The notes beneath the pieces were generated by a model. It was not told the origin of the DNA. It worked only from the letters and a program-made list of their open reading frames with translations, and did no database searches. A DNA stretch of 63,613 nt, the filler included, from Cystobasidiomycetes sp. EMM_F5 (taxonomy: Eukaryota): the NCBI GenBank assembly GCA_051047955.1. It is 38 parts of 38 records of this genome, joined end to end, with 100 filler letters (N's around TTAATTAATTAA, not from the genome) between each part and the next. Parts side by side here need not be neighbours in the genome. Positions count along the whole stretch, not along the records: positions 14,986 to 16,846 come from JBPGPT010000127.1; 37 more parts are not named here. The stretch is one strand, 5' to 3'. A program made the position numbers and the translations under genes. Positions 1 through 63,613 of this stretch are shown piece after piece. Position 1 is the stretch's first letter, and the number at the start of each line of letters is the position of its first letter.

Positions 1-485
1 ATGGGTTCAAAGTCTCTCGCTGCCTGCGGCTGAAGCTGATTGTGAATGGCCTTTCGTAGCCTCCTCCATCGGTCATTGTACCCCACGAGTAGAATCCGTT
101 TATCGCCAGACACAGTTTCGCCTGGCTTCTTACATCAGCGAATAAATAGGGCAGCTTAAGATGTATTAGTACCCGCAACGATTGTTCTTGGTCGATCCGC
201 TGTGTCTCTGGCATTCTTCTCCAGAAGAGTGTGCGATGTTGCTACATCATTGCAAATGACGATTGGCTGACGTCCATCCCACACGGTCACAAGAGGTCCA
301 TACTCTTTGCTAAGGGCATGGTAATACTTCCAAGGGTGCTTGGGGATAGTATTACCGAACAGAGGATGTGGATTGGGACCAGGTGGGAGTCTGGTGCCTC
401 TGCGACTGGGTGAAAGCCAGTTGTAGGCTTGGAATGCGAGAAGGACGATACTGATTGCTATCGCAGAGAGATACAGGTTGGCCAT
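1..485 (-). CDS. Cytochrome P450, N-terminal part (spliced, 3' truncated)
   Basis: ATG at 485; hydrophobic anchor, basic stretch, LPPGPNPHPLFGN proline hinge, YGPLVTV, ADRP; the next exon gives GYNDRWRRLRKAIH (WxxxR motif). Confidence 0.92.
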
Positions 486-612
486 GATGGGTCGTCGAGA
501 TTGAGCCGTTTCTAGCGCAAAGAAGTGTAGGCCTAACTGATATCGAAATCGCAGCCGATCTGCAAGATACAACGACCGACGCGCAAAGCACGTATTACTC
601 CAATCTGGGATC

Positions 613-721
613 AGGACACCAGGTCTCCGGACGGAGAGGCTCTAGCCAGAACAGCCGGACACCTTGCGTCCGGTACTCACGTGCTGCCAAGAATGGTGAC
701 TTTCCGGACAAGACCTGTCCG
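613..721. promoter_or_regulatory. Cluster of CGG-N11-CCG (Gal4-type Zn2Cys6) sites in a divergent promoter
   Basis: Perfect sites at 656-672 and 705-721 and one-mismatch AGG-N11-CCG at 613-629, between the P450 ATG (485) and the MFS ATG (836). Confidence 0.6.
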
Positions 722-835
722 ATACCGGCGGCCAAAATTCCGGGGCACCGTGGCCAGCCAGTATATGATTACAAAGCATTGTGCTACTCTCCTGCCCTCT
801 CCTCCCCTCTCCACATTTCTGTAACTTTGGCCACG

Positions 836-2160
836 ATGTCCTCAGCCTCCGCCTATGAGCGCGACATGGACGACAAGGCAATGGTATCTCATGAAGAGGA
901 TAGTCACAGCGACAAGCATCATGGGCACGCCCTTGCCGACGCGGTCGCCCGCGGCCAGCCTGCTACAGATCATCTTGGGAATGCACTGGTCGAGATCGAC
1001 CGGAACGCTGTCACAAAGTTACGGCGAAAAATTGACCTTGCCATCCTTCCTACGGTATTCTTTCTGTACCTATTCTGTTTTATTGACAGAGCAAATATAG
1101 GTGCGAAATATTCCGTGTTTTCACATTGTCTCCATCTACCCTCGCTGAATGCAACCTATGACTACGTATGATAGGCAATGCGCGCATTGCCGGCCTCGAA
1201 AAGGACCTTGGTATGGCTGGATACGACTATAACATGGTCTTGACTTCATTTGCGATAACCTACATTGTCGCCGAGATCCCTTCGAATGTGCTATGCAAGA
1301 AAATCGGACCCGGATGGTATCTGCCTGCAATCACGCTAATATTTGGCGGCCTATCGATAGCTACGGGCTATGTCAAATCTTATGGTGCTATGTGTGGTGT
1401 GCGTGCCTTGCTCGGCATTTTCGAAAGTGGAATGATGCCAGGCATTGGTAAGCGAGCCATACTTTACCAAATGTTTCCTGCTAATGTACGACCCTCTTCC
1501 AGCTTACTACTTGTCAAGATGGTACACGAGAGCAGAACTATCCTTTCGCATTGCATGCTATCTCGTTACGTCGCCCTTGGCTGGGGGCTTCGGTGGATTG
1601 ATCGCATCTGGAATCTTAAAACTCGACAATATCGGAGGGTGAGTGTATCACGAATATAACGACATGATCAGCACGCTTAATTGTCCCCTGTCTCATCCTT
1701 TGTCTGCGCTCTGAAGTGCAAAGACTTGGCGGATGCTTTTCATCGTAGAGGGAGCCATAACAATGTGCTTGGCGGCCATCGCTTTTCTTACACTGACCGA
1801 CCGTCCAGCATCGGCGCGTTGGCTTAATGAAGAGGAGAAGAAACTTGCCGTCTTGCGACTCAAAGTTGAACGCATCGACACCACCGAAGTTTTGGACAAC
1901 ATGGATAAAATCAAGTTACTGAGGGGGATGTTCTCGCCAGTCACGCTTCTCACGGCGTTGATATTCCTTGCTACGACCGTGCCTGTCAACGCGCTCGCTT
2001 TCTTCCTCCCCACTGTTATCCGTACGCTTTATCCGACGAACACGACTATCGAACAGCAACTCTTGACCGTACCTCCATATATTGTATATTTGGGATAGCA
2101 TGTGAAACTTATGAGCCCTCGACTGACCGTCTTCTGCAGGTTGGGGCGTTCTTCACTTTA
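836..2160 (+). CDS. MFS transporter, anion:cation symporter (Dal5/Tna1-like), spliced, 3' truncated
   Basis: RKIDLAILP, FIDRANIGNARIAGL, EIPSN, GIFESG, WRMLFIVEGAIT, ARWLNEEEK motifs across GT-AG introns. Confidence 0.92.
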
Positions 2161-2260
2161 NNNNNNNNNNNNNNNNNNNNNNNNNNNNNNNNNNNNNNNN
2201 NNNNTTAATTAATTAANNNNNNNNNNNNNNNNNNNNNNNNNNNNNNNNNNNNNNNNNNNN
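2161..2260. other. Artificial contig linker N44-TTAATTAATTAA-N44 (first of 37; others start at 4363, 6542, 8693, 10794, 12881, 14886, 16847, 18699, 20541, 22348, 24137, 25895, 27621, 29301, 30930, 32558, 34178, 35757, 37335, 38888, 40439, 41988, 43536, 45079, 46572, 48049, 49521, 50985, 52437, 53864, 55278, 56687, 58087, 59482, 60871, 62248)
   Basis: Identical 100-nt spacer with stops in all six frames; the intervening contigs decrease steadily in length. Confidence 0.99.
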
Positions 2261-2951
2261 GCTGAGCAAGAGGACCGGATAAGTCAGGGTCATCTGGCCG
2301 CAACCATCTCGGGAATTTGAAGCACGAATACTACCTTTAATTGCCCATAGTTCTGCCAGAACGGGGTCGTGTCAGAGGCATTGGGACTGTAGGAATGGAG
2401 TAAAGCATCAGTCGTCTTGCATGTAGCTCTCGCGTCACTCCGGCCATCGACCGTACATTTTTGCCCAGTTGACCTTGGACGGTGGGGACATTGTATCGCG
2501 ATAGAGTGACTTGGGGAGAGGGATGCAGCGGGAAAAGGAGAGGTGCGAAACGAGCCAGCAAGATACCGAAAGTCAGACGCCCAGAAGCAGTCAAAATCCG
2601 AGATATGTGACCCGTTGTCGCCTATCAACTGCCCCGTCCGCAGAACGGGCCAGAATGGAGCATTAATACAGGATAAGGGCGCGCGGCCGAGAAATCAGCG
2701 GATCAGTATTATCGCTGATGCTTGATGCCTTGTCAGGAACCCGTCCGTCGTAAAAGCGGACGAGATATCGGTAACTCAGCTAACTCAAAGTGCTCCGTCT
2801 GCCTTGCGGGCGAGTCTGCAGCGCAAGCTCACGGCTAGAAGGGTGAAAATGTTCACTCATCTGAAGGTCAACTTTGGACTTCCGAGACGATCTCTTGGTC
2901 ACAGTCAAGGCATCGAGATTTGGACATTTGACGAAACAACAGGTCGCTACA

Positions 2952-4362
2952 ATGGTAAACGCGCCAGAGACGGAGGCCTACACCTTTCCCCCCTTCAAAT
3001 ATGCATATTTGTTGGATTCAGTCAAGTACGGTGACTGGCGAGACTCGCTCGTCACGGATGGCTATGTCGTCGTCAAAGAAGCTGTTCCAAGACTGGAAGC
3101 CCTCGAGTACCGCGACAAGGCCTTTGCCTGGCTAGAGTCCTTTGATCTCGGCTTCGACCGCCATCGTCCAGAGACGTGGAAAAACGAACATATGCCGGTG
3201 CATATAAAAGGTGGTAAGTAGCGGCCATGGCAAACCCTTGGTACATTCATTACCGTTGCGCTGATGTCAAATGCATCTTATGACGAACGTCTCGTGTTCA
3301 AAGGCATGTTCCATTCCTACGGCATAGCGCACGAACAATGGGTCTGGGATCTCCGCACAGAAGCAGGAATCTGCGACGCTTTCAGCAAAGTCTGGGGCAC
3401 CAGCAAGCTCGTCACGTCCTTCGATGGAGCCTCAGTGATGCTGCCCAATCGATCTGATGTGACGGATGGAGGCAAATGTAGGCTGCGATTGCAGGTTCAG
3501 CATCACTACCGCTTGCTGAAAGGTCGTCTCCGCTCAGGGCAACACACTGACCAGTCCCCGTGCCGCCGGGGATTCTATTGCGTTCAGGGTATGAGAGCTT
3601 TGTCACAGCATCGCGTTTGTCTATCTCTGACGGGGATGTGGATGGACAGGCTTGGTCAATCTGAACGAGAATGGGCCCGATGATGGTGGCTTGATGGTGC
3701 TCAAGGGCAGCTCCAAGTTGTTCGAGTCATATTTCGATGAGATGGGTGGCCGTAACCTGCGTCAACAAGACAATTGGGGTCCAGTAGATTGGCGAGGTTT
3801 GTTGCCGGACGTAGGGAGTGTGTAAGATGGAATCGTCTAAGTTGAGTATTTCTATCGTAGGGTTCGGAGACGATGAGATACAGTGGTTCTATGACAAGGG
3901 CTGTCAATGGGAAAAGGTTTGTGCTGGACCAGGAGACCTGATCTTATGGGATAGTCGGTGAGTCAGCTCGAGCGACCTACGTTGGCCAAATACCAGATAT
4001 TCACTGAAGCTCTTGCCTTGCCATACTGGCAGGACCATACATTACAATGTACGGCCGACGGGAAAGGTAGACAGAGTCTGCTCGTACATCTGCATGGCCC
4101 CCGCGGAGCTACTCTCCGACGAAGACAGGAAGATTCGCATCGATGCATTCAAGAACTATCGCAACACGGTAAGTCAGTCCGTGGCATTCGAAAACGGCAC
4201 TTCCATTTCTGCGCAACTGGCTGAAGATTGTGTTATGCTGTGTCGCAGACTCACGTCCCTTTCGCCGCAATATACTCGCGACCTCATCAGGCCGTCTTGC
4301 GCAGCGATGGTCAGCCTTGCGCGAAGGATACCGGACGACCACAGGCCCTGCCAAAAGAGACT
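2952..4362 (+). CDS. Phytanoyl-CoA dioxygenase (PhyH)-like Fe(II)/2OG oxygenase, spliced, 3' truncated
   Basis: DGYVVVKEAVP, LVTSFDG, HTDQ (HxD), VQGLVNL, GGLMVLKGSS, AGPGDLILWDSRTIHYN (distal His). Confidence 0.85.
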
Positions 4363-4462
4363 NNNNNNNNNNNNNNNNNNNNNNNNNNNNNNNNNNNNNN
4401 NNNNNNTTAATTAATTAANNNNNNNNNNNNNNNNNNNNNNNNNNNNNNNNNNNNNNNNNNNN

Positions 4463-6327
4463 ATGTCAGTGAAGAACCCTAACCGACATATGCTAAGATG
4501 GCAGCTAGCTATCCAAGAGCACCGAGGTCATATGACGGTACATCACCGACCCGGAGTATCCAACAAAAATGCCGATGGCCTTAGTAGAAGTGCTCTTGCC
4601 AATGATGCTGACAACCCAGCTGCAGATTTAACGGATGACATCGCTATTATTCATGCAATCAATATTGCCGAGCTGTCAGACGATTGGGATGCCAGCATCA
4701 AAGCCGGAATAGATCTAGATGGTCGACTAGCACGGATTCGAGATGCACTACGAAACGATAGCAAGGTCACACTACAAGATGCAGAGAAAGACCTCTCTCC
4801 TCAAGTACTAAGAGCTCTTCGTAGTTGCCGGTTCTTCTTGTACGATGAATCTCTACAACTACGAATCGGCGCATCTGCAGTTCCCTGCATTGGGGACACA
4901 CCAAATAAGCAACTGATCATCTCTGCTTGTCACGATGACCTCACTTCTGGTCATTTTGGCTATGATCGTACTTTGGCAAAAGTACGAAGCCACGCATGGT
5001 GGCCGGATATGACAAAGGATATTAAAATATGGTGCGATACGTGCACTACATGCTCAATGTCTAAACGCACCACAGGAAAACAATCTGGATTGCTTCAACA
5101 CATAGAAAACCCGAAACGGCCATGGGATATTATCCACATGGACTTCGTCACTGCTCTTCCTACGTCAACCACGCAAGGATTCAACGCAGTACTAGCCATA
5201 TGTGATCGAGCAACCAAATCCGCCTGGTTTCTACCAGTACATGACACAAGTACTGCTAAGGACATTGCTTCGTACTTTGGAAACACTGCTTTTCGACCGT
5301 GGGCTTTCCAAGGATCATCATTTCGGACAGAGATCCTAAGTTCACAAGTGATTTCTGGAAGTACTTACAACGTAGACTCGGAACGACCCTTAGTATGTCA
5401 ACCGCACATCACCCACAAACGGATGGACTGGCCGAACGAATCATCCAGACACTTGTGGACATGATCCGACGATATTGCGCCTTCGGACTTGCTCATGTGG
5501 ATGCCGAAGGGTTTCGACATGATTGGGTTGACTTGTTACCTGCTTTACAGTTTGCATACAACTCTACGCCTCATGCTGTTACTGGAAAAGCTCCATACCT
5601 ACTAGAACGAGGATGGATTCCCCGCACACCGTTTTCGATGGTAACTACTAGTAGTACGAACGAAGTACGAATCGATCCAAGCGCAGCAAACATCGCTAGC
5701 ATGCTCGAGCAGGCTCGAAACCATGCTCATGAATGCGTAGAAGCGGCTTACGATGTCCATAAAGCTCGATGGGACTCTTCGCACGTACCTACTAAGCTCA
5801 AGGTTGGCGACTTAGTACTTCTAAGTACTAAGCACTTTGGTACCGTGGGAAGCCGAAAACTCAAGGATCCATGGGTTGGACCATTTGCCATCCAAGATAT
5901 GATTGGTGAGAACGCTGCCAGACTTAAACTCACTCCACCTTTCGATCGGAAGCATAACACTTTCCCGGTTTCGCTACTAAAATTGCAACAGATAGCTGAA
6001 CCTGGAAGCGTCGCCGATAGAAAACAACCTGGACGCAAAGGACCAGTACGACTAGACGAAGAAGGCACTGTACACTGGAGCATGGAACGCATCAGCGACC
6101 AAGCCTGGGTAGCGGACCCGAAAACAAAGAAACCAATTCTGGAATATCTCTGTCATTGGGAAGGATACCCGGATCCAACCTGGGAACCGGCTACCACTAT
6201 TGAAAAGGACTGTCCTGATGCAGTACGTGAATGGCGTGCCACTAGACGTGCTGATCTAGCAGAAGAACCGCTTCGTACTGGGCTTCGTACTAACAATCGT
6301 AGTACGAAGGTAGGTACTAAGCACTAA
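4463..6327 (+). mobile_element. Ty3/Gypsy family A pol 3' part: end of RNase H, integrase (HHCC + core) and chromodomain; one -1 indel near 5277
   Basis: NADGLSR, HDDLTSGH...CDTC, MDFVT, IISDRD, HPQTDGLAER, GPF module, YLCHWEGYPDPTWEP chromodomain. Confidence 0.95.
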
Positions 6328-8792
6328 ACACTAAAAGGAACTATTGTTCCCACACGTCAAATATATACCCGATCTGTCTGGAATCATATGTACTACTCAA
6401 ATGCGTCTCTCTGGTCTGGCTCTGCGACTCCCCCCTCACTTTTATACAAAAACCCCTAAACTACTAAGGAACAAAAACCATATTAATAGGCAAATCAAAC
6501 ACGTATTGCTGGAAAGAAAACTATATACTTGAAATACAACANNNNNNNNNNNNNNNNNNNNNNNNNNNNNNNNNNNNNNNNNNNNTTAATTAATTAANNN
6601 NNNNNNNNNNNNNNNNNNNNNNNNNNNNNNNNNNNNNNNNNACTTGTAGCTCTTACTTAGACCAATCTACATGAAGTCCATCCTCGACATTCAATAAGAA
6701 TTTCTGCTTTGACGGCTTGGGCTGATAGTTATTGAAAACAAGCAGGAATTAGGCTCAACTTTCATGCTCTCCAACCAACGGTCTACCACTCTATCATCGA
6801 GAACGGCGGCAAAACTCTGGGACACATCACGGCCAGGCGCCAACGACATGGAGACGCCCGTCATAAATCAGAGACCAATGCAGAGGCCGGGCGGTGGTAC
6901 TGTACTTCGTCTCTGTTTTGTTGTATTCGCTTTCTATCAACATCAAGCCCAGATCTCCACCGTAGCTACCAGTATCTTCAGCAGAGCGGTTCATTTGACA
7001 GGCGAAATGTCCTCTGTTCAACAATCCGGCGATTTGTCACTCGACATATTTGAGCGCTGTCTTGAAAGCAGCAGCTGGTGGAAGTTCAGTAGCAAGCGAA
7101 AGTCCAGTAGCAGGGGATTCGGAGTCAGACGATTCAGTGAAACTCGTCACCACAGCCATCAATGCAAAATGCGACGCTTGCTATCTCATCGATTGTTTAG
7201 ACGTACAGAAATAGGAGCCGATGTTACAATTGTTGCAATCCGAATTTCTGCCCTTACCCGTTGCACTGCCACTATGAATGTGCGTAAAATCAGGCAAAAA
7301 TGACCGCAGTATTTGTTCAATGATTGATGTGGACACATTCAGGTATTTTGCTGTAATGTTTGCACACACATCTTTAAAAGTTATTGACGCCTGGCACACT
7401 TCCGGTCAGGGGCGACCTAATGACAAGGGTGGAAATTACTGCTTGACGCCTCGAGTGATCGTTCCGGGACGGCTACAGACATTGTGACATTCAATCTGTT
7501 GCGACGCGCAAAAAGCCGTCTGGTTTGGCCAGATTGACGGGAAGTACCCAAGTTCAGCATACACACGTTAAATGACTCGTCTCTCTGGGACTCATCGTTT
7601 TTTATGAAGATCTCACATGTTGGCTGCGGGACGTCTTTGCAAGGTACAGCCAGTTGGGAGACAGAGAAGAGGCTCCTCGGGCATTCCACCATGGAATAAA
7701 CACTGCTTTAAAGCGACATCAACGGCAACTTAAACAACCTAGCCTGGGTTGACCCTCGTTGCGAGCCTTTATGTGAATGCAGGGGCATACTGAGAACCAT
7801 CCAGTTGGTTCCACGGCGGCGACTCTGGGCTCAAGATATCGTATGCCTGACTTTCTGAAAATCCAAGTTACTTCAAAATCAGGCTGCGCCGGAAAACAAA
7901 AAACTAAGCAGACGGCAGAGACGTATGCTGGCATAACATCGCTCGGCAGCTTGCAAGAAACCCTGCAGATGCATGCAGCCCGTAGTCACACGAACGTTGC
8001 TTCTAAACATTTATTTCATGGGGTTGTCGAAACCTGATGATGCTTATTTATCGCGGCATTGTGATGTCTGACAAGTGGTCTGAATCAATATGTGATCGAT
8101 AAAAGTAGTCGAAAAGATCAGTGGCAGCGCTGGAAGACAAACTCTTTTGTAATTCCCAATGCGAGAGAAACAGAAACGCCGAACAGCATGCTCAGCACAT
8201 GCTCAGCCGTACAGTTACGATACATCCAGTATTGTGGTAAGGCAGTTATCCGACAACGTAGATTGTACCAGTGAATGAAACTGATATGAAGTCTCATTTG
8301 AAATCATTAGCGCATAATGGGTAGGAGTACACTGTCATGAGTAATTAGCAGATGCATCGTCTCGCTACGTATCTCGATGAATTGATGTTAAGTTGCTGAC
8401 GCCTTTTCAGTGAGTCTCCAAAGTATCGTTAACACCAGGCCCCCCCACGTGCGCCTAAGTTTGCGATAACCTGGCTGCCTTTCATTGTTATTGTATCTAC
8501 CCGTGTTCCGAGAATCGTGACTTTTGGTGCTTCCGCAAATGCTTGGTCAGTTGTGATTTGTATGTTCGGCCTGTCTTCGAGACAATACAACCATGGTACG
8601 TCAGTATGAACGGTTTGACCGTCAAACATGCGGACTCGGAAGATGTCAGTTGTTAGTTGAACGCGACATGCGTTAGACTGTTGAACGTGAGTNNNNNNNN
8701 NNNNNNNNNNNNNNNNNNNNNNNNNNNNNNNNNNNNTTAATTAATTAANNNNNNNNNNNNNNNNNNNNNNNNNNNNNNNNNNNNNNNNNNNN

Positions 8793-9514
8793 AACAATGC
8801 TCATCAGCGTCGAATCTATACAAGATGCGACATGATCTACTCACCTGCAACATCTGCCTCTGCCAGTCTTTTATAATCTCCTTTGTGAGTCTGACGACCG
8901 TCCTCTTGCCCTTGCTCTTGCTCTGCTGCTTTGCCTTTTTCGTGGTCGATGCGCCTTCTCTCTCTTGATTGTCCTCGTCGTCCCCGTCATCCTCTCCCAC
9001 CCCCTCTCCAAAGTCGAGCAGACCCCTATCGTTCTCTTGGAGGTATCTGTAAAACTCTGGATCCCTCTCTTTGAGTGCTGCCAGAGTGAGCTTGTGCTGC
9101 TCTTCCTCGCCTGCGTGAGTGTGTCAGATGATTGAATTTGCATGATATTTTGACGGATGTCTCACCTTCGAGTCCTTGGAGGTCGTCGTCGTCGTCGTCG
9201 TCGTCGTCTTCCTCCTCACTCAGACCTTCCCCCTGCCCTACCTCTCCATCCTGCCCATCGTCATTGTCATTGTCATTCTCATTCTCATTCTCGACTACCA
9301 GTTCATCATCATCTCCTTCATCCTCCTCCTCCTCCCCTTCCACCCTCTTTGCGTGTCTACCTCTCAACGCCTCCCTGTCCTCCCTCCGCTTTCCCACCTG
9401 CTGCCTCTGCCTCCTCCTCTTTATATCCTCACTCAAATGTCCCTTTTGCGCATACTTTCTCCCGCTCTTTGTCCTCCCTATCCCCTTTGCCTTGCGGGTG
9501 TCCTTGGAGGGCAT
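8793..9514 (-). CDS. NOC2: Nucleolar complex protein 2, N-terminal part (spliced)
   Basis: Basic N-terminus, acidic tract, then LAALKERDPEFYRYLQENDRGLLDF and LTKEIIKDWQ, typical of Noc2. Confidence 0.85.
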
Positions 9515-9938
9515 GGTGGAGGAGATTATGTAATCAGCGTGCTAGTCAATCAAGAGATGGTGATGGTGTACGTGTTAAACATGTCGATATTTGCAGAGTG
9601 ATCGAGTAGACACGTGATTGCAGTGGACGCGCAGAGGGAGACGAGTGGACAAAGAGTATTAGCAGAGCATTCATATTAACAGAGCATCAACGAGCATTGA
9701 CAGAGATTAACAACAACAATGTAGACTGCAATACAAACACAACAGCCTCCCTTGCACACACCCTCAACTGATGAGAATACGCCACTCCCTCAACCTCCGT
9801 ACCTGGCTTTTTGCGGAGGGGACTGCTCGGCAGCTCCGTGAACGACGAGTGAACAAGCTGCAAGGCTTTCGACCAATCTAAACACCAACAATCCCCACCA
9901 TTTGTGCACAAGTTGGCTACACGACTCCATCAACACGC

Positions 9939-10638
9939 ATGTCGTCGGTAGTAGCGGCAGTGAGCGCAGCCGTCAATGGGATTGGGGGAGGGAGAGTCAA
10001 CGGAGCAAACGGGGATGCGAGCAGCGACAACAGCACCACCACCACCACCCTCCTCCTCATACACCCAGAGAGCAACACCCGCACAGCCATACCCATCGAA
10101 AACTCCCTCCTCAGTCACGCACTCAACCTCCGAGAGGAGTTTATAGACAGTCTCGGAGAGGGTCCAAGGGGTCTGCGCTTGAAGGAGCTGGCAAACGAGT
10201 ATGCTGAGCAGCGAAGAGAGGGCGAGGCGGACGATGGAGAATCGCCTGTATCGACACCTCCCACCCCCCTACCCCTCCTCCTCTCCGCCTACTGGCTAGA
10301 CTACCTCGTCAACCACATCGTCACTCGCACGTCGAGCGCAAAAGACACTCGCAACGTACTCGCATCCTCCCTCGACCACTTTCAGGCTGCGTACCTCGTA
10401 GACTTTTCCATCGACATTCACCAAGCTGCAAATCAGCCGACGGGGCAGCATTCCCTCGACCTCGAAGAGAGAAAGACTGTCATTGCGAGTTATGTAGAGG
10501 CGGTGGGCAGAGTGTATCCGGGCGATGATGGTCACTATGGCCCGAGAGGGAGGATGTGGAGGGAGGGGGAAGAGACGAGGGTGTATGCCGTGTTTGGTGG
10601 GCAGGGGTCGAATGAGTATTATTGGGACGAGATGGAGG
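9939..10638 (+). CDS. FAS1: Fungal fatty acid synthase, N-terminus (start of the acetyltransferase domain), first exon
   Basis: VYAVFGGQGSNEYYWDE motif after a helical N-terminal domain (DIH, VIASY); GT donor at about 10639. Confidence 0.8.
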
Positions 10639-10737
10639 TGGGTCTCAGCATTGGCGACCCATTGGCGACAGCCAATGGACATTGGCGTTAGCCAATGGGG
10701 TGTGTGGGGTGTGTCGAATGCTGACGTGGTGTATTTA

Positions 10738-10740
10738 TCT

Positions 10741-10792
<52 letters not shown>

Positions 10793-10793
10793 T
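10738..10793. repeat. (TTTC)n microsatellite at a contig end
   Basis: About 13 tandem TTTC units. Confidence 0.95.
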
Positions 10794-10893
10794 NNNNNNN
10801 NNNNNNNNNNNNNNNNNNNNNNNNNNNNNNNNNNNNNTTAATTAATTAANNNNNNNNNNNNNNNNNNNNNNNNNNNNNNNNNNNNNNNNNNNN

Positions 10894-12734
10894 TGTCGTA
10901 CAGCCTACTCCAGCATCCACTGAAGGGACGTCGCCCGGGGTTGTGGAAGCTACCGATAGAACAGCATGGCATGCCATCTGTTACGACCGCGATGCCTTGA
11001 TGACAGCTGCCAGCCGCAAGCCAAGCCCTCCGTTGATGCCCATGCAACTCTCCCATCCATCGTTGCTTGGCGAGTCTGATGTCGACCAGCGTCACGAAGA
11101 CACCGCTGCCAAAGTGTACCAGGCAAGAACCGATTACGAAACATCACTAGACCCTATTGAATGTGCCATCTTGGACGTTCAGCAGGCGCAACACCTCCTT
11201 ACTTTCTACTTTGCAAATCTACGGCCGTGGGTGCATCTATTAGATCCTCGTCTCCATACCTTGCAGTATATTCGGACGAAAAGTCCGTTCCTGCTTACAG
11301 CCGTCTCGTTGGTGGCGTCCTACTTCAGTGACCATCATCGTCATCTATCGCATTACCTATCCATCCATGCCGATTCTCTTTTTCTGCGGGTGGTGAAGGA
11401 TGGCTATCGGTCCCTTGAAATCGCGCAAGCACTCTGCATTCTTGCAGCTTGGGCGCCTGCCAAGCAGGATGGGGACACGGAACGGTCTTGGACCCTTCTT
11501 GGGCTTGCAGCGTGAGTGCTTACCCTGCCTGCCAGCGAGCTCCAATTTGCTGATTGGGCGCGATGTTTACAGACGCATCGCCACGGAGATCAGGCTTGAC
11601 TGTTCCTTGCCAACAGCAATGCGTCCGTTGCAGATCTCTCCGCACGAGGACCTGTTACAGATGGACCGAGTAAACACCTGGATGATCATCTGCGTGTCCG
11701 ACATGTCGATGTCACTTTCAACCGGACGATCTCCATCTGTCAAAACAAACGGATTCGCGAAAACGACGACGTTGTTACAAGGCCACGTTCCGCGGGACAC
11801 TCGGGCTCTATTTGCCTTGCGTATGGCTGTCGCCCAGTGCATTGATCGATGTTCAGCTTTACAGAGTAGCAATCAGCTAACCGCCGAAGACCGCGAGATG
11901 TACTTGCGGTACTGGAAGGACGCTGTAGCTCAGGTCTACGAAATGGATAACGTGAAGAGTATTTCACATCATCAACGCTGCCAGCGATAGCCCTTTAACT
12001 CCTATCCCGTTGTGATTCCGGGAATAGATCCTTTTTTGGATTTACAGTACCAACATGCGCATCTGATCCTAAATTGTAGTGCTTTACGGTTTCGTGCAGA
12101 CAAGAAGGAGTTACTGAGCCTCACCAGGCGTACTGCCATCGAGCTCTTGGAAGGAGTCCTTGTTTGGCAACATGCTCCAATGCGTTGCGCTTCCAATTAC
12201 AGCATCACTCACGTTGCGTAAGTCCGCGTATTTGTATGCTCGCGGAGAATACTGCTGATGCTTCATTGCGCAAGATATGCCGCAGTTGTACTCTGCCGCA
12301 TAATCCAGCTTGAATTCTGGACGCTGCAACCGAATTATATACGCAATGCGATGCAAATCTGCCGCAAAATGGTGGGATTACTCAACGAGATAGGGCAGTC
12401 TCGACTCCATGGCTATTCTGTAGCGACCGCATATGCAGCTAACCTTGCCGCCATCGTTGCAAGGATTTCCGCCTTCACCGTCGAGACGGTGCAGCCATCT
12501 CATGCCGATATTCCTCAAACTGGCAGTACCAGCACCGATACATTGTGGAGCACTCACTCACAAAACGATTTGGATCTCTTTCAAGAATATTTTGACTGGA
12601 CATCGTTCGCAGAAGTTAGCGCACCAAGTCAGCCTCTTCATGGCCATCTTCCACAAGGAGGCTATATAACCGGCACAGGTTGGGTTTCTGGCGGTCTGGA
12701 GGACATGCCATGGTCATTCGGATCTACGTATTGA
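10894..12734 (+). CDS. Fungal-specific transcription factor (Fungal_trans/MHR domain), 5' truncated, spliced
   Basis: LLTFYF, LLDPRLHT, SPFLLTAV, SLEIAQALCIL, SWTLLGLAARIATEIRL, RVNTW...D. Confidence 0.85.
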
Positions 12735-12980
12735 ATCAATATGCCTGCGGGTCGTGAGGCATGTCTTTGCAAATGAGGGCGAAGCTTGACAGAACATTGG
12801 ATACACAGCCTATTGTGTCAGAAGCACGCTAATGCTTTCAAAAGCATGACAAAATGTTGATCTCGGTGATGAGCTAAACGNNNNNNNNNNNNNNNNNNNN
12901 NNNNNNNNNNNNNNNNNNNNNNNNTTAATTAATTAANNNNNNNNNNNNNNNNNNNNNNNNNNNNNNNNNNNNNNNNNNNN

Positions 12981-14175
12981 ACAACGTGCATGGAGACTTA
13001 TTCTTCTGTCGGAGCTTGCGTGAGGTCTACGGCCATAAATTGAAGAGGACCTGGCAGCTGACCACTTTGTCGAGTGCAGAATTTGCGTTCAGACCGGTCG
13101 TTTGGAGGCTTTGCCCCTGTTCCAGATCATGCGAGGTTAGCCCACAAGATTTCTGAGATTATTCCGGGGCTGAGAATACTAGCGCCTGGTCCACGCGAAC
13201 TGTAGGTCTGAGGGCGCGCATCCATGCTGTACATCCGGAACATCCAGATTATAACTACAATGCGAACGAAGAGTTGAACAGAATATTCGCCCAAAGCTTG
13301 TACTTCTGGCAAGGTTTGATTTTACAGGACTGTCTCAATGTGGACAGCCGCGACTCTTTTCTGGCTGCTTGGCAGCCCGACATCTCAGCGTGGTCCGATC
13401 GGTACCCTGCAGCCAGTAGGTCGATCTGCTGCACTACGCCGTTGCGCTCAAACTAATCCAAAGGGCAGATACCTTCATCCGAATACACAGCCTCAATGTC
13501 CGCATGATACTTTTGCTGATGTCGCTGCGCTTCCGTGCCAATTCGCAGTGCCGCATCCAGGTGCTCAGGGATTGCTGCGACTTGGCTGTAGAGACCATGG
13601 ATGCAGTTGACGTCGCCTATAGCACCTTTTCTGACGACGCTGGCAGTATGGTATACGCCAGCAATTTTGCCGTGACAAATATTGCGTGCGCTGCGGTAGA
13701 CGATTCTTTGTCCGTACGCGGTATATTACTAAGAAACTTTTCGTAGGTACGGCACCATTTTGCTGCTGAAGGTACGTTCATCTGGCGTATCGAGACGACT
13801 TACCTTCTGACGGATATTGGACAGCTGGCCGAGAAAGTCGAAGTGACGCAGCCCGTCGCGATGAGACGCAGATGTCAGCGTATAACATCAGTGCTGGAAT
13901 ATATTGAACTCCGAAGAGCCAATGCGTGCGAAGTTGCCATTCGCAGAACTCTGCCCTCAACTGATCGAAAACGTGCTCGCTGCAGTGAATCTATAGCTGG
14001 TTTGCATGCCCGTAGTATCAAGAGTCTGCTCGCAAAGCAGGAATTTCAATCGACGCGGCTACAGGAGACCTCGCTACTGTTCGACTTAGGGCACCCCCCG
14101 CCGCCAGTTCTCGAGTATCTGAGTGATCTCTACATCGATCCCATGCTCCTATCCTCATTGTATCAGACAGAATGA
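12981..14175 (+). CDS. Probable C-terminal fragment of a fungal transcription factor (spliced)
   Basis: Helical exons QRAWRLILL, CCDLAVETM, MVYASNFAVTNIACAA resemble the neighbouring TF C-terminus (MRCASNYSITHVA); exon boundaries uncertain. Confidence 0.4.
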
Positions 14176-14985
14176 CGTGGCGATGTCTGACGGACGTAAT
14201 CATCGTCACGCTTCCTGTGCCTAATGCATGAAAAGCAAGCTTTGATGGTACTCCTCGAACATCGCGTGGTCGTGCAGACCCTGCGATGACACTGATATGC
14301 CGGACTAGATGCGGCTTACAAGTGTGCGAGCGCTTGGACGATTTCGCGGACCACATGTTTGCGAAGTCTTGACTGAACCCAAGGAGTACATCTGCCCATT
14401 CACCTGCCCGTCTTCGCAATACCCAACACAGCGACTGGGTCTAGCTGACTTTATTGGATGCACACATTCACATTCTTGCTTCACGTACTTGTTGTGCCTC
14501 AACATCTTTGGCACACTCTCCTTCACTTTGTCCACGCGCCACATTCAGGACCGTCCAAACGTGTGACGGCTGGACCATTCTCTGAGCATCTTACCAAGGA
14601 TCCAGAAGGGCACCGCCGGGGCACACACCGCTATGGTGAGACTAGCAAGCGCAACAAAGAATTGACGTAGACCAACAGCCGCGTACCAGTCATTGCTGTT
14701 GTTGAATGCACGTAAGGCCAGAAGAAGAAGCAAGGGCACGCCAAAATGACCCAAAACTCACACATGAATCACAATACCCATGCCGATCAAAGACTTGGCG
14801 AGCACCACCATGCCGACAGCTTCAGCGGCCTGATCTCCAGAGACTTCGCTCACGTAACCAATGATTCCGATCGTACCGGCGCTAANNNNNNNNNNNNNNN
14901 NNNNNNNNNNNNNNNNNNNNNNNNNNNNNTTAATTAATTAANNNNNNNNNNNNNNNNNNNNNNNNNNNNNNNNNNNNNNNNNNNN

Positions 14986-15037
14986 GAAAACACGTTAGTC
15001 GATTGTTGTATGTAGTATAGGTTTGCAAGTGGCGCTC
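14986..15037. repeat. Direct repeat copy 1 (52 bp visible, cut by the contig end); probable split terminal repeat of the YR retrotransposon
   Basis: Identical to 16246-16297. Confidence 0.9.
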
Positions 15038-15091
15038 GGGAGGGTTCTTTTACAACTGATTGCTCGCAATCTTTAAGAGCTACTGGCTACT

Positions 15092-15733
15092 ATGCAAGAA
15101 GCTATGAACGAGCAGAACAATGAGCAGCGCGACGAGGAGGAACCGGTAGAGCTGATGAATACGTCGTGGGCGGGTCTGCTGCCAGCAGATGTGGATCCAA
15201 ATACTCGCGGTGAAGAGTGGGCGAACGTGAAGGTCGCAGCGTTGACGGAGTGTACTCCATGTGTGAGTTCGGGCACCAAGTGTTATACTGACATGCATGA
15301 GAATTCCAAAGGTTGCCTTGGTTGTATTGCCAAAAAAATCCGATGCTATCGAGACGATATGGAAGATACGACCTGGCGTTGGAGATGGTGGGATCTCTTC
15401 ACAATAGCTTGGAATAACGCTCGATACTGGCGGAAGGAGCATCAAAGCAACGCTGATTTGGCTGACGCTTATGATGAAATGGAAGCGGAAATTGTCGAGC
15501 TAGAGCGAGAGCTCCTGCATGAGCGCGCCAAAAATACGCACAACCGAGCCAAAATACGCGATTTGCGCTTCAATTTCAACGCCGAACGTGAAGCTCGACT
15601 AACCAAGCAGGAAGAAGTTGATGTAATGCAGACGATGCTCATGGATCGTGACGTCCCGTTTGATATTATACGCGCCGAGGTAGAAAGGCGACGGCCACAT
15701 GCTCAAATTGTGGCCCGTCGTCGCTGGGCGTAA
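15092..15733 (+). CDS. Intronless 213-aa ORF with a Zn2Cys6-type motif and a coiled coil
   Basis: CTPC-VSSGTK-C-YTDMHENSKG-CLGC-IAKKIR-C = CX2CX6CX10CX2CX6C, followed by a heptad-rich charged helix. Confidence 0.75.
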   Translation: MQEAMNEQNNEQRDEEEPVELMNTSWAGLLPADVDPNTRGEEWANVKVAALTECTPCVSSGTKCYTDMHENSKGCLGCIAKKIRCYRDDMEDTTWRWRWWDLFTIAWNNARYWRKEHQSNADLADAYDEMEAEIVELERELLHERAKNTHNRAKIRDLRFNFNAEREARLTKQEEVDVMQTMLMDRDVPFDIIRAEVERRRPHAQIVARRRWA

Positions 15734-16245
15734 AAAGGTGCGTACTGCAAGCGGCCTCCGCAAGTCGGCGCTAGTGAGGTCTTCCCAGTGCTCAGGGAGG
15801 TGGGAGGGTAGAACAATCAGCTGTCAGTGCGAATGCGCTTAGCTGGCTGACGCTGCCTGCTGACCTGTATGGAACAAGCGCTGTCAGTGCGAGTGCGCTT
15901 AGTTGGCTGGAGCAGAAGCAGGCCTAAGACTCGAGGGGACCCCTTCACACTGCTCACAGCCATACAGGTTGTTTGCGCAAGTGATCCGGCTCGCAGCCTT
16001 TGCTTTTGCGGCCAAAGCGGAGTGCTCTCCTGGGCATTGGCGCGACATGGTGTCATGTCATGTACACACACCCCTCGGTGCTATCCGCTCAGCATGGACG
16101 TCCATGCCGCCATCGGACTTTCTCCGGCAGGGACCTGGCTGACTCTGCTGTCCCTGCTTGCATGGCTTGCTTGCCGGTTAGCTGTGCTAATGACCCTCGA
16201 CGACAGTTTTCACTTGTGTAACCATCGTTCCTCGGTTAAATACGA

Positions 16246-16297
16246 GAAAACACGTTAGTCGATTGTTGTATGTAGTATAGGTTTGCAAGTGGCGCTC
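16246..16297. repeat. Direct repeat copy 2, immediately downstream of the tyrosine recombinase stop
   Basis: Identical to 14986-15037. Confidence 0.9.
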
Positions 16298-16343
16298 TCC
16301 CACCCGTGTATGAGTATGGAAGAGTGGTGAAGTAATTACAAGA

Positions 16344-16846
16344 TCAGAACAGAGGCCCGCTCTGTGCTGCCGCGTGTATCAGAATAGGGTGCAGCCGGAT
16401 ATATGCTTCGAATGCACTGCTGGTCCATCGACCGAGCCGCTTTATGTGCTCTTCCCCTACGCCTTTCATGGCCAGATGGGTGGCTCCACCAGACCGCAGG
16501 GAGTGGCCGGCTACGTCGCAGTCGAAGACCTTTCGCAATTTCCCAAGGTACCACCTTCGTTTAGGAACCAGACCGTCCGCCTTAATGAGCAGAGGACCTA
16601 CGCCGCCGAAGCGCGCGTCGCGGCGAATTAAGTAATGCTCCAAGGCTCGTACCGGGCATATGCTGCTCATGCGCCGTTGCAGTATGCAAACGTTGCCTTG
16701 GAAGAATCTGTCCGCTTTGTGATAGGGTAAGCTGTACGTTGCTTGCGTTTGGGAGACGACAACGGAGCTACGTTGTATTCGTTTCCTTTCTTGATTGCCG
16801 CTATGTCGGTCGCCGTCTACAAGTTCCCCTAGCCTATGAAGAGCGT
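16344..16846 (-). mobile_element. Tyrosine recombinase of a DIRS/Ngaro-type retrotransposon, C-terminal catalytic part
   Basis: Open frame with LHRLGEL (R), YHKAD (K), CPVRAL, GHSLRSGGAT (HxxR), LGRWTSSAFEAYIR (W, Y). Confidence 0.93.
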
Positions 16847-18488
16847 NNNNNNNNNNNNNNNNNNNNNNNNNNNNNNNNNNNNNNNNNNNNTTAATTAATT
16901 AANNNNNNNNNNNNNNNNNNNNNNNNNNNNNNNNNNNNNNNNNNNNTGACACTGAGGAGGATGACGGCGACGCTACGGCCAGCCAAGAGGCAGAAAAGAA
17001 AGATATTCACGTCATCTTCTGAGATGCTTCGTACTTCAAGGCTGGCCGGGTTGTTGAAGAAGCGTGGGGAAACTCTACGCAGCCGCGCGGCGGGACTCAC
17101 CAGCGAACGGGTACCAAGCGCATGACTGGCTGTACTTCATTGCGCATGTTGGATTTCGATGAGAAACCCGCCCTTGCATATGTTTTGCAATCTCTGCTAT
17201 ACTACTGGTACATCTCATCCTTGCAGAATCCGTCATATAATTGCGCGAGCCGCAGGCATTCACAAGCATCATGGCGTGTCAAAGGAGCCTGGTATGGTAT
17301 GCCGATGCACTGGATACGAAACAGGCTCGATAAAAGCACTTTGACAAGCTTCAGGCTGATCGCGTACAAGTATGCAGCATCACGTCAGCGCAGTGCCATC
17401 AATGCTGACGATAATGTATGGAGAGCACCCTCTCTACAACCGTGTTTCTACTTTCAACCGCAGAAAGCTTTATGCCAGAAGCTGTATTCCGATGACGCTC
17501 AGGAGCACCCGCCTTTCTGGGCTTAAATCTGGGTCATCACAAAACGCTTTCTATCGTCTACGTTTGCAATGTTCTAAGATCGAAATCGATCTTAGATATC
17601 GATCTTGAATCTCGTGCAGACATGGGAGTGTGTGGGACTACCGCTGATTCGAATTGTTATACGCATCACCTGTTTTGCAGGGACGAGTCCGCTCCAAACG
17701 GGATGTATGAGGGCTTGGATTTTGAGAATGGTCGAGACTGATGAAGGATACTTGGCTAAAAGATTCGGGCTGCCTTCAAGATCCGGAATGTCTTCCTGGC
17801 TGTTTCCAGTGAGCTCCGGCTACATACCCGCAAGTATCGCTGCACCCAGATTTTGTGTCACGAGCTCAAGCCGAATCTGACGTCTATGGCGGTAAAATAC
17901 ATCCGCTTCACTCCTCCTCAATGGATTTCACACCTGCCCATCAGGATGTCCCGCACAGAATGCACGACAAGACAGGGCCCTGTCGCCTCCAGCAGCAAAT
18001 CCAAAGTTTGAAACATAAACAAGCCGCATCGTCTGTTGCGTTGCGAGGCTGCCGCAATCCAATGTCGGATCTCACGGTCAGTATTCCGGCAACACGTAGC
18101 CTAGATCACACAAGGCACCGAAGCGGACTCTGGACGTAAGGTCGCCGATAAGCTGTCTAGACGAACAGGTTATTGGTGTAGCTGTGTATCAGGCCAAGAA
18201 GCCTATTCTGCCGAAAAGACCATAGTATACATCAAAATATAGTCAAGGACAACAAGCCGGAAAAACGCGAAACGAAGGGCACGAGTAGCAGTAAGCTGTA
18301 CGTCAGCTGTAGATAAGCTATATGGTATGTCACAGTGTCGTTTGCTGGGGAATCATGTGTTGAAAACTATCGAGGAAGGCGGTATTGGGATACTCGGGAT
18401 TCAGCAAGGGCAGCATCGTGCGATATGTAGTTCTAGATATTGATGTTGACAACAATACGGTAAGCCAATTGGGCACAGAGGCTGTGGT

Positions 18489-18665
18489 CTAGCCCCAGGA
18501 TGCTGTCGAGCTATAATTGACAATGAGCACGCCGTCGGTCCCGAAGCACTGCATAAAGTTTCCGTGAGCCTGTATAAAGAATACCTCGGAAACAAACCAC
18601 ACCTTGTATAGATTCGCGACGGTATCACCTGGCGCAGGGCTGAATGCGGCGTTGATGTAGAGAAA
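18489..18665 (-). CDS. ATG12: Ubiquitin-like autophagy protein Atg12, last two exons (18665-18603, 18548-18489)
   Basis: Spliced peptide [40 protein letters not shown], with the terminal WG. Confidence 0.9.
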
Positions 18666-19972
18666 CTGGGATGTTGACATGTATATAAGCACTTAACANN
18701 NNNNNNNNNNNNNNNNNNNNNNNNNNNNNNNNNNNNNNNNNNTTAATTAATTAANNNNNNNNNNNNNNNNNNNNNNNNNNNNNNNNNNNNNNNNNNNNCG
18801 CATATTCGCTCGCCTCAATACCGATACCTCGCAGGCAATATGAGAGACTTTGCTAAGTATTGTCATTTTGGACTTTCAGCTTGTGGGTGAAGTCAGATTG
18901 GACTGGCAGCGAGCAGGGAGTACGTTGTTTGTAGCGCACGACTTTCTTCTCCCGTCTGCCAGGCATATTTAACGAAGATCTCGGAAGGCAACGGCTGCTG
19001 GAATTACTGGCAGATCTTCAGCACTTGTTCTCACTGCCACGTCGGGCAGCACAACTGGACATGTTCGCTACAAAGATACTCCCAGTAGCTTCATACAAGC
19101 GTGAGATCACATGCATTCTCGGAGGGGAAGCTGAAGGAGAATACGAATCAAGCGGGGCAATTTCACTGCCCCCACATCCGCTTCTGCCAACTGGATGAGT
19201 ACACTTCCGTTAGAGAGTAGAACGACGTGGCTCGGAGTACTCCTGATACCTCGTATCACTTTTTGACTACGCAACCGTCGACTTTTCAGCCGACTCAGCT
19301 CAGGTGCGATACACACGGAGCCGCGAGTAGCTAGCTTACTCTAGATCTAGAGCAATGTCCTAGGCGTTTCCAGCTGAAATCGTCGCCCAGTGGTGTTTAC
19401 GTAAATCAATTCGGCGTACGAGGCCATTGGAAATCCCTGCAGAAATGTTGCTTTGACTGTGCGACAGATACAAGGATGTACTGTAGATCTCGTCATATTG
19501 GGGCAGGATGATCTTCCGTATCGGTCGGGAAGTGCAGGTAGTAGGACGTGGGAAGCATATCTGCACACGCACAGCGTCACAGAGTGCGCAAGCTGTCACC
19601 GACAGTCCGTCTTTAAGCACCCCTATCGGCGGAAGCCTAGCGTGATCACTCAGTCTGACCGCGGGTAATCTTGCATATCACCATAGCTGTAGCCATTGGT
19701 GTTCATCGTACAACTAGTGTCGAGTCCGTACGTGCACGAAGCAAGCCCGCTCGCCGTCAGTCCGAAGTCATTCGAGCCCGATATCGATCGAATGTGCTGA
19801 TTGGAGTAACGTACTGTTCAAGGAAGCATTGTCTCTCCTTACGTCCATCCAATGCACGTCTGCTCACAAACTGCTGCTGTTTTGTGCTCAACGTAGACCA
19901 TAACGCTCCTGACTGTCCACATTCCCGCTTCGCCTTCATCTGCCGCCGAGGACTGACTTCTTCGAAGAAATC

Positions 19973-20540
19973 ATGACGGACAGCGCCGGCACGATTGACA
20001 CCCAGCAGGTAGTGCCGCCAGTCTCCACGAGCACTCCGGCACGGCGGTCAGATACAGTCTGCGTGCTGTGTCATACAAGAAAGGTCAAATGCGATCTCCA
20101 GGTAAGCCACGGTGGACGGCGAGCTCATGCATTAGCTACGTCAATCTCTGACTTGTGCTGCTCAAACCGAAGACTCGACTGCGAAACAGCTTTATGCAAT
20201 GTACAAATTGCGAAAATGCTGGCCAACAGTGTCACAAACGTCCCTCGAATCGCGGCAAGAAACGTAAATTGTTCGACATGCCCGACCTTGTCGTGCCGAA
20301 TTTACCCGTCGAATCTCAGCAGCTGCAATTGTCGACGATCTTGCCTCTGCCTGAGCGCCCTCCAAATGTTTCCGCTCTCGTGACCGGTCCAATTTCGACC
20401 AATGAGCTAGACAATCTTTTAAACACCTGCATCGTCGATGGCAGTGCCGGACCACAGAGCCTACCTGCGCAAGCACCACCTTCGTTGCACACACTCAACG
20501 AAGGACCTGGAGAAAGCTATTCTGGAGACGTCGATACGGG
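19973..20540 (+). CDS. Zn2Cys6 transcription factor N-terminus (intron within the cluster), 3' truncated
   Basis: CVLCHTRKVKC...CTNCENAGQQC followed by the basic stretch RGKKRK. Confidence 0.88.
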
Positions 20541-21032
20541 NNNNNNNNNNNNNNNNNNNNNNNNNNNNNNNNNNNNNNNNNNNNTTAATTAATTAANNNN
20601 NNNNNNNNNNNNNNNNNNNNNNNNNNNNNNNNNNNNNNNNCCAGAGGCGACGGGCCTTGGTCTGCAGTCTCGACGGATGCCTTCTGCTTTCGATGGCGGC
20701 TCACTTTGTCGTCTTCCTGCTCAATAAGCTCGTTGATGAGGGTGATAGCTTTGCGTATACCATCGACAGCAGCAGCTCGCTCTGTTCGCTCCATGATCCC
20801 AGATCAATCGCTATCTCGACGACATGGTTGCGCAGAAGGACAAGCGAATCAATCCAGTACCGGTACCGTAAATCGTCAATTCAATATATGACATATATAG
20901 TCTTGCTGAAGAGCTCCGACGGGACACGGTGCGCCAAAAGGTCTCGTCGAACGGGCGTGTTGCCTACAGCAGTAGTACATTCAGAAATGTCAAGTTGATA
21001 TAATGAGCGCTAGTACTATTGCTGCATACAAT

Positions 21033-21077
21033 GCAGACTATAACGTCGCAGACTATAACGTCGCAGACTATAACGTC
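21033..21077. repeat. 15-bp tandem repeat x3 (GCAGACTATAACGTC)
   Basis: Three exact copies. Confidence 0.95.
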
Positions 21078-21200
21078 CGAGTGCAATGGCTGAATACAGC
21101 GACAGAGCAACCCGTTAGTTGTGCTCGTCACAGTCTGAATACGTATATCAAGCTTTACAAGGCAATCGTAAGCAGCATGTTTGATATGCATCTGTCGTCT

Positions 21201-22347
21201 TTATTCGCGCCTTGACGACACGATCTCGACACTGTCTGACTCCACATTTTCAGATTCTAGCTTGCTGGAAAACTCATCGTGCAGATCTTGCGGGGCAGTT
21301 CCTGGCGCTTCCCTGTCGAAAATCTTCGAGACTTCCTCAATGGTCATCCCCTTTGTCTCCTTTATCAGCAGCCATACGAAGGCGATGAATGCTAATTGCA
21401 CAGCGAGGTAGACGATGTAGTACTTCCAGGTAATTGCTGCTAGCGCAACTGGATTGACCCATTGATTCTTTCGCCATATACGTCAGACGAACGTCGAATG
21501 CAGCACGTTGGGAACTCACAAAGGACACGCTGACAGCCTGGAAGAAGCCGTAGACTGCCATGCCCTTGCTACGAAGGCTGTGAAGGAGCACAAGCGGTCA
21601 GAGTGGTAGGGTAAAACATGAAGTAGACATGGCACATACTGGAATGGCAAGATCTCAGGAATGTCTGCAAAGCAAAGACGATTGTGTGAGCCTCGTAATA
21701 CTCCTGGACGCGGCCAACTTACATAGCGTTGGCAGGATAGTCAGACAAATATCGTAAAAGCCATAGAAGATGTAGAGAAAGGGAATGACCGCAGTTCCCA
21801 ATGCTGCTTCTTTACTATTGGCAAATCCAGCCTAATGACGGAATCCACAGCCTCAATGCTACGCTGCAGCTGAGCATATTCTTTACGGAACTCACCGAAA
21901 GACCGGTGACGACGACGAAGGAAAAGAACATGCCGACAGCGCCGGTAAGCCAGAGCGGACGACGGCCCCATCTTTCCACGAATTGTGCGCCGATTGCTGC
22001 AGCGAGCAAGTTGAACATAGCCAAGCCAGCGTTGATGCCGCCTTGCTGCGCAGCGTTAGTGATTCCCAACAGCCGTAGGATGGGTGCGAGGTAATACGAA
22101 ACGAGACCGTTACCAACGAGCTAGCAGCACGAAGGAATCGCATTCAGCAAGGGACGCGGATCCAGATCTTACCCCAAATTACCTGAGTAGCTGCGCCAAT
22201 TCCAGCTACGACGAAAAAGCGACGGCGGTTGCCCGCGGTCTGGAAGAAAGCTCTGCGACGCACATAAGCATACGTACGGCGCTGCGAGAAAGCACAATTC
22301 CATACTTGTAGCCGTGCTTGGAGGCTTCGAGATCCCTGGCGATTCCG
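21201..22347 (-). CDS. Sugar porter MFS (lactose/cellodextrin permease-like), C-terminal part, spliced
   Basis: GNGLVSYYL, VERWGRRPL, PEILP..LRSKG, NQWVNPVAL, WKYYIVY, KETKGMTIEE. Confidence 0.9.
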
Positions 22348-22447
22348 NNNNNNNNNNNNNNNNNNNNNNNNNNNNNNNNNNNNNNNNNNNNTTAATTAAT
22401 TAANNNNNNNNNNNNNNNNNNNNNNNNNNNNNNNNNNNNNNNNNNNN

Positions 22448-24136
<1,689 letters not shown>

Positions 24137-24236
24137 NNNNNNNNNNNNNNNNNNNNNNNNNNNNNNNNNNNNNNNNNNNNTTAATTAATTAANNNNNNNN
24201 NNNNNNNNNNNNNNNNNNNNNNNNNNNNNNNNNNNN

Positions 24237-24345
24237 GTGAAGTCGAGAGTATGTCGAGTGAGCCAGCCGACTCGAGGTGGGACTCGAGACTCCGAGAGAG
24301 GTTCGAGTTAGGTTCGAGTTACTCCAACTGAGTCGAGGCATGACA
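24237..24345 (-). mobile_element. Ty3/Gypsy family B 3' LTR start (TGTCATG...), preceded by a GGGGGTAC polypurine-tract-like element
   Basis: Follows the pol stop at 24358; the same 55 nt occur at 55223-55277. Confidence 0.88.
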
Positions 24346-24357
24346 GTACCCCCGGGT

Positions 24358-25894
24358 TCAGGCTCGAACTCCGAGAGAGCGGCGAATACGAGCGTAGCCG
24401 GGTTTGTTAGGATACCGGGTGTGAAAGTCTATGACGATGTCGACGGAGGGGTCAAGGTCGGAAGCGGTGATCCAACTGCGGTCTTCGATAGGATAACCTT
24501 CCCAGTGGACAAAGTATTGGAGCTTTCCGTACTTGATCTTCGAGTCCAAGATAGTTTCGACTTGGAAGTTCTCGAAGCCTTCGGCGTCGACGAAAGGATC
24601 AGGAGGTGGGGTAACTTGTCGACCTTCGAGACTGTTTGGATGGTGTTTCTCGAGAAGGGAAACGTGGAAGACGTCGTGTATACGCATTGTGTCAGGTATC
24701 TTGAGCTTGAATGCTCTCACCGATCTTTTGAAGGATCTCGAAGGGTCCTAACTTCTTCGAGTCGAGTTTAGTACTGGGTCTTGCCGTCTTAATGTATTTG
24801 CGGCGAAGCCAGACTCGTTCACCAACTTCGAAAGGTGGAGGCGGAATCCTATGACGATCTGCATACTTCGAGTGTCGCTCTTGGACATCTCGAATGTTAG
24901 ATGAAGCTCGTTCGAGACTGTCTCGAATGTGGTCGAGTCTTCGTTGGGCATCGGGGACACTCGAGTCCTTGACTGTAACGGAGATTCGAGGTTGTATCCA
25001 TAGTTAGCATAGAACGGGGACATGCCTATCGAGGTATGGTACGTGGAGTTGTACGCAAACTCAGCGAATGGAAGAAGGTCATGCCAGTCGTCTTGCTGGT
25101 AGTCACAATAGGTGCGGAGATGTAACTCGATGGATTGATTGATGCGTTCGGTTTGACCGTCGGATTCAGGGTGAAAGGATGTAGATAGATTTGGCTTGAT
25201 GTCGAGAAGCTTGAGAAACTCGGTCCACCAGGCTGATGTGTACTTGGGTCCTCGATCCGAGACGATGTCGTTCGGCAGGCCATGGACTCGAAAGACGTGA
25301 CGCAGGAAGTGGGTAGCGAGGTCTCGGGCTGTGTCCGTACCTTTGGCGGGGAGGAAGATTGCTTGCTTGGTGAGTCGACAGACAAAGACCATGATGCGGT
25401 CGAAGCCTTTCGAGCGTGGTAGATCTTGTATTTCGTCCGTCGAGAGTGAAAGCCAGGGTCCAGAGGGAATAGGAAGAGGTTGAAGGAGTCCGTATTTGGA
25501 GTGATTGTTTGATTTGTTGCGTTGACAAAGGTCGCAGCTTCGAATGTATGATTCGATCCAGGGTTGCATGCGGGGCCAGTAGAAGTTACGTTGTACCAGT
25601 TCGAGAGTCTTAGATTGACCAGGATGACCAGCTTCGATAGCGTCGTGAGCTTGAAGGAGTATCTGAGTCTTGATGTTGTCGGAATCGGGAACGTAGATGA
25701 GGCCATTGCGAAGGAGTAGACCATCTCGAAGTTCGAGTGTATGTCGAGTGTCTTCTCGAAGGTCGTCGAGTGGGGGAGCGGAGTCACGATGGTCTCGAAG
25801 TCTTGTGAGGTCTTCTTGGATAGACGGGTCATGTTCGAGAGCAGCTGGACCCAGGGTAAGATTAAGTTCTAGGCCGTGAAGGGGCAGCTTTTGA
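24358..25894 (-). mobile_element. Ty3/Gypsy family B integrase and chromodomain (one indel near 24990)
   Basis: HDAIEAGH...CDLC, IVSDRG, HPESDGQTER, GPF, HDVFHVSLL, YFVHWEGYPIEDRSW. Confidence 0.95.
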
Positions 25895-25994
25895 NNNNNN
25901 NNNNNNNNNNNNNNNNNNNNNNNNNNNNNNNNNNNNNNTTAATTAATTAANNNNNNNNNNNNNNNNNNNNNNNNNNNNNNNNNNNNNNNNNNNN

Positions 25995-27620
25995 TGGTCG
26001 AGTTGGCGCAAGGAAGCCGCCTTTGTTACCCTATGTTATGCCACTACTCTTGCGGGTGTTATCGGTCCCGCTGTAGCACCAGCTTTCGTAGCTCTCACGT
26101 CAAAGTTGAACCAGCCCCTGGCCAAGATTGCTTGGATCAACGGTAAGCCAGATATACATCAAGAGCATGGGGAATAATTGCTCAGTCGATACGATACAAT
26201 CCCGCTCATTGACATACTTCCGCACTCCAGTCTCGCTCGTGTTGACCATTGGCTTTGGCTCCTGGATTTTTGGAGCGATAGCGGCAAAGTACGGCCAGCG
26301 CCCGGCACTTTTGTTGGCCTTGTTTGCATCGACGGTGTCGTGTGTGTGGGCTGCGGCATCGCCTGACGACAATTACACTTCTATCGTGGCCGCACGAGCG
26401 CTGCAGGGTTTGGGTATGGGTGCAGTAAGTGTCTCCGCGCAAATCCTGATCCTGTCGAGATTCGTGCCTCCCTGCTTATTTGTTCTCCGAAGCTGTTCAA
26501 CAATGTACCAGGCTGCATTCAAGACATCTTCTTTGTGCATCAAAGAGGTTTCAGAGTTGCCATGTGGAATTTGTGTCTAATTGGTGCGCTACATTCACAT
26601 CTGGAAGACTGGCAAGACCCGCAAGCTGATTGTATCACGTTCTCCTCAGGCGGAATCAATCTGGGCCCCGTTATCTCCGCGCAGGTCTTTGATGCTCAAG
26701 GCTGGCACTGGGTTTTCTGGTCAGTTCCCGCTCACGAAGCTGCATACCCGATGCGTGGACTGATAGAATATTCCCAGGTATATGGCTATATCAGAAGGGA
26801 TTGCACTCGTGACGGCTTTCCTCTTTGTTCCCGAGACCGTGTATCTCCGCGATACACAACACAGAGCCACAACTCCCATAGTCGGTGAAGATAAGCTCGA
26901 CAAAGATGTCGGCAGCGACTTGCTCTGTGTTTCAGCAATGCCTGTCTCGCAACTGGAGCGCAACAGTCCGAAGACTCAGTCTGCGAATGTGGGCCTGAGA
27001 GTCTTCTCCGGATCGAAGTCTTCCAAGAATTTGGTGCAAATCCTGGCTCGACCTTTCTTTCACTTGGCATCGCCTGCCGTGATCCTGGGCATCATTGTTT
27101 TCAGCGTGTCTTTCAACTGGTTGCCACTTGTAGCTACGGTATATGGTGAGTAGAGCACCCAGACTTTGTCCCGCTGCAGTCGGGGTTTTGCTTGACTGAC
27201 TTGGCCAACAGCGCAAATTTTCAGCGCTCCGCCGTACAATTTCAGCGTATCGTCAATTGGACTGATGGGAGGACTGCCTCCGTTCGTTGGCACGCTGATG
27301 GGCACTTTCGCATCCGGCCCATTTTCCGACTGGTTCGTCAAGGTTTGCGCCAAGCGAAACAAAGGCGTTTTCGAGCCGGAATTCCGCCTCATATTGCTGG
27401 CTCCATTCGCCCTCTTCGTAGCGATTGGGTCTTTCGGTTGGGCGTACAGTACTGATCCCAGTTGGCCGGTGATTGCAGTGGTGAGAGAACTATCGTAGGG
27501 AAGGATTACTCTCGGCTTTACTGATAGGATGCGTCAACAGTACATCGCCATAATTCATATCGGTATTAGCGCCGGTACGATCGGAATCATTGGTTACGTG
27601 AGCGAAGTCTCTGGAGATCA
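25995..27620 (+). CDS. MFS transporter, DHA1/Hol1-like, internal fragment, spliced
   Basis: WSSWRK, KYGQRP, ARALQGLG, DIFFVHQRG, GWHWVFW, FVPET, RNKGVFEPEFRL. Confidence 0.88.
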
Positions 27621-27720
27621 NNNNNNNNNNNNNNNNNNNNNNNNNNNNNNNNNNNNNNNNNNNNTTAATTAATTAANNNNNNNNNNNNNNNNNNNNNNNN
27701 NNNNNNNNNNNNNNNNNNNN

Positions 27721-29300
27721 GATCTTAGCAGCATTCACTGTCTTGGACCTACCTATTAATGGAGTTCAAGCACTCTTAGGATCCAATGTGCTTAATCGAT
27801 ACGGTTTCAACCTATTCTCTTCCAGAGGACGTTGGTTGAAGATCGGGGATCACGCCAACCGCTATGCTTTGGGAACTTCTCAAGTTTCGACCGACAATCC
27901 TTTGCAAGTAATGGCTATAAGAGCCGGATCAGATCAAGAGTTCCTTGAAGCTCTAGCAAAAGCCGAAATTAGTACTAAGCTAAGTACTAAGCAGAATGCC
28001 GAACTACGAAGCGTACTACTAAGGTATAAAATGGCCTTTGCCTTCGGAAACAGACAGTTAGGAGAGTGCAAAATGCCTCCTTTGCACATAGAAGTCGAAT
28101 TTCCGGATCCTATCCCTGCTCGACTTCGTGCAGCCCCTTACCCCACTTCTCCTAAGACCAAGCAGGACGTCTCCGCAATCATCGACAACCTACTAGAACT
28201 AGGAGTTATACGACCTTCAAAGAGTGAATTTGCTTCACCCATCGTCATGGTTTATAAAGGAGACAAACCACGATTATGCGTGAATTACAAAGCATTAAAC
28301 GATTATACGAAGGCCTTCGTATATCCCCTACCAAGGATTCAAGAAACGTTGGCACTACTAAAGGACGCCAACTACTTCACTACACTGGATCTTAACAAAG
28401 GATTCCATCAGTGCTGGGTTCACGAAGATTCCGTCCAGTACACTGCATTTACTACGTACCGCGGATTGTACGAGTATGTACGAATGCCTTTCGGACTTCG
28501 AAACGCGCCCGCACACTTCCAGCATGCTATGAACACCGTACTGGGTCACTACATCAAAGAAGGATGGGTTATGGTTTATATTGACGACATCCTGATTTTT
28601 ACCAAAACCTACGAAGATCATCTAGAGGGTCTACACAAGATTTTGAAAGCTCTAGAGGATGCTGGATTCACGGTATCAATCCCAAAGTGCCACTTTGCTT
28701 GTTCTGACCTTATTGCTTTGGGCCGTCATGTTTCCGGGCTCTATTTAGCAATAGACGACAACAAACTGGCAGCAGTAAAAGACTGGCCGACTCCACGCAA
28801 TATAAAGACTCTACAAGCCTATCTAGGATTCATCAACTATCATCGAGCTCATATTAAAGATCTGGCTAGGATTCTCCGCCCAATGTCCGTACTACTAAGC
28901 AAGGACGTAGTCTGGGAATGGACCGAAGCATGTCAATCTGCCTTCGAAGAGTCTAAGAAAGCTTTATTAGACCCTGCCGTGCTGGCTATGCCTGATTGGA
29001 CACAGCCATTTCGGGTTTACATCGATGCCTGCTTCGAAGGACTAGGAGCCGAGCTTACCCAGACTCAGGACGGAGTAGAACGGCCAATCGCCTTCATATC
29101 TCGACGCCTAAGACCAACTGAGGAACGCTACGGAGCTACTCAATTGGAATGTTTAGGTCTCATATGGGCTTTGGAGAAACTATACTACTACTTAGATGGA
29201 TCAACCTTCGACGTTTATACCGATTGTCAAGCAATCAAGACCCTTATGTCAGTGAAGAACCCTAACCGACATATGCTAAGATGGCAGCTAGCTATCCAAG
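27721..29300 (+). mobile_element. Ty3/Gypsy family A pol: end of protease, reverse transcriptase and RNase H
   Basis: RLCVNY, YPLPRI, LDLNKGFHQ, MPFGLRNAP, YIDD, YIDAC, YTDCQA; last 55 nt identical to 4463-4517. Confidence 0.97.
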
Positions 29301-29400
29301 NNNNNNNNNNNNNNNNNNNNNNNNNNNNNNNNNNNNNNNNNNNNTTAATTAATTAANNNNNNNNNNNNNNNNNNNNNNNNNNNNNNNNNNNNNNNNNNNN

Positions 29401-30929
29401 CACTCAGAACGTCTGGTATCCTATGTCTGGCTGACGATATCCATGGCCTCCATAGCACCAATCCGCCTCGCTTGCGGTCTTGGCCAGGCAACAGAATGTC
29501 CGTTTTTCGCGGACATATATGTGCCATCGTCCGTTCGTCTTGGAGATACTGTCACGCCAGGTCTTCCTGTCAAGGTTTTCATTCATGGTGGGTTTCTGCA
29601 ATTCGGATCAACCTCTGGTCAACATTACACACAACAAGGTCTGTCATACATGATCGGTTCCCAGAGAGCCCTTTCACATCGGTCTTACATTGTCTTGTCT
29701 CAGGATATTGTGCTGAGGTGCGGCGAGAGATTCGAGTTCTTCTCGGACATCGGTACGCGACCCGGGATCGTGCCGTGTACGAAGACTGACTCGTGCATTG
29801 ACAGTGTGTCCGTTCTTGGCTTTCTGGCGGCTAGCGACCCAGTGATACACGGAAACTACGGCTACAAGGACTGCTGGCTCGGCTTGCATTGGGTCAAAGG
29901 TAACTGCTCGCCGCCTCGTTTGACGGGAAGCTTTAAGGCGCTTACAGGATGTGCGCTCGGTGAGCAGAGAATATTGGGGCGTTTGGCGGAGATCGAAACA
30001 ACATACACCTCAGCGGGCTCAGCGGAGGTGCGCGAATTGTGGCTGAGCTGCTGCATCGGGCTGCACGGTCGGCGCCGCAACAGGTATGGTACACTGTCTG
30101 TCATCTGTGGCAAGTCTTCCCTACAGCTGTATTCTGCCCTAGGCTCCTTTCACTACCGCAACTCTACACTCAAATGCCATATTGGCAAACCACCACGACA
30201 CCCGCATCGCTCAGGTACAATTCGATGCGCTATGCAAAGCTCTGGGCATTGAAGAAAGTGGAGCGGTAGCTCTCGAGCGCCTCCGAGCAGTTTCGCTGTC
30301 CGAACTCATGGCGACCGTGAATACTCTCGGCCTTCTGGCCACCTTCCGAGGCGTGAATAGTCCCGATGGCTTCGTTTCCGAGATCATTGATTTTCAAGAG
30401 AGCGCAGCTTTCGCATCAGGCTTGCGAAGTGCAGGCGTACGGAGCGTGGTCGTCGGGGAGGTGCTTCACGAAAGTTCTTTCTACAGCATTGTGCACGAGG
30501 TATCTGTGCCTGAGGCCATATCGGACAACTTGTGTCGCTACTATCCTGCAGCTGCCGCAAAGGCGCTAGCTTCGTCCTACGGAGATGCTTGCCAGACGGC
30601 CCAGGACGCCGGGCAATGCAAACAGTTGCTCGGAAGGGTGAGCAAAAACGGCGCTAGCTTCAGACGCAGAGCAAAGGTGATGACGCCAGATGATTGTAGA
30701 TGCTGGCAGACGGGCAGGTGCATATTCCCGTGCGTCTTCTGGCCCGGGACCTCCTAAAGCAAGGCTTTCCCTGCATTCGATATCAAGTCCGGTATCTGAT
30801 CGAACGCCAGCGGCTCATGTCAGGTGAGTGCTGATGTTCCATCGTTTTCATTTCATGTTGCTTTCCAAATCGCCTTTTGCTAATCATCTGACAGACAAGG
30901 TTTCACATGGCGCCGACGTCCCTTTGTTC
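29401..30929 (+). CDS. Type-B carboxylesterase (alpha/beta hydrolase), internal fragment, spliced
   Basis: VKVFIHGGFLQFG, GNYGYKD, ENIGAFGGD, GLSGG nucleophile elbow, SHGAD near the end. Confidence 0.88.
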
Positions 30930-31029
30930 NNNNNNNNNNNNNNNNNNNNNNNNNNNNNNNNNNNNNNNNNNNNTTAATTAATTAANNNNNNNNNNNNNNN
31001 NNNNNNNNNNNNNNNNNNNNNNNNNNNNN

Positions 31030-32557
31030 GCGATCTAGAGGCGTGGTACCGTGCTCGCTCACTTTGGAACGACAAAGAAATGCTCAACAGGCGACATGGA
31101 ATCGTCTGTGGTGTCTCTTGCAGGACTGATCTCGTAGCGTCGTATCAAGTGACCAAGCACACAGCGCATCTCGTCCCACGCTAGACTGTGGAGATACGGC
31201 AAGTCAGCCGATATAGCTGTGCAGTAGTGCGCGGCGAAAACCGACTTCATTCCTGGACAATTGCGAGGGCCCATACTGAAGGGCACAAATGCCGCCCGCA
31301 TCTCCGCTGTCTCTTCCAACCACCTGCGAGGATCAAACTTGTCAGGATCGGGGAATATCGACGAATTCCTATGGATCGTGTAGGCGGTTGATGTGATTTC
31401 GGTGCCCTCCGGGAGATGCATGCCGCATATAACGGCGCCGCCGGCCGGCACGATACGCTCTAGCGGGCCAGGGAGAGTCGGCCATCGGCGAAGAGTTTCC
31501 TTGAGGAACGCGTTGAACAATGGCAAGTCTTTAAGATCGTTACACGAAAGCGGAGAGGTCGGCATCGGCGCGATACCGTGAAGTTCTTTCCTGATATCAT
31601 CTTGAAGTTGTCGGTTCTTTGCAAGTTCGTAACTGACATCGGGGGACGAAATGTTAGTCAGGCAATCATACGCAAAAAGTCAAGACCTACGAGCCGTAGG
31701 TCATTGCAGTCGAAGTGGTATCGCTCCCTGCGATAAGTACGGCGCCCGCCTATATACGGATCTCAGTGGCCAGTCGAGATGAGGGAATCCGGCATATGCG
31801 CTGCTATATACCTCAGTAATGACATGGTCCTGTGTAATCTTGGCATCATTCTTGCTGGCTTTGTGCAGCGAGCGTAGAAGCTGTGAGCGAAGCAATGCGG
31901 CCGTTAATACCCGAGGTAAATCATCACAGCAGACAGACTCTGTGACACACATTAGGTTGAAGGTCGTGATCTTCGACATCCAAGTCACCTCGATCGTGCA
32001 TCGTAGAGAGAATCTTGCCGCCATAGTCGATAAACTCGCGCTCTGCATCACGGAGCTTGGTAAAAGCAGGGATGATCCTTCTCGCCTGCAGCCATTCAGT
32101 GAAGGGAACAAAGTCTTTGCAGACGACTGCGGAGGATCATGCAAAGCACTCAGTGACCGACAGAATGGGCGCTCGCCGATGGTGTGACTTACAGGAGAAG
32201 AAGACGTCTGCCATTAACTCGACTAGTCGATTGACTTTACCTGTTTGAACCATCTTCATATCTTCACCGTAAGCCAGCATGCCTGTCGTAGCCGTATCAG
32301 CCTGTCGCTATTCTCTACGGGCTTCGCATTGCCACAGACCGATGATGTCGAAAGCCACCAGTCGGAACCAGCGAAACACATCGGCATGACCCTGCTGGTG
32401 CTGCTCCCTGTCGAGTTGGTCCAAGACTTGCTCTGTGTAGTGGTGGAGAGAACCCTCGAACGCTCGCAGATTATCTTTCTGAAACAGCGGTAAGATGATG
32501 CTACGGCGCGCTTTGGCCGCCTTGGCGTCGAGGAGGACTAGAGCATGATCTACTCCG
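31030..32557 (-). CDS. Cytochrome P450, internal/C-terminal fragment, spliced
   Basis: GSDTT I-helix, KETLRR (ExxR), FDPRRW (PERF), FSMGPRNCPG heme motif. Confidence 0.95.
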
Positions 32558-32657
32558 NNNNNNNNNNNNNNNNNNNNNNNNNNNNNNNNNNNNNNNNNNN
32601 NTTAATTAATTAANNNNNNNNNNNNNNNNNNNNNNNNNNNNNNNNNNNNNNNNNNNN

Positions 32658-34021
32658 AGCACAGCTCTTGCGTGAAGTGAAACGCTGCTCATCTTGCTGA
32701 TCTTCACAGGTCTGGGGACCATCGAGGAGAAGGGTACATTCGCTGTCGTGAAGGGCACGGCGTACACCCTGCGTGTGGACTACACCAACAGCGAGTTCGC
32801 ATCGAGTGCACACCACCTCGCGTCTCCTCCTGCGTCACCGACAATGGCAGAGGAAGCGGTACAGGATGAAGTAAAGAAAGGCGGTCAGCCACCGCTAATG
32901 ATGGCAGCCGTCAGGCTGGGCGGAGCTGCGGTCATAGATGAGGAATCTGGACTGGAGGACGCAGTCAAGCTGTCATCAGAGTGTGACGCGACAATTGTCG
33001 TCATAGGCACAAGCATGGATTGGGAGGCAGAGGCCGCAGATCGAGCGAGCCTCGAATTACCAGGGGAGACAGACGAGCTCGTGCGTCGGATCCTTGCTGT
33101 GTCGCCAGACGCCATAATTGTCAATCAATCTGTGGGTTCCTTCGCTCGCCTTGTCACAGCCGACGGAACGTCCGTGCAGTTTTTGACCTCCCGCTTTGCT
33201 TCTGCAGGGATCAGTGGTGACGTTTCCGTGGATAAGTGCAGCGAAGGCCGTATTACAGTGCTGGTTTGCAGGCAACCAGTGTGGAAATGCCATGGCAGAT
33301 GTAATTTTTGGCCGCACGAATCCTGCTGGTCGCTTGCCACTGTCATTTTACGAGAAAGTGGAGGATTGCTCAGCACATCTCAACTGGGGGGCAGATGCAG
33401 GCAAAGTCATCTATGGAGAGGGTATTTTCGTAAGGCAGGCTAGATGGGTACACTCGGCGACAGACGCTTACGAGGATGTTTCATTCACAAGGTTGGCTAC
33501 CGAGGTCTTGAAGAGACAGCGCGAGCGGCCACTTTCCCCTTCGGACACGGCCTTGGCTACACGACCTTTGGTAAGCCTGCTAAGCTGTCTCCGTAGCCAG
33601 AGTAATGACACCGCTTGCTGACGTCTGTCGGCTTGCAGCTTGGACGGACGTTTCTATCGATGTTCAGCCCTATACCGATGTCGATGGTCTCCGTCACACT
33701 GTCAGACTGACAGTCAGCAACAGTGGAGCAGTTGCCGGGCGCGATGTCGTACAGATCTACGTCTCTGATCCTGTATGCTCCCTTCGACGACCACGCAAGG
33801 AGTTGAAGGGCTTTGCAAAGACAAATCTGTTGCACCCTGGACAGGCAGAGAACGTTACGATAGATCTGGACAAGCTAGCCTTCTCGTTCTACGACGACCA
33901 GCTTGGCAGGTGGGTCATCGAGAAGGGCGACTTCACCATTCTGGTCGCACGCAGCAGTACAAACATTGTCACACGAGTAGGAGTCAGGTTTGCGAAGACT
34001 CTGACGTGGACAGGGTTGTAG
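32658..34021 (+). CDS. GH3 beta-glucosidase C-terminal part (GH3_C + Fn3-like), spliced
   Basis: EAEAADR, NPAGRLPLSF, YGEGIFVGYR, FPFGHGLGYTTF, VVQIYV, KELKGF. Confidence 0.93.
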
Positions 34022-34441
34022 ACGTAGACGTGGACGTAGACGGCAGTAATGCTTTCCACTGCCCTTTTCGAGAATGTCCGTGAAGGCTTCGCTAGTCGGC
34101 TCTGACGAGCGGTTGAGAGCTTGTTTGCAATGAGGTATACAGCGATGTAAGCCGTCCTGGCGCATGAACATCAGCAANNNNNNNNNNNNNNNNNNNNNNN
34201 NNNNNNNNNNNNNNNNNNNNNTTAATTAATTAANNNNNNNNNNNNNNNNNNNNNNNNNNNNNNNNNNNNNNNNNNNNACATTTGCCACCGAGCGTCACCG
34301 CCCGTGACGGTCGCCACCTACCTACCTCGAAGGTAAGTTGAACCTGCGAGTCTGCCTAACCCTGGTCGTCTTGTATAGCCCGACAGTTAGAACAGAACTC
34401 CCACTTCGTTCGTTCAACTTCGCCTTCGCCGTCTGTCGATC

Positions 34442-35527
34442 ATGTCCGACCCCCAGCGACCCGACCTCGCAACTCTGCTCTATCAGCGTCTGGAACAACA
34501 GCAAGTCCAGCTGGACTCCATGACGGCTGCATTCACTACCCTTCTCCAACGCCAAGCTCTTGCTGCCGAGACTCAGGCAGCATCTCCACTCGCATCTACT
34601 GCTGCTCGTTCTCAGGTCGGCACCTTGGCACGTGTCATCGAACGTCCACCCACATATGATGGCAAGGATCGTGCTGCCTGTTCAACGTTCATCAATCAGA
34701 TCAAGCAGTACTTCCGTACCAACCCGACACTGTTCGCTTCCGATAGCGAGAAGATAGACTTCACAGTGAGCTATCTCCGCGGTAAAGCCTTCAAGTTCGT
34801 CGAACCTCACCTCGAGAGGCGCGAAGCGGATCTCTTTGGTTCCTTCGCAACCTTCTGCGACAAACTCATCACCAACCTGGGTGATCCTGATCTGGAACGG
34901 TCTTCTGAGAAGTCTCTTCGCAACCTCACACAGACCGGTTCCGCATCTGCCTACTCCACGGAGTTTTTCCGACTTGCAGGTTTCGTCAAGTGGAATGACG
35001 AAGCCCTGCAGTCCCAGTTTCGCGTCGGCCTGAAGCCTGATGTTAAGCGTGCTCTCATCTATAGCGCCGCTAATGCAAGCAGTGCAAAGGACCTATCCGA
35101 CTTAGCCATCCGTCTGGACAACGGACTCTACGAGGTTGATCACGAACGTCCCAGAACGCGTTCCGATGGTCAACGCTCCGATAATCGAAACGAAAGTCGT
35201 CGATCAGCGACTCAGAACGCGAACGCAACGCGCTCTCAGACTACCACTACTACCACCCGTACTGCATCTTCTTCAGGAGACGGTATGGACCTCGACTCAG
35301 CCAAATCAGGTCGTAAATTCCAGCCCCTTACCCCTCAACAGAAGAAGTATCGTATGGACAATGGTCTCTGTCTCTACTGCGGAAAGCCAGGACATGTTCT
35401 CAATGACTGCCCTGTTCGTGCTGAGAATGACAAACGAAAACGTCAACTTCGTGTTACTTTCGCTCAGCCCAACGACACCAATGTTGTCTCCGCACCCACT
35501 CCTCTGACTCCCAGCTCGGAAAATTAG
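34442..35527 (+). mobile_element. Ty3/Gypsy family C gag (complete, 361 aa)
   Basis: PPTYDG, SYLRGKA, QTGSASAYSTEF, GMDLD, zinc knuckle CLYCGKPGHVLNDC. Confidence 0.93.
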
Positions 35528-35756
35528 CTGGTTCGGCGTCGTCTGCGCGCCCTTCTCCGAACCCTCTGCCACGGCGCCTGTCTACCATCTACTCAGTCGC
35601 CAGTCACGCCGCGATCTCCGTATCGCCGATCCCGTCTGACTCCTTCGTCATATCTGTCGTGCTTATCCAGCGCCTTTCTGACTCCAGCTCTGTCAAAGTG
35701 TCCGCTACTGCTCTGATCGACAGTGGTGCGACCTCCAACTTCATTGATTCGGCCTT
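35518..35756 (+). mobile_element. Family C pol start in the -1 frame (aspartic protease)
   Basis: Open -1 frame from GGAAAAT leading to ALIDSGATSNFID. Confidence 0.85.
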
Positions 35757-35856
35757 NNNNNNNNNNNNNNNNNNNNNNNNNNNNNNNNNNNNNNNNNNNN
35801 TTAATTAATTAANNNNNNNNNNNNNNNNNNNNNNNNNNNNNNNNNNNNNNNNNNNN

Positions 35857-36238
35857 GCAGGCAGAGGCAGGCCGACTGTCTTGGCACAGGCGGATCATCA
35901 ACACAAACACTGGAGCTGTCGCGCTGTTTGACGACGTGCACACTCCAGGCTGGATAATACTCTCTTATAATCAGCCGTCATCGACCGCGACCGTTCTCGA
36001 CGACCAGTCGCGATCGTTCTTTCTGAATGAATTAAGCGGGAAATGCGTGAACATATCCCCGTCTGAGGATGTCGATGGTGAAGATGGAGGCTACGCAGAA
36101 TGGTTCAAGAATTACATGAATCTTGACGATGTTGTGCTTATCCGGCCCGACTTTTACGTCTTTGGACATTGCCGGGTAGCACAAGCGAATACTTTAGTGC
36201 AACAGCTCCAAGCCAAAATCAAGCAAGGTATCGAATGA
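35857..36238 (+). CDS. FAD-dependent aromatic hydroxylase (MhpA/PheA-like) C-terminal domain
   Basis: LFDDV..GW, YAEWF, VVLIRPDFYVFG. Confidence 0.75.
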
Positions 36239-37577
36239 TGTGCTTACAGACACTGTCCCTACCGACTCGACGCTGACAGGCTCCACCGCATGGCGCGATC
36301 CATCCCGTACCGAACTGTGATTCGCAGGCCGTACCTACGCGAAAAGGGTATAAGCTCTCGCATTAGCTGTAATATGTTTCTGCGCTACTTGTGCTCAATA
36401 TGGCTGAGCTGGGTAGAAGTCGTTCGTTTCGATTAGCGGTAGTGGAACAGTAGTACAATGTGATTAAAGCGGTCCTAGCTGCCACCAGTCAGACGCCCAA
36501 GTGCTGAGCCTACTTGTTGTCTAATTGATGCAGGAATGGGCAGAAATGTTTGCTGAGGTCGTCTCAAGCACCGATATCCTGTATATACACGTGTCAAGAT
36601 CCCAACAAAATCAATCAACTACGAAGCTGGGACCTTTCGTCATCCAAGCGCAAACGATTGAAAATTCAGCTGTCCGAGCGAGGTGCTTGTCTACTGAACT
36701 CTGCTGACAGCGTTTGTGCGCAAGTGTCGGCGCGCTTCGAAAGAGCGTCAGGGTTTGTGTTCTTATATTGACTGCGTTGGCGTTTGCAGGACGACCGGAC
36801 CTTCGCGGGATACTAGCCATAGTCATGTGGAGTAGGTCATAAAGTATACGCAGCTTTGGCGACAGGCGAATCCAGCAATCGTACAGCGACTGGTACCGTG
36901 CCATATGAAATTTCTGTCCAATGAGCGTTGCCGGTGCTTCTTGGCGTGGCGTGAAGATTTGATATGGTGCTGTATTGCACGTCCTGTGCATATCAGTAGG
37001 GATATAACATTGCAAAATGAGCTATAGCCAGTCTAAATCCCGACCGAGTTCCTTTGCCAACGGGAAAGTAAGGCCAAGCTGACGAAGTTGACCAACCCCT
37101 CGTAGGAATTCATGTCGAATGCGAATCGGAATGCCATGGCGTTGGATAATCCCATCGTTCTTTACAAAGTGACCTACGGAGTCGTTCGGCGATTGAGGAC
37201 GGCATTCTGCGAGCAGAGATGGAGCGCATGCATCGGTACGCGACTGGGGAGTCACGATCAGACTCGACCTCGGTGTAGTTGACCACGACAATGTGGCGAG
37301 ATCTACTTTGGCGCTCGAGAGCACTGCATGTGGTNNNNNNNNNNNNNNNNNNNNNNNNNNNNNNNNNNNNNNNNNNNNTTAATTAATTAANNNNNNNNNN
37401 NNNNNNNNNNNNNNNNNNNNNNNNNNNNNNNNNNTTGATAAGGCAGCAATGGTCAATATTAAAGCGAACGAATCTTTATTTTGTGATGATCCTTTGTTTT
37501 TAGATTCTCTAAAATAGGACAAGACAATAATTAGGGATAAATGACCTTAGCAATAATATAATCAGGCCGTGTCAAAT

Positions 37578-37693
37578 AAAAGGATAGTTTAAGGATAAAA
37601 AGGGTATTTTCAAACTAAGAGTTTAGTTTAAGGATAAAAAGCCTTTTTTCAAAATAAGAGTTTAGTTTAAGGATCAAAAGGCTTTTTCAAAAT
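37578..37693 (+). pseudogene. Three tandem degenerate 5'-half copies of mitochondrial tRNA-Trp
   Basis: Units of 39, 39 and 38 nt starting at 37578, 37617 and 37656 align with the first 39 nt of trnW. Confidence 0.8.
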
Positions 37694-37764
37694 AAGAGTA
37701 TAGTTTAAAGGTAAAATCGCTATCTTCAAAATAGCTTATGTATGTTCGATTCATGCTGCTCTTG
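37694..37764 (+). tRNA. trnW: Mitochondrial tRNA-Trp(UCA)
   Basis: Acceptor AAGAGTA/TGCTCTT; anticodon arm GCTAT-CTTCAAA-ATAGC; T-loop TTCGATT. Confidence 0.9.
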
Positions 37765-38295
37765 ATCTTATTTTTTAGTTGTAACTGAGCAGACCTTTGT
37801 CTTGGGTCAACAACCTGATTAACATTAAGATTATTGTTTAAGCTTTATCTGATTAATCTACAGATTAATCACAAGTTATCAAGCGTATTCGCTTTAATAT
37901 TGACCCTTGCTGCCTTATCAAGCAGAGCTTGATAAGGCAGCAAGGGTCAATATTCTTGCGTGTGAATATTTTTTTTTTATAAATATTCAGAAGCTTGATA
38001 AGCAACAACACCAAAGGTTCACGTTCGCAGCGGAGCTGCGAATAACCTTAATATTTTTACTTAAAATTTTCAGATTAATCACAAACACCAAGCAACCGGA
38101 AAAAAAAAGTGTCGTTTACATGGCTTTATTCGTTAGCGCAACCAAAAACGGGGGATTGATTAGTATTTACGTTGTTTTCTTTATTTTTTTTTTATAAAAT
38201 AAAAAAAGGCGTCCGGAAATACTAGTAAATAACCGGATTGTTTTATGAGCATTAACTAACTGAAATAACCCCGCTACTATACCTGATGCAGGTAA

Positions 38296-38541
<246 letters not shown>

Positions 38542-38679
38542 TTTAAACCTTGAATCGAGTGATTATCTTTAGGTTAATCAGGTTAATTTTTTTATTTTTT
38601 ACTTTTTTTTAATAAAATAAAAAAAGGCGTCCGGAAATACGGCCGTTGAAGTTATTGCTGCTGATTAATCACAAGCAAT

Positions 38680-38737
38680 GGTCCTCCCCTGATTTTTAAG
38701 TAAAAATCAACAACAGTCGGGAGGAGGGGTAAGGACC
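38680..38737. repeat. Dispersed 58-bp mitochondrial hairpin element (GGTCC...GGACC)
   Basis: Near-exact reverse complement at 56336-56393; partial copy at 52553-52601. Confidence 0.85.
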
Positions 38738-38987
38738 AGATATCAACTATTCAGGTCAGAAAATAATAGCCCCCTTACTTATAATTAGGGTTTTTCTTGT
38801 TTGCAGCTTATGATTATCATCCGTGCGAACAATACGGTGAATTGAATTCACCAAATTCATCCCATTTTCAGGGCATTCGCAGTTGCANNNNNNNNNNNNN
38901 NNNNNNNNNNNNNNNNNNNNNNNNNNNNNNNTTAATTAATTAANNNNNNNNNNNNNNNNNNNNNNNNNNNNNNNNNNNNNNNNNNNN

Positions 38988-39040
38988 CGAGACTCACCCG
39001 AGTACCTCGAGTCTACCCCAACTAGGGTCGGGTCGTGACA
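38988..39040 (+). mobile_element. Ty3/Gypsy 5' LTR end (...CGTGACA), probably family B
   Basis: The CA terminus is an imperfect inverted match to the LTR start TGTCATG; TCGA-rich like family B; 37 nt upstream of the gag ATG. Confidence 0.75.
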
Positions 39041-39077
39041 TAATTCTGAAACTCGACATTAGCTCTTGGTAATCGCC

Positions 39078-40137
39078 ATGTCTCATCAAGACGCGAACCT
39101 ATCCGAGCTCCTCGAGCAACAGATTCAAATGCAGAACCAGCAGATTGCCGACATGCAAGTAGCTATGGCCGCTCTCGCTCAACAAGCCCAGCAAGCCCAC
39201 ACCATACCTGTTCCGCAAGTCATCCAGATCTCTAACGTGTCCAATCGTCATCTCGAGCGTCCTCCTACGTTCGATGGCAAGGACCGTGCATCCTGTTCCA
39301 CGTTCATCGCATCTCTCAAACAGTACATACGTGCATCGCCAGCTAAGATTTTCGAGACTGAAACCTCGAAGATTGACTTTGCCATATCGTACCTTCGAGA
39401 CGATGCCTTCAAATGGGTCGAGCCCTACCTCGACAGTCGAGACGACTTGATGTTCTTGACTGCCGACTTGTTCTTCAAAGCACTCCTCGAGAACAAGGGC
39501 GACCCCGATATCGAAGCCACCTACACTCGAAAGATGTATGCATTCAAGCAGACTAACTCTGCAAGCGTGTACTCTTCCGAATTCTTTCGTCTAGCTGCCG
39601 TTCTTGGCTGGGATGACAAGGCTCTACAAGCACAATTCAACGTAGGCCTCAAGTCCGACGTCAAGGATGCATTGGCACTTCGAGACCAAGGACCCCGTCT
39701 CCGTTCGAGACTTGTCGGCTATCGCTATACGCCTCGACAACCGTCTCTACGCTCGACGCCTCGAGAACAAGAACTCGAAGGACTCTCGAACTTCGAATCA
39801 GTCCTCGAACAACTCCTCGAGCCGTAATCAATTCTCGAACTCCTCGAATGCCACTTCTCGAGACCAGAAGCCCCAGTCGAACAGTAGTTCCTCCACCTCG
39901 AACACCAAATCGAGTGATGGTATGGATCTCGACGCTTCTCGAACCAAAAAATTCCGTCCTCTTACTCAACAAGAGAAAGATCATCGCATCAAGAACAATC
40001 TCTGCTTGTACTGCGACCAGTCCGGTCACAAAGTCGTCGCCTGCAAGACTCGTCCAGCAAACACAGGCAAAGGTCAAGTCCGCGCAACCCTCGAAGTCAA
40101 CTCGAACGTCGTCGAGTCCTCGACTTCGAAAAACTAA
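39078..40137 (+). mobile_element. Ty3/Gypsy gag, probably family B (one +1 indel near 39690)
   Basis: RPPTFDG, SYLRDDA, GMDLD, CLYCDQSGHKVVAC; homologous to the family C gag. Confidence 0.92.
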
Positions 40138-40438
40138 TCAGTCTGTCGTCATCACGCCCTGCTTCAGACGAGCAATCCGGGCGTATATCGAGTGCTCTTT
40201 CCGGCACTACCTCTGGTAACCATTTTGTTATACCTTTGCTCTATGCTGACTGCCTCTCGAACGACTCGAACGTCCCCTCGAGACAGCCACTAGACTCCGT
40301 CCATGCCCTGGTAGACTGCGGAGCGACAGCCGACTTTATCGACGTCGACTTCTGCGTCGTACACAACCTCTCACAGGTCCTCAAGCCTGTCTCGTATCCT
40401 CTGTTCGTGATTGATGGTCGACCTATCGCCTCTGGTCG
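40128..40438 (+). mobile_element. pol start in the -1 frame (aspartic protease) following this gag
   Basis: Open -1 frame from GAAAAAC to ALVDCGATADFID...VIDGR. Confidence 0.85.
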
Positions 40439-40659
40439 NNNNNNNNNNNNNNNNNNNNNNNNNNNNNNNNNNNNNNNNNNNNTTAATTAATTAANNNNNN
40501 NNNNNNNNNNNNNNNNNNNNNNNNNNNNNNNNNNNNNNAGATCATTCATCGTTACACTAATGCCTGCTCGTTGCGTGCAAAGTTGAATAGCGCGCCTGTT
40601 TTCAGACCCTGATCCCAATGCTAACGCTAATCCAACATCCGAACAGAAGGCTGATAAGC

Positions 40660-41987
<1,328 letters not shown>

Positions 41988-42087
41988 NNNNNNNNNNNNN
42001 NNNNNNNNNNNNNNNNNNNNNNNNNNNNNNNTTAATTAATTAANNNNNNNNNNNNNNNNNNNNNNNNNNNNNNNNNNNNNNNNNNNN

Positions 42088-43535
42088 TTTCGAATCCCAG
42101 TTCGGGTCCGAACTTTCGAGTCTTCGGTCTTCGAACCAGCTCGAAGCCACGTCCCCTTACAGTCGACCTTATCGAGGCACTTGAGGATGGCGCTCTCCAG
42201 TTTTGGGAGCATTTGGTCATAATACTTGGTATTATAAGCGCGCTCATGAGGATAAAGCGTCCGAGGTTTGTCCGGACCACGACCGGTACGGTTGCTGGCC
42301 CCCTCGCAAAAGGGGAAGGAGGGGCGCTGCGTCGATGGCCTTCGCCCTCGTGAGGCCTCGACTGCTCGAAGCCAGGCAGCACATCGTCCACCGCATCTGC
42401 CGCGTCGATGCGCTGACGCTTTGGCGCAGTCGCTTCAAAAGGCGACTCGCCTCGCCTCTTGCCGGCTTTCTTGGCTAAAACTAACATCAGTATTTAGCGC
42501 CTCTATAAGCACGCCCAACTCACCCTCGCGAGCCAGATCCTTGTGGTGCTCGACGACCTCGTGGTCTATCGAGTCTTCCGACTCTCCCGAGTCGCTAGCG
42601 GCAGAGTGCCCCTCCGGGATGGTCGGCAAGCGCTGCCGCTTGTCCTGGCGCTTGTCGGCAACCACAGCCTGTTTGGCTTGGTCGACCAGGTTCTTCGGAC
42701 GAGCATCTATGGAAAACGTGGCTTAGTACTTTGTAAGTACTAAGTACTTTAACCTTAGTACTTACTTCGGTCGGGCAAAGCCCGTTTTCCGGTGCTCTCA
42801 GAGGGTGCGGCAGCACTTCCCTCTTCCTCCTGATCGTCAGCAGCCGAGCTGGCCACCGATACCGACCGTTCCGGCGATCCCCGTTCTATAGAACGCTTTC
42901 GTCAGCAAGTACTAAGAAAAGTACTAACGCTTCGTACTTACTGGCTCGGGTAAAAGGCGGATACTTGGCCTTCCAGGCCTGTACAGCCGCGTCGTACGGC
43001 CCTTTTTCGACCACCGCGCCGAAGGCGTCCCACAAAGGGAAATCTGTAGAAACTACTTAGCTAAGTACTTTCCGATACGATGAGAAAAAACTTACCACGG
43101 CACTTGGTACCGCAATGCTTGATGCTGCATGGCATGCAGCACTCCTCACCGCGAATACGGCCGTTTGCGGGACGCTTTGGAAAGCAGTCGCCCGCTTCGT
43201 AGTCCTTGCGCTTTTGGCAAGGCGGGCAAGGACCACCAGAAAACTCGACTCCAGCAATCATGCCGGTGTACTGGGCAGGCTGTTGTGCCGGCGCTGCCTG
43301 TGCGACCTCTGCCGCATTGATGGGGCTGGCAGGGGCGCCAGCATGATTTTCGGCGTCGAGAGCCGGTTCTTCGTCGCCGCCAACAGGCAAGCCGACATCG
43401 AGGTCGATTGGGGCTGTCGCCAAAGCACCCAGCGCAATGTTTGCGTTCTCTTGCGAAGAACTTGGTGCCTGCTGTGCCACCTCCGGCAGGACTTCTTGAT
43501 TGTTCTGCAAATAACGTGTCAGCGAGCTACGCCAA
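42088..43535 (-). CDS. Multi-exon gene of unknown function with a Cys-rich Zn-cluster-like motif; possibly retrotransposon-borne
   Basis: Several GTAAGT...CTRAC...YAG introns join open exons; CPPC-X10-C...CCMPC..CGTKC; introns rich in AGTACT. Confidence 0.55.
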
Positions 43536-43635
43536 NNNNNNNNNNNNNNNNNNNNNNNNNNNNNNNNNNNNNNNNNNNNTTAATTAATTAANNNNNNNNN
43601 NNNNNNNNNNNNNNNNNNNNNNNNNNNNNNNNNNN

Positions 43636-45078
43636 TCTTCGTGGTATCGTACTGCCAGCAGCACAAACGCGTCAACTTTTGAAAGGGCAGCCATGTCTGA
43701 GACTCTGACTCACAGAGTTTTCGAACGGGAATGACTGCCATGACGATACTGACAATGCAGAGTGCAAAGTTGAAGAAGAGAGATATGAGAGGATTCATGT
43801 TCTTGTTGGTCTGCATGGCGACTGTCGGCGAGGAATCAGTCTTTCGTATCACAGCTCGGCTGTTTGCAAGAACTCGAAGGTTTCTCACACCCAAAACAAG
43901 CTCCGGCTGATTCGACACCCCTGGTAAAGCCTGCCAACCGAATGGTATCGCGCGAGTCACGAGCCATTGCTGAGACAATGTAGTAGATATAGTTGGTATT
44001 GGTATTGTACTGCAATGTCTACTCAGTACTGAGCGGACTCGTCACGTCTCGTGGACACTGACCATGATGACGGCCATAATGTCTGTTAACGATAACGTCA
44101 GTGCTGCTGCATCGGAATGATGGGCGTCGCGGACTCACAGACGCCCCACCCGCTGTACCATCCGCTTTGTGTCCAATCGAGGTTTTTGACTGGCGAGTTC
44201 TTGTATTGAATTTGCATGACCTTTGGAAAACATGCTTCAGTCACATCAATCGGTCTTGTCAAGCGGTAGCTCACCGTCAGCCAGCACCACATGGCTATGT
44301 TTAGACCCATGACTGCGACAAAAGTTGTAATCGTTCGCGTCCGCTTTGATAATCGCTGCCAATCGACAAACATGCCCAAGGCAACGCTGTTGCGCAGCTC
44401 TCAGATTTCGATCCTGTATGAGTGTGAGTTACGCTTACTTCGACACAATAGATAGAATGGCTCCAACGAGACTCGCGAGCGCTCGCGATCTGGCGCTAAA
44501 ATACGTTGCAACGTAGGTCCCGCTGAACAATCGAGTTGGATAGTCAGTTTATGGCCTCTGCGACGGAATGGCAGTCGGATAGCTCACGTGTAAGCATAGA
44601 ACCAAGTAAGGTATACCATAAATGGTGTCAAGAATACAATCTCGGGTCGAACTAGAATGCGCGTGTAGATCATCTTCGCCTCTGCGATTGGCAAGAGGGC
44701 GTTCTCCATGTTGACAGGAGAGCCGTCTGGTCGCTGGACTTGACGTGGCTCGGACAACAGCAGAGCAACGAGAGGGGCTAGCACCTGCAATACTTTCGCA
44801 GATATTCAGGAGCGCCCCGGCCTAGTGGCCGATTGGTTTCACTCACTGACAAAGACGAGATAGGTGTTCGTGCTGAGTCCCGTTGAAGTCGTGAGTTCGT
44901 GATTCAATCCGAAGTTGATTGCAGATCCCAGCACGGTGCCGGCATTGCGACAAGCCAGCCAGTAGGCGAGATATCGGCCTCTCTTGTGCACCTCCGGATA
45001 GCCCATAGCCACGGCTCCTTCGGTAGCCCAGAAAATGCCACTAGGCGACACGGGTCAAGCACCTCAGACTGGCTCGTC
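43636..45078 (-). CDS. UNC-93-like MFS membrane protein, internal fragment, spliced
   Basis: GIFWATEGAVAMGYPEVHKRGRYLAYW, INFGLN, QRPDGSPV, FSARSRALAS. Confidence 0.85.
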
Positions 45079-45281
45079 NNNNNNNNNNNNNNNNNNNNNN
45101 NNNNNNNNNNNNNNNNNNNNNNTTAATTAATTAANNNNNNNNNNNNNNNNNNNNNNNNNNNNNNNNNNNNNNNNNNNNATCCCGTCCAACTGTATAGCAC
45201 ATCGGCAGCTGCTGTCAGTAGTGTCACAGTTGCTGGACCTGGTCGAGGGTCATTCTTGCGCAGTGCAACTGATTATATGGA

Positions 45282-46571
45282 TCAGCCACCTGATATTCGG
45301 CGGTGTAAGCAAGGTGACATACCGGCTAATGGGATTGCAGCGTTGAGGAAGTACAATATGCTTGCCGGTAATGCTAGGTAAGCCTGGCGAGCTGCTGGCA
45401 TTACTAGTAGCGACAGAAGAGTGTTTGCAGCATCTATCGTCGACAAATAGAGCGCGCGCACTTTGGGCGCAAAAGGGTCCGGAAATTTCCGCAAGGCGAA
45501 ACGACGTATTCTTAGGATGGAAGCGGCTTCGATTATCTGGGTAATGAGCGCAAATGCTGTTAAACGAGAACATTCAGTGTTTGTATCATGAAATGGCTGG
45601 CAATACTGCTCACTGAACGAATTTTGCATAGGAACTGGTACGAGCTCCTCTGACATGAGTTTCACCTTGTTTCGTAACAAAGTCATTTCACTACGAGTTA
45701 GACCTTCCAGGCTCTCCGCTTCGCTGACAGATATGCTGCCACGATCTACGTATTCTAAGTATTTTCGGCGGAATTTGGCGGTCGTGAGACAGAAGAGTAG
45801 GGTAACATTGGACGGGCGTTGCTCGATAGCTACCTGGTCTACAGTCAGTGACATGCCCAAGTTGTCATCATCGCATAGCAGCGGGTCGATGCTCGTGGCA
45901 CGCAAGACATCCGACGTGATGTAACCACTCAAACACTCCAGCCATGTATAGCTGTGCCAGATACGGAGAGCGAGCTGGCGCGACAACCCCGAAGGGCCTG
46001 GAGCAAAAGCAGGATCTGCTTGAGGCATGCTATCTTCCGTGCTTCCAAGGCGGTCTAGACCTAATGCCTTGCAGTGCGCAAGCGCTATCATGGCCCGCGT
46101 CTGCTGCGAAGCCGGTCCAGCTTCAAACAGACTGGCTTTTGGGTCAAGGTGTTGGATCCACCAAGCATTGATACAAAGTGTCTGTACTACCCGTATGCTG
46201 GGCGTTGCGGTCCAATCTGCAAGCGCCAGAGCAGCCTTGGAGCAGTGCAAAAATGTGATCGCCATGTCGCTCTCATCATATGCAGTGCAGCCGAGGCGCA
46301 AAGGCTGCTGAAGCTCTATGGCTTGTGCCAAGGCCCGCAAAGGAACATTGTTTTCGTACGCGACGGTTATACCAAACCCGATGATCTGCGCACAGAAGAG
46401 TCAAATCAGTATACGGCGCATGCAGCGCGCTTACTCACTATGAATATCAATGCGAGCCAGGCAGGGTCGATCTGCATTGTTCTACGGTTCCTGACTATCT
46501 CGTCCAATTCTTCCAGTTCTGCTGCGACCTGTCTTTGCAATACTGCATGCACTTGCCATCCGATCATCCGA
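45282..46571 (-). CDS. Fungal-specific transcription factor domain protein, 5' truncated
   Basis: IDPAWLA, SKAALALADW..PSIRVVQTL, ALGLDRL, RQLALRIWH. Confidence 0.78.
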
Positions 46572-48148
46572 NNNNNNNNNNNNNNNNNNNNNNNNNNNNN
46601 NNNNNNNNNNNNNNNTTAATTAATTAANNNNNNNNNNNNNNNNNNNNNNNNNNNNNNNNNNNNNNNNNNNNAGGTTGAAGTCAATAGTCGAAGGTAAGGT
46701 CGAAGGTCGAGGTACTACTAGTTGAAGATGCTAGAGTCGGAGGCGAGGTGCGGTTATAAAGATTGGAGGGGGATGTGGTGGAGGGGAAGGATAGGGTCGG
46801 AGGTTGTCGGGGTTGTCGAGGTTGGTGGCTGGTAGCGGAGGCAAGGGATACTGGGTGACTGTATTTCAGAACAGAACTGGGAGGAAAGGAGCTAAGGGAC
46901 AACGGGAAATGTGTATGTCTTTTATATCTTTCCTGACTTCAATAAATGCTAGAATATTCTTGGAGTTCCCTCCCAGCAGGTCGATGAGAGACCGAGGCTG
47001 GAAGGTTCCAGGGTCGATGAGAGACCCATGGAATACTCTCGAATATTCTGCGAATTAATGAATGTGAATCTAGAACTATCCTTATCTTATCTACACTAGG
47101 CCTAGGCCACTTGGCTGCGGTCGGTGGAAGTGGCGCCTTCCCGTCTCCTTATCTTTCCGTTCGGTCATTTGCTCCTCTTCTCTTGATTCATCAACTTGCT
47201 TCCTCACTTCCTTCAAGCTCCATATCATATCTAGCATCTCCATCATGGCTGCTCTCTCCGTACCCCGCGCCCGCCAGCCGTGCATGAGTTGTGAAGTCCT
47301 GCAGGAGCCGTGCTTCCTGCAGGCAGGGAAGGATGACTGCGAAGGCTGCGTCGGCAGGCAGTTGTCTTGGTGTGATGCCAGTAGGTAAAGTGGGCTCGTG
47401 GAGGAGGGTACTGATGATACTGATGTGTGTGTGTATGTTTGTAGCCCACGAACCCTTGGTCATCAACCCTGCCTGGCTGGAAATAGACCTTACGGTCACC
47501 AGCGACGAGGGGAGCGACGACGACTCCGATATAGTGTGGATTGGGGATGTCGCCGTCACAAGTGCAACCTCTGTCGATGAGGGACAGGGTTCCCTTCTTG
47601 GTGAGTAGTCGTTGTCGATGAGAGACAAACGTCCTGACTGAGGGTTGGGAGTGCAGGGGAGGAGATCACAGCTGCCGATGAGAGGCAGACTGATACCGAT
47701 GAAGAAGGCCGGGCCAGCGAGGTTGACGAGCTCGAGTCGAGCGTTGGAGGGCCGGACGCCTGGGATGAAGACGTAGAAGATATTTCGGCTACCTATCCTG
47801 CTCCCGATGAAACCAATGCCGGATGGCAGTCGACGGCCATCGACGTGGAGCTGCGACGGCTCTTCGACGAGTATGTCGGCGAGGTCAAGCATTTCTTCCT
47901 TACTCTTGAGGGGGACTCCGTCCAGCGTCTCGCCATCCTGCATGCTACCAAGGCCATGTGTCTGGGCCATCTGGATATCCTGCATATCGTTCGGTCCGAG
48001 GCCTTGCGCCAGACTTGGGATGTGGTGATTGAAGCGGAGGGGATTGTGNNNNNNNNNNNNNNNNNNNNNNNNNNNNNNNNNNNNNNNNNNNNTTAATTAA
48101 TTAANNNNNNNNNNNNNNNNNNNNNNNNNNNNNNNNNNNNNNNNNNNN

Positions 48149-48272
48149 TGTTGCTGAGTTTGTTGAAGTTGTTGCTGAGTTTGTTGAAGTTGTTGCTGAG
48201 GGAACCTCAGCAAATTCAACAATAACCTCAGCAAATTCAACAATAACCTCAGCAAATTCAACAAACTCAGCA
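48149..48272. repeat. Mitochondrial 21-nt tandem/inverted repeat cluster (TGTTGCTGAGTTTGTTGAAGT / AACCTCAGCAAATTCAACAAT)
   Basis: Tandem units in opposing orientation; related clusters at about 55970-56044 and 56490-56565. Confidence 0.85.
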
Positions 48273-48442
48273 ATGGACTCATTCCGATTCTTTTTATTAG
48301 CGCAGCTAATAATAAGGGGATGAATTTTGTGAATTCAATTCACCGTACTCAACTTTTTATTACAGTGTTTGTGATCATTAGGAATAAACTAAGCATACTT
48401 TAAAATTTGGCCGTAAATTATATAGCCTATGTTAATCTTAAA

Positions 48443-49450
48443 ATGTTGTCTGTTGTTTTACGGTCTCCAGTTGTAATTAGTCTTTTAGAAGTTTTAATTG
48501 TACTAGTACCCATTTTATTAGCTGTAGCTTTTATAACCATCATTGAACGAAAGGTTTTAGCAGGGATGCAAAGACGAGTGGGTCCAAACAAAGTTGGATA
48601 TTATGGTGTACTACAACCGTTTGCCGATGCATTGAAACTAGTGGTAAAAGAAACGGTAGTTCCACAACATTCAACCAAAAGTCTGTTTTTCCTTGCCCCC
48701 ATGATTACTCTCATTTTTGCTTTACTAGGGTGAGGGGTTATTCCTTTTGGTAGCGGTATTACCCTTACCGATTTTTCATTAGGGATTCTATACTCGTTAG
48801 CAATTTCGTCCATTGGGGTTTATGGTGTATTATTTGCAGGATGATCTGCCAATTCCAAATATGCTTTTTTAGGATCTTTACGAAGTACTGCTCAAATGAT
48901 TAGTTATGAGTTAATTTTTAGCTCCGCTGTCTTGGCCGTCATTTTGTTAACCGGAACCTTTAATTTTATTAAAATCATTGAAATGCAACAAAGTGTTTGA
49001 TTTGTACTGCCACTACTTCCATTGTTTATTGTCTTTTTTATTTCTGCTTTAGCTGAGACTAATCGAACACCTTTTGATCTTCCAGAAGCGGAAAGTGAAT
49101 TAGTCGCCGGGTTTTTCACGGAGCACTCAGGGATAATTTTTGTGTTTTTTTTCTTAGGTGAGTATTGTAGTATTGTCTTAATGTCAACCTTTACTGCCAT
49201 TTTGTTTTTGGGTGGTTACTTGTTACCTGAAGTGGTAGTAAACGATAGCTTTATTAATGTACAATCAATTGTACTGGGATTAAAAACGTGTTTGTTTTGC
49301 TTTTTGTTTGTCTGATTTAGAGCGACACTACCACGATTACGATATGATCAGTTAATGCAGTTTTGTTGAACAGGTATGTTACCAATAGTCATTGGTTTTA
49401 TTATTTTAATTCCCTCTTTACTTGTTGCTTTTGATATTGCACCTTATTAG
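48443..49450 (+). CDS. nad1: Mitochondrial NADH dehydrogenase subunit 1 (335 aa, intronless, translation table 4)
   Basis: [56 protein letters not shown]; five in-frame TGA codons at Trp-type positions (48731, 48842, 48998, 49313, 49367). Confidence 0.97.
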
Positions 49451-50139
49451 TTCATTCTAGTGAAGACTCATTCCGATTCCTTATCTTTTTTAGATAATCT
49501 AAAAAGGAGAAATAAGGAATNNNNNNNNNNNNNNNNNNNNNNNNNNNNNNNNNNNNNNNNNNNNTTAATTAATTAANNNNNNNNNNNNNNNNNNNNNNNN
49601 NNNNNNNNNNNNNNNNNNNNTTTAGACATCGTCAATAAGTCCTATACAATGCCGCACAGGCCAAGCTCACAAACGCCTCTTCGAATGCCCATTTTTTGAC
49701 CATGACTGCTGCCAGATGTACAGTGTATACCTAAATTCTCGACCAGGGTGGATGTAGGGCGCTCCTTGTGGACAGCAGCTGGGAAGGTCTGCGCGTGTAT
49801 CGACAATACTCAAAGTGCGGGGAAGTTGATCAAGCGGCATCAGCGGCCGGACTCCCGGCCGTCCTTTCGCGCGCCGGTCTCCACGGGCCCGCGCGGCATC
49901 ACTTATCGCTCGCTGAAAAACTTGGATAGTCTGAGTTCCGGCATCACTACTGTGGAAACGCTGCGATAGCGATGCTTTATTTGTGGAGAATTTAGATCCT
50001 GCTGTAAGGATACGGCATCCGTCAGCTTCCTTGCGAGTACGCGACGAATTTTGAGGACCCAGGCTTCCAGTCTGGAGCAGAAGCGAAGCGAAGCTTAAGG
50101 TGTTGCATTCAGGAAACCGCGACTACTCAGTAAGGAATT

Positions 50140-50984
<845 letters not shown>

Positions 50985-51084
50985 NNNNNNNNNNNNNNNN
51001 NNNNNNNNNNNNNNNNNNNNNNNNNNNNTTAATTAATTAANNNNNNNNNNNNNNNNNNNNNNNNNNNNNNNNNNNNNNNNNNNN

Positions 51085-52436
51085 ATGACGCACATATACA
51101 CACAGCCTGCCCATGTCGAGACGCGCGTTGGTCCAAACAGGTCAACATGCACTTGTTCGAGGGGCACATTGACGGTGGGTGTGGTACCGTTGAATGGTAG
51201 TCGTCTAAATTTTCCAAGAATACAAGGTTCACAACGTGCGCTGACATTCGGATCTATCATGTCTGAGTCCTTCAAGCTTACATGGCCGTAGCGTCTATGC
51301 ATGAGATCGCTATCAGCCATGAGAGCTATCGGGGTCTGTGACGATGACATACCGTCTGCCTTGGGGAGCAACACGCGGAAGAGCTTGTCATCCTTGACCA
51401 TGTTGGCGAAAACGTTTCCACGTTTATCGGTGAGGGTCCCATCATGACTGCGCATAGTGACGTGGCCTCCCATATCGGTGACTCGTCGTACAGACAGAAG
51501 GTTTGCCGCAAGTCGGGGCACATGGTATACTTTGGACATCTTGTGAGGCTTATTGTCGGAGCCAATGAATGTGTAAGTACCAATGCCTTTGATGGGCAGT
51601 CGGGAATCGTCCGCGATTTTGATGAACTGGTTTTCGACAGGGCAATAATTGTCAAGGAGATTTCCGTTTACAATCATGTTGGCACTGCATCCGGAGTCGA
51701 CGATCCATGTGATATCATCAACGCCAGTGTCCTGAGTGTTGAAGGCTACTTCAAGTGATGCAGCAATGCAGCAATCCTCAACGTCTCCGGTGATACTTGG
51801 TAGGTGGGTTGCCATATTTGCGACTTCCTGAGGAGCAGTATTAATCTTGTCAAGCAGTTTGCCGAAGCGTTCTTTATTCCAACACTTGTCTTGGGAGTGA
51901 TTAGACCAGTATTTCTCGGCCAACATCAAAACGTCTTTGCAGATCGTGCAAACCAGATTCCCTTTCTCCCGTTTCGGATTACTGCCATTGCGTGATGGCG
52001 ATGCCGTAGCGCTTACTGACCGACTGACTGTAGCGACGACTGCAGGTTTGGCTTGCGTATACAGTGCAAGGTCGTCCTGGTTTTTATCCAGCATCAATCG
52101 TGAGCGGATTTGTTCAATGACGGCGTCTGACTTGAGATCTGATGGTTTGAGCAGATCGACTGCAACGTTGTTATTCGAATACTCGCGAGGGATCTTTGAG
52201 AGGATCATAACCGCCAGCTGCCAGTCTTCGTATTTCAAACCAGCTTGCAGGAGTTTATTGGTGACACCTTGGAATCGCGAGATCCATTCATCAAAGCTGT
52301 TTTTATCTCCACCTGTCCAGCGCATCATGCTATGCTCGACGGCCAGATTCATGACCACTGCGGTATTGGAGTCCTTGTAGAATGTATTAAGCGCTAACCA
52401 TGCCTGCTTGCCATCAGGGTCATGTTTCGCTACAAT
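51085..52436 (-). mobile_element. Ty1/Copia gag-pol fragment (gag, protease, start of integrase), uninterrupted frame
   Basis: WIVDSGCSANM, VYHVPRLAANLLSV, HRRYGH...CEPC, VHVDLFGP; protease precedes integrase as in Copia. Confidence 0.93.
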
Positions 52437-52636
52437 NNNNNNNNNNNNNNNNNNNNNNNNNNNNNNNNNNNNNNNNNNNNTTAATTAATTAANNNNNNNN
52501 NNNNNNNNNNNNNNNNNNNNNNNNNNNNNNNNNNNNAACAAACTCAGCAACACCTCTCCTCCCGACATTCTTGATTTTTACTTAAAAATCAGGGGAGGAC
52601 CAAGGGGTCGTCACAGTAACTCTGTTCTGGTGAAAG

Positions 52637-52708
52637 GGGGGGATCGTATATCTGGTAGTATCACGCTTTTGCATAGCGTAGGGATTGGTTCAAGTCCAAT
52701 TTCCTCCA
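52637..52708 (+). tRNA. trnA: Mitochondrial tRNA-Ala(UGC)
   Basis: GGGGGGA/TTCCTCC acceptor; ACGCT-TTTGCAT-AGCGT. Confidence 0.9.
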
Positions 52709-53033
52709 ACACAGTTCGTTATCTTACTTTTTATTGTTTGTAATTATTACTTGGAAAAAGTGTTTTTAAGTTGTTTGGCAAATACACATTATGTTTAAGT
52801 GATTATTTGGTTATTTTTTGATTACATTGTTGCTTTATCAAGATGCTGAATCTTTATTTTATACAGATTCAGGCGCTTGATAACTTGCTGAGTTTGTTGG
52901 TGATTAACCTTTAGATTAATCACCAACAAACTCAGCCACAATTACCACAAATAAAAATAAGGATAATCAAGTAATCAAAAAGTCAAAAATTGAATCTAGG
53001 GTTTTGTTGCAATTAATAACCACTAAAAAGTTG

Positions 53034-53114
53034 TGAGCGATATCCTAATGGTAAGGAGACTCGCTGTAAACGAGTTGGTCAAGGCCATTGGGGGTTCGAT
53101 TCCCTCTCGCTCAA
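53034..53114 (+). tRNA. trnY: Mitochondrial tRNA-Tyr(GUA)
   Basis: TGAGCGA/TCGCTCA acceptor; ACTCG-CTGTAAA-CGAGT; long variable arm. Confidence 0.9.
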
Positions 53115-53485
53115 AGCTCTGTTTCTTTATAACACGGCCTGTTTTCTGGTTTATTTAGATTCATTTCGATTTCTTATCTTTTTTAAAGAATCTAAATAGG
53201 AGAAATAATCGAAACATCAGGAAAAATAATCGAAACATAAAAAGTAATAAGAAATCGAAACAGAAAAAGTAATAAGAAATCGAAACATGAAAATGAAATG
53301 GATCATAAGGATTTTTTAATGTAGTCATGTTTATTATTGAAATTATGGCTTAAATTCTGGTTAACGTTTATTCCGAAAATCGTAATTAAGATTAACAATG
53401 ACCTCAGCAACCTGCTTGTTTTCAGGGCTCTATAATCGCCCTGAAAATGTATAACATAAAAACCTGAGTAATGATTTAAATTAAA

Positions 53486-53568
53486 GGACATGTGGCAGAG
53501 CGGTTTAATGCACCATACTTGAAATATGACGTACTTAGGTACCATGAGTTCGAATCTCATTTTGTCCG
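53486..53568 (+). tRNA. trnS: Mitochondrial tRNA-Ser(UGA)
   Basis: GGACATG/TTTGTCC acceptor; CATA-CTTGAAA-TATG; long variable arm. Confidence 0.88.
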
Positions 53569-53963
53569 GCTTATTTGCAAAACTCCTCAGGGGTTTGCCT
53601 GTTATAAAGCTTATTTTTGATTTTTTTACTAAGTTTGTTGACTTTGCTGAGGCCTTATCAAGCTTATTCGCTTTAATATTGACCTTTGGTCAATATTCTG
53701 GCGAACGTGCTTGATAACTTGTAGAAGTCAGCAACAATTTCAACCAATAAAAATAAGGGAAATAATCGGAAGGTCTAAGAATATATTATTCTAAGTTCTG
53801 ATCATTTTTAAAGTTATCCTTTTTAGATTCCTTATCAAGCATGTGAATATTTATTTTATAAATNNNNNNNNNNNNNNNNNNNNNNNNNNNNNNNNNNNNN
53901 NNNNNNNTTAATTAATTAANNNNNNNNNNNNNNNNNNNNNNNNNNNNNNNNNNNNNNNNNNNN

Positions 53964-55222
53964 TGCCTATCGAGGTATGGTACGTGGAGTTGTACGCAAA
54001 CTCAGCGAATGGAAGAAGTTCAGAAGGCTGTGAATGGAGCGTAGCGTTCAGGGTTGAGACTTCGAGAGGTGTCGAGGAGTCTCGAAACACGACTTGAGGC
54101 TCTGATTCACAGGCCTTACCCCCAGGTGCATAATCGGGACGACGCGATAGTGCGTCAGGTTTGCCAGACTTATGACCAGGACGGTAAGTTACTTTGTAAT
54201 GGTGGTGATTGATGATTCCGGACCAGCGGGCTTGACGTCGAGTGAGAGTCTTGGAAGTACGGAAGTATTCGAGGGCTTGATGATCAGTGAGAATGATGAA
54301 GGGCTTTGGTATACCTTCGAGATAGTGTCGCCAGATCTTGAGAGCGGTTACTATAGCCAGGAGTTATTTGTCGTGGATTTCATAATTGAGTTCTGCGGGG
54401 ATCATTTTTCGAGACATGAATGCGACTGGGCGCAACTCCTTGCCGTGATATTGAGAGAGTGCAGCGGAGATAGCGAAGTCAGAAGCATCAGTCTCGATGA
54501 CAGTTTCGAGTCCGGGTTGGAAGTGTCGAAGTATATTGGCACTCTCGAAGGCCGATTTGATAGACTCGAAGGCTTCTCGAGCTCGAGAACCAAACTCGAA
54601 TTTGCTGTCTTTCTTAAGGAGGTCTGTGAGGGGTCGAGTGATACGGGAAATCCTTGGATGAAGCGTCGGTAGAAGTTGGCGAAGCCTAAGAACTGTTGTA
54701 TCTCTTTGACTTTGGTAGGTTCTGGCCAGCTTCGAATCGACTCGACCTTGTTCGAGGCCATTTCTACGCCATCTGCGGAGACGACGAAGCCTACGAACTC
54801 GGTTCGAGTGGTGTCAAACTCACACTTCTCGGCTTTTACATAGAGTCCGTGCTTGATAAGGCGTTCAAGGACGACTCGAACAGGTTGATGATGTTCGTCG
54901 AGAGTGTTTGAGAAGATCAGGATATCGTCGAGATAGACGAGGACTGTGATGTCGAGCAGGTCTCGAAGCACATCATTCATGAAATGCTGAAACGCTGCAG
55001 GAGCATCAGTAAGGCCGAATGGCATGACTACGCACTCGAAATGACCATAACGAGTGCGGAATGCAGTCTTCCATTCATCGCCTTCTTTGATTCGAACAAG
55101 ATTGTATGCGCCTCGAAGGTCGAGCTTGGAGAAGACTCGAGCACCTCGAAGACGGTCGAGAGCTTCGGGAATCAGTGGCAGAGGGTACCGGTTCTTGATG
55201 GTGATAGCGTTAAGAGCGCGAT
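53964..55222 (-). pseudogene. Defective Ty3/Gypsy family B pol (RT, RNase H) with a nonsense codon, an internal deletion and an LTR insertion
   Basis: YLDD, ETDASD, TDHQAL; TAA at 54366-54364 in HDK*LL; fused to the integrase segment [10 protein letters not shown]. Confidence 0.9.
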
Positions 55223-55277
55223 TGTCATGCCTCGACTCAGTTGGAGTAACTCGAACCTAACTCGAACCTCTCTCGGA
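55223..55277 (+). mobile_element. Family B LTR start, inserted antisense into RT
   Basis: Exact reverse complement of 24291-24345, beginning precisely at the terminal TG. Confidence 0.9.
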
Positions 55278-55493
55278 NNNNNNNNNNNNNNNNNNNNNNN
55301 NNNNNNNNNNNNNNNNNNNNNTTAATTAATTAANNNNNNNNNNNNNNNNNNNNNNNNNNNNNNNNNNNNNNNNNNNNACAAACTCAGCCACAACCTGATT
55401 AACCTAAAGGTTAATCACAAACCAATAAAAAGTACAGGCCTGATTCTTATAAAAATAAAAATCATCCCCTTGCAAACACAAAACATATATAAA

Positions 55494-55575
55494 ACAAATA
55501 TGCTGAAATGGTATACAGGCTGCTCTTAGGAAGCAGTGACATCCCGTCGTGCGGGTTCAAGTCCCGCTATTTGTA
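55494..55575 (+). tRNA. trnL: Mitochondrial tRNA-Leu(UAG)
   Basis: ACAAATA/TATTTGT acceptor; CTGCT-CTTAGGA-AGCAG; long variable arm. Confidence 0.9.
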
Positions 55576-55600
55576 GTTTTAAATTTAAGATAAAAAAAAG

Positions 55601-55671
55601 GCATTGCTAGCTCAATGGTAGAGCACTATACTTCGGATATAGCAATATTGGTTCGATTCCGGTGTGATGCT
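55601..55671 (+). tRNA. trnR: Mitochondrial tRNA-Arg(UCG)
   Basis: GCATTGC/GTGATGC acceptor; CTATA-CTTCGGA-TATAG; consistent with CGA codons in nad1 and atp9. Confidence 0.88.
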
Positions 55672-56232
55672 ATTGTGAATAGACCATTTACAGTTAATTT
55701 AATTAAAAAAAAAATCCTCCTGAAAACAAGGTTAATGAGCGAAGCTAAGTGTACTTTTGCTATTTTCAGGAAAGGTGTAGCTTCTGAATCTTTATTTTAT
55801 AAATATTAACGTTCGCCAGAATAACCTAGATAAAGCAACAATGGAATCTAAAAACAAGCGATTTTTTATATAAATCTGAAAAAGCAAATCAAAATAATCG
55901 TAAGGTATAAGAATCCATTTTCAGGGCCTTTTTCAGGGGCATTATTTATGATTAATAAAGAACGGGCCCCTTTGTTGAATTTGCTGAGGTTATTGTTGAA
56001 GTTTATTCAACAAACTCAGCAACATATTCAACAAACTCAGCAACGAAAAACTAGAGCCCTGAAAACTCAAATAATAAAAATAAGTCCTGAAAATAGCTCA
56101 ATTTTCACAAATGCACAAGTTCTGATCATTTTGATTTTCAATCAAGTTCTCAAGCTCTGCTTGAGAAGGGATCAGAAGGAGTTTTTAATGTAATAATCAT
56201 TCATAAGGGTATTTTTCTGTATGAACTATATA

Positions 56233-56304
56233 ACGGACATCGTATAACGGTTAGTACTGCTACCTTCCAAGTAGCAAGTGAGGTTTCGATTACCTCTGTC
56301 CGTA
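56233..56304 (+). tRNA. trnG: Mitochondrial tRNA-Gly(UCC)
   Basis: ACGGACA/TGTCCGT acceptor; GCTAC-CTTCCAA-GTAGC. Confidence 0.9.
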
Positions 56305-56786
56305 TAACGTTAATTACAGTTAATTGTTGATATCCGGTCCTTACCCCTCCCCCCGACTGTTGTTGATTTTTACTTAAAAATCAGGGGAGGACCAAGGGGA
56401 CCTCAATAACGGTTCGTTTTCTTTTGTACAATAACCTCCTCCATTATTTTCATTGGCAGCGCCTGATTATTTTTTTTTAATAGGTTGAAATTGTTGCGGA
56501 GTTTGTTGAAGTTGTTGCTGAGTTTGTTGAATAAACTTCAACAATAACCTCAGCAAATTCAACAAGTTATCAAGGTTATTCGCTTTAATATTGATAAAAA
56601 AAAATCTTCACAAGCAACAATGAGCTTAAGATTTTTTTAAGTAAATCTTAAACGTTTTCAGGGGACCCGTTCGCATGTGCATATTTNNNNNNNNNNNNNN
56701 NNNNNNNNNNNNNNNNNNNNNNNNNNNNNNTTAATTAATTAANNNNNNNNNNNNNNNNNNNNNNNNNNNNNNNNNNNNNNNNNNNN

Positions 56787-58086
56787 CGCCGGTTACGAGG
56801 CGGGAAATGCGCTACAAACTTTTGCGCGAGATGCATCGAGGGATCTGACTCGCGATCTTACTGCCTATCATCACGCTTACGCAGTCCAAGTCGACGGACT
56901 GGACGCCACCTACCCAAATCGTCTCCACCTACGCGTTTCTCACCTACCTCAAGCAAACCCGCAAAACCCCAAGCAGCCCATAGACTGGAATCGTGCAGAC
57001 TTCTTTGCTACGGTCAATGTTTACGACGTCATTGTTGTCATTCTTGATACTCCAGGAGGCGAACGCATTTGGCTGACCGGAATGATCACATACTTCAAGA
57101 ACGACAAGAAGAACAGATTCGTCATGAGCGTCGGCAGAGTCTGTCCGAGCGATAGATGTGACTCTATCGCGTTCCATGATATCACTCCCGAAGCCAAAGC
57201 AGCAGCGTTCACGAACAGGCCGTCTACCTCCGCTGCCAGCGACAACCCGCTGGCACAGCAGATCAAGACGCAAATAGCGACACGAGGTAGCCTATTCAAG
57301 GCTCATTACAAGTGAGTAGCTTGATTGCTTGCTTATTGTAATATTTACTGACACCTCGTTCAGTTTTGGTGTGCTCATAGGATCAATCTACCACGCCAAT
57401 CTCGCTCAAGGCGAAGTGCGCCGATTTCTCTTCAATCCACTGAGATGGTACCCAGAAACCGCCAACATAGCTCTAATCCGATGTGTCACCCTCGACATCC
57501 AGCAATCAGCTCTTGCGGGTTTGAACGTTCACCCGGACTTGGCGCGCATGATAGCGACACGGCTCGTCAATCTGCAGACATCCTTCTCCGTGGATTACGG
57601 TCAGGGGCACGTAGGAAGCGGGAAAACACAATTTGGGGCACTCTTTGCTCTGTGCTTCATCGTTTTTGCCCGCATCCTCAAGACCCAACCTACCCCAATC
57701 AGGCGCTACACCTTGGGCGAAGAAGAGCACGAGTTTGACTTGAGCTTCGCTAGAGGGCAGCTGTATCTCAATGCACAGACAAACGATGCTACCCAGGCTC
57801 TCCTGAAACGCCTCAAAGAACTGCTTCAGCTTCGCGGCATCCCGGATGACGATATTCAAAACATCCTTTTACATTCATACCCCGTATATAATGCAGAGCG
57901 TTTCAACTTCAGCGGAGTGTCTACGGGCATGAACGAAATGTCTAAATGCTTCGAGCTTGTTCGGCCTTATTGGCAAGCGGAACTCGTAGCAATGGAGGAA
58001 GCACTTCGTTGGATTGACCGCGAGGAGCGCGAAAGGCAAGCACGCAACAAGGACAAGCCTGGACGACAAAAGCCTAAGCGACAGGT
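56787..58086 (+). CDS. Divergent P-loop protein resembling Upf1/DNA2/Sen1-like SF1 helicases; internal fragment with one intron (57312-57363)
   Basis: About 415 codons open across the contig; Walker A GHVGSGKT and a motif Ia-like YLNAQTNDATQALLKRL. Confidence 0.6.
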
Positions 58087-58315
58087 NNNNNNNNNNNNNN
58101 NNNNNNNNNNNNNNNNNNNNNNNNNNNNNNTTAATTAATTAANNNNNNNNNNNNNNNNNNNNNNNNNNNNNNNNNNNNNNNNNNNNTTATGCTGAGGTGC
58201 TATGTCAGTGCCAGTGAATGCATTGCGTCATACAACATCAAGGCAGAGAGGCACCTAAGATGACCGTCCTAATTCTCCCTAAAAGTCATGGTAAAGTCGT
58301 TAAGCTCCGATTCAT

Positions 58316-59481
58316 TCAGCAGCCTCCACATTGGCAGCGTTCACGCCAGGTAGGATTACATTCTGAGCAACACAGCGAGTGAGCGGAATCGAGATATGAA
58401 GCAAATGAGCCTACCTTCCAAGCCTGGCTTCTGACGAGCATTTTGGCGAAGCCGCGAGTCTGTGCTGTAATCACAGGCGAAAAGGGATCTTCAGGCGGAC
58501 TGCTCTCGCAGTGTCCCCTAACATTCCGGCTCAATTCGAAAAGCAGGGCAGCGTATAATGCAGGCGTATCGCGGTGATTGCGAGACACAGCTGACATCAG
58601 AGCAGCGACACGCTCTATCAAGGAGTGTGACAGCTCCGCCGATTCCTGCAGGTGCGGCAAGACCTTCAACAAGAACACGGCTGCGTGCAGAACGAATTCA
58701 AAGTGTCCATCAGGCGCTTCTCTGACAGCAGAGGGTCGAGAGAGTTCTGTTTCAGTGGCTGTAAGAATACGTTTGGCGTAAACAACGCCTTTGATGAGGT
58801 CTGAATAAAGTGATTTAGGCAAGGGCACCCGTTTTGGCGAGCTTCGACTCACAAATGGGCAAGTCCTTCGTCTTCAGTTCGATTGCGTGCTGCAAGGCGA
58901 ACGAGAATACGACCAGACTCCAGTCTGGATAAATTGTTCCATTAGCTCGAATGAAAGTGAGAAATGACGTTACGCACACGCAACATAAAACTCGGCAAGA
59001 TACGACAAGTACGACTCTGTATAGGGTTCCAGCTTGTTTTCCAAACGAAAGGAATCGCGGAGGCGCTCGAAGCGCGACAGCCAAGATGTCGTTTGGTTTT
59101 GGTATATCTGTACGGTCGCACCGTAGTCGTACGTATCTCGCGCCATATTGGAGACTACATCAAGCGCGCCCCGGGTAAGAAGCAGTAGCTCCTAACACAA
59201 GCCAGACTTAGCACAATATGGGAAGGACTCGTCCTTAGCGCACTGCATAATGGACCAGTAGGAGCGCTTCCGGTTCTTCGGGAAGCCACTCGTATGCTGC
59301 TCGGATGCTTTCTTCGAGGCGGCTATTGATAGATGGAACTCTACCACGTTGAGCGCTCTTCGTGCTGTCAATCACAGCACAGAGAAGCCACGTCCTTTCG
59401 GCATTGTGCCTAGGAGTGGACCGCCAGGATTTATGGTAGAGCTGCAGGTCGAGCGCCATCCTGATAAGCACAATCTCAGCA
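58316..59481 (-). CDS. Fungal-specific transcription factor domain protein, fragment, spliced
   Basis: IRMALDLQL...ERTWLLCAVID...QRGR; APDGHFEFVLHAAVFLLK. Confidence 0.8.
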
Positions 59482-59581
59482 NNNNNNNNNNNNNNNNNNN
59501 NNNNNNNNNNNNNNNNNNNNNNNNNTTAATTAATTAANNNNNNNNNNNNNNNNNNNNNNNNNNNNNNNNNNNNNNNNNNNN

Positions 59582-60870
59582 CGGCTCGGGCCAGGATGTA
59601 ACAGAGTCGACCTTGTCTTGTGCCATAGCGACACCGTCTGGTGATATGACGAAGCCAAGGAACTCGGTAGTTGTGACATTGAACTGACACTTGTTTGGTG
59701 CACAGTACAAGCCGTTCTTGATGAGACGTCGGAGTACTTCGCGAACGTGGCCAGTATGTTCGTCTGAATTGTTGGAAAAGACGAGGATGTCGTCCAGGTA
59801 AACCAGGACGTAAATGTCCAAAATATCACGGAAGACATCGTTGACGAAATGTTGAAAGGCCGCAGGTGCATTGGTCAACCCAAAGGGCATGACGAGACAT
59901 TCGAAATGTCCATAGCGCGTGCGAAATGCGGTCTTCCATTCGTCACCTTCCTTGATACGGACCAGGTTATAAGCTCCACGGAGATCCATCTTAGTGAAGA
60001 AGCGGGCGGATCGTATGCGATCTAGAGCTTCGGGAATCAGAGGGAGTGGGTATCGGTTCTTGATGGTGATATTGTTGAGAGCGCGATAATCCACACAGAG
60101 GCGGAGATCGCCGGTCTTCTTCTTGACAAAGAGAATAGGAGCGCCGGCTGGGGACTGAGAGGCTCGGATGAAGCCTTTGGCGAGGTTGTCCTTGATCCAT
60201 TCGCTGAGTGCCTTGAGTTCGAGTTCGGACAGAGAGTACAGAGGACCAAAGGGAGGCTGCTTGCCGTCTTCTAGATCAATGGAAAGATCGTAGGGACGGT
60301 GTGGAGGTAGCTTGTCGGCCTCGGTTTTGGAGAAGGCGGCTAATAGATCGTGGTAATTCTCCGGAACTAATTGCTTCACATGGGCAACATAGTCATCGGG
60401 GTCGGGCATGTCGAGTGGGTTGTCGGATGTAGCACTGAGGTGCTGTGCGGGTGTCTCGGAATATCGGAGGATGCCCACGACGGAGCCAGGTAACTGAGCC
60501 GCAGCACAGTACAGATGCGCATCGAGCCAGTCAATGTTGGGCTGGTCAGGCGATGGCAGAGATGTCTCCTCAGAGCTCGTTGAGACGAGAGGGAGCGCCC
60601 TAACAGGCGACGGAAGATCCTTTGTCGGAAGGCTGAGATGTCCTCGACGCCAGTCAATTGATGGGTTGAAGCGTCGAAGCCATGGCATGCCCAGTACTAT
60701 GGGGTAGGATCCTAGACAGGTTACATCAAGGTCGGATGCGAGACGTTTGTCGCCTAGCCAGAAGTGAGATGACACGAAGTGAGTCAGAGCTCCAGATAGG
60801 ATTGGACGACCGTCTATGACGTAGAGGTCGACAGGGTCGGGCTTCGGGATTTGAGTGAGATTTTCCCGCT
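59582..60870 (-). mobile_element. Ty3/Gypsy pol (end of protease and RT), probably continuing family C
   Basis: [44 protein letters not shown]; begins at the protease position where contig 34278-35756 ends. Confidence 0.95.
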
Positions 60871-60970
60871 NNNNNNNNNNNNNNNNNNNNNNNNNNNNNN
60901 NNNNNNNNNNNNNNTTAATTAATTAANNNNNNNNNNNNNNNNNNNNNNNNNNNNNNNNNNNNNNNNNNNN

Positions 60971-61471
60971 TTTTCGATTCAGCGTAACGTCGAGAAAGAA
61001 GGCCAGTTCTGCAATGTCATTTGTGCCACGCGTGATGACGACGGGTGTGTCAAGGGTTTGAACAAGTCGAGCCAGCCTCAGATACTCTTCAGTGTCGTAC
61101 TGGTGTTGCTTGAACTCGATGACATCGGCTACTTGTGCGACTTTGTTGACCTCTGTATAACAGAAATGCGTTTCATTGCGCTGCTCAGCCATACAAATGG
61201 GTTGCGCATTTAAGGAGGAGACGCACCGGGAATGTGCTCCGATATTTCTTTTCCGCTCAACTGGGTGAATCCTGGTGTCTTATCATCTGTATAAGCCGTG
61301 ACTTCAAGGTTCGACGCTACGCTGCAGGCAATTGTGCCACCTCTGGCAATAGATAGCCATAATCAGCCGACAAGCGTATGCAAGGCGGAGTGCTTCAACT
61401 TACGTAGCTACTAGTGTCACTCGCGGTAGATGAGCTCGACTCTCTTTTGCCTGTCCAGCCTTGGTAGCCAT
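60971..61471 (-). CDS. L-asparaginase/glutaminase-family protein with variant motif II, spliced, 3' truncated
   Basis: Spliced MATKAG...LPRVTLVATGGTIA (motif I) and VVITRGTNDIAELAFFLD (canonical form V.ITHGTDT.EE.A.FL). Confidence 0.82.
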
Positions 61472-62347
61472 CTCGGTCGTAAGTACAGGGATGTGAAAGA
61501 GCGGAGCTGGAGGTGGGACTACGCAGAGAGAGCACCAAAGAAGGGACAAGACCTGCAGAATCGCATCAGATGCAGGAAGTTAGTTGTCGATGCACGTTAG
61601 CCGAGCGTTACTCAACACGCTAGCCGACGGTCAGTTTGGCGGCGTATGGTCTTCAGATTCAGCTCGACAGTAACACGACCATGCTATAGGTTACGCGCTC
61701 TACGAAGCACGAAGCAGGTGCTCATATGCGGAGAAACACGCAAATAGATGTGGCTTTGATAGGAGGAAAGACGCATATCAGAGCAACAACAGGCAAATCC
61801 CCGCAACTGCGTAATATGTCCAGCACACCATGTCCATTCGAGATTGCACTAGTAAACGGGTTGAAGGACCAGGAATCAACTTCAAATGTTACAGTTGTCT
61901 CGATTCAAGTAATTCTAGCTATAGGGCGGAGACGTGTTAGATACACACCGACGGCGCGGGCTTCCGACTCTAGCGGTGTACAAATCGTACGTCAAATAAG
62001 CTTAATGATACGTGTCTAACGTCAATGACACCGACTGTTCCACAAGTCGGCCCCTCGCTGTTCTCGGTGTAAGCAGACGTTGAGAACCGCATGTTTTCCC
62101 TCTCTAGGATCTTTGGCGTCAACTGAGCCTCGGCAAAGTCCAAGCTGTGCCAAACGCTTCGCGTATCTTCTCCACATTATTGCCGTACGCGGCCATTGCC
62201 TATCGAGTCAAAATGGAGACTCGGTCAATATCGTCTGCGAAACGAACNNNNNNNNNNNNNNNNNNNNNNNNNNNNNNNNNNNNNNNNNNNNTTAATTAAT
62301 TAANNNNNNNNNNNNNNNNNNNNNNNNNNNNNNNNNNNNNNNNNNNN

Positions 62348-63613
62348 ACATCGAAGGTAGTTGCGATCTTGCTCACACTCACACTCTCCAACAGGCATAT
62401 GAATCCTTTTCCGAGGATCCACATCTTTCTGGAATCATGGCAGCTAGCTACATTGCCGGACTACAGGATTCTGGCGTTGGCGGATGCATCAAACACTTTG
62501 GTGGGAAACTTTGTATGCGTACCTGGCTCAACTTAGCTGATTTCATTCATATCTGCTTTGCTCGTTCGATGTTGAACAGTCGCAAACGACATGGAGGACC
62601 AGCGTCTTAGCGTCGACGTCTGCGTCCCTGAGCGAGGCAAGCCTGCGCCCAGGATATTCGGATTGACATTGTGCTCACCATTCTACAATGCACACAGCAT
62701 TACGGGAGATTTATCTCATGCCATTTCACATTGCCCAGAGGAGGAGCCAGCCTTGGTCATACATGACTTCTTACTCTCGTTTGAATGGGCAACACGGTAA
62801 GTGAAACAAGCGAAGACAGCCACAGCCCAAGTGTGCGGTTCTTTCTGATGCTGGAGCCCGCGTAATACAGCATCCGAGAACTCCCGCCTACTCCAGCAGA
62901 TCTTGAGAGACGAATGGGGCTTCGAGGGACTGGTCATGTCGGATTGGTGAGCATCAGTGTACGCAAGGGGCTGCCGCTGAAGTCCCACACGCTTGTAGGA
63001 CTGGGACGTTCTCTGTCGACACATCTATAATTGCAGGCCTTGACCTCGAAATGTTAGTGGGGCATGAGAATTGTCGCTCTTGGCTGACACAGTTTCTGCA
63101 AGGCCTGGTCCAGCAGTATGGCGAACCTCGCACTTGGTCACACATCTACTCGCGGCTGGTAAAGTGACCACAAATGACATCGATGCTCGTGTCAGGGCCG
63201 TCTTGCAGGTGAACAATATATGGTCCATGGCGTCAACGAATGAATTTCTGATGGATATCCGGCAACGCTGCCACAGCTTGTACAAAGAGCTTGCCGGGCC
63301 AATGCACAGCTCGTAGCGAGCAACAAACTTCCGGAAAGAACGCGAGACTGTTCGGAAGAACGAGAACTCAACCTCAAATTTGCATCTGACAGTATCGTCT
63401 TATTAAAGAACAGGAATAACGTTCTTCCCATCGAAGCAGGACGCATAAAATCGATTGCCGTTATCGGACCGAATGCCAAACTGCGTACCGTATCAGGCGG
63501 AGGCTCTGCCTATCTTACGCCGTCGTACATCGTGACTCCGCTTGAAGGTATCGAAGCAGCGATGGCCGATCAGGGTGTGGCTGTCAAGTATGCACCAGGC
63601 TGCTACGGTAAGT
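62348..63613 (+). CDS. GH3 beta-glucosidase N-terminal domain fragment, spliced
   Basis: [69 protein letters not shown]. Confidence 0.95.

Follow-up and report, generated by a model that had tools for sequence, protein, structure and literature searches.

An antisense open reading frame in the 3' tail of a Ngaro-like tyrosine recombinase retrotransposon from a cystobasidiomycete yeast

Introduction

Can a retrotransposon that moves with a tyrosine recombinase (YR) carry a further gene, read from the opposite strand, within its own 3' terminus? The question is raised by a single unplaced contig of 1,861 bp from Cystobasidiomycetes sp. EMM_F5, a culturable leaf-surface (phyllosphere) yeast with a genome of 18.6 Mb. 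The extra genes of retrotransposons reveal how these elements acquire regulatory or host-interaction functions. In the literature that we searched, a single extra gene is described for YR retrotransposons, an ORF for an SGNH hydrolase in vertebrate Ngaro elements (PMC9210276). A preliminary description of the contig proposed a Ngaro-like element with an intact antisense gene for a Zn2Cys6 and coiled-coil protein inside its terminal repeat, and added that such cargo is not known to have been described for YR retrotransposons; our own literature search returned no earlier case. Here we analyze the recombinase, the repeats that follow it and the 213-aa reading frame between them (ORF213), and weigh the explanations for their arrangement.

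Results

The contig ends within a split repeat

The window, by which we mean the whole stretch of 63,613 nucleotides that was analyzed, consists of 38 contigs of 2160 down to 1266 bp linked by N/TTAATTAATTAA/N, and positions 14986-16846 correspond to exactly one of them. The assembly of the isolate was produced with SPAdes from 2x151 reads (PMC12697161). On the minus strand the contig runs from the C-terminal half of a YR through 46 nt to a 52-bp repeat, then through 1,208 nt to a second copy of that repeat, which lies at the edge of the contig (Table 1). As the left 52-mer occupies the very edge of the contig, its outer boundary is not visible. We searched the other window contigs by blastn, tblastx and tblastn, using as queries the contig, the RT-RH-YR protein P0024 and ORF213/P0026, and found no further piece of the element; there is no RT, gag or element 5' end within the window, nor does any part of 15038-16245 recur in it. 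Rfam (E≤1) and Tandem Repeats Finder gave no match on the contig. Sequencing runs X1 and X2 match it only at 16396-16579, 15809-15914 and 16016-16166, the rest, including the ORF, being uninformative; runs X3 and X4 have zero coverage of the contig, which is uninformative either way, and no run contains half of the contig's words.

Table 1. Features of the contig at positions 14986-16846 of the window.
Feature	Position	Strand	Basis or remark
B2, terminal 52-bp split direct repeat, at contig edge	14986..15037	-	identical to 16246-16297
Left copy of 8-bp direct repeat GGGAGGGT, touching B2	15038..15045	.	copies spaced 764
Extra segment, 756 nt (764 including one repeat copy), not in related tails	15046..15801	+	carries ORF213
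ORF213, intronless 213-aa gene (probable), antisense to YR	15092..15733	+	stop-free ORF
Six-cysteine module CX2CX6CX10CX2CX6C, residues 54-85	15251..15346	+	regular expression
Predicted long helix / parallel homodimeric coiled coil, residues 121-185	15452..15646	+	structure prediction; interface ~120-202
Right copy of 8-bp direct repeat GGGAGGGT	15802..15809	.	X2 unitig homology begins at 15809
Probable A2, ~436 nt, adjoining B1	15810..16245	-	X2 breakpoint and geometry of relatives
B1, internal 52-bp repeat copy	16246..16297	-	identical to 14986-15037
Spacer from YR stop to B1, 46 nt	16298..16343	-	33-222 nt in relatives
Tyrosine recombinase, C-terminal 166 codons and stop, truncated by contig end	16344..16846	-	homologue alignment

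The recombinase belongs to a family found behind reverse transcriptase

The YR frame is open on the minus strand from the contig end through to its stop at 16346-16344. Searches found 23 homologues of 306-1560 aa, and the fragment aligns along all 166 aa with 22 full-length YRs. In the 23-sequence alignment it retains every invariant column that it covers, including the K, HxxR, GRW and Y positions (E170, R188, H205, K206, H277, R280, W303 and Y311, among others, in P0006 numbering). Its match to the Pfam Phage_integrase family is weak (E 0.064), as it is in the relatives. A metagenome scan with the fragment alone as query gave 208 pattern matches, 0 of them confirmed; the scan with the YR alignment as query yielded 79 related loci, all of them distant, with YR identities of 42-49%. 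Among the 43 of these metagenome loci that have at least 1 kb of upstream sequence, 39 place RT/RNase H directly upstream of the YR on the same strand, and three of the other four show RT matches farther upstream. Judged by sequence, the fragment is a genuine tyrosine recombinase of a family that sits behind RT/RNase H, and the Ngaro-like affiliation given in the preliminary description is borne out.

Thirteen related tails share the repeat pair, and twelve of these are shorter

The two 52-mers are identical at 52/52 positions with a start-to-start distance of 1260 nt, and the chance occurrence of two perfect 52-mers within 1.9 kb is essentially impossible. Both the pair and its separation from the YR stop, first put at about 45 nt, are thus as initially reported, with the latter now measured (Table 1). 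We scanned for repeats 51 YR tails, each 300 nt or longer, from 50 related loci, and found in 13 of them a direct repeat pair whose first copy lies 33-222 nt past the YR stop, with B lengths of 26-121 nt. Three of these 13 loci stop exactly at the end of B2 and two more do so at most 14 nt from that end. The published repeat order is A-pol-B-A-B, according to the available text of two sources (PMC3783388; PMC8547959). Given the post-YR pair in 13 relatives, the reading of the 52-mers as Ngaro "B1...B2" holds, and the identification of the 52-mer as B, made when the contig was first described, can be kept.

Twelve of the 13 relatives that have such a pair measure 412-885 nt from B to B, and their tails hold no ORF longer than 74 aa. 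Pairs of A1 and A2 were observed in the relatives L054, L026, L022, L069 and L071; A measures 264-346 nt in L026, L054 and L022, and L069 and L071 show only a truncated A1. In the Xenopus elements A is 236 nt, by the part of the source available (PMC9210276).

The repeat A probably spans some 436 nt and leaves an extra segment beside B2

The preliminary description took everything that separates the 52-mers, 1,208 nt in all, as A, from which it follows that the ORF would occur twice per copy, once more in A1. This is the simplest fit to the textbook A1-[ORFs]-B1A2B2 scheme, as that scheme appears in the available part of PMC8547959, and no copy of A1 contradicts it, none being at hand. The lengths of A in the relatives and in Xenopus and the B-to-B spacing in 12 relatives all argue against it, as does the start of ORF1: a full-length A of this kind would place ORF1 more than 1,300 nt away from the YR stop, versus a distance of 503-583 nt to its ATG in the three collapsed/tandem relatives L036, L004 and L024. 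A further point comes from a metagenomic unitig of run X2 (151 nt, depth 2), which matches 15809-15914 exactly and continues leftward with 45 letters unlike the contig, so that homology breaks at 15808/15809. If A ends at this breakpoint, the first ATG among the loose letters falls ~558 nt from the YR stop. ORF1 begins 41-61 nt past A1 in four relatives, and the spacer between A2 and B2 in relatives is 40-165 nt. Thirty of the loose letters are absent from the window even with up to 3 mismatches.

The 8-bp direct repeat GGGAGGGT, one copy of which touches B2 and the other of which lies at 15802-15809, brackets the 764-bp excess of this tail; with the segment subtracted, the spacing becomes 1260-764=496 nt, as compared with the 412-885 nt of all but one of the 13 relatives. 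The spacing in relatives, the bracket and the X2 break together make it likelier that A is ~436 nt long and that ORF213 belongs to an insert separating A2 from B2, rather than lying inside the element's own terminal repeat as originally supposed. We conclude that A probably covers only ~15810-16245, a boundary drawn from a single depth-2 unitig of 151 nt and the geometry of the relatives, and we consider an A of 1,208 nt decidedly improbable.

Two 30-nt sub-repeats lie within the probable A2, at 15820-15849 and 15880-15909. Compared by eye with the 60-nt sub-repeat unit, the loose letters of the X2 unitig show a likeness in their last 5-6 letters only. Chance 8-mer repeats are frequent in 1.3 kb, and three other pairs of 8-9-mers occur in this stretch; the GGGAGGGT pair is notable by its position only.

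ORF213 is probably a coding gene

ORF213 is intact, stop-free and intronless, as the preliminary description had it, and lies within the extra segment with a leader of 46 nt and a trailer of 68 nt. Could it be a chance open frame in a non-coding tail? Of 2000 dinucleotide shuffles of the sequence between the two B copies, 7 contain a frame of at least 213 aa. The frame of the ORF itself has the best codon score of the six, at 0.162 bits/codon, the other five ranging from -0.42 to 0.04; base composition follows GC1>GC3>GC2, as in other long frames in the window. The deposited gene model, P0001 (164 aa), splices away four of the six cysteines of ORF213.

An exhaustive HMMER search of 1.84 billion representatives returned P0001 and placed ORF213 with one homologue cluster, P0026 (208 aa), at E 6.3e-4. 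The two are 26-28% identical, with much of the identity within a low-complexity helix, and align colinearly over residues 42-195, having in common the cysteines, the tryptophans (WR...W.N), the AEREARL positions, the length and the domain order. In the reverse direction, P0026 recovers ORF213 in the window by tblastn at E 1.9e-10. P0025, a repeat protein returned by the same exhaustive search, is clearly spurious. A word-indexed search with ORF213 returned the window's own gene model only, an alignment search P0026 and P0001 only, and scans of viral contigs and of genome contigs no match; the ESM Atlas gave no usable match to either ORF213 or P0026. Pfam has no domain of any kind in ORF213 at E≤1, which agrees with the initial statement that Fungal_trans is absent, and no PDB sequence matches it at E≤10.

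On the assumption of a chance frame, the resemblance to P0026 would stem from helical, charged composition, and the lack of Pfam, PDB or Atlas matches, the modest score of the sole homologue with its identity concentrated in the helix, and the spurious nature of P0025 would all be expected. Against it stand the rarity of such length among the shuffles, the preference for its own frame, and the colinearity, shared motifs and reciprocal recovery of P0026, and we regard a chance origin as very unlikely. ORF213 is probably coding, as far as sequence statistics and homology can tell.

A cysteine module precedes a predicted dimeric coiled coil

The predicted protein begins with an acidic N-terminus; a module of six cysteines, which probably binds zinc, comes next, and a Trp-rich linker leads to a predicted coiled coil that forms a parallel homodimer. 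The cysteine motif is exactly that given in the preliminary description, which read it as a Zn2Cys6 cluster of the Gal4 fold. Gal4 itself combines a Zn2Cys6 cluster, a linker and a dimerizing coiled coil, and ORF213 resembles it in the spacing of the six cysteines, which fits the consensus CX2CX6CX5-12CX2CX6-8C, and in the linker and predicted dimerizing coiled coil that follow. Several observations weaken its placement in the Gal4-type family (PF00172). PF00172 matched none of five ORF213-family members at E≤10, in a search that had no positive control with a known Zn2Cys6 protein. A single basic residue separates Cys2 and Cys3 of ORF213, and the spacings of P0026, read by eye, are x2, x8, x9, x2 and x8, with 8 residues between Cys2 and Cys3 as against 6 in ORF213. 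The cysteines are conserved among homologues in part: all six are common to ORF213, P0026 and P0029, but the sixth is Trp in P0027 and P0028, two of the four cluster members.

The AlphaFold2 model of ORF213 has a mean pLDDT of 47.5, with residues 1-101 below 50 and the cysteine region unusable, and predicts the helix at residues 121-185 with low confidence. As a homodimer ORF213 scored an ipSAE of 0.65 versus 0.00 for the best of three controls, a score that may mirror resemblance to solved coiled coils and not true binding. The ipSAE mark was reached in a benchmark by 21 of 30 proteins solved as one-chain pairs and by 0 of 23 single-chain proteins (among eukaryotes, by 17 of 29 pairs and 0 of 30 single chains). 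Between dimer runs, 75% or more of the contacts agree, with partner pLDDT of at least 79. The long coiled coil first proposed from the sequence is thereby supported as a modelled parallel homodimer that passes its controls.

The gene is absent from distant relatives, and its copy looks young

A relative of ORF213 or P0026 is encoded in 0 of the 79 related YR loci, so the gene has never been seen beside a YR outside its own contig, all 79 being distant. Twenty-three loci have a tail of at least 1 kb, and none of their ORFs of 110 aa or more matched ORF213; all phmmer matches of tail ORFs had E≥0.7 and bit scores near or under zero. The possibility that ORF213 is a reversed gag was rejected, as phmmer did not match it to the gag-like ORF1 proteins of L004, L024 and L036 (413-433 aa, with C-terminal CCHC knuckles).

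The preliminary description had looked to homologues beside YR or RT genes elsewhere, and had named, as an outcome against its own proposal, an unrelated insertion that accompanies no other YR copy. The count obtained comes near to that outcome, and is not decisive, because every locus compared is distant. It does fit the view that 764 bp of unrelated DNA, such as a small mobile or duplicated host gene, lies as a private nested insertion in the tail of one inactive copy, where it neither moves with the element nor has a role in it. The 8-bp direct repeat resembles a target-site duplication, and the homologue cluster is seen on short contigs alone (1.1-1.6 kb). Several features of the contig are at odds with such an insertion. 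Both ORF213 and the YR fragment of 166 codons are intact and B1 is identical to B2, and the copy therefore looks young; the insert has, by eye, no terminal inverted repeats and no poly-A. The contig also ends exactly at the outer end of B2, which would be most simply explained as a branch between at least two flanks. By default SPAdes goes up to a k of 77. As this exceeds the 52 nt of the repeat, a branch at B2 would imply that two or more flanks share B2 together with part of the insert. A private insertion seems to us unlikely on this evidence; were it correct, the finding would shrink to an ordinary Ngaro 3' fragment and an orphan gene.

Discussion

The explanation that we favor, tentatively and at a little under an even chance, is that a Ngaro-type element, of which the contig is the 3' end, acquired an antisense-gene cassette between A2 and B2 and can copy it with the rest of the element. 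The 3' end would then read, on the minus strand, as the C-terminal half of the YR, 46 nt, B1 (52 bp), A2 (~436 nt) and B2 (52 bp, the terminus), with a 764-bp cassette, flanked by the 8-bp direct repeats, gained between A2 and B2. The cassette would bring one intact gene, antisense to gag-pol-YR, and, as it leaves the B1-A2 junction and both repeats uninterrupted, could be copied along with them. From its architecture and by analogy, the ORF213 product may be a small nuclear factor that acts as a dimer, binding either nucleic acid or another protein as partner, and might modulate the element's own transcription or silencing. Among the points against this account, the ORF213 gene is missing from all of the (distant) related loci, and the 8-bp bracket would also fit a private insertion in one dead copy.

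A bolder proposal is that a Ngaro lineage captured, and now mobilizes and expresses inwardly from its 3' terminus, a dimeric, zinc-binding antisense regulator of transcription, targeting or silencing, housed in the A2-B2 spacer. The 8-bp bracket would then be a trace of the capture, left by a microhomology template switch or by site-specific recombination. We think this fuller account doubtful.

If the cassette does belong to the element, ORF213 would be the first antisense, dimer-forming, cysteine-rich tail gene for the DIRS order. It is a compact case, with a culturable yeast, an 18.6 Mb genome and a 764-bp cassette, and could reveal the role of antisense accessory ORFs, which the available text of a review of plant elements gives as unknown (PMC7264820).

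Among known systems, the Ngaro elements of Basidiomycota (DIRS order) are the closest, sharing the YR family, the position of YR as the last sense gene and the split repeats after its stop, as far as the available text describes them (PMC3783388). The tail described here differs in being ~760 nt longer than those of 12 measured relatives and in holding an intact antisense gene; the main text of Muszewska et al. 2013 (PMC3783388) uses none of the terms 'antisense', 'zinc', 'coiled' and 'additional ORF'. The fourth ORF of amphibian and fish Ngaro elements, an SGNH hydrolase, is likewise an extra post-YR gene inside the element with an unproven function (PMC9210276). By the available part of that source it is one of four overlapping frames, with gag, RT/RH and YR, and has an enzyme domain, whereas ORF213 is antisense, lacks any known domain and is located beyond A2.

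The layout of ORF213, on the opposite strand between the YR stop, B1 and A2 on one side and B2 on the other, is that of the antisense accessory ORFs (aORFs) found between pol and the 3' LTR in Grande (gene23), RIRE2, Retand and PvRetro13, which the review lists in its available text (PMC7264820). The likeness to these aORFs of LTR elements, as described there, extends to the position by the 3' terminal repeat, the antisense orientation, the orphan status and the proposed regulatory role (PMC7264820). Conserved plant aORFs occur in most copies according to the same partial text, whereas ORF213 is known from one. The host here is a YR retrotransposon with split repeats, not an LTR element or a retrovirus.

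HBZ, the antisense gene of HTLV, encodes a leucine-zipper protein. ORF213 resembles it in the coiled-coil dimer predicted for its product, and the available text of the review mentions an antisense promoter for HTLV (PMC7264820). If the bolder proposal above is correct, ORF213 would be the counterpart, among YR retrotransposons, of HBZ and of the antisense aORFs of plants.

The recombinase and its relatives

The window is made up of 38 small contigs, from 2160 down to 1266 bp in falling order of size, separated by linkers of 100 nt, each made of N around a central TTAATTAATTAA; any feature that appears to span a linker is an artefact. The stretch 14986-16846 is exactly one contig of 1,861 bp, with the deposited gene model 'hypothetical protein EMMF5_006582 [Cystobasidiomycetes sp. 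EMM_F5]'. The genome of this isolate, a phyllosphere yeast, was assembled with SPAdes 3.15.5 from 2x151-nt reads into 253 contigs totalling 18.6 Mb (PMC12697161). Sequence searches found no further pieces of the element on the other contigs of the window. Four contigs (37435-38887, 48149-49520, 52537-53863 and 55378-56686) have a G+C content of 33-35%, against 46-57% in the rest, and may be mitochondrial or foreign pieces.

The tyrosine recombinase (YR) frame, on the minus strand, runs in from the contig end and stays open until its stop codon at 16346-16344. The 166-aa fragment returned 23 protein matches at E<=1e-3, of which 22 are stand-alone proteins of 306-363 aa; the remaining one, from Sporobolomyces johnsonii, is a fusion of 1,560 aa with weak RVT_1 and RNase-H-like matches. 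The fragment spans the C-terminal half of a 23-sequence alignment, in which it retains all the invariant positions it covers, among them HKAD, HSLRSGGAT, GRW and the tyrosine. When metagenome contigs were scanned with this alignment, 79 related YR loci emerged, all distant relatives only (42-49% identity to the YR in the window). RT/RNase H lies directly upstream of the YR, on the same strand, in 39 of the 43 loci whose upstream sequence reaches 1 kb or more, and three of the other four show RT further upstream; RT/RNase H followed by YR on one strand is the DIRS-order gene layout. A 184-nt contig of sequencing run X1 (organism A) matches 16396-16579, part of the YR, with one mismatch, and a near-identical YR is therefore present in another data set.

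Split direct repeats

Ngaro elements are described as ending in A1-[ORFs]-B1-A2-B2 (PMC3783388; PMC8547959; PMC9210276). In the contig studied here a 52-mer occurs twice with zero mismatches, and the inner copy begins 46 nt past the YR stop. In a scan of 51 YR tails no shorter than 300 nt, from 50 related loci, 13 loci showed a direct repeat of 26-121 nt starting 33-222 nt past the stop (two of these, L026 and L027, represent one element). The spacing between the B copies is 412-885 nt in 12 of these loci and 114 nt in one, and the longest ORF between them, on either strand, is 74 aa. Three of the relatives' contigs stop precisely where B2 does and two others no more than 14 nt from that point, just as the contig studied here begins with the outer 52-mer; A1=A2 pairs were seen in five related loci. 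These repeat pairs, contig ends and A1=A2 pairs identify the 52-mers as B1 and B2 and the outer copy as the element terminus. Contigs of six loci (L004, L007, L024, L029, L040 and L069) either repeat their start at their own end, with a period of ~4.7 kb, or pass from YR-B-A directly into the next gag; a de Bruijn assembler that collapses A1/A2 and B1/B2 gives this pattern, and so do tandem copies.

The preliminary description had proposed a Ngaro-type YR element with a 52-bp sequence duplicated from about 45 nt after the YR stop and serving as B. All of this is borne out, by the invariant YR columns and, in relatives, by the RT/RNase H upstream of the YR and the like repeat pairs.

An extra segment in the tail

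The B-to-B spacing in the window is 1,260 nt. The 8-mer GGGAGGGT adjoins B2 and recurs 764 nt away; subtracting one copy and the stretch between the copies leaves 496 nt, mid-range for the relatives. Repeats of this length are common in the 1.3 kb, which holds three other 8-9-mer pairs, and the GGGAGGGT pair is striking by its positions only. A 151-nt unitig from phyllosphere metagenome run X2 is mismatch-free over 15809-15914 and carries 45 unlike letters to the left, so the match is lost at the inner side of the right-hand 8-mer; a second unitig of this run matches 16016-16166. On the sense strand of the element, an ATG lies in the loose letters ~24 nt past the break, and ORF1 starts 41-61 nt past the end of A1 in four relatives. 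The distance from YR stop to gag-like ORF start is 503-583 nt in L036, L004 and L024, three loci assembled as a cycle with collapsed repeats; for the window it would be 46+52+437+23 = about 558 nt.

Because of the 8-mer bracket, the X2 break, the ATG position and these distances, A would end at the right 8-mer, and the stretch between the 8-mers would be an insert between A2 and B2, a placement supported by a single unitig of low depth together with the geometry. The A2-to-B2 spacer in four relatives is 40-165 nt. The earlier proposal that the whole 1.2 kb is A, with the ORF inside the terminal repeat itself, is thus disfavoured by the spacing (412-885 nt in 12 of 13 relatives), the bracket and the break, and the ORF would fall in the putative insert.

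Features of the Ngaro 3' end
Feature	Position	Strand	Remark
Outer 52-mer (B2)	14986-15037	-	identical to inner copy; at contig edge
GGGAGGGT, left copy	15038-15045		touches B2
Insert	15046-15801		putative; between A2 and B2
ORF213	15092-15733	+	213 aa; antisense to YR
Six-cysteine motif CX2CX6CX10CX2CX6C	15251-15346	+	in ORF213
GGGAGGGT, right copy	15802-15809		X2 homology break at its inner edge
A	about 15810-16245	-	putative; low-depth X2 unitig and geometry
Inner 52-mer (B1)	16246-16297	-	46 nt after YR stop

ORF213 is probably a gene

Dinucleotide shuffling of the 1,208-nt inter-repeat stretch produced an ORF of 213 aa or more in 7 of 2,000 runs. Under a codon model trained on 17 long open stretches from other window contigs, ORF213 scores 0.162 bits per codon in its own frame, against -0.42 to 0.04 in the other five, and its GC by codon position is 0.60/0.40/0.53 (training set 0.565/0.442/0.533). 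An exhaustive HMMER search of 1.84 billion representatives returned three proteins: its own model; P0025, rejected as a spurious repeat protein; and P0026 (208 aa, E 6.3e-4), which is colinear with ORF213 residues 42-195 at 26% identity and shares the six cysteines, a WR...W.N stretch and AEREARL. With P0026 as the tblastn query, the ORF in the window was found at E 1.9e-10. The deposited 164-aa model has a frame-shifted middle exon and splices out four of the six cysteines; the colinearity of P0026 favours the intact intronless reading first described. Taken together, ORF213 is probably a genuine gene and belongs to a very small family.

The P0026 cluster comprises four variants, from ENA/Logan contigs of 1.1-1.6 kb, that differ at four positions. 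The cysteines are all shared by P0026, and the sixth is replaced by Trp in two of the four members (the W73 variants). All four combinations of block E6/G13/C73 or D6/D13/W73 with L206 or F206 occur, which suggests recombining alleles or several copies.

A six-cysteine protein with a predicted coiled coil

The cysteine motif is exact, as described, but PF00172 matched none of five family members at E<=10, and ORF213 has no Pfam match at E<=1, consistent with the reported lack of a Fungal_trans domain. No PDB chain matched ORF213 by sequence, and the ESM Atlas gave no usable match for ORF213 or P0026. Gal4-type proteins have an x6 gap from Cys2 to Cys3, a rule from which the spacing in P0026 (x2, x8, x9, x2, x8) departs.

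The AlphaFold2 model of ORF213 is poor (mean pLDDT 47.5; below 50 for residues 1-101) and shows, at low confidence, one long helix (121-185). For two copies of residues 100-213 the prediction is a pair that runs parallel and in register, its contacts including 137-137, 141-141 and 155-155 (score 0.65; best of three controls 0.00), and the runs had at least 75% contact agreement and partner pLDDT of at least 79. The benchmark mark is reached by 21 of 30 solved one-chain pairs and 0 of 23 single chains, and in eukaryotes by 17 of 29 and 0 of 30. As coiled coils are abundant among solved structures, this pass may reflect likeness to them rather than binding. The long coiled coil first described is thus upheld as a prediction and, with the motif, points to a Gal4-like architecture of Cys6 module, linker and putative dimerising coil. 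Lacking a PF00172 match and the Gal4 spacing in its homologue, ORF213 is not supported as a member of the Zn2Cys6 family and is better labelled a six-cysteine, coiled-coil orphan protein.

The sole other Gal4-type cysteine spacing in the window (CMSC...C...CEGC...C; 47281-47373, plus strand) is followed by a stop 5 codons later, overlaps a 264-aa minus-strand ORF and has no similarity to ORF213. At 19973-20592 (plus strand; contig 18799-20540), overlapping frames carry CVLCHTRKVKC in one and CTNCENAGQQC in the other; they resemble the two parts of a canonical Zn2Cys6 gene with an intron between them, which probably encodes a host transcription factor.

Possible cargo of the element

The 764-bp cassette carrying ORF213 may be true cargo. 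The YR fragment and ORF213 are both intact, B1 equals B2, neither the B1-A2 junction nor either repeat is disturbed by the cassette, and the contig ends exactly at the outer end of B2. The default largest k of SPAdes is 77; if this was used, it exceeds 52, and a unique flank should have assembled through the repeat. The stop would then suggest a branch between at least two flanks sharing B2 and at least 25 nt of cassette, and hence more than one copy with the cassette. Against this, neither ORF213 nor P0026 matched any of the 79 related loci (42-49% YR identity), and in the 23 loci whose tail reaches 1 kb or more, none of the 24 ORFs of 110 aa or longer, mostly next-copy gag or flanking genes, is related to ORF213.

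Comparison with known systems

Judged by its sequence, the contig is an ordinary Ngaro 3' end whose tail contains an unusual antisense gene cassette of 764 bp, the cassette's placement as an insert being inferred. All sequence facts of the preliminary description stand, as do the Ngaro end and, probably, the antisense gene; the proposed extent of A is disfavoured and the Zn2Cys6 label is not supported. Its view that such cargo is undescribed agrees with the literature found: titles and abstracts describe no YR retrotransposon with a gene that is antisense or rich in cysteine, and the main text of a fungal survey (PMC3783388) does not mention 'antisense', 'zinc', 'coiled' or 'additional ORF', though supplements may list further ORFs. 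Extra genes are reported in related settings. In amphibian Ngaro elements the gene after the YR is an SGNH hydrolase ORF (PMC9210276), whereas ORF213 is an antisense six-cysteine orphan. In LTR retrotransposons, antisense extra ORFs of unknown function are reported between pol and the 3' LTR (PMC7264820); ORF213 is likewise antisense and would lie between YR/A2 and B2.
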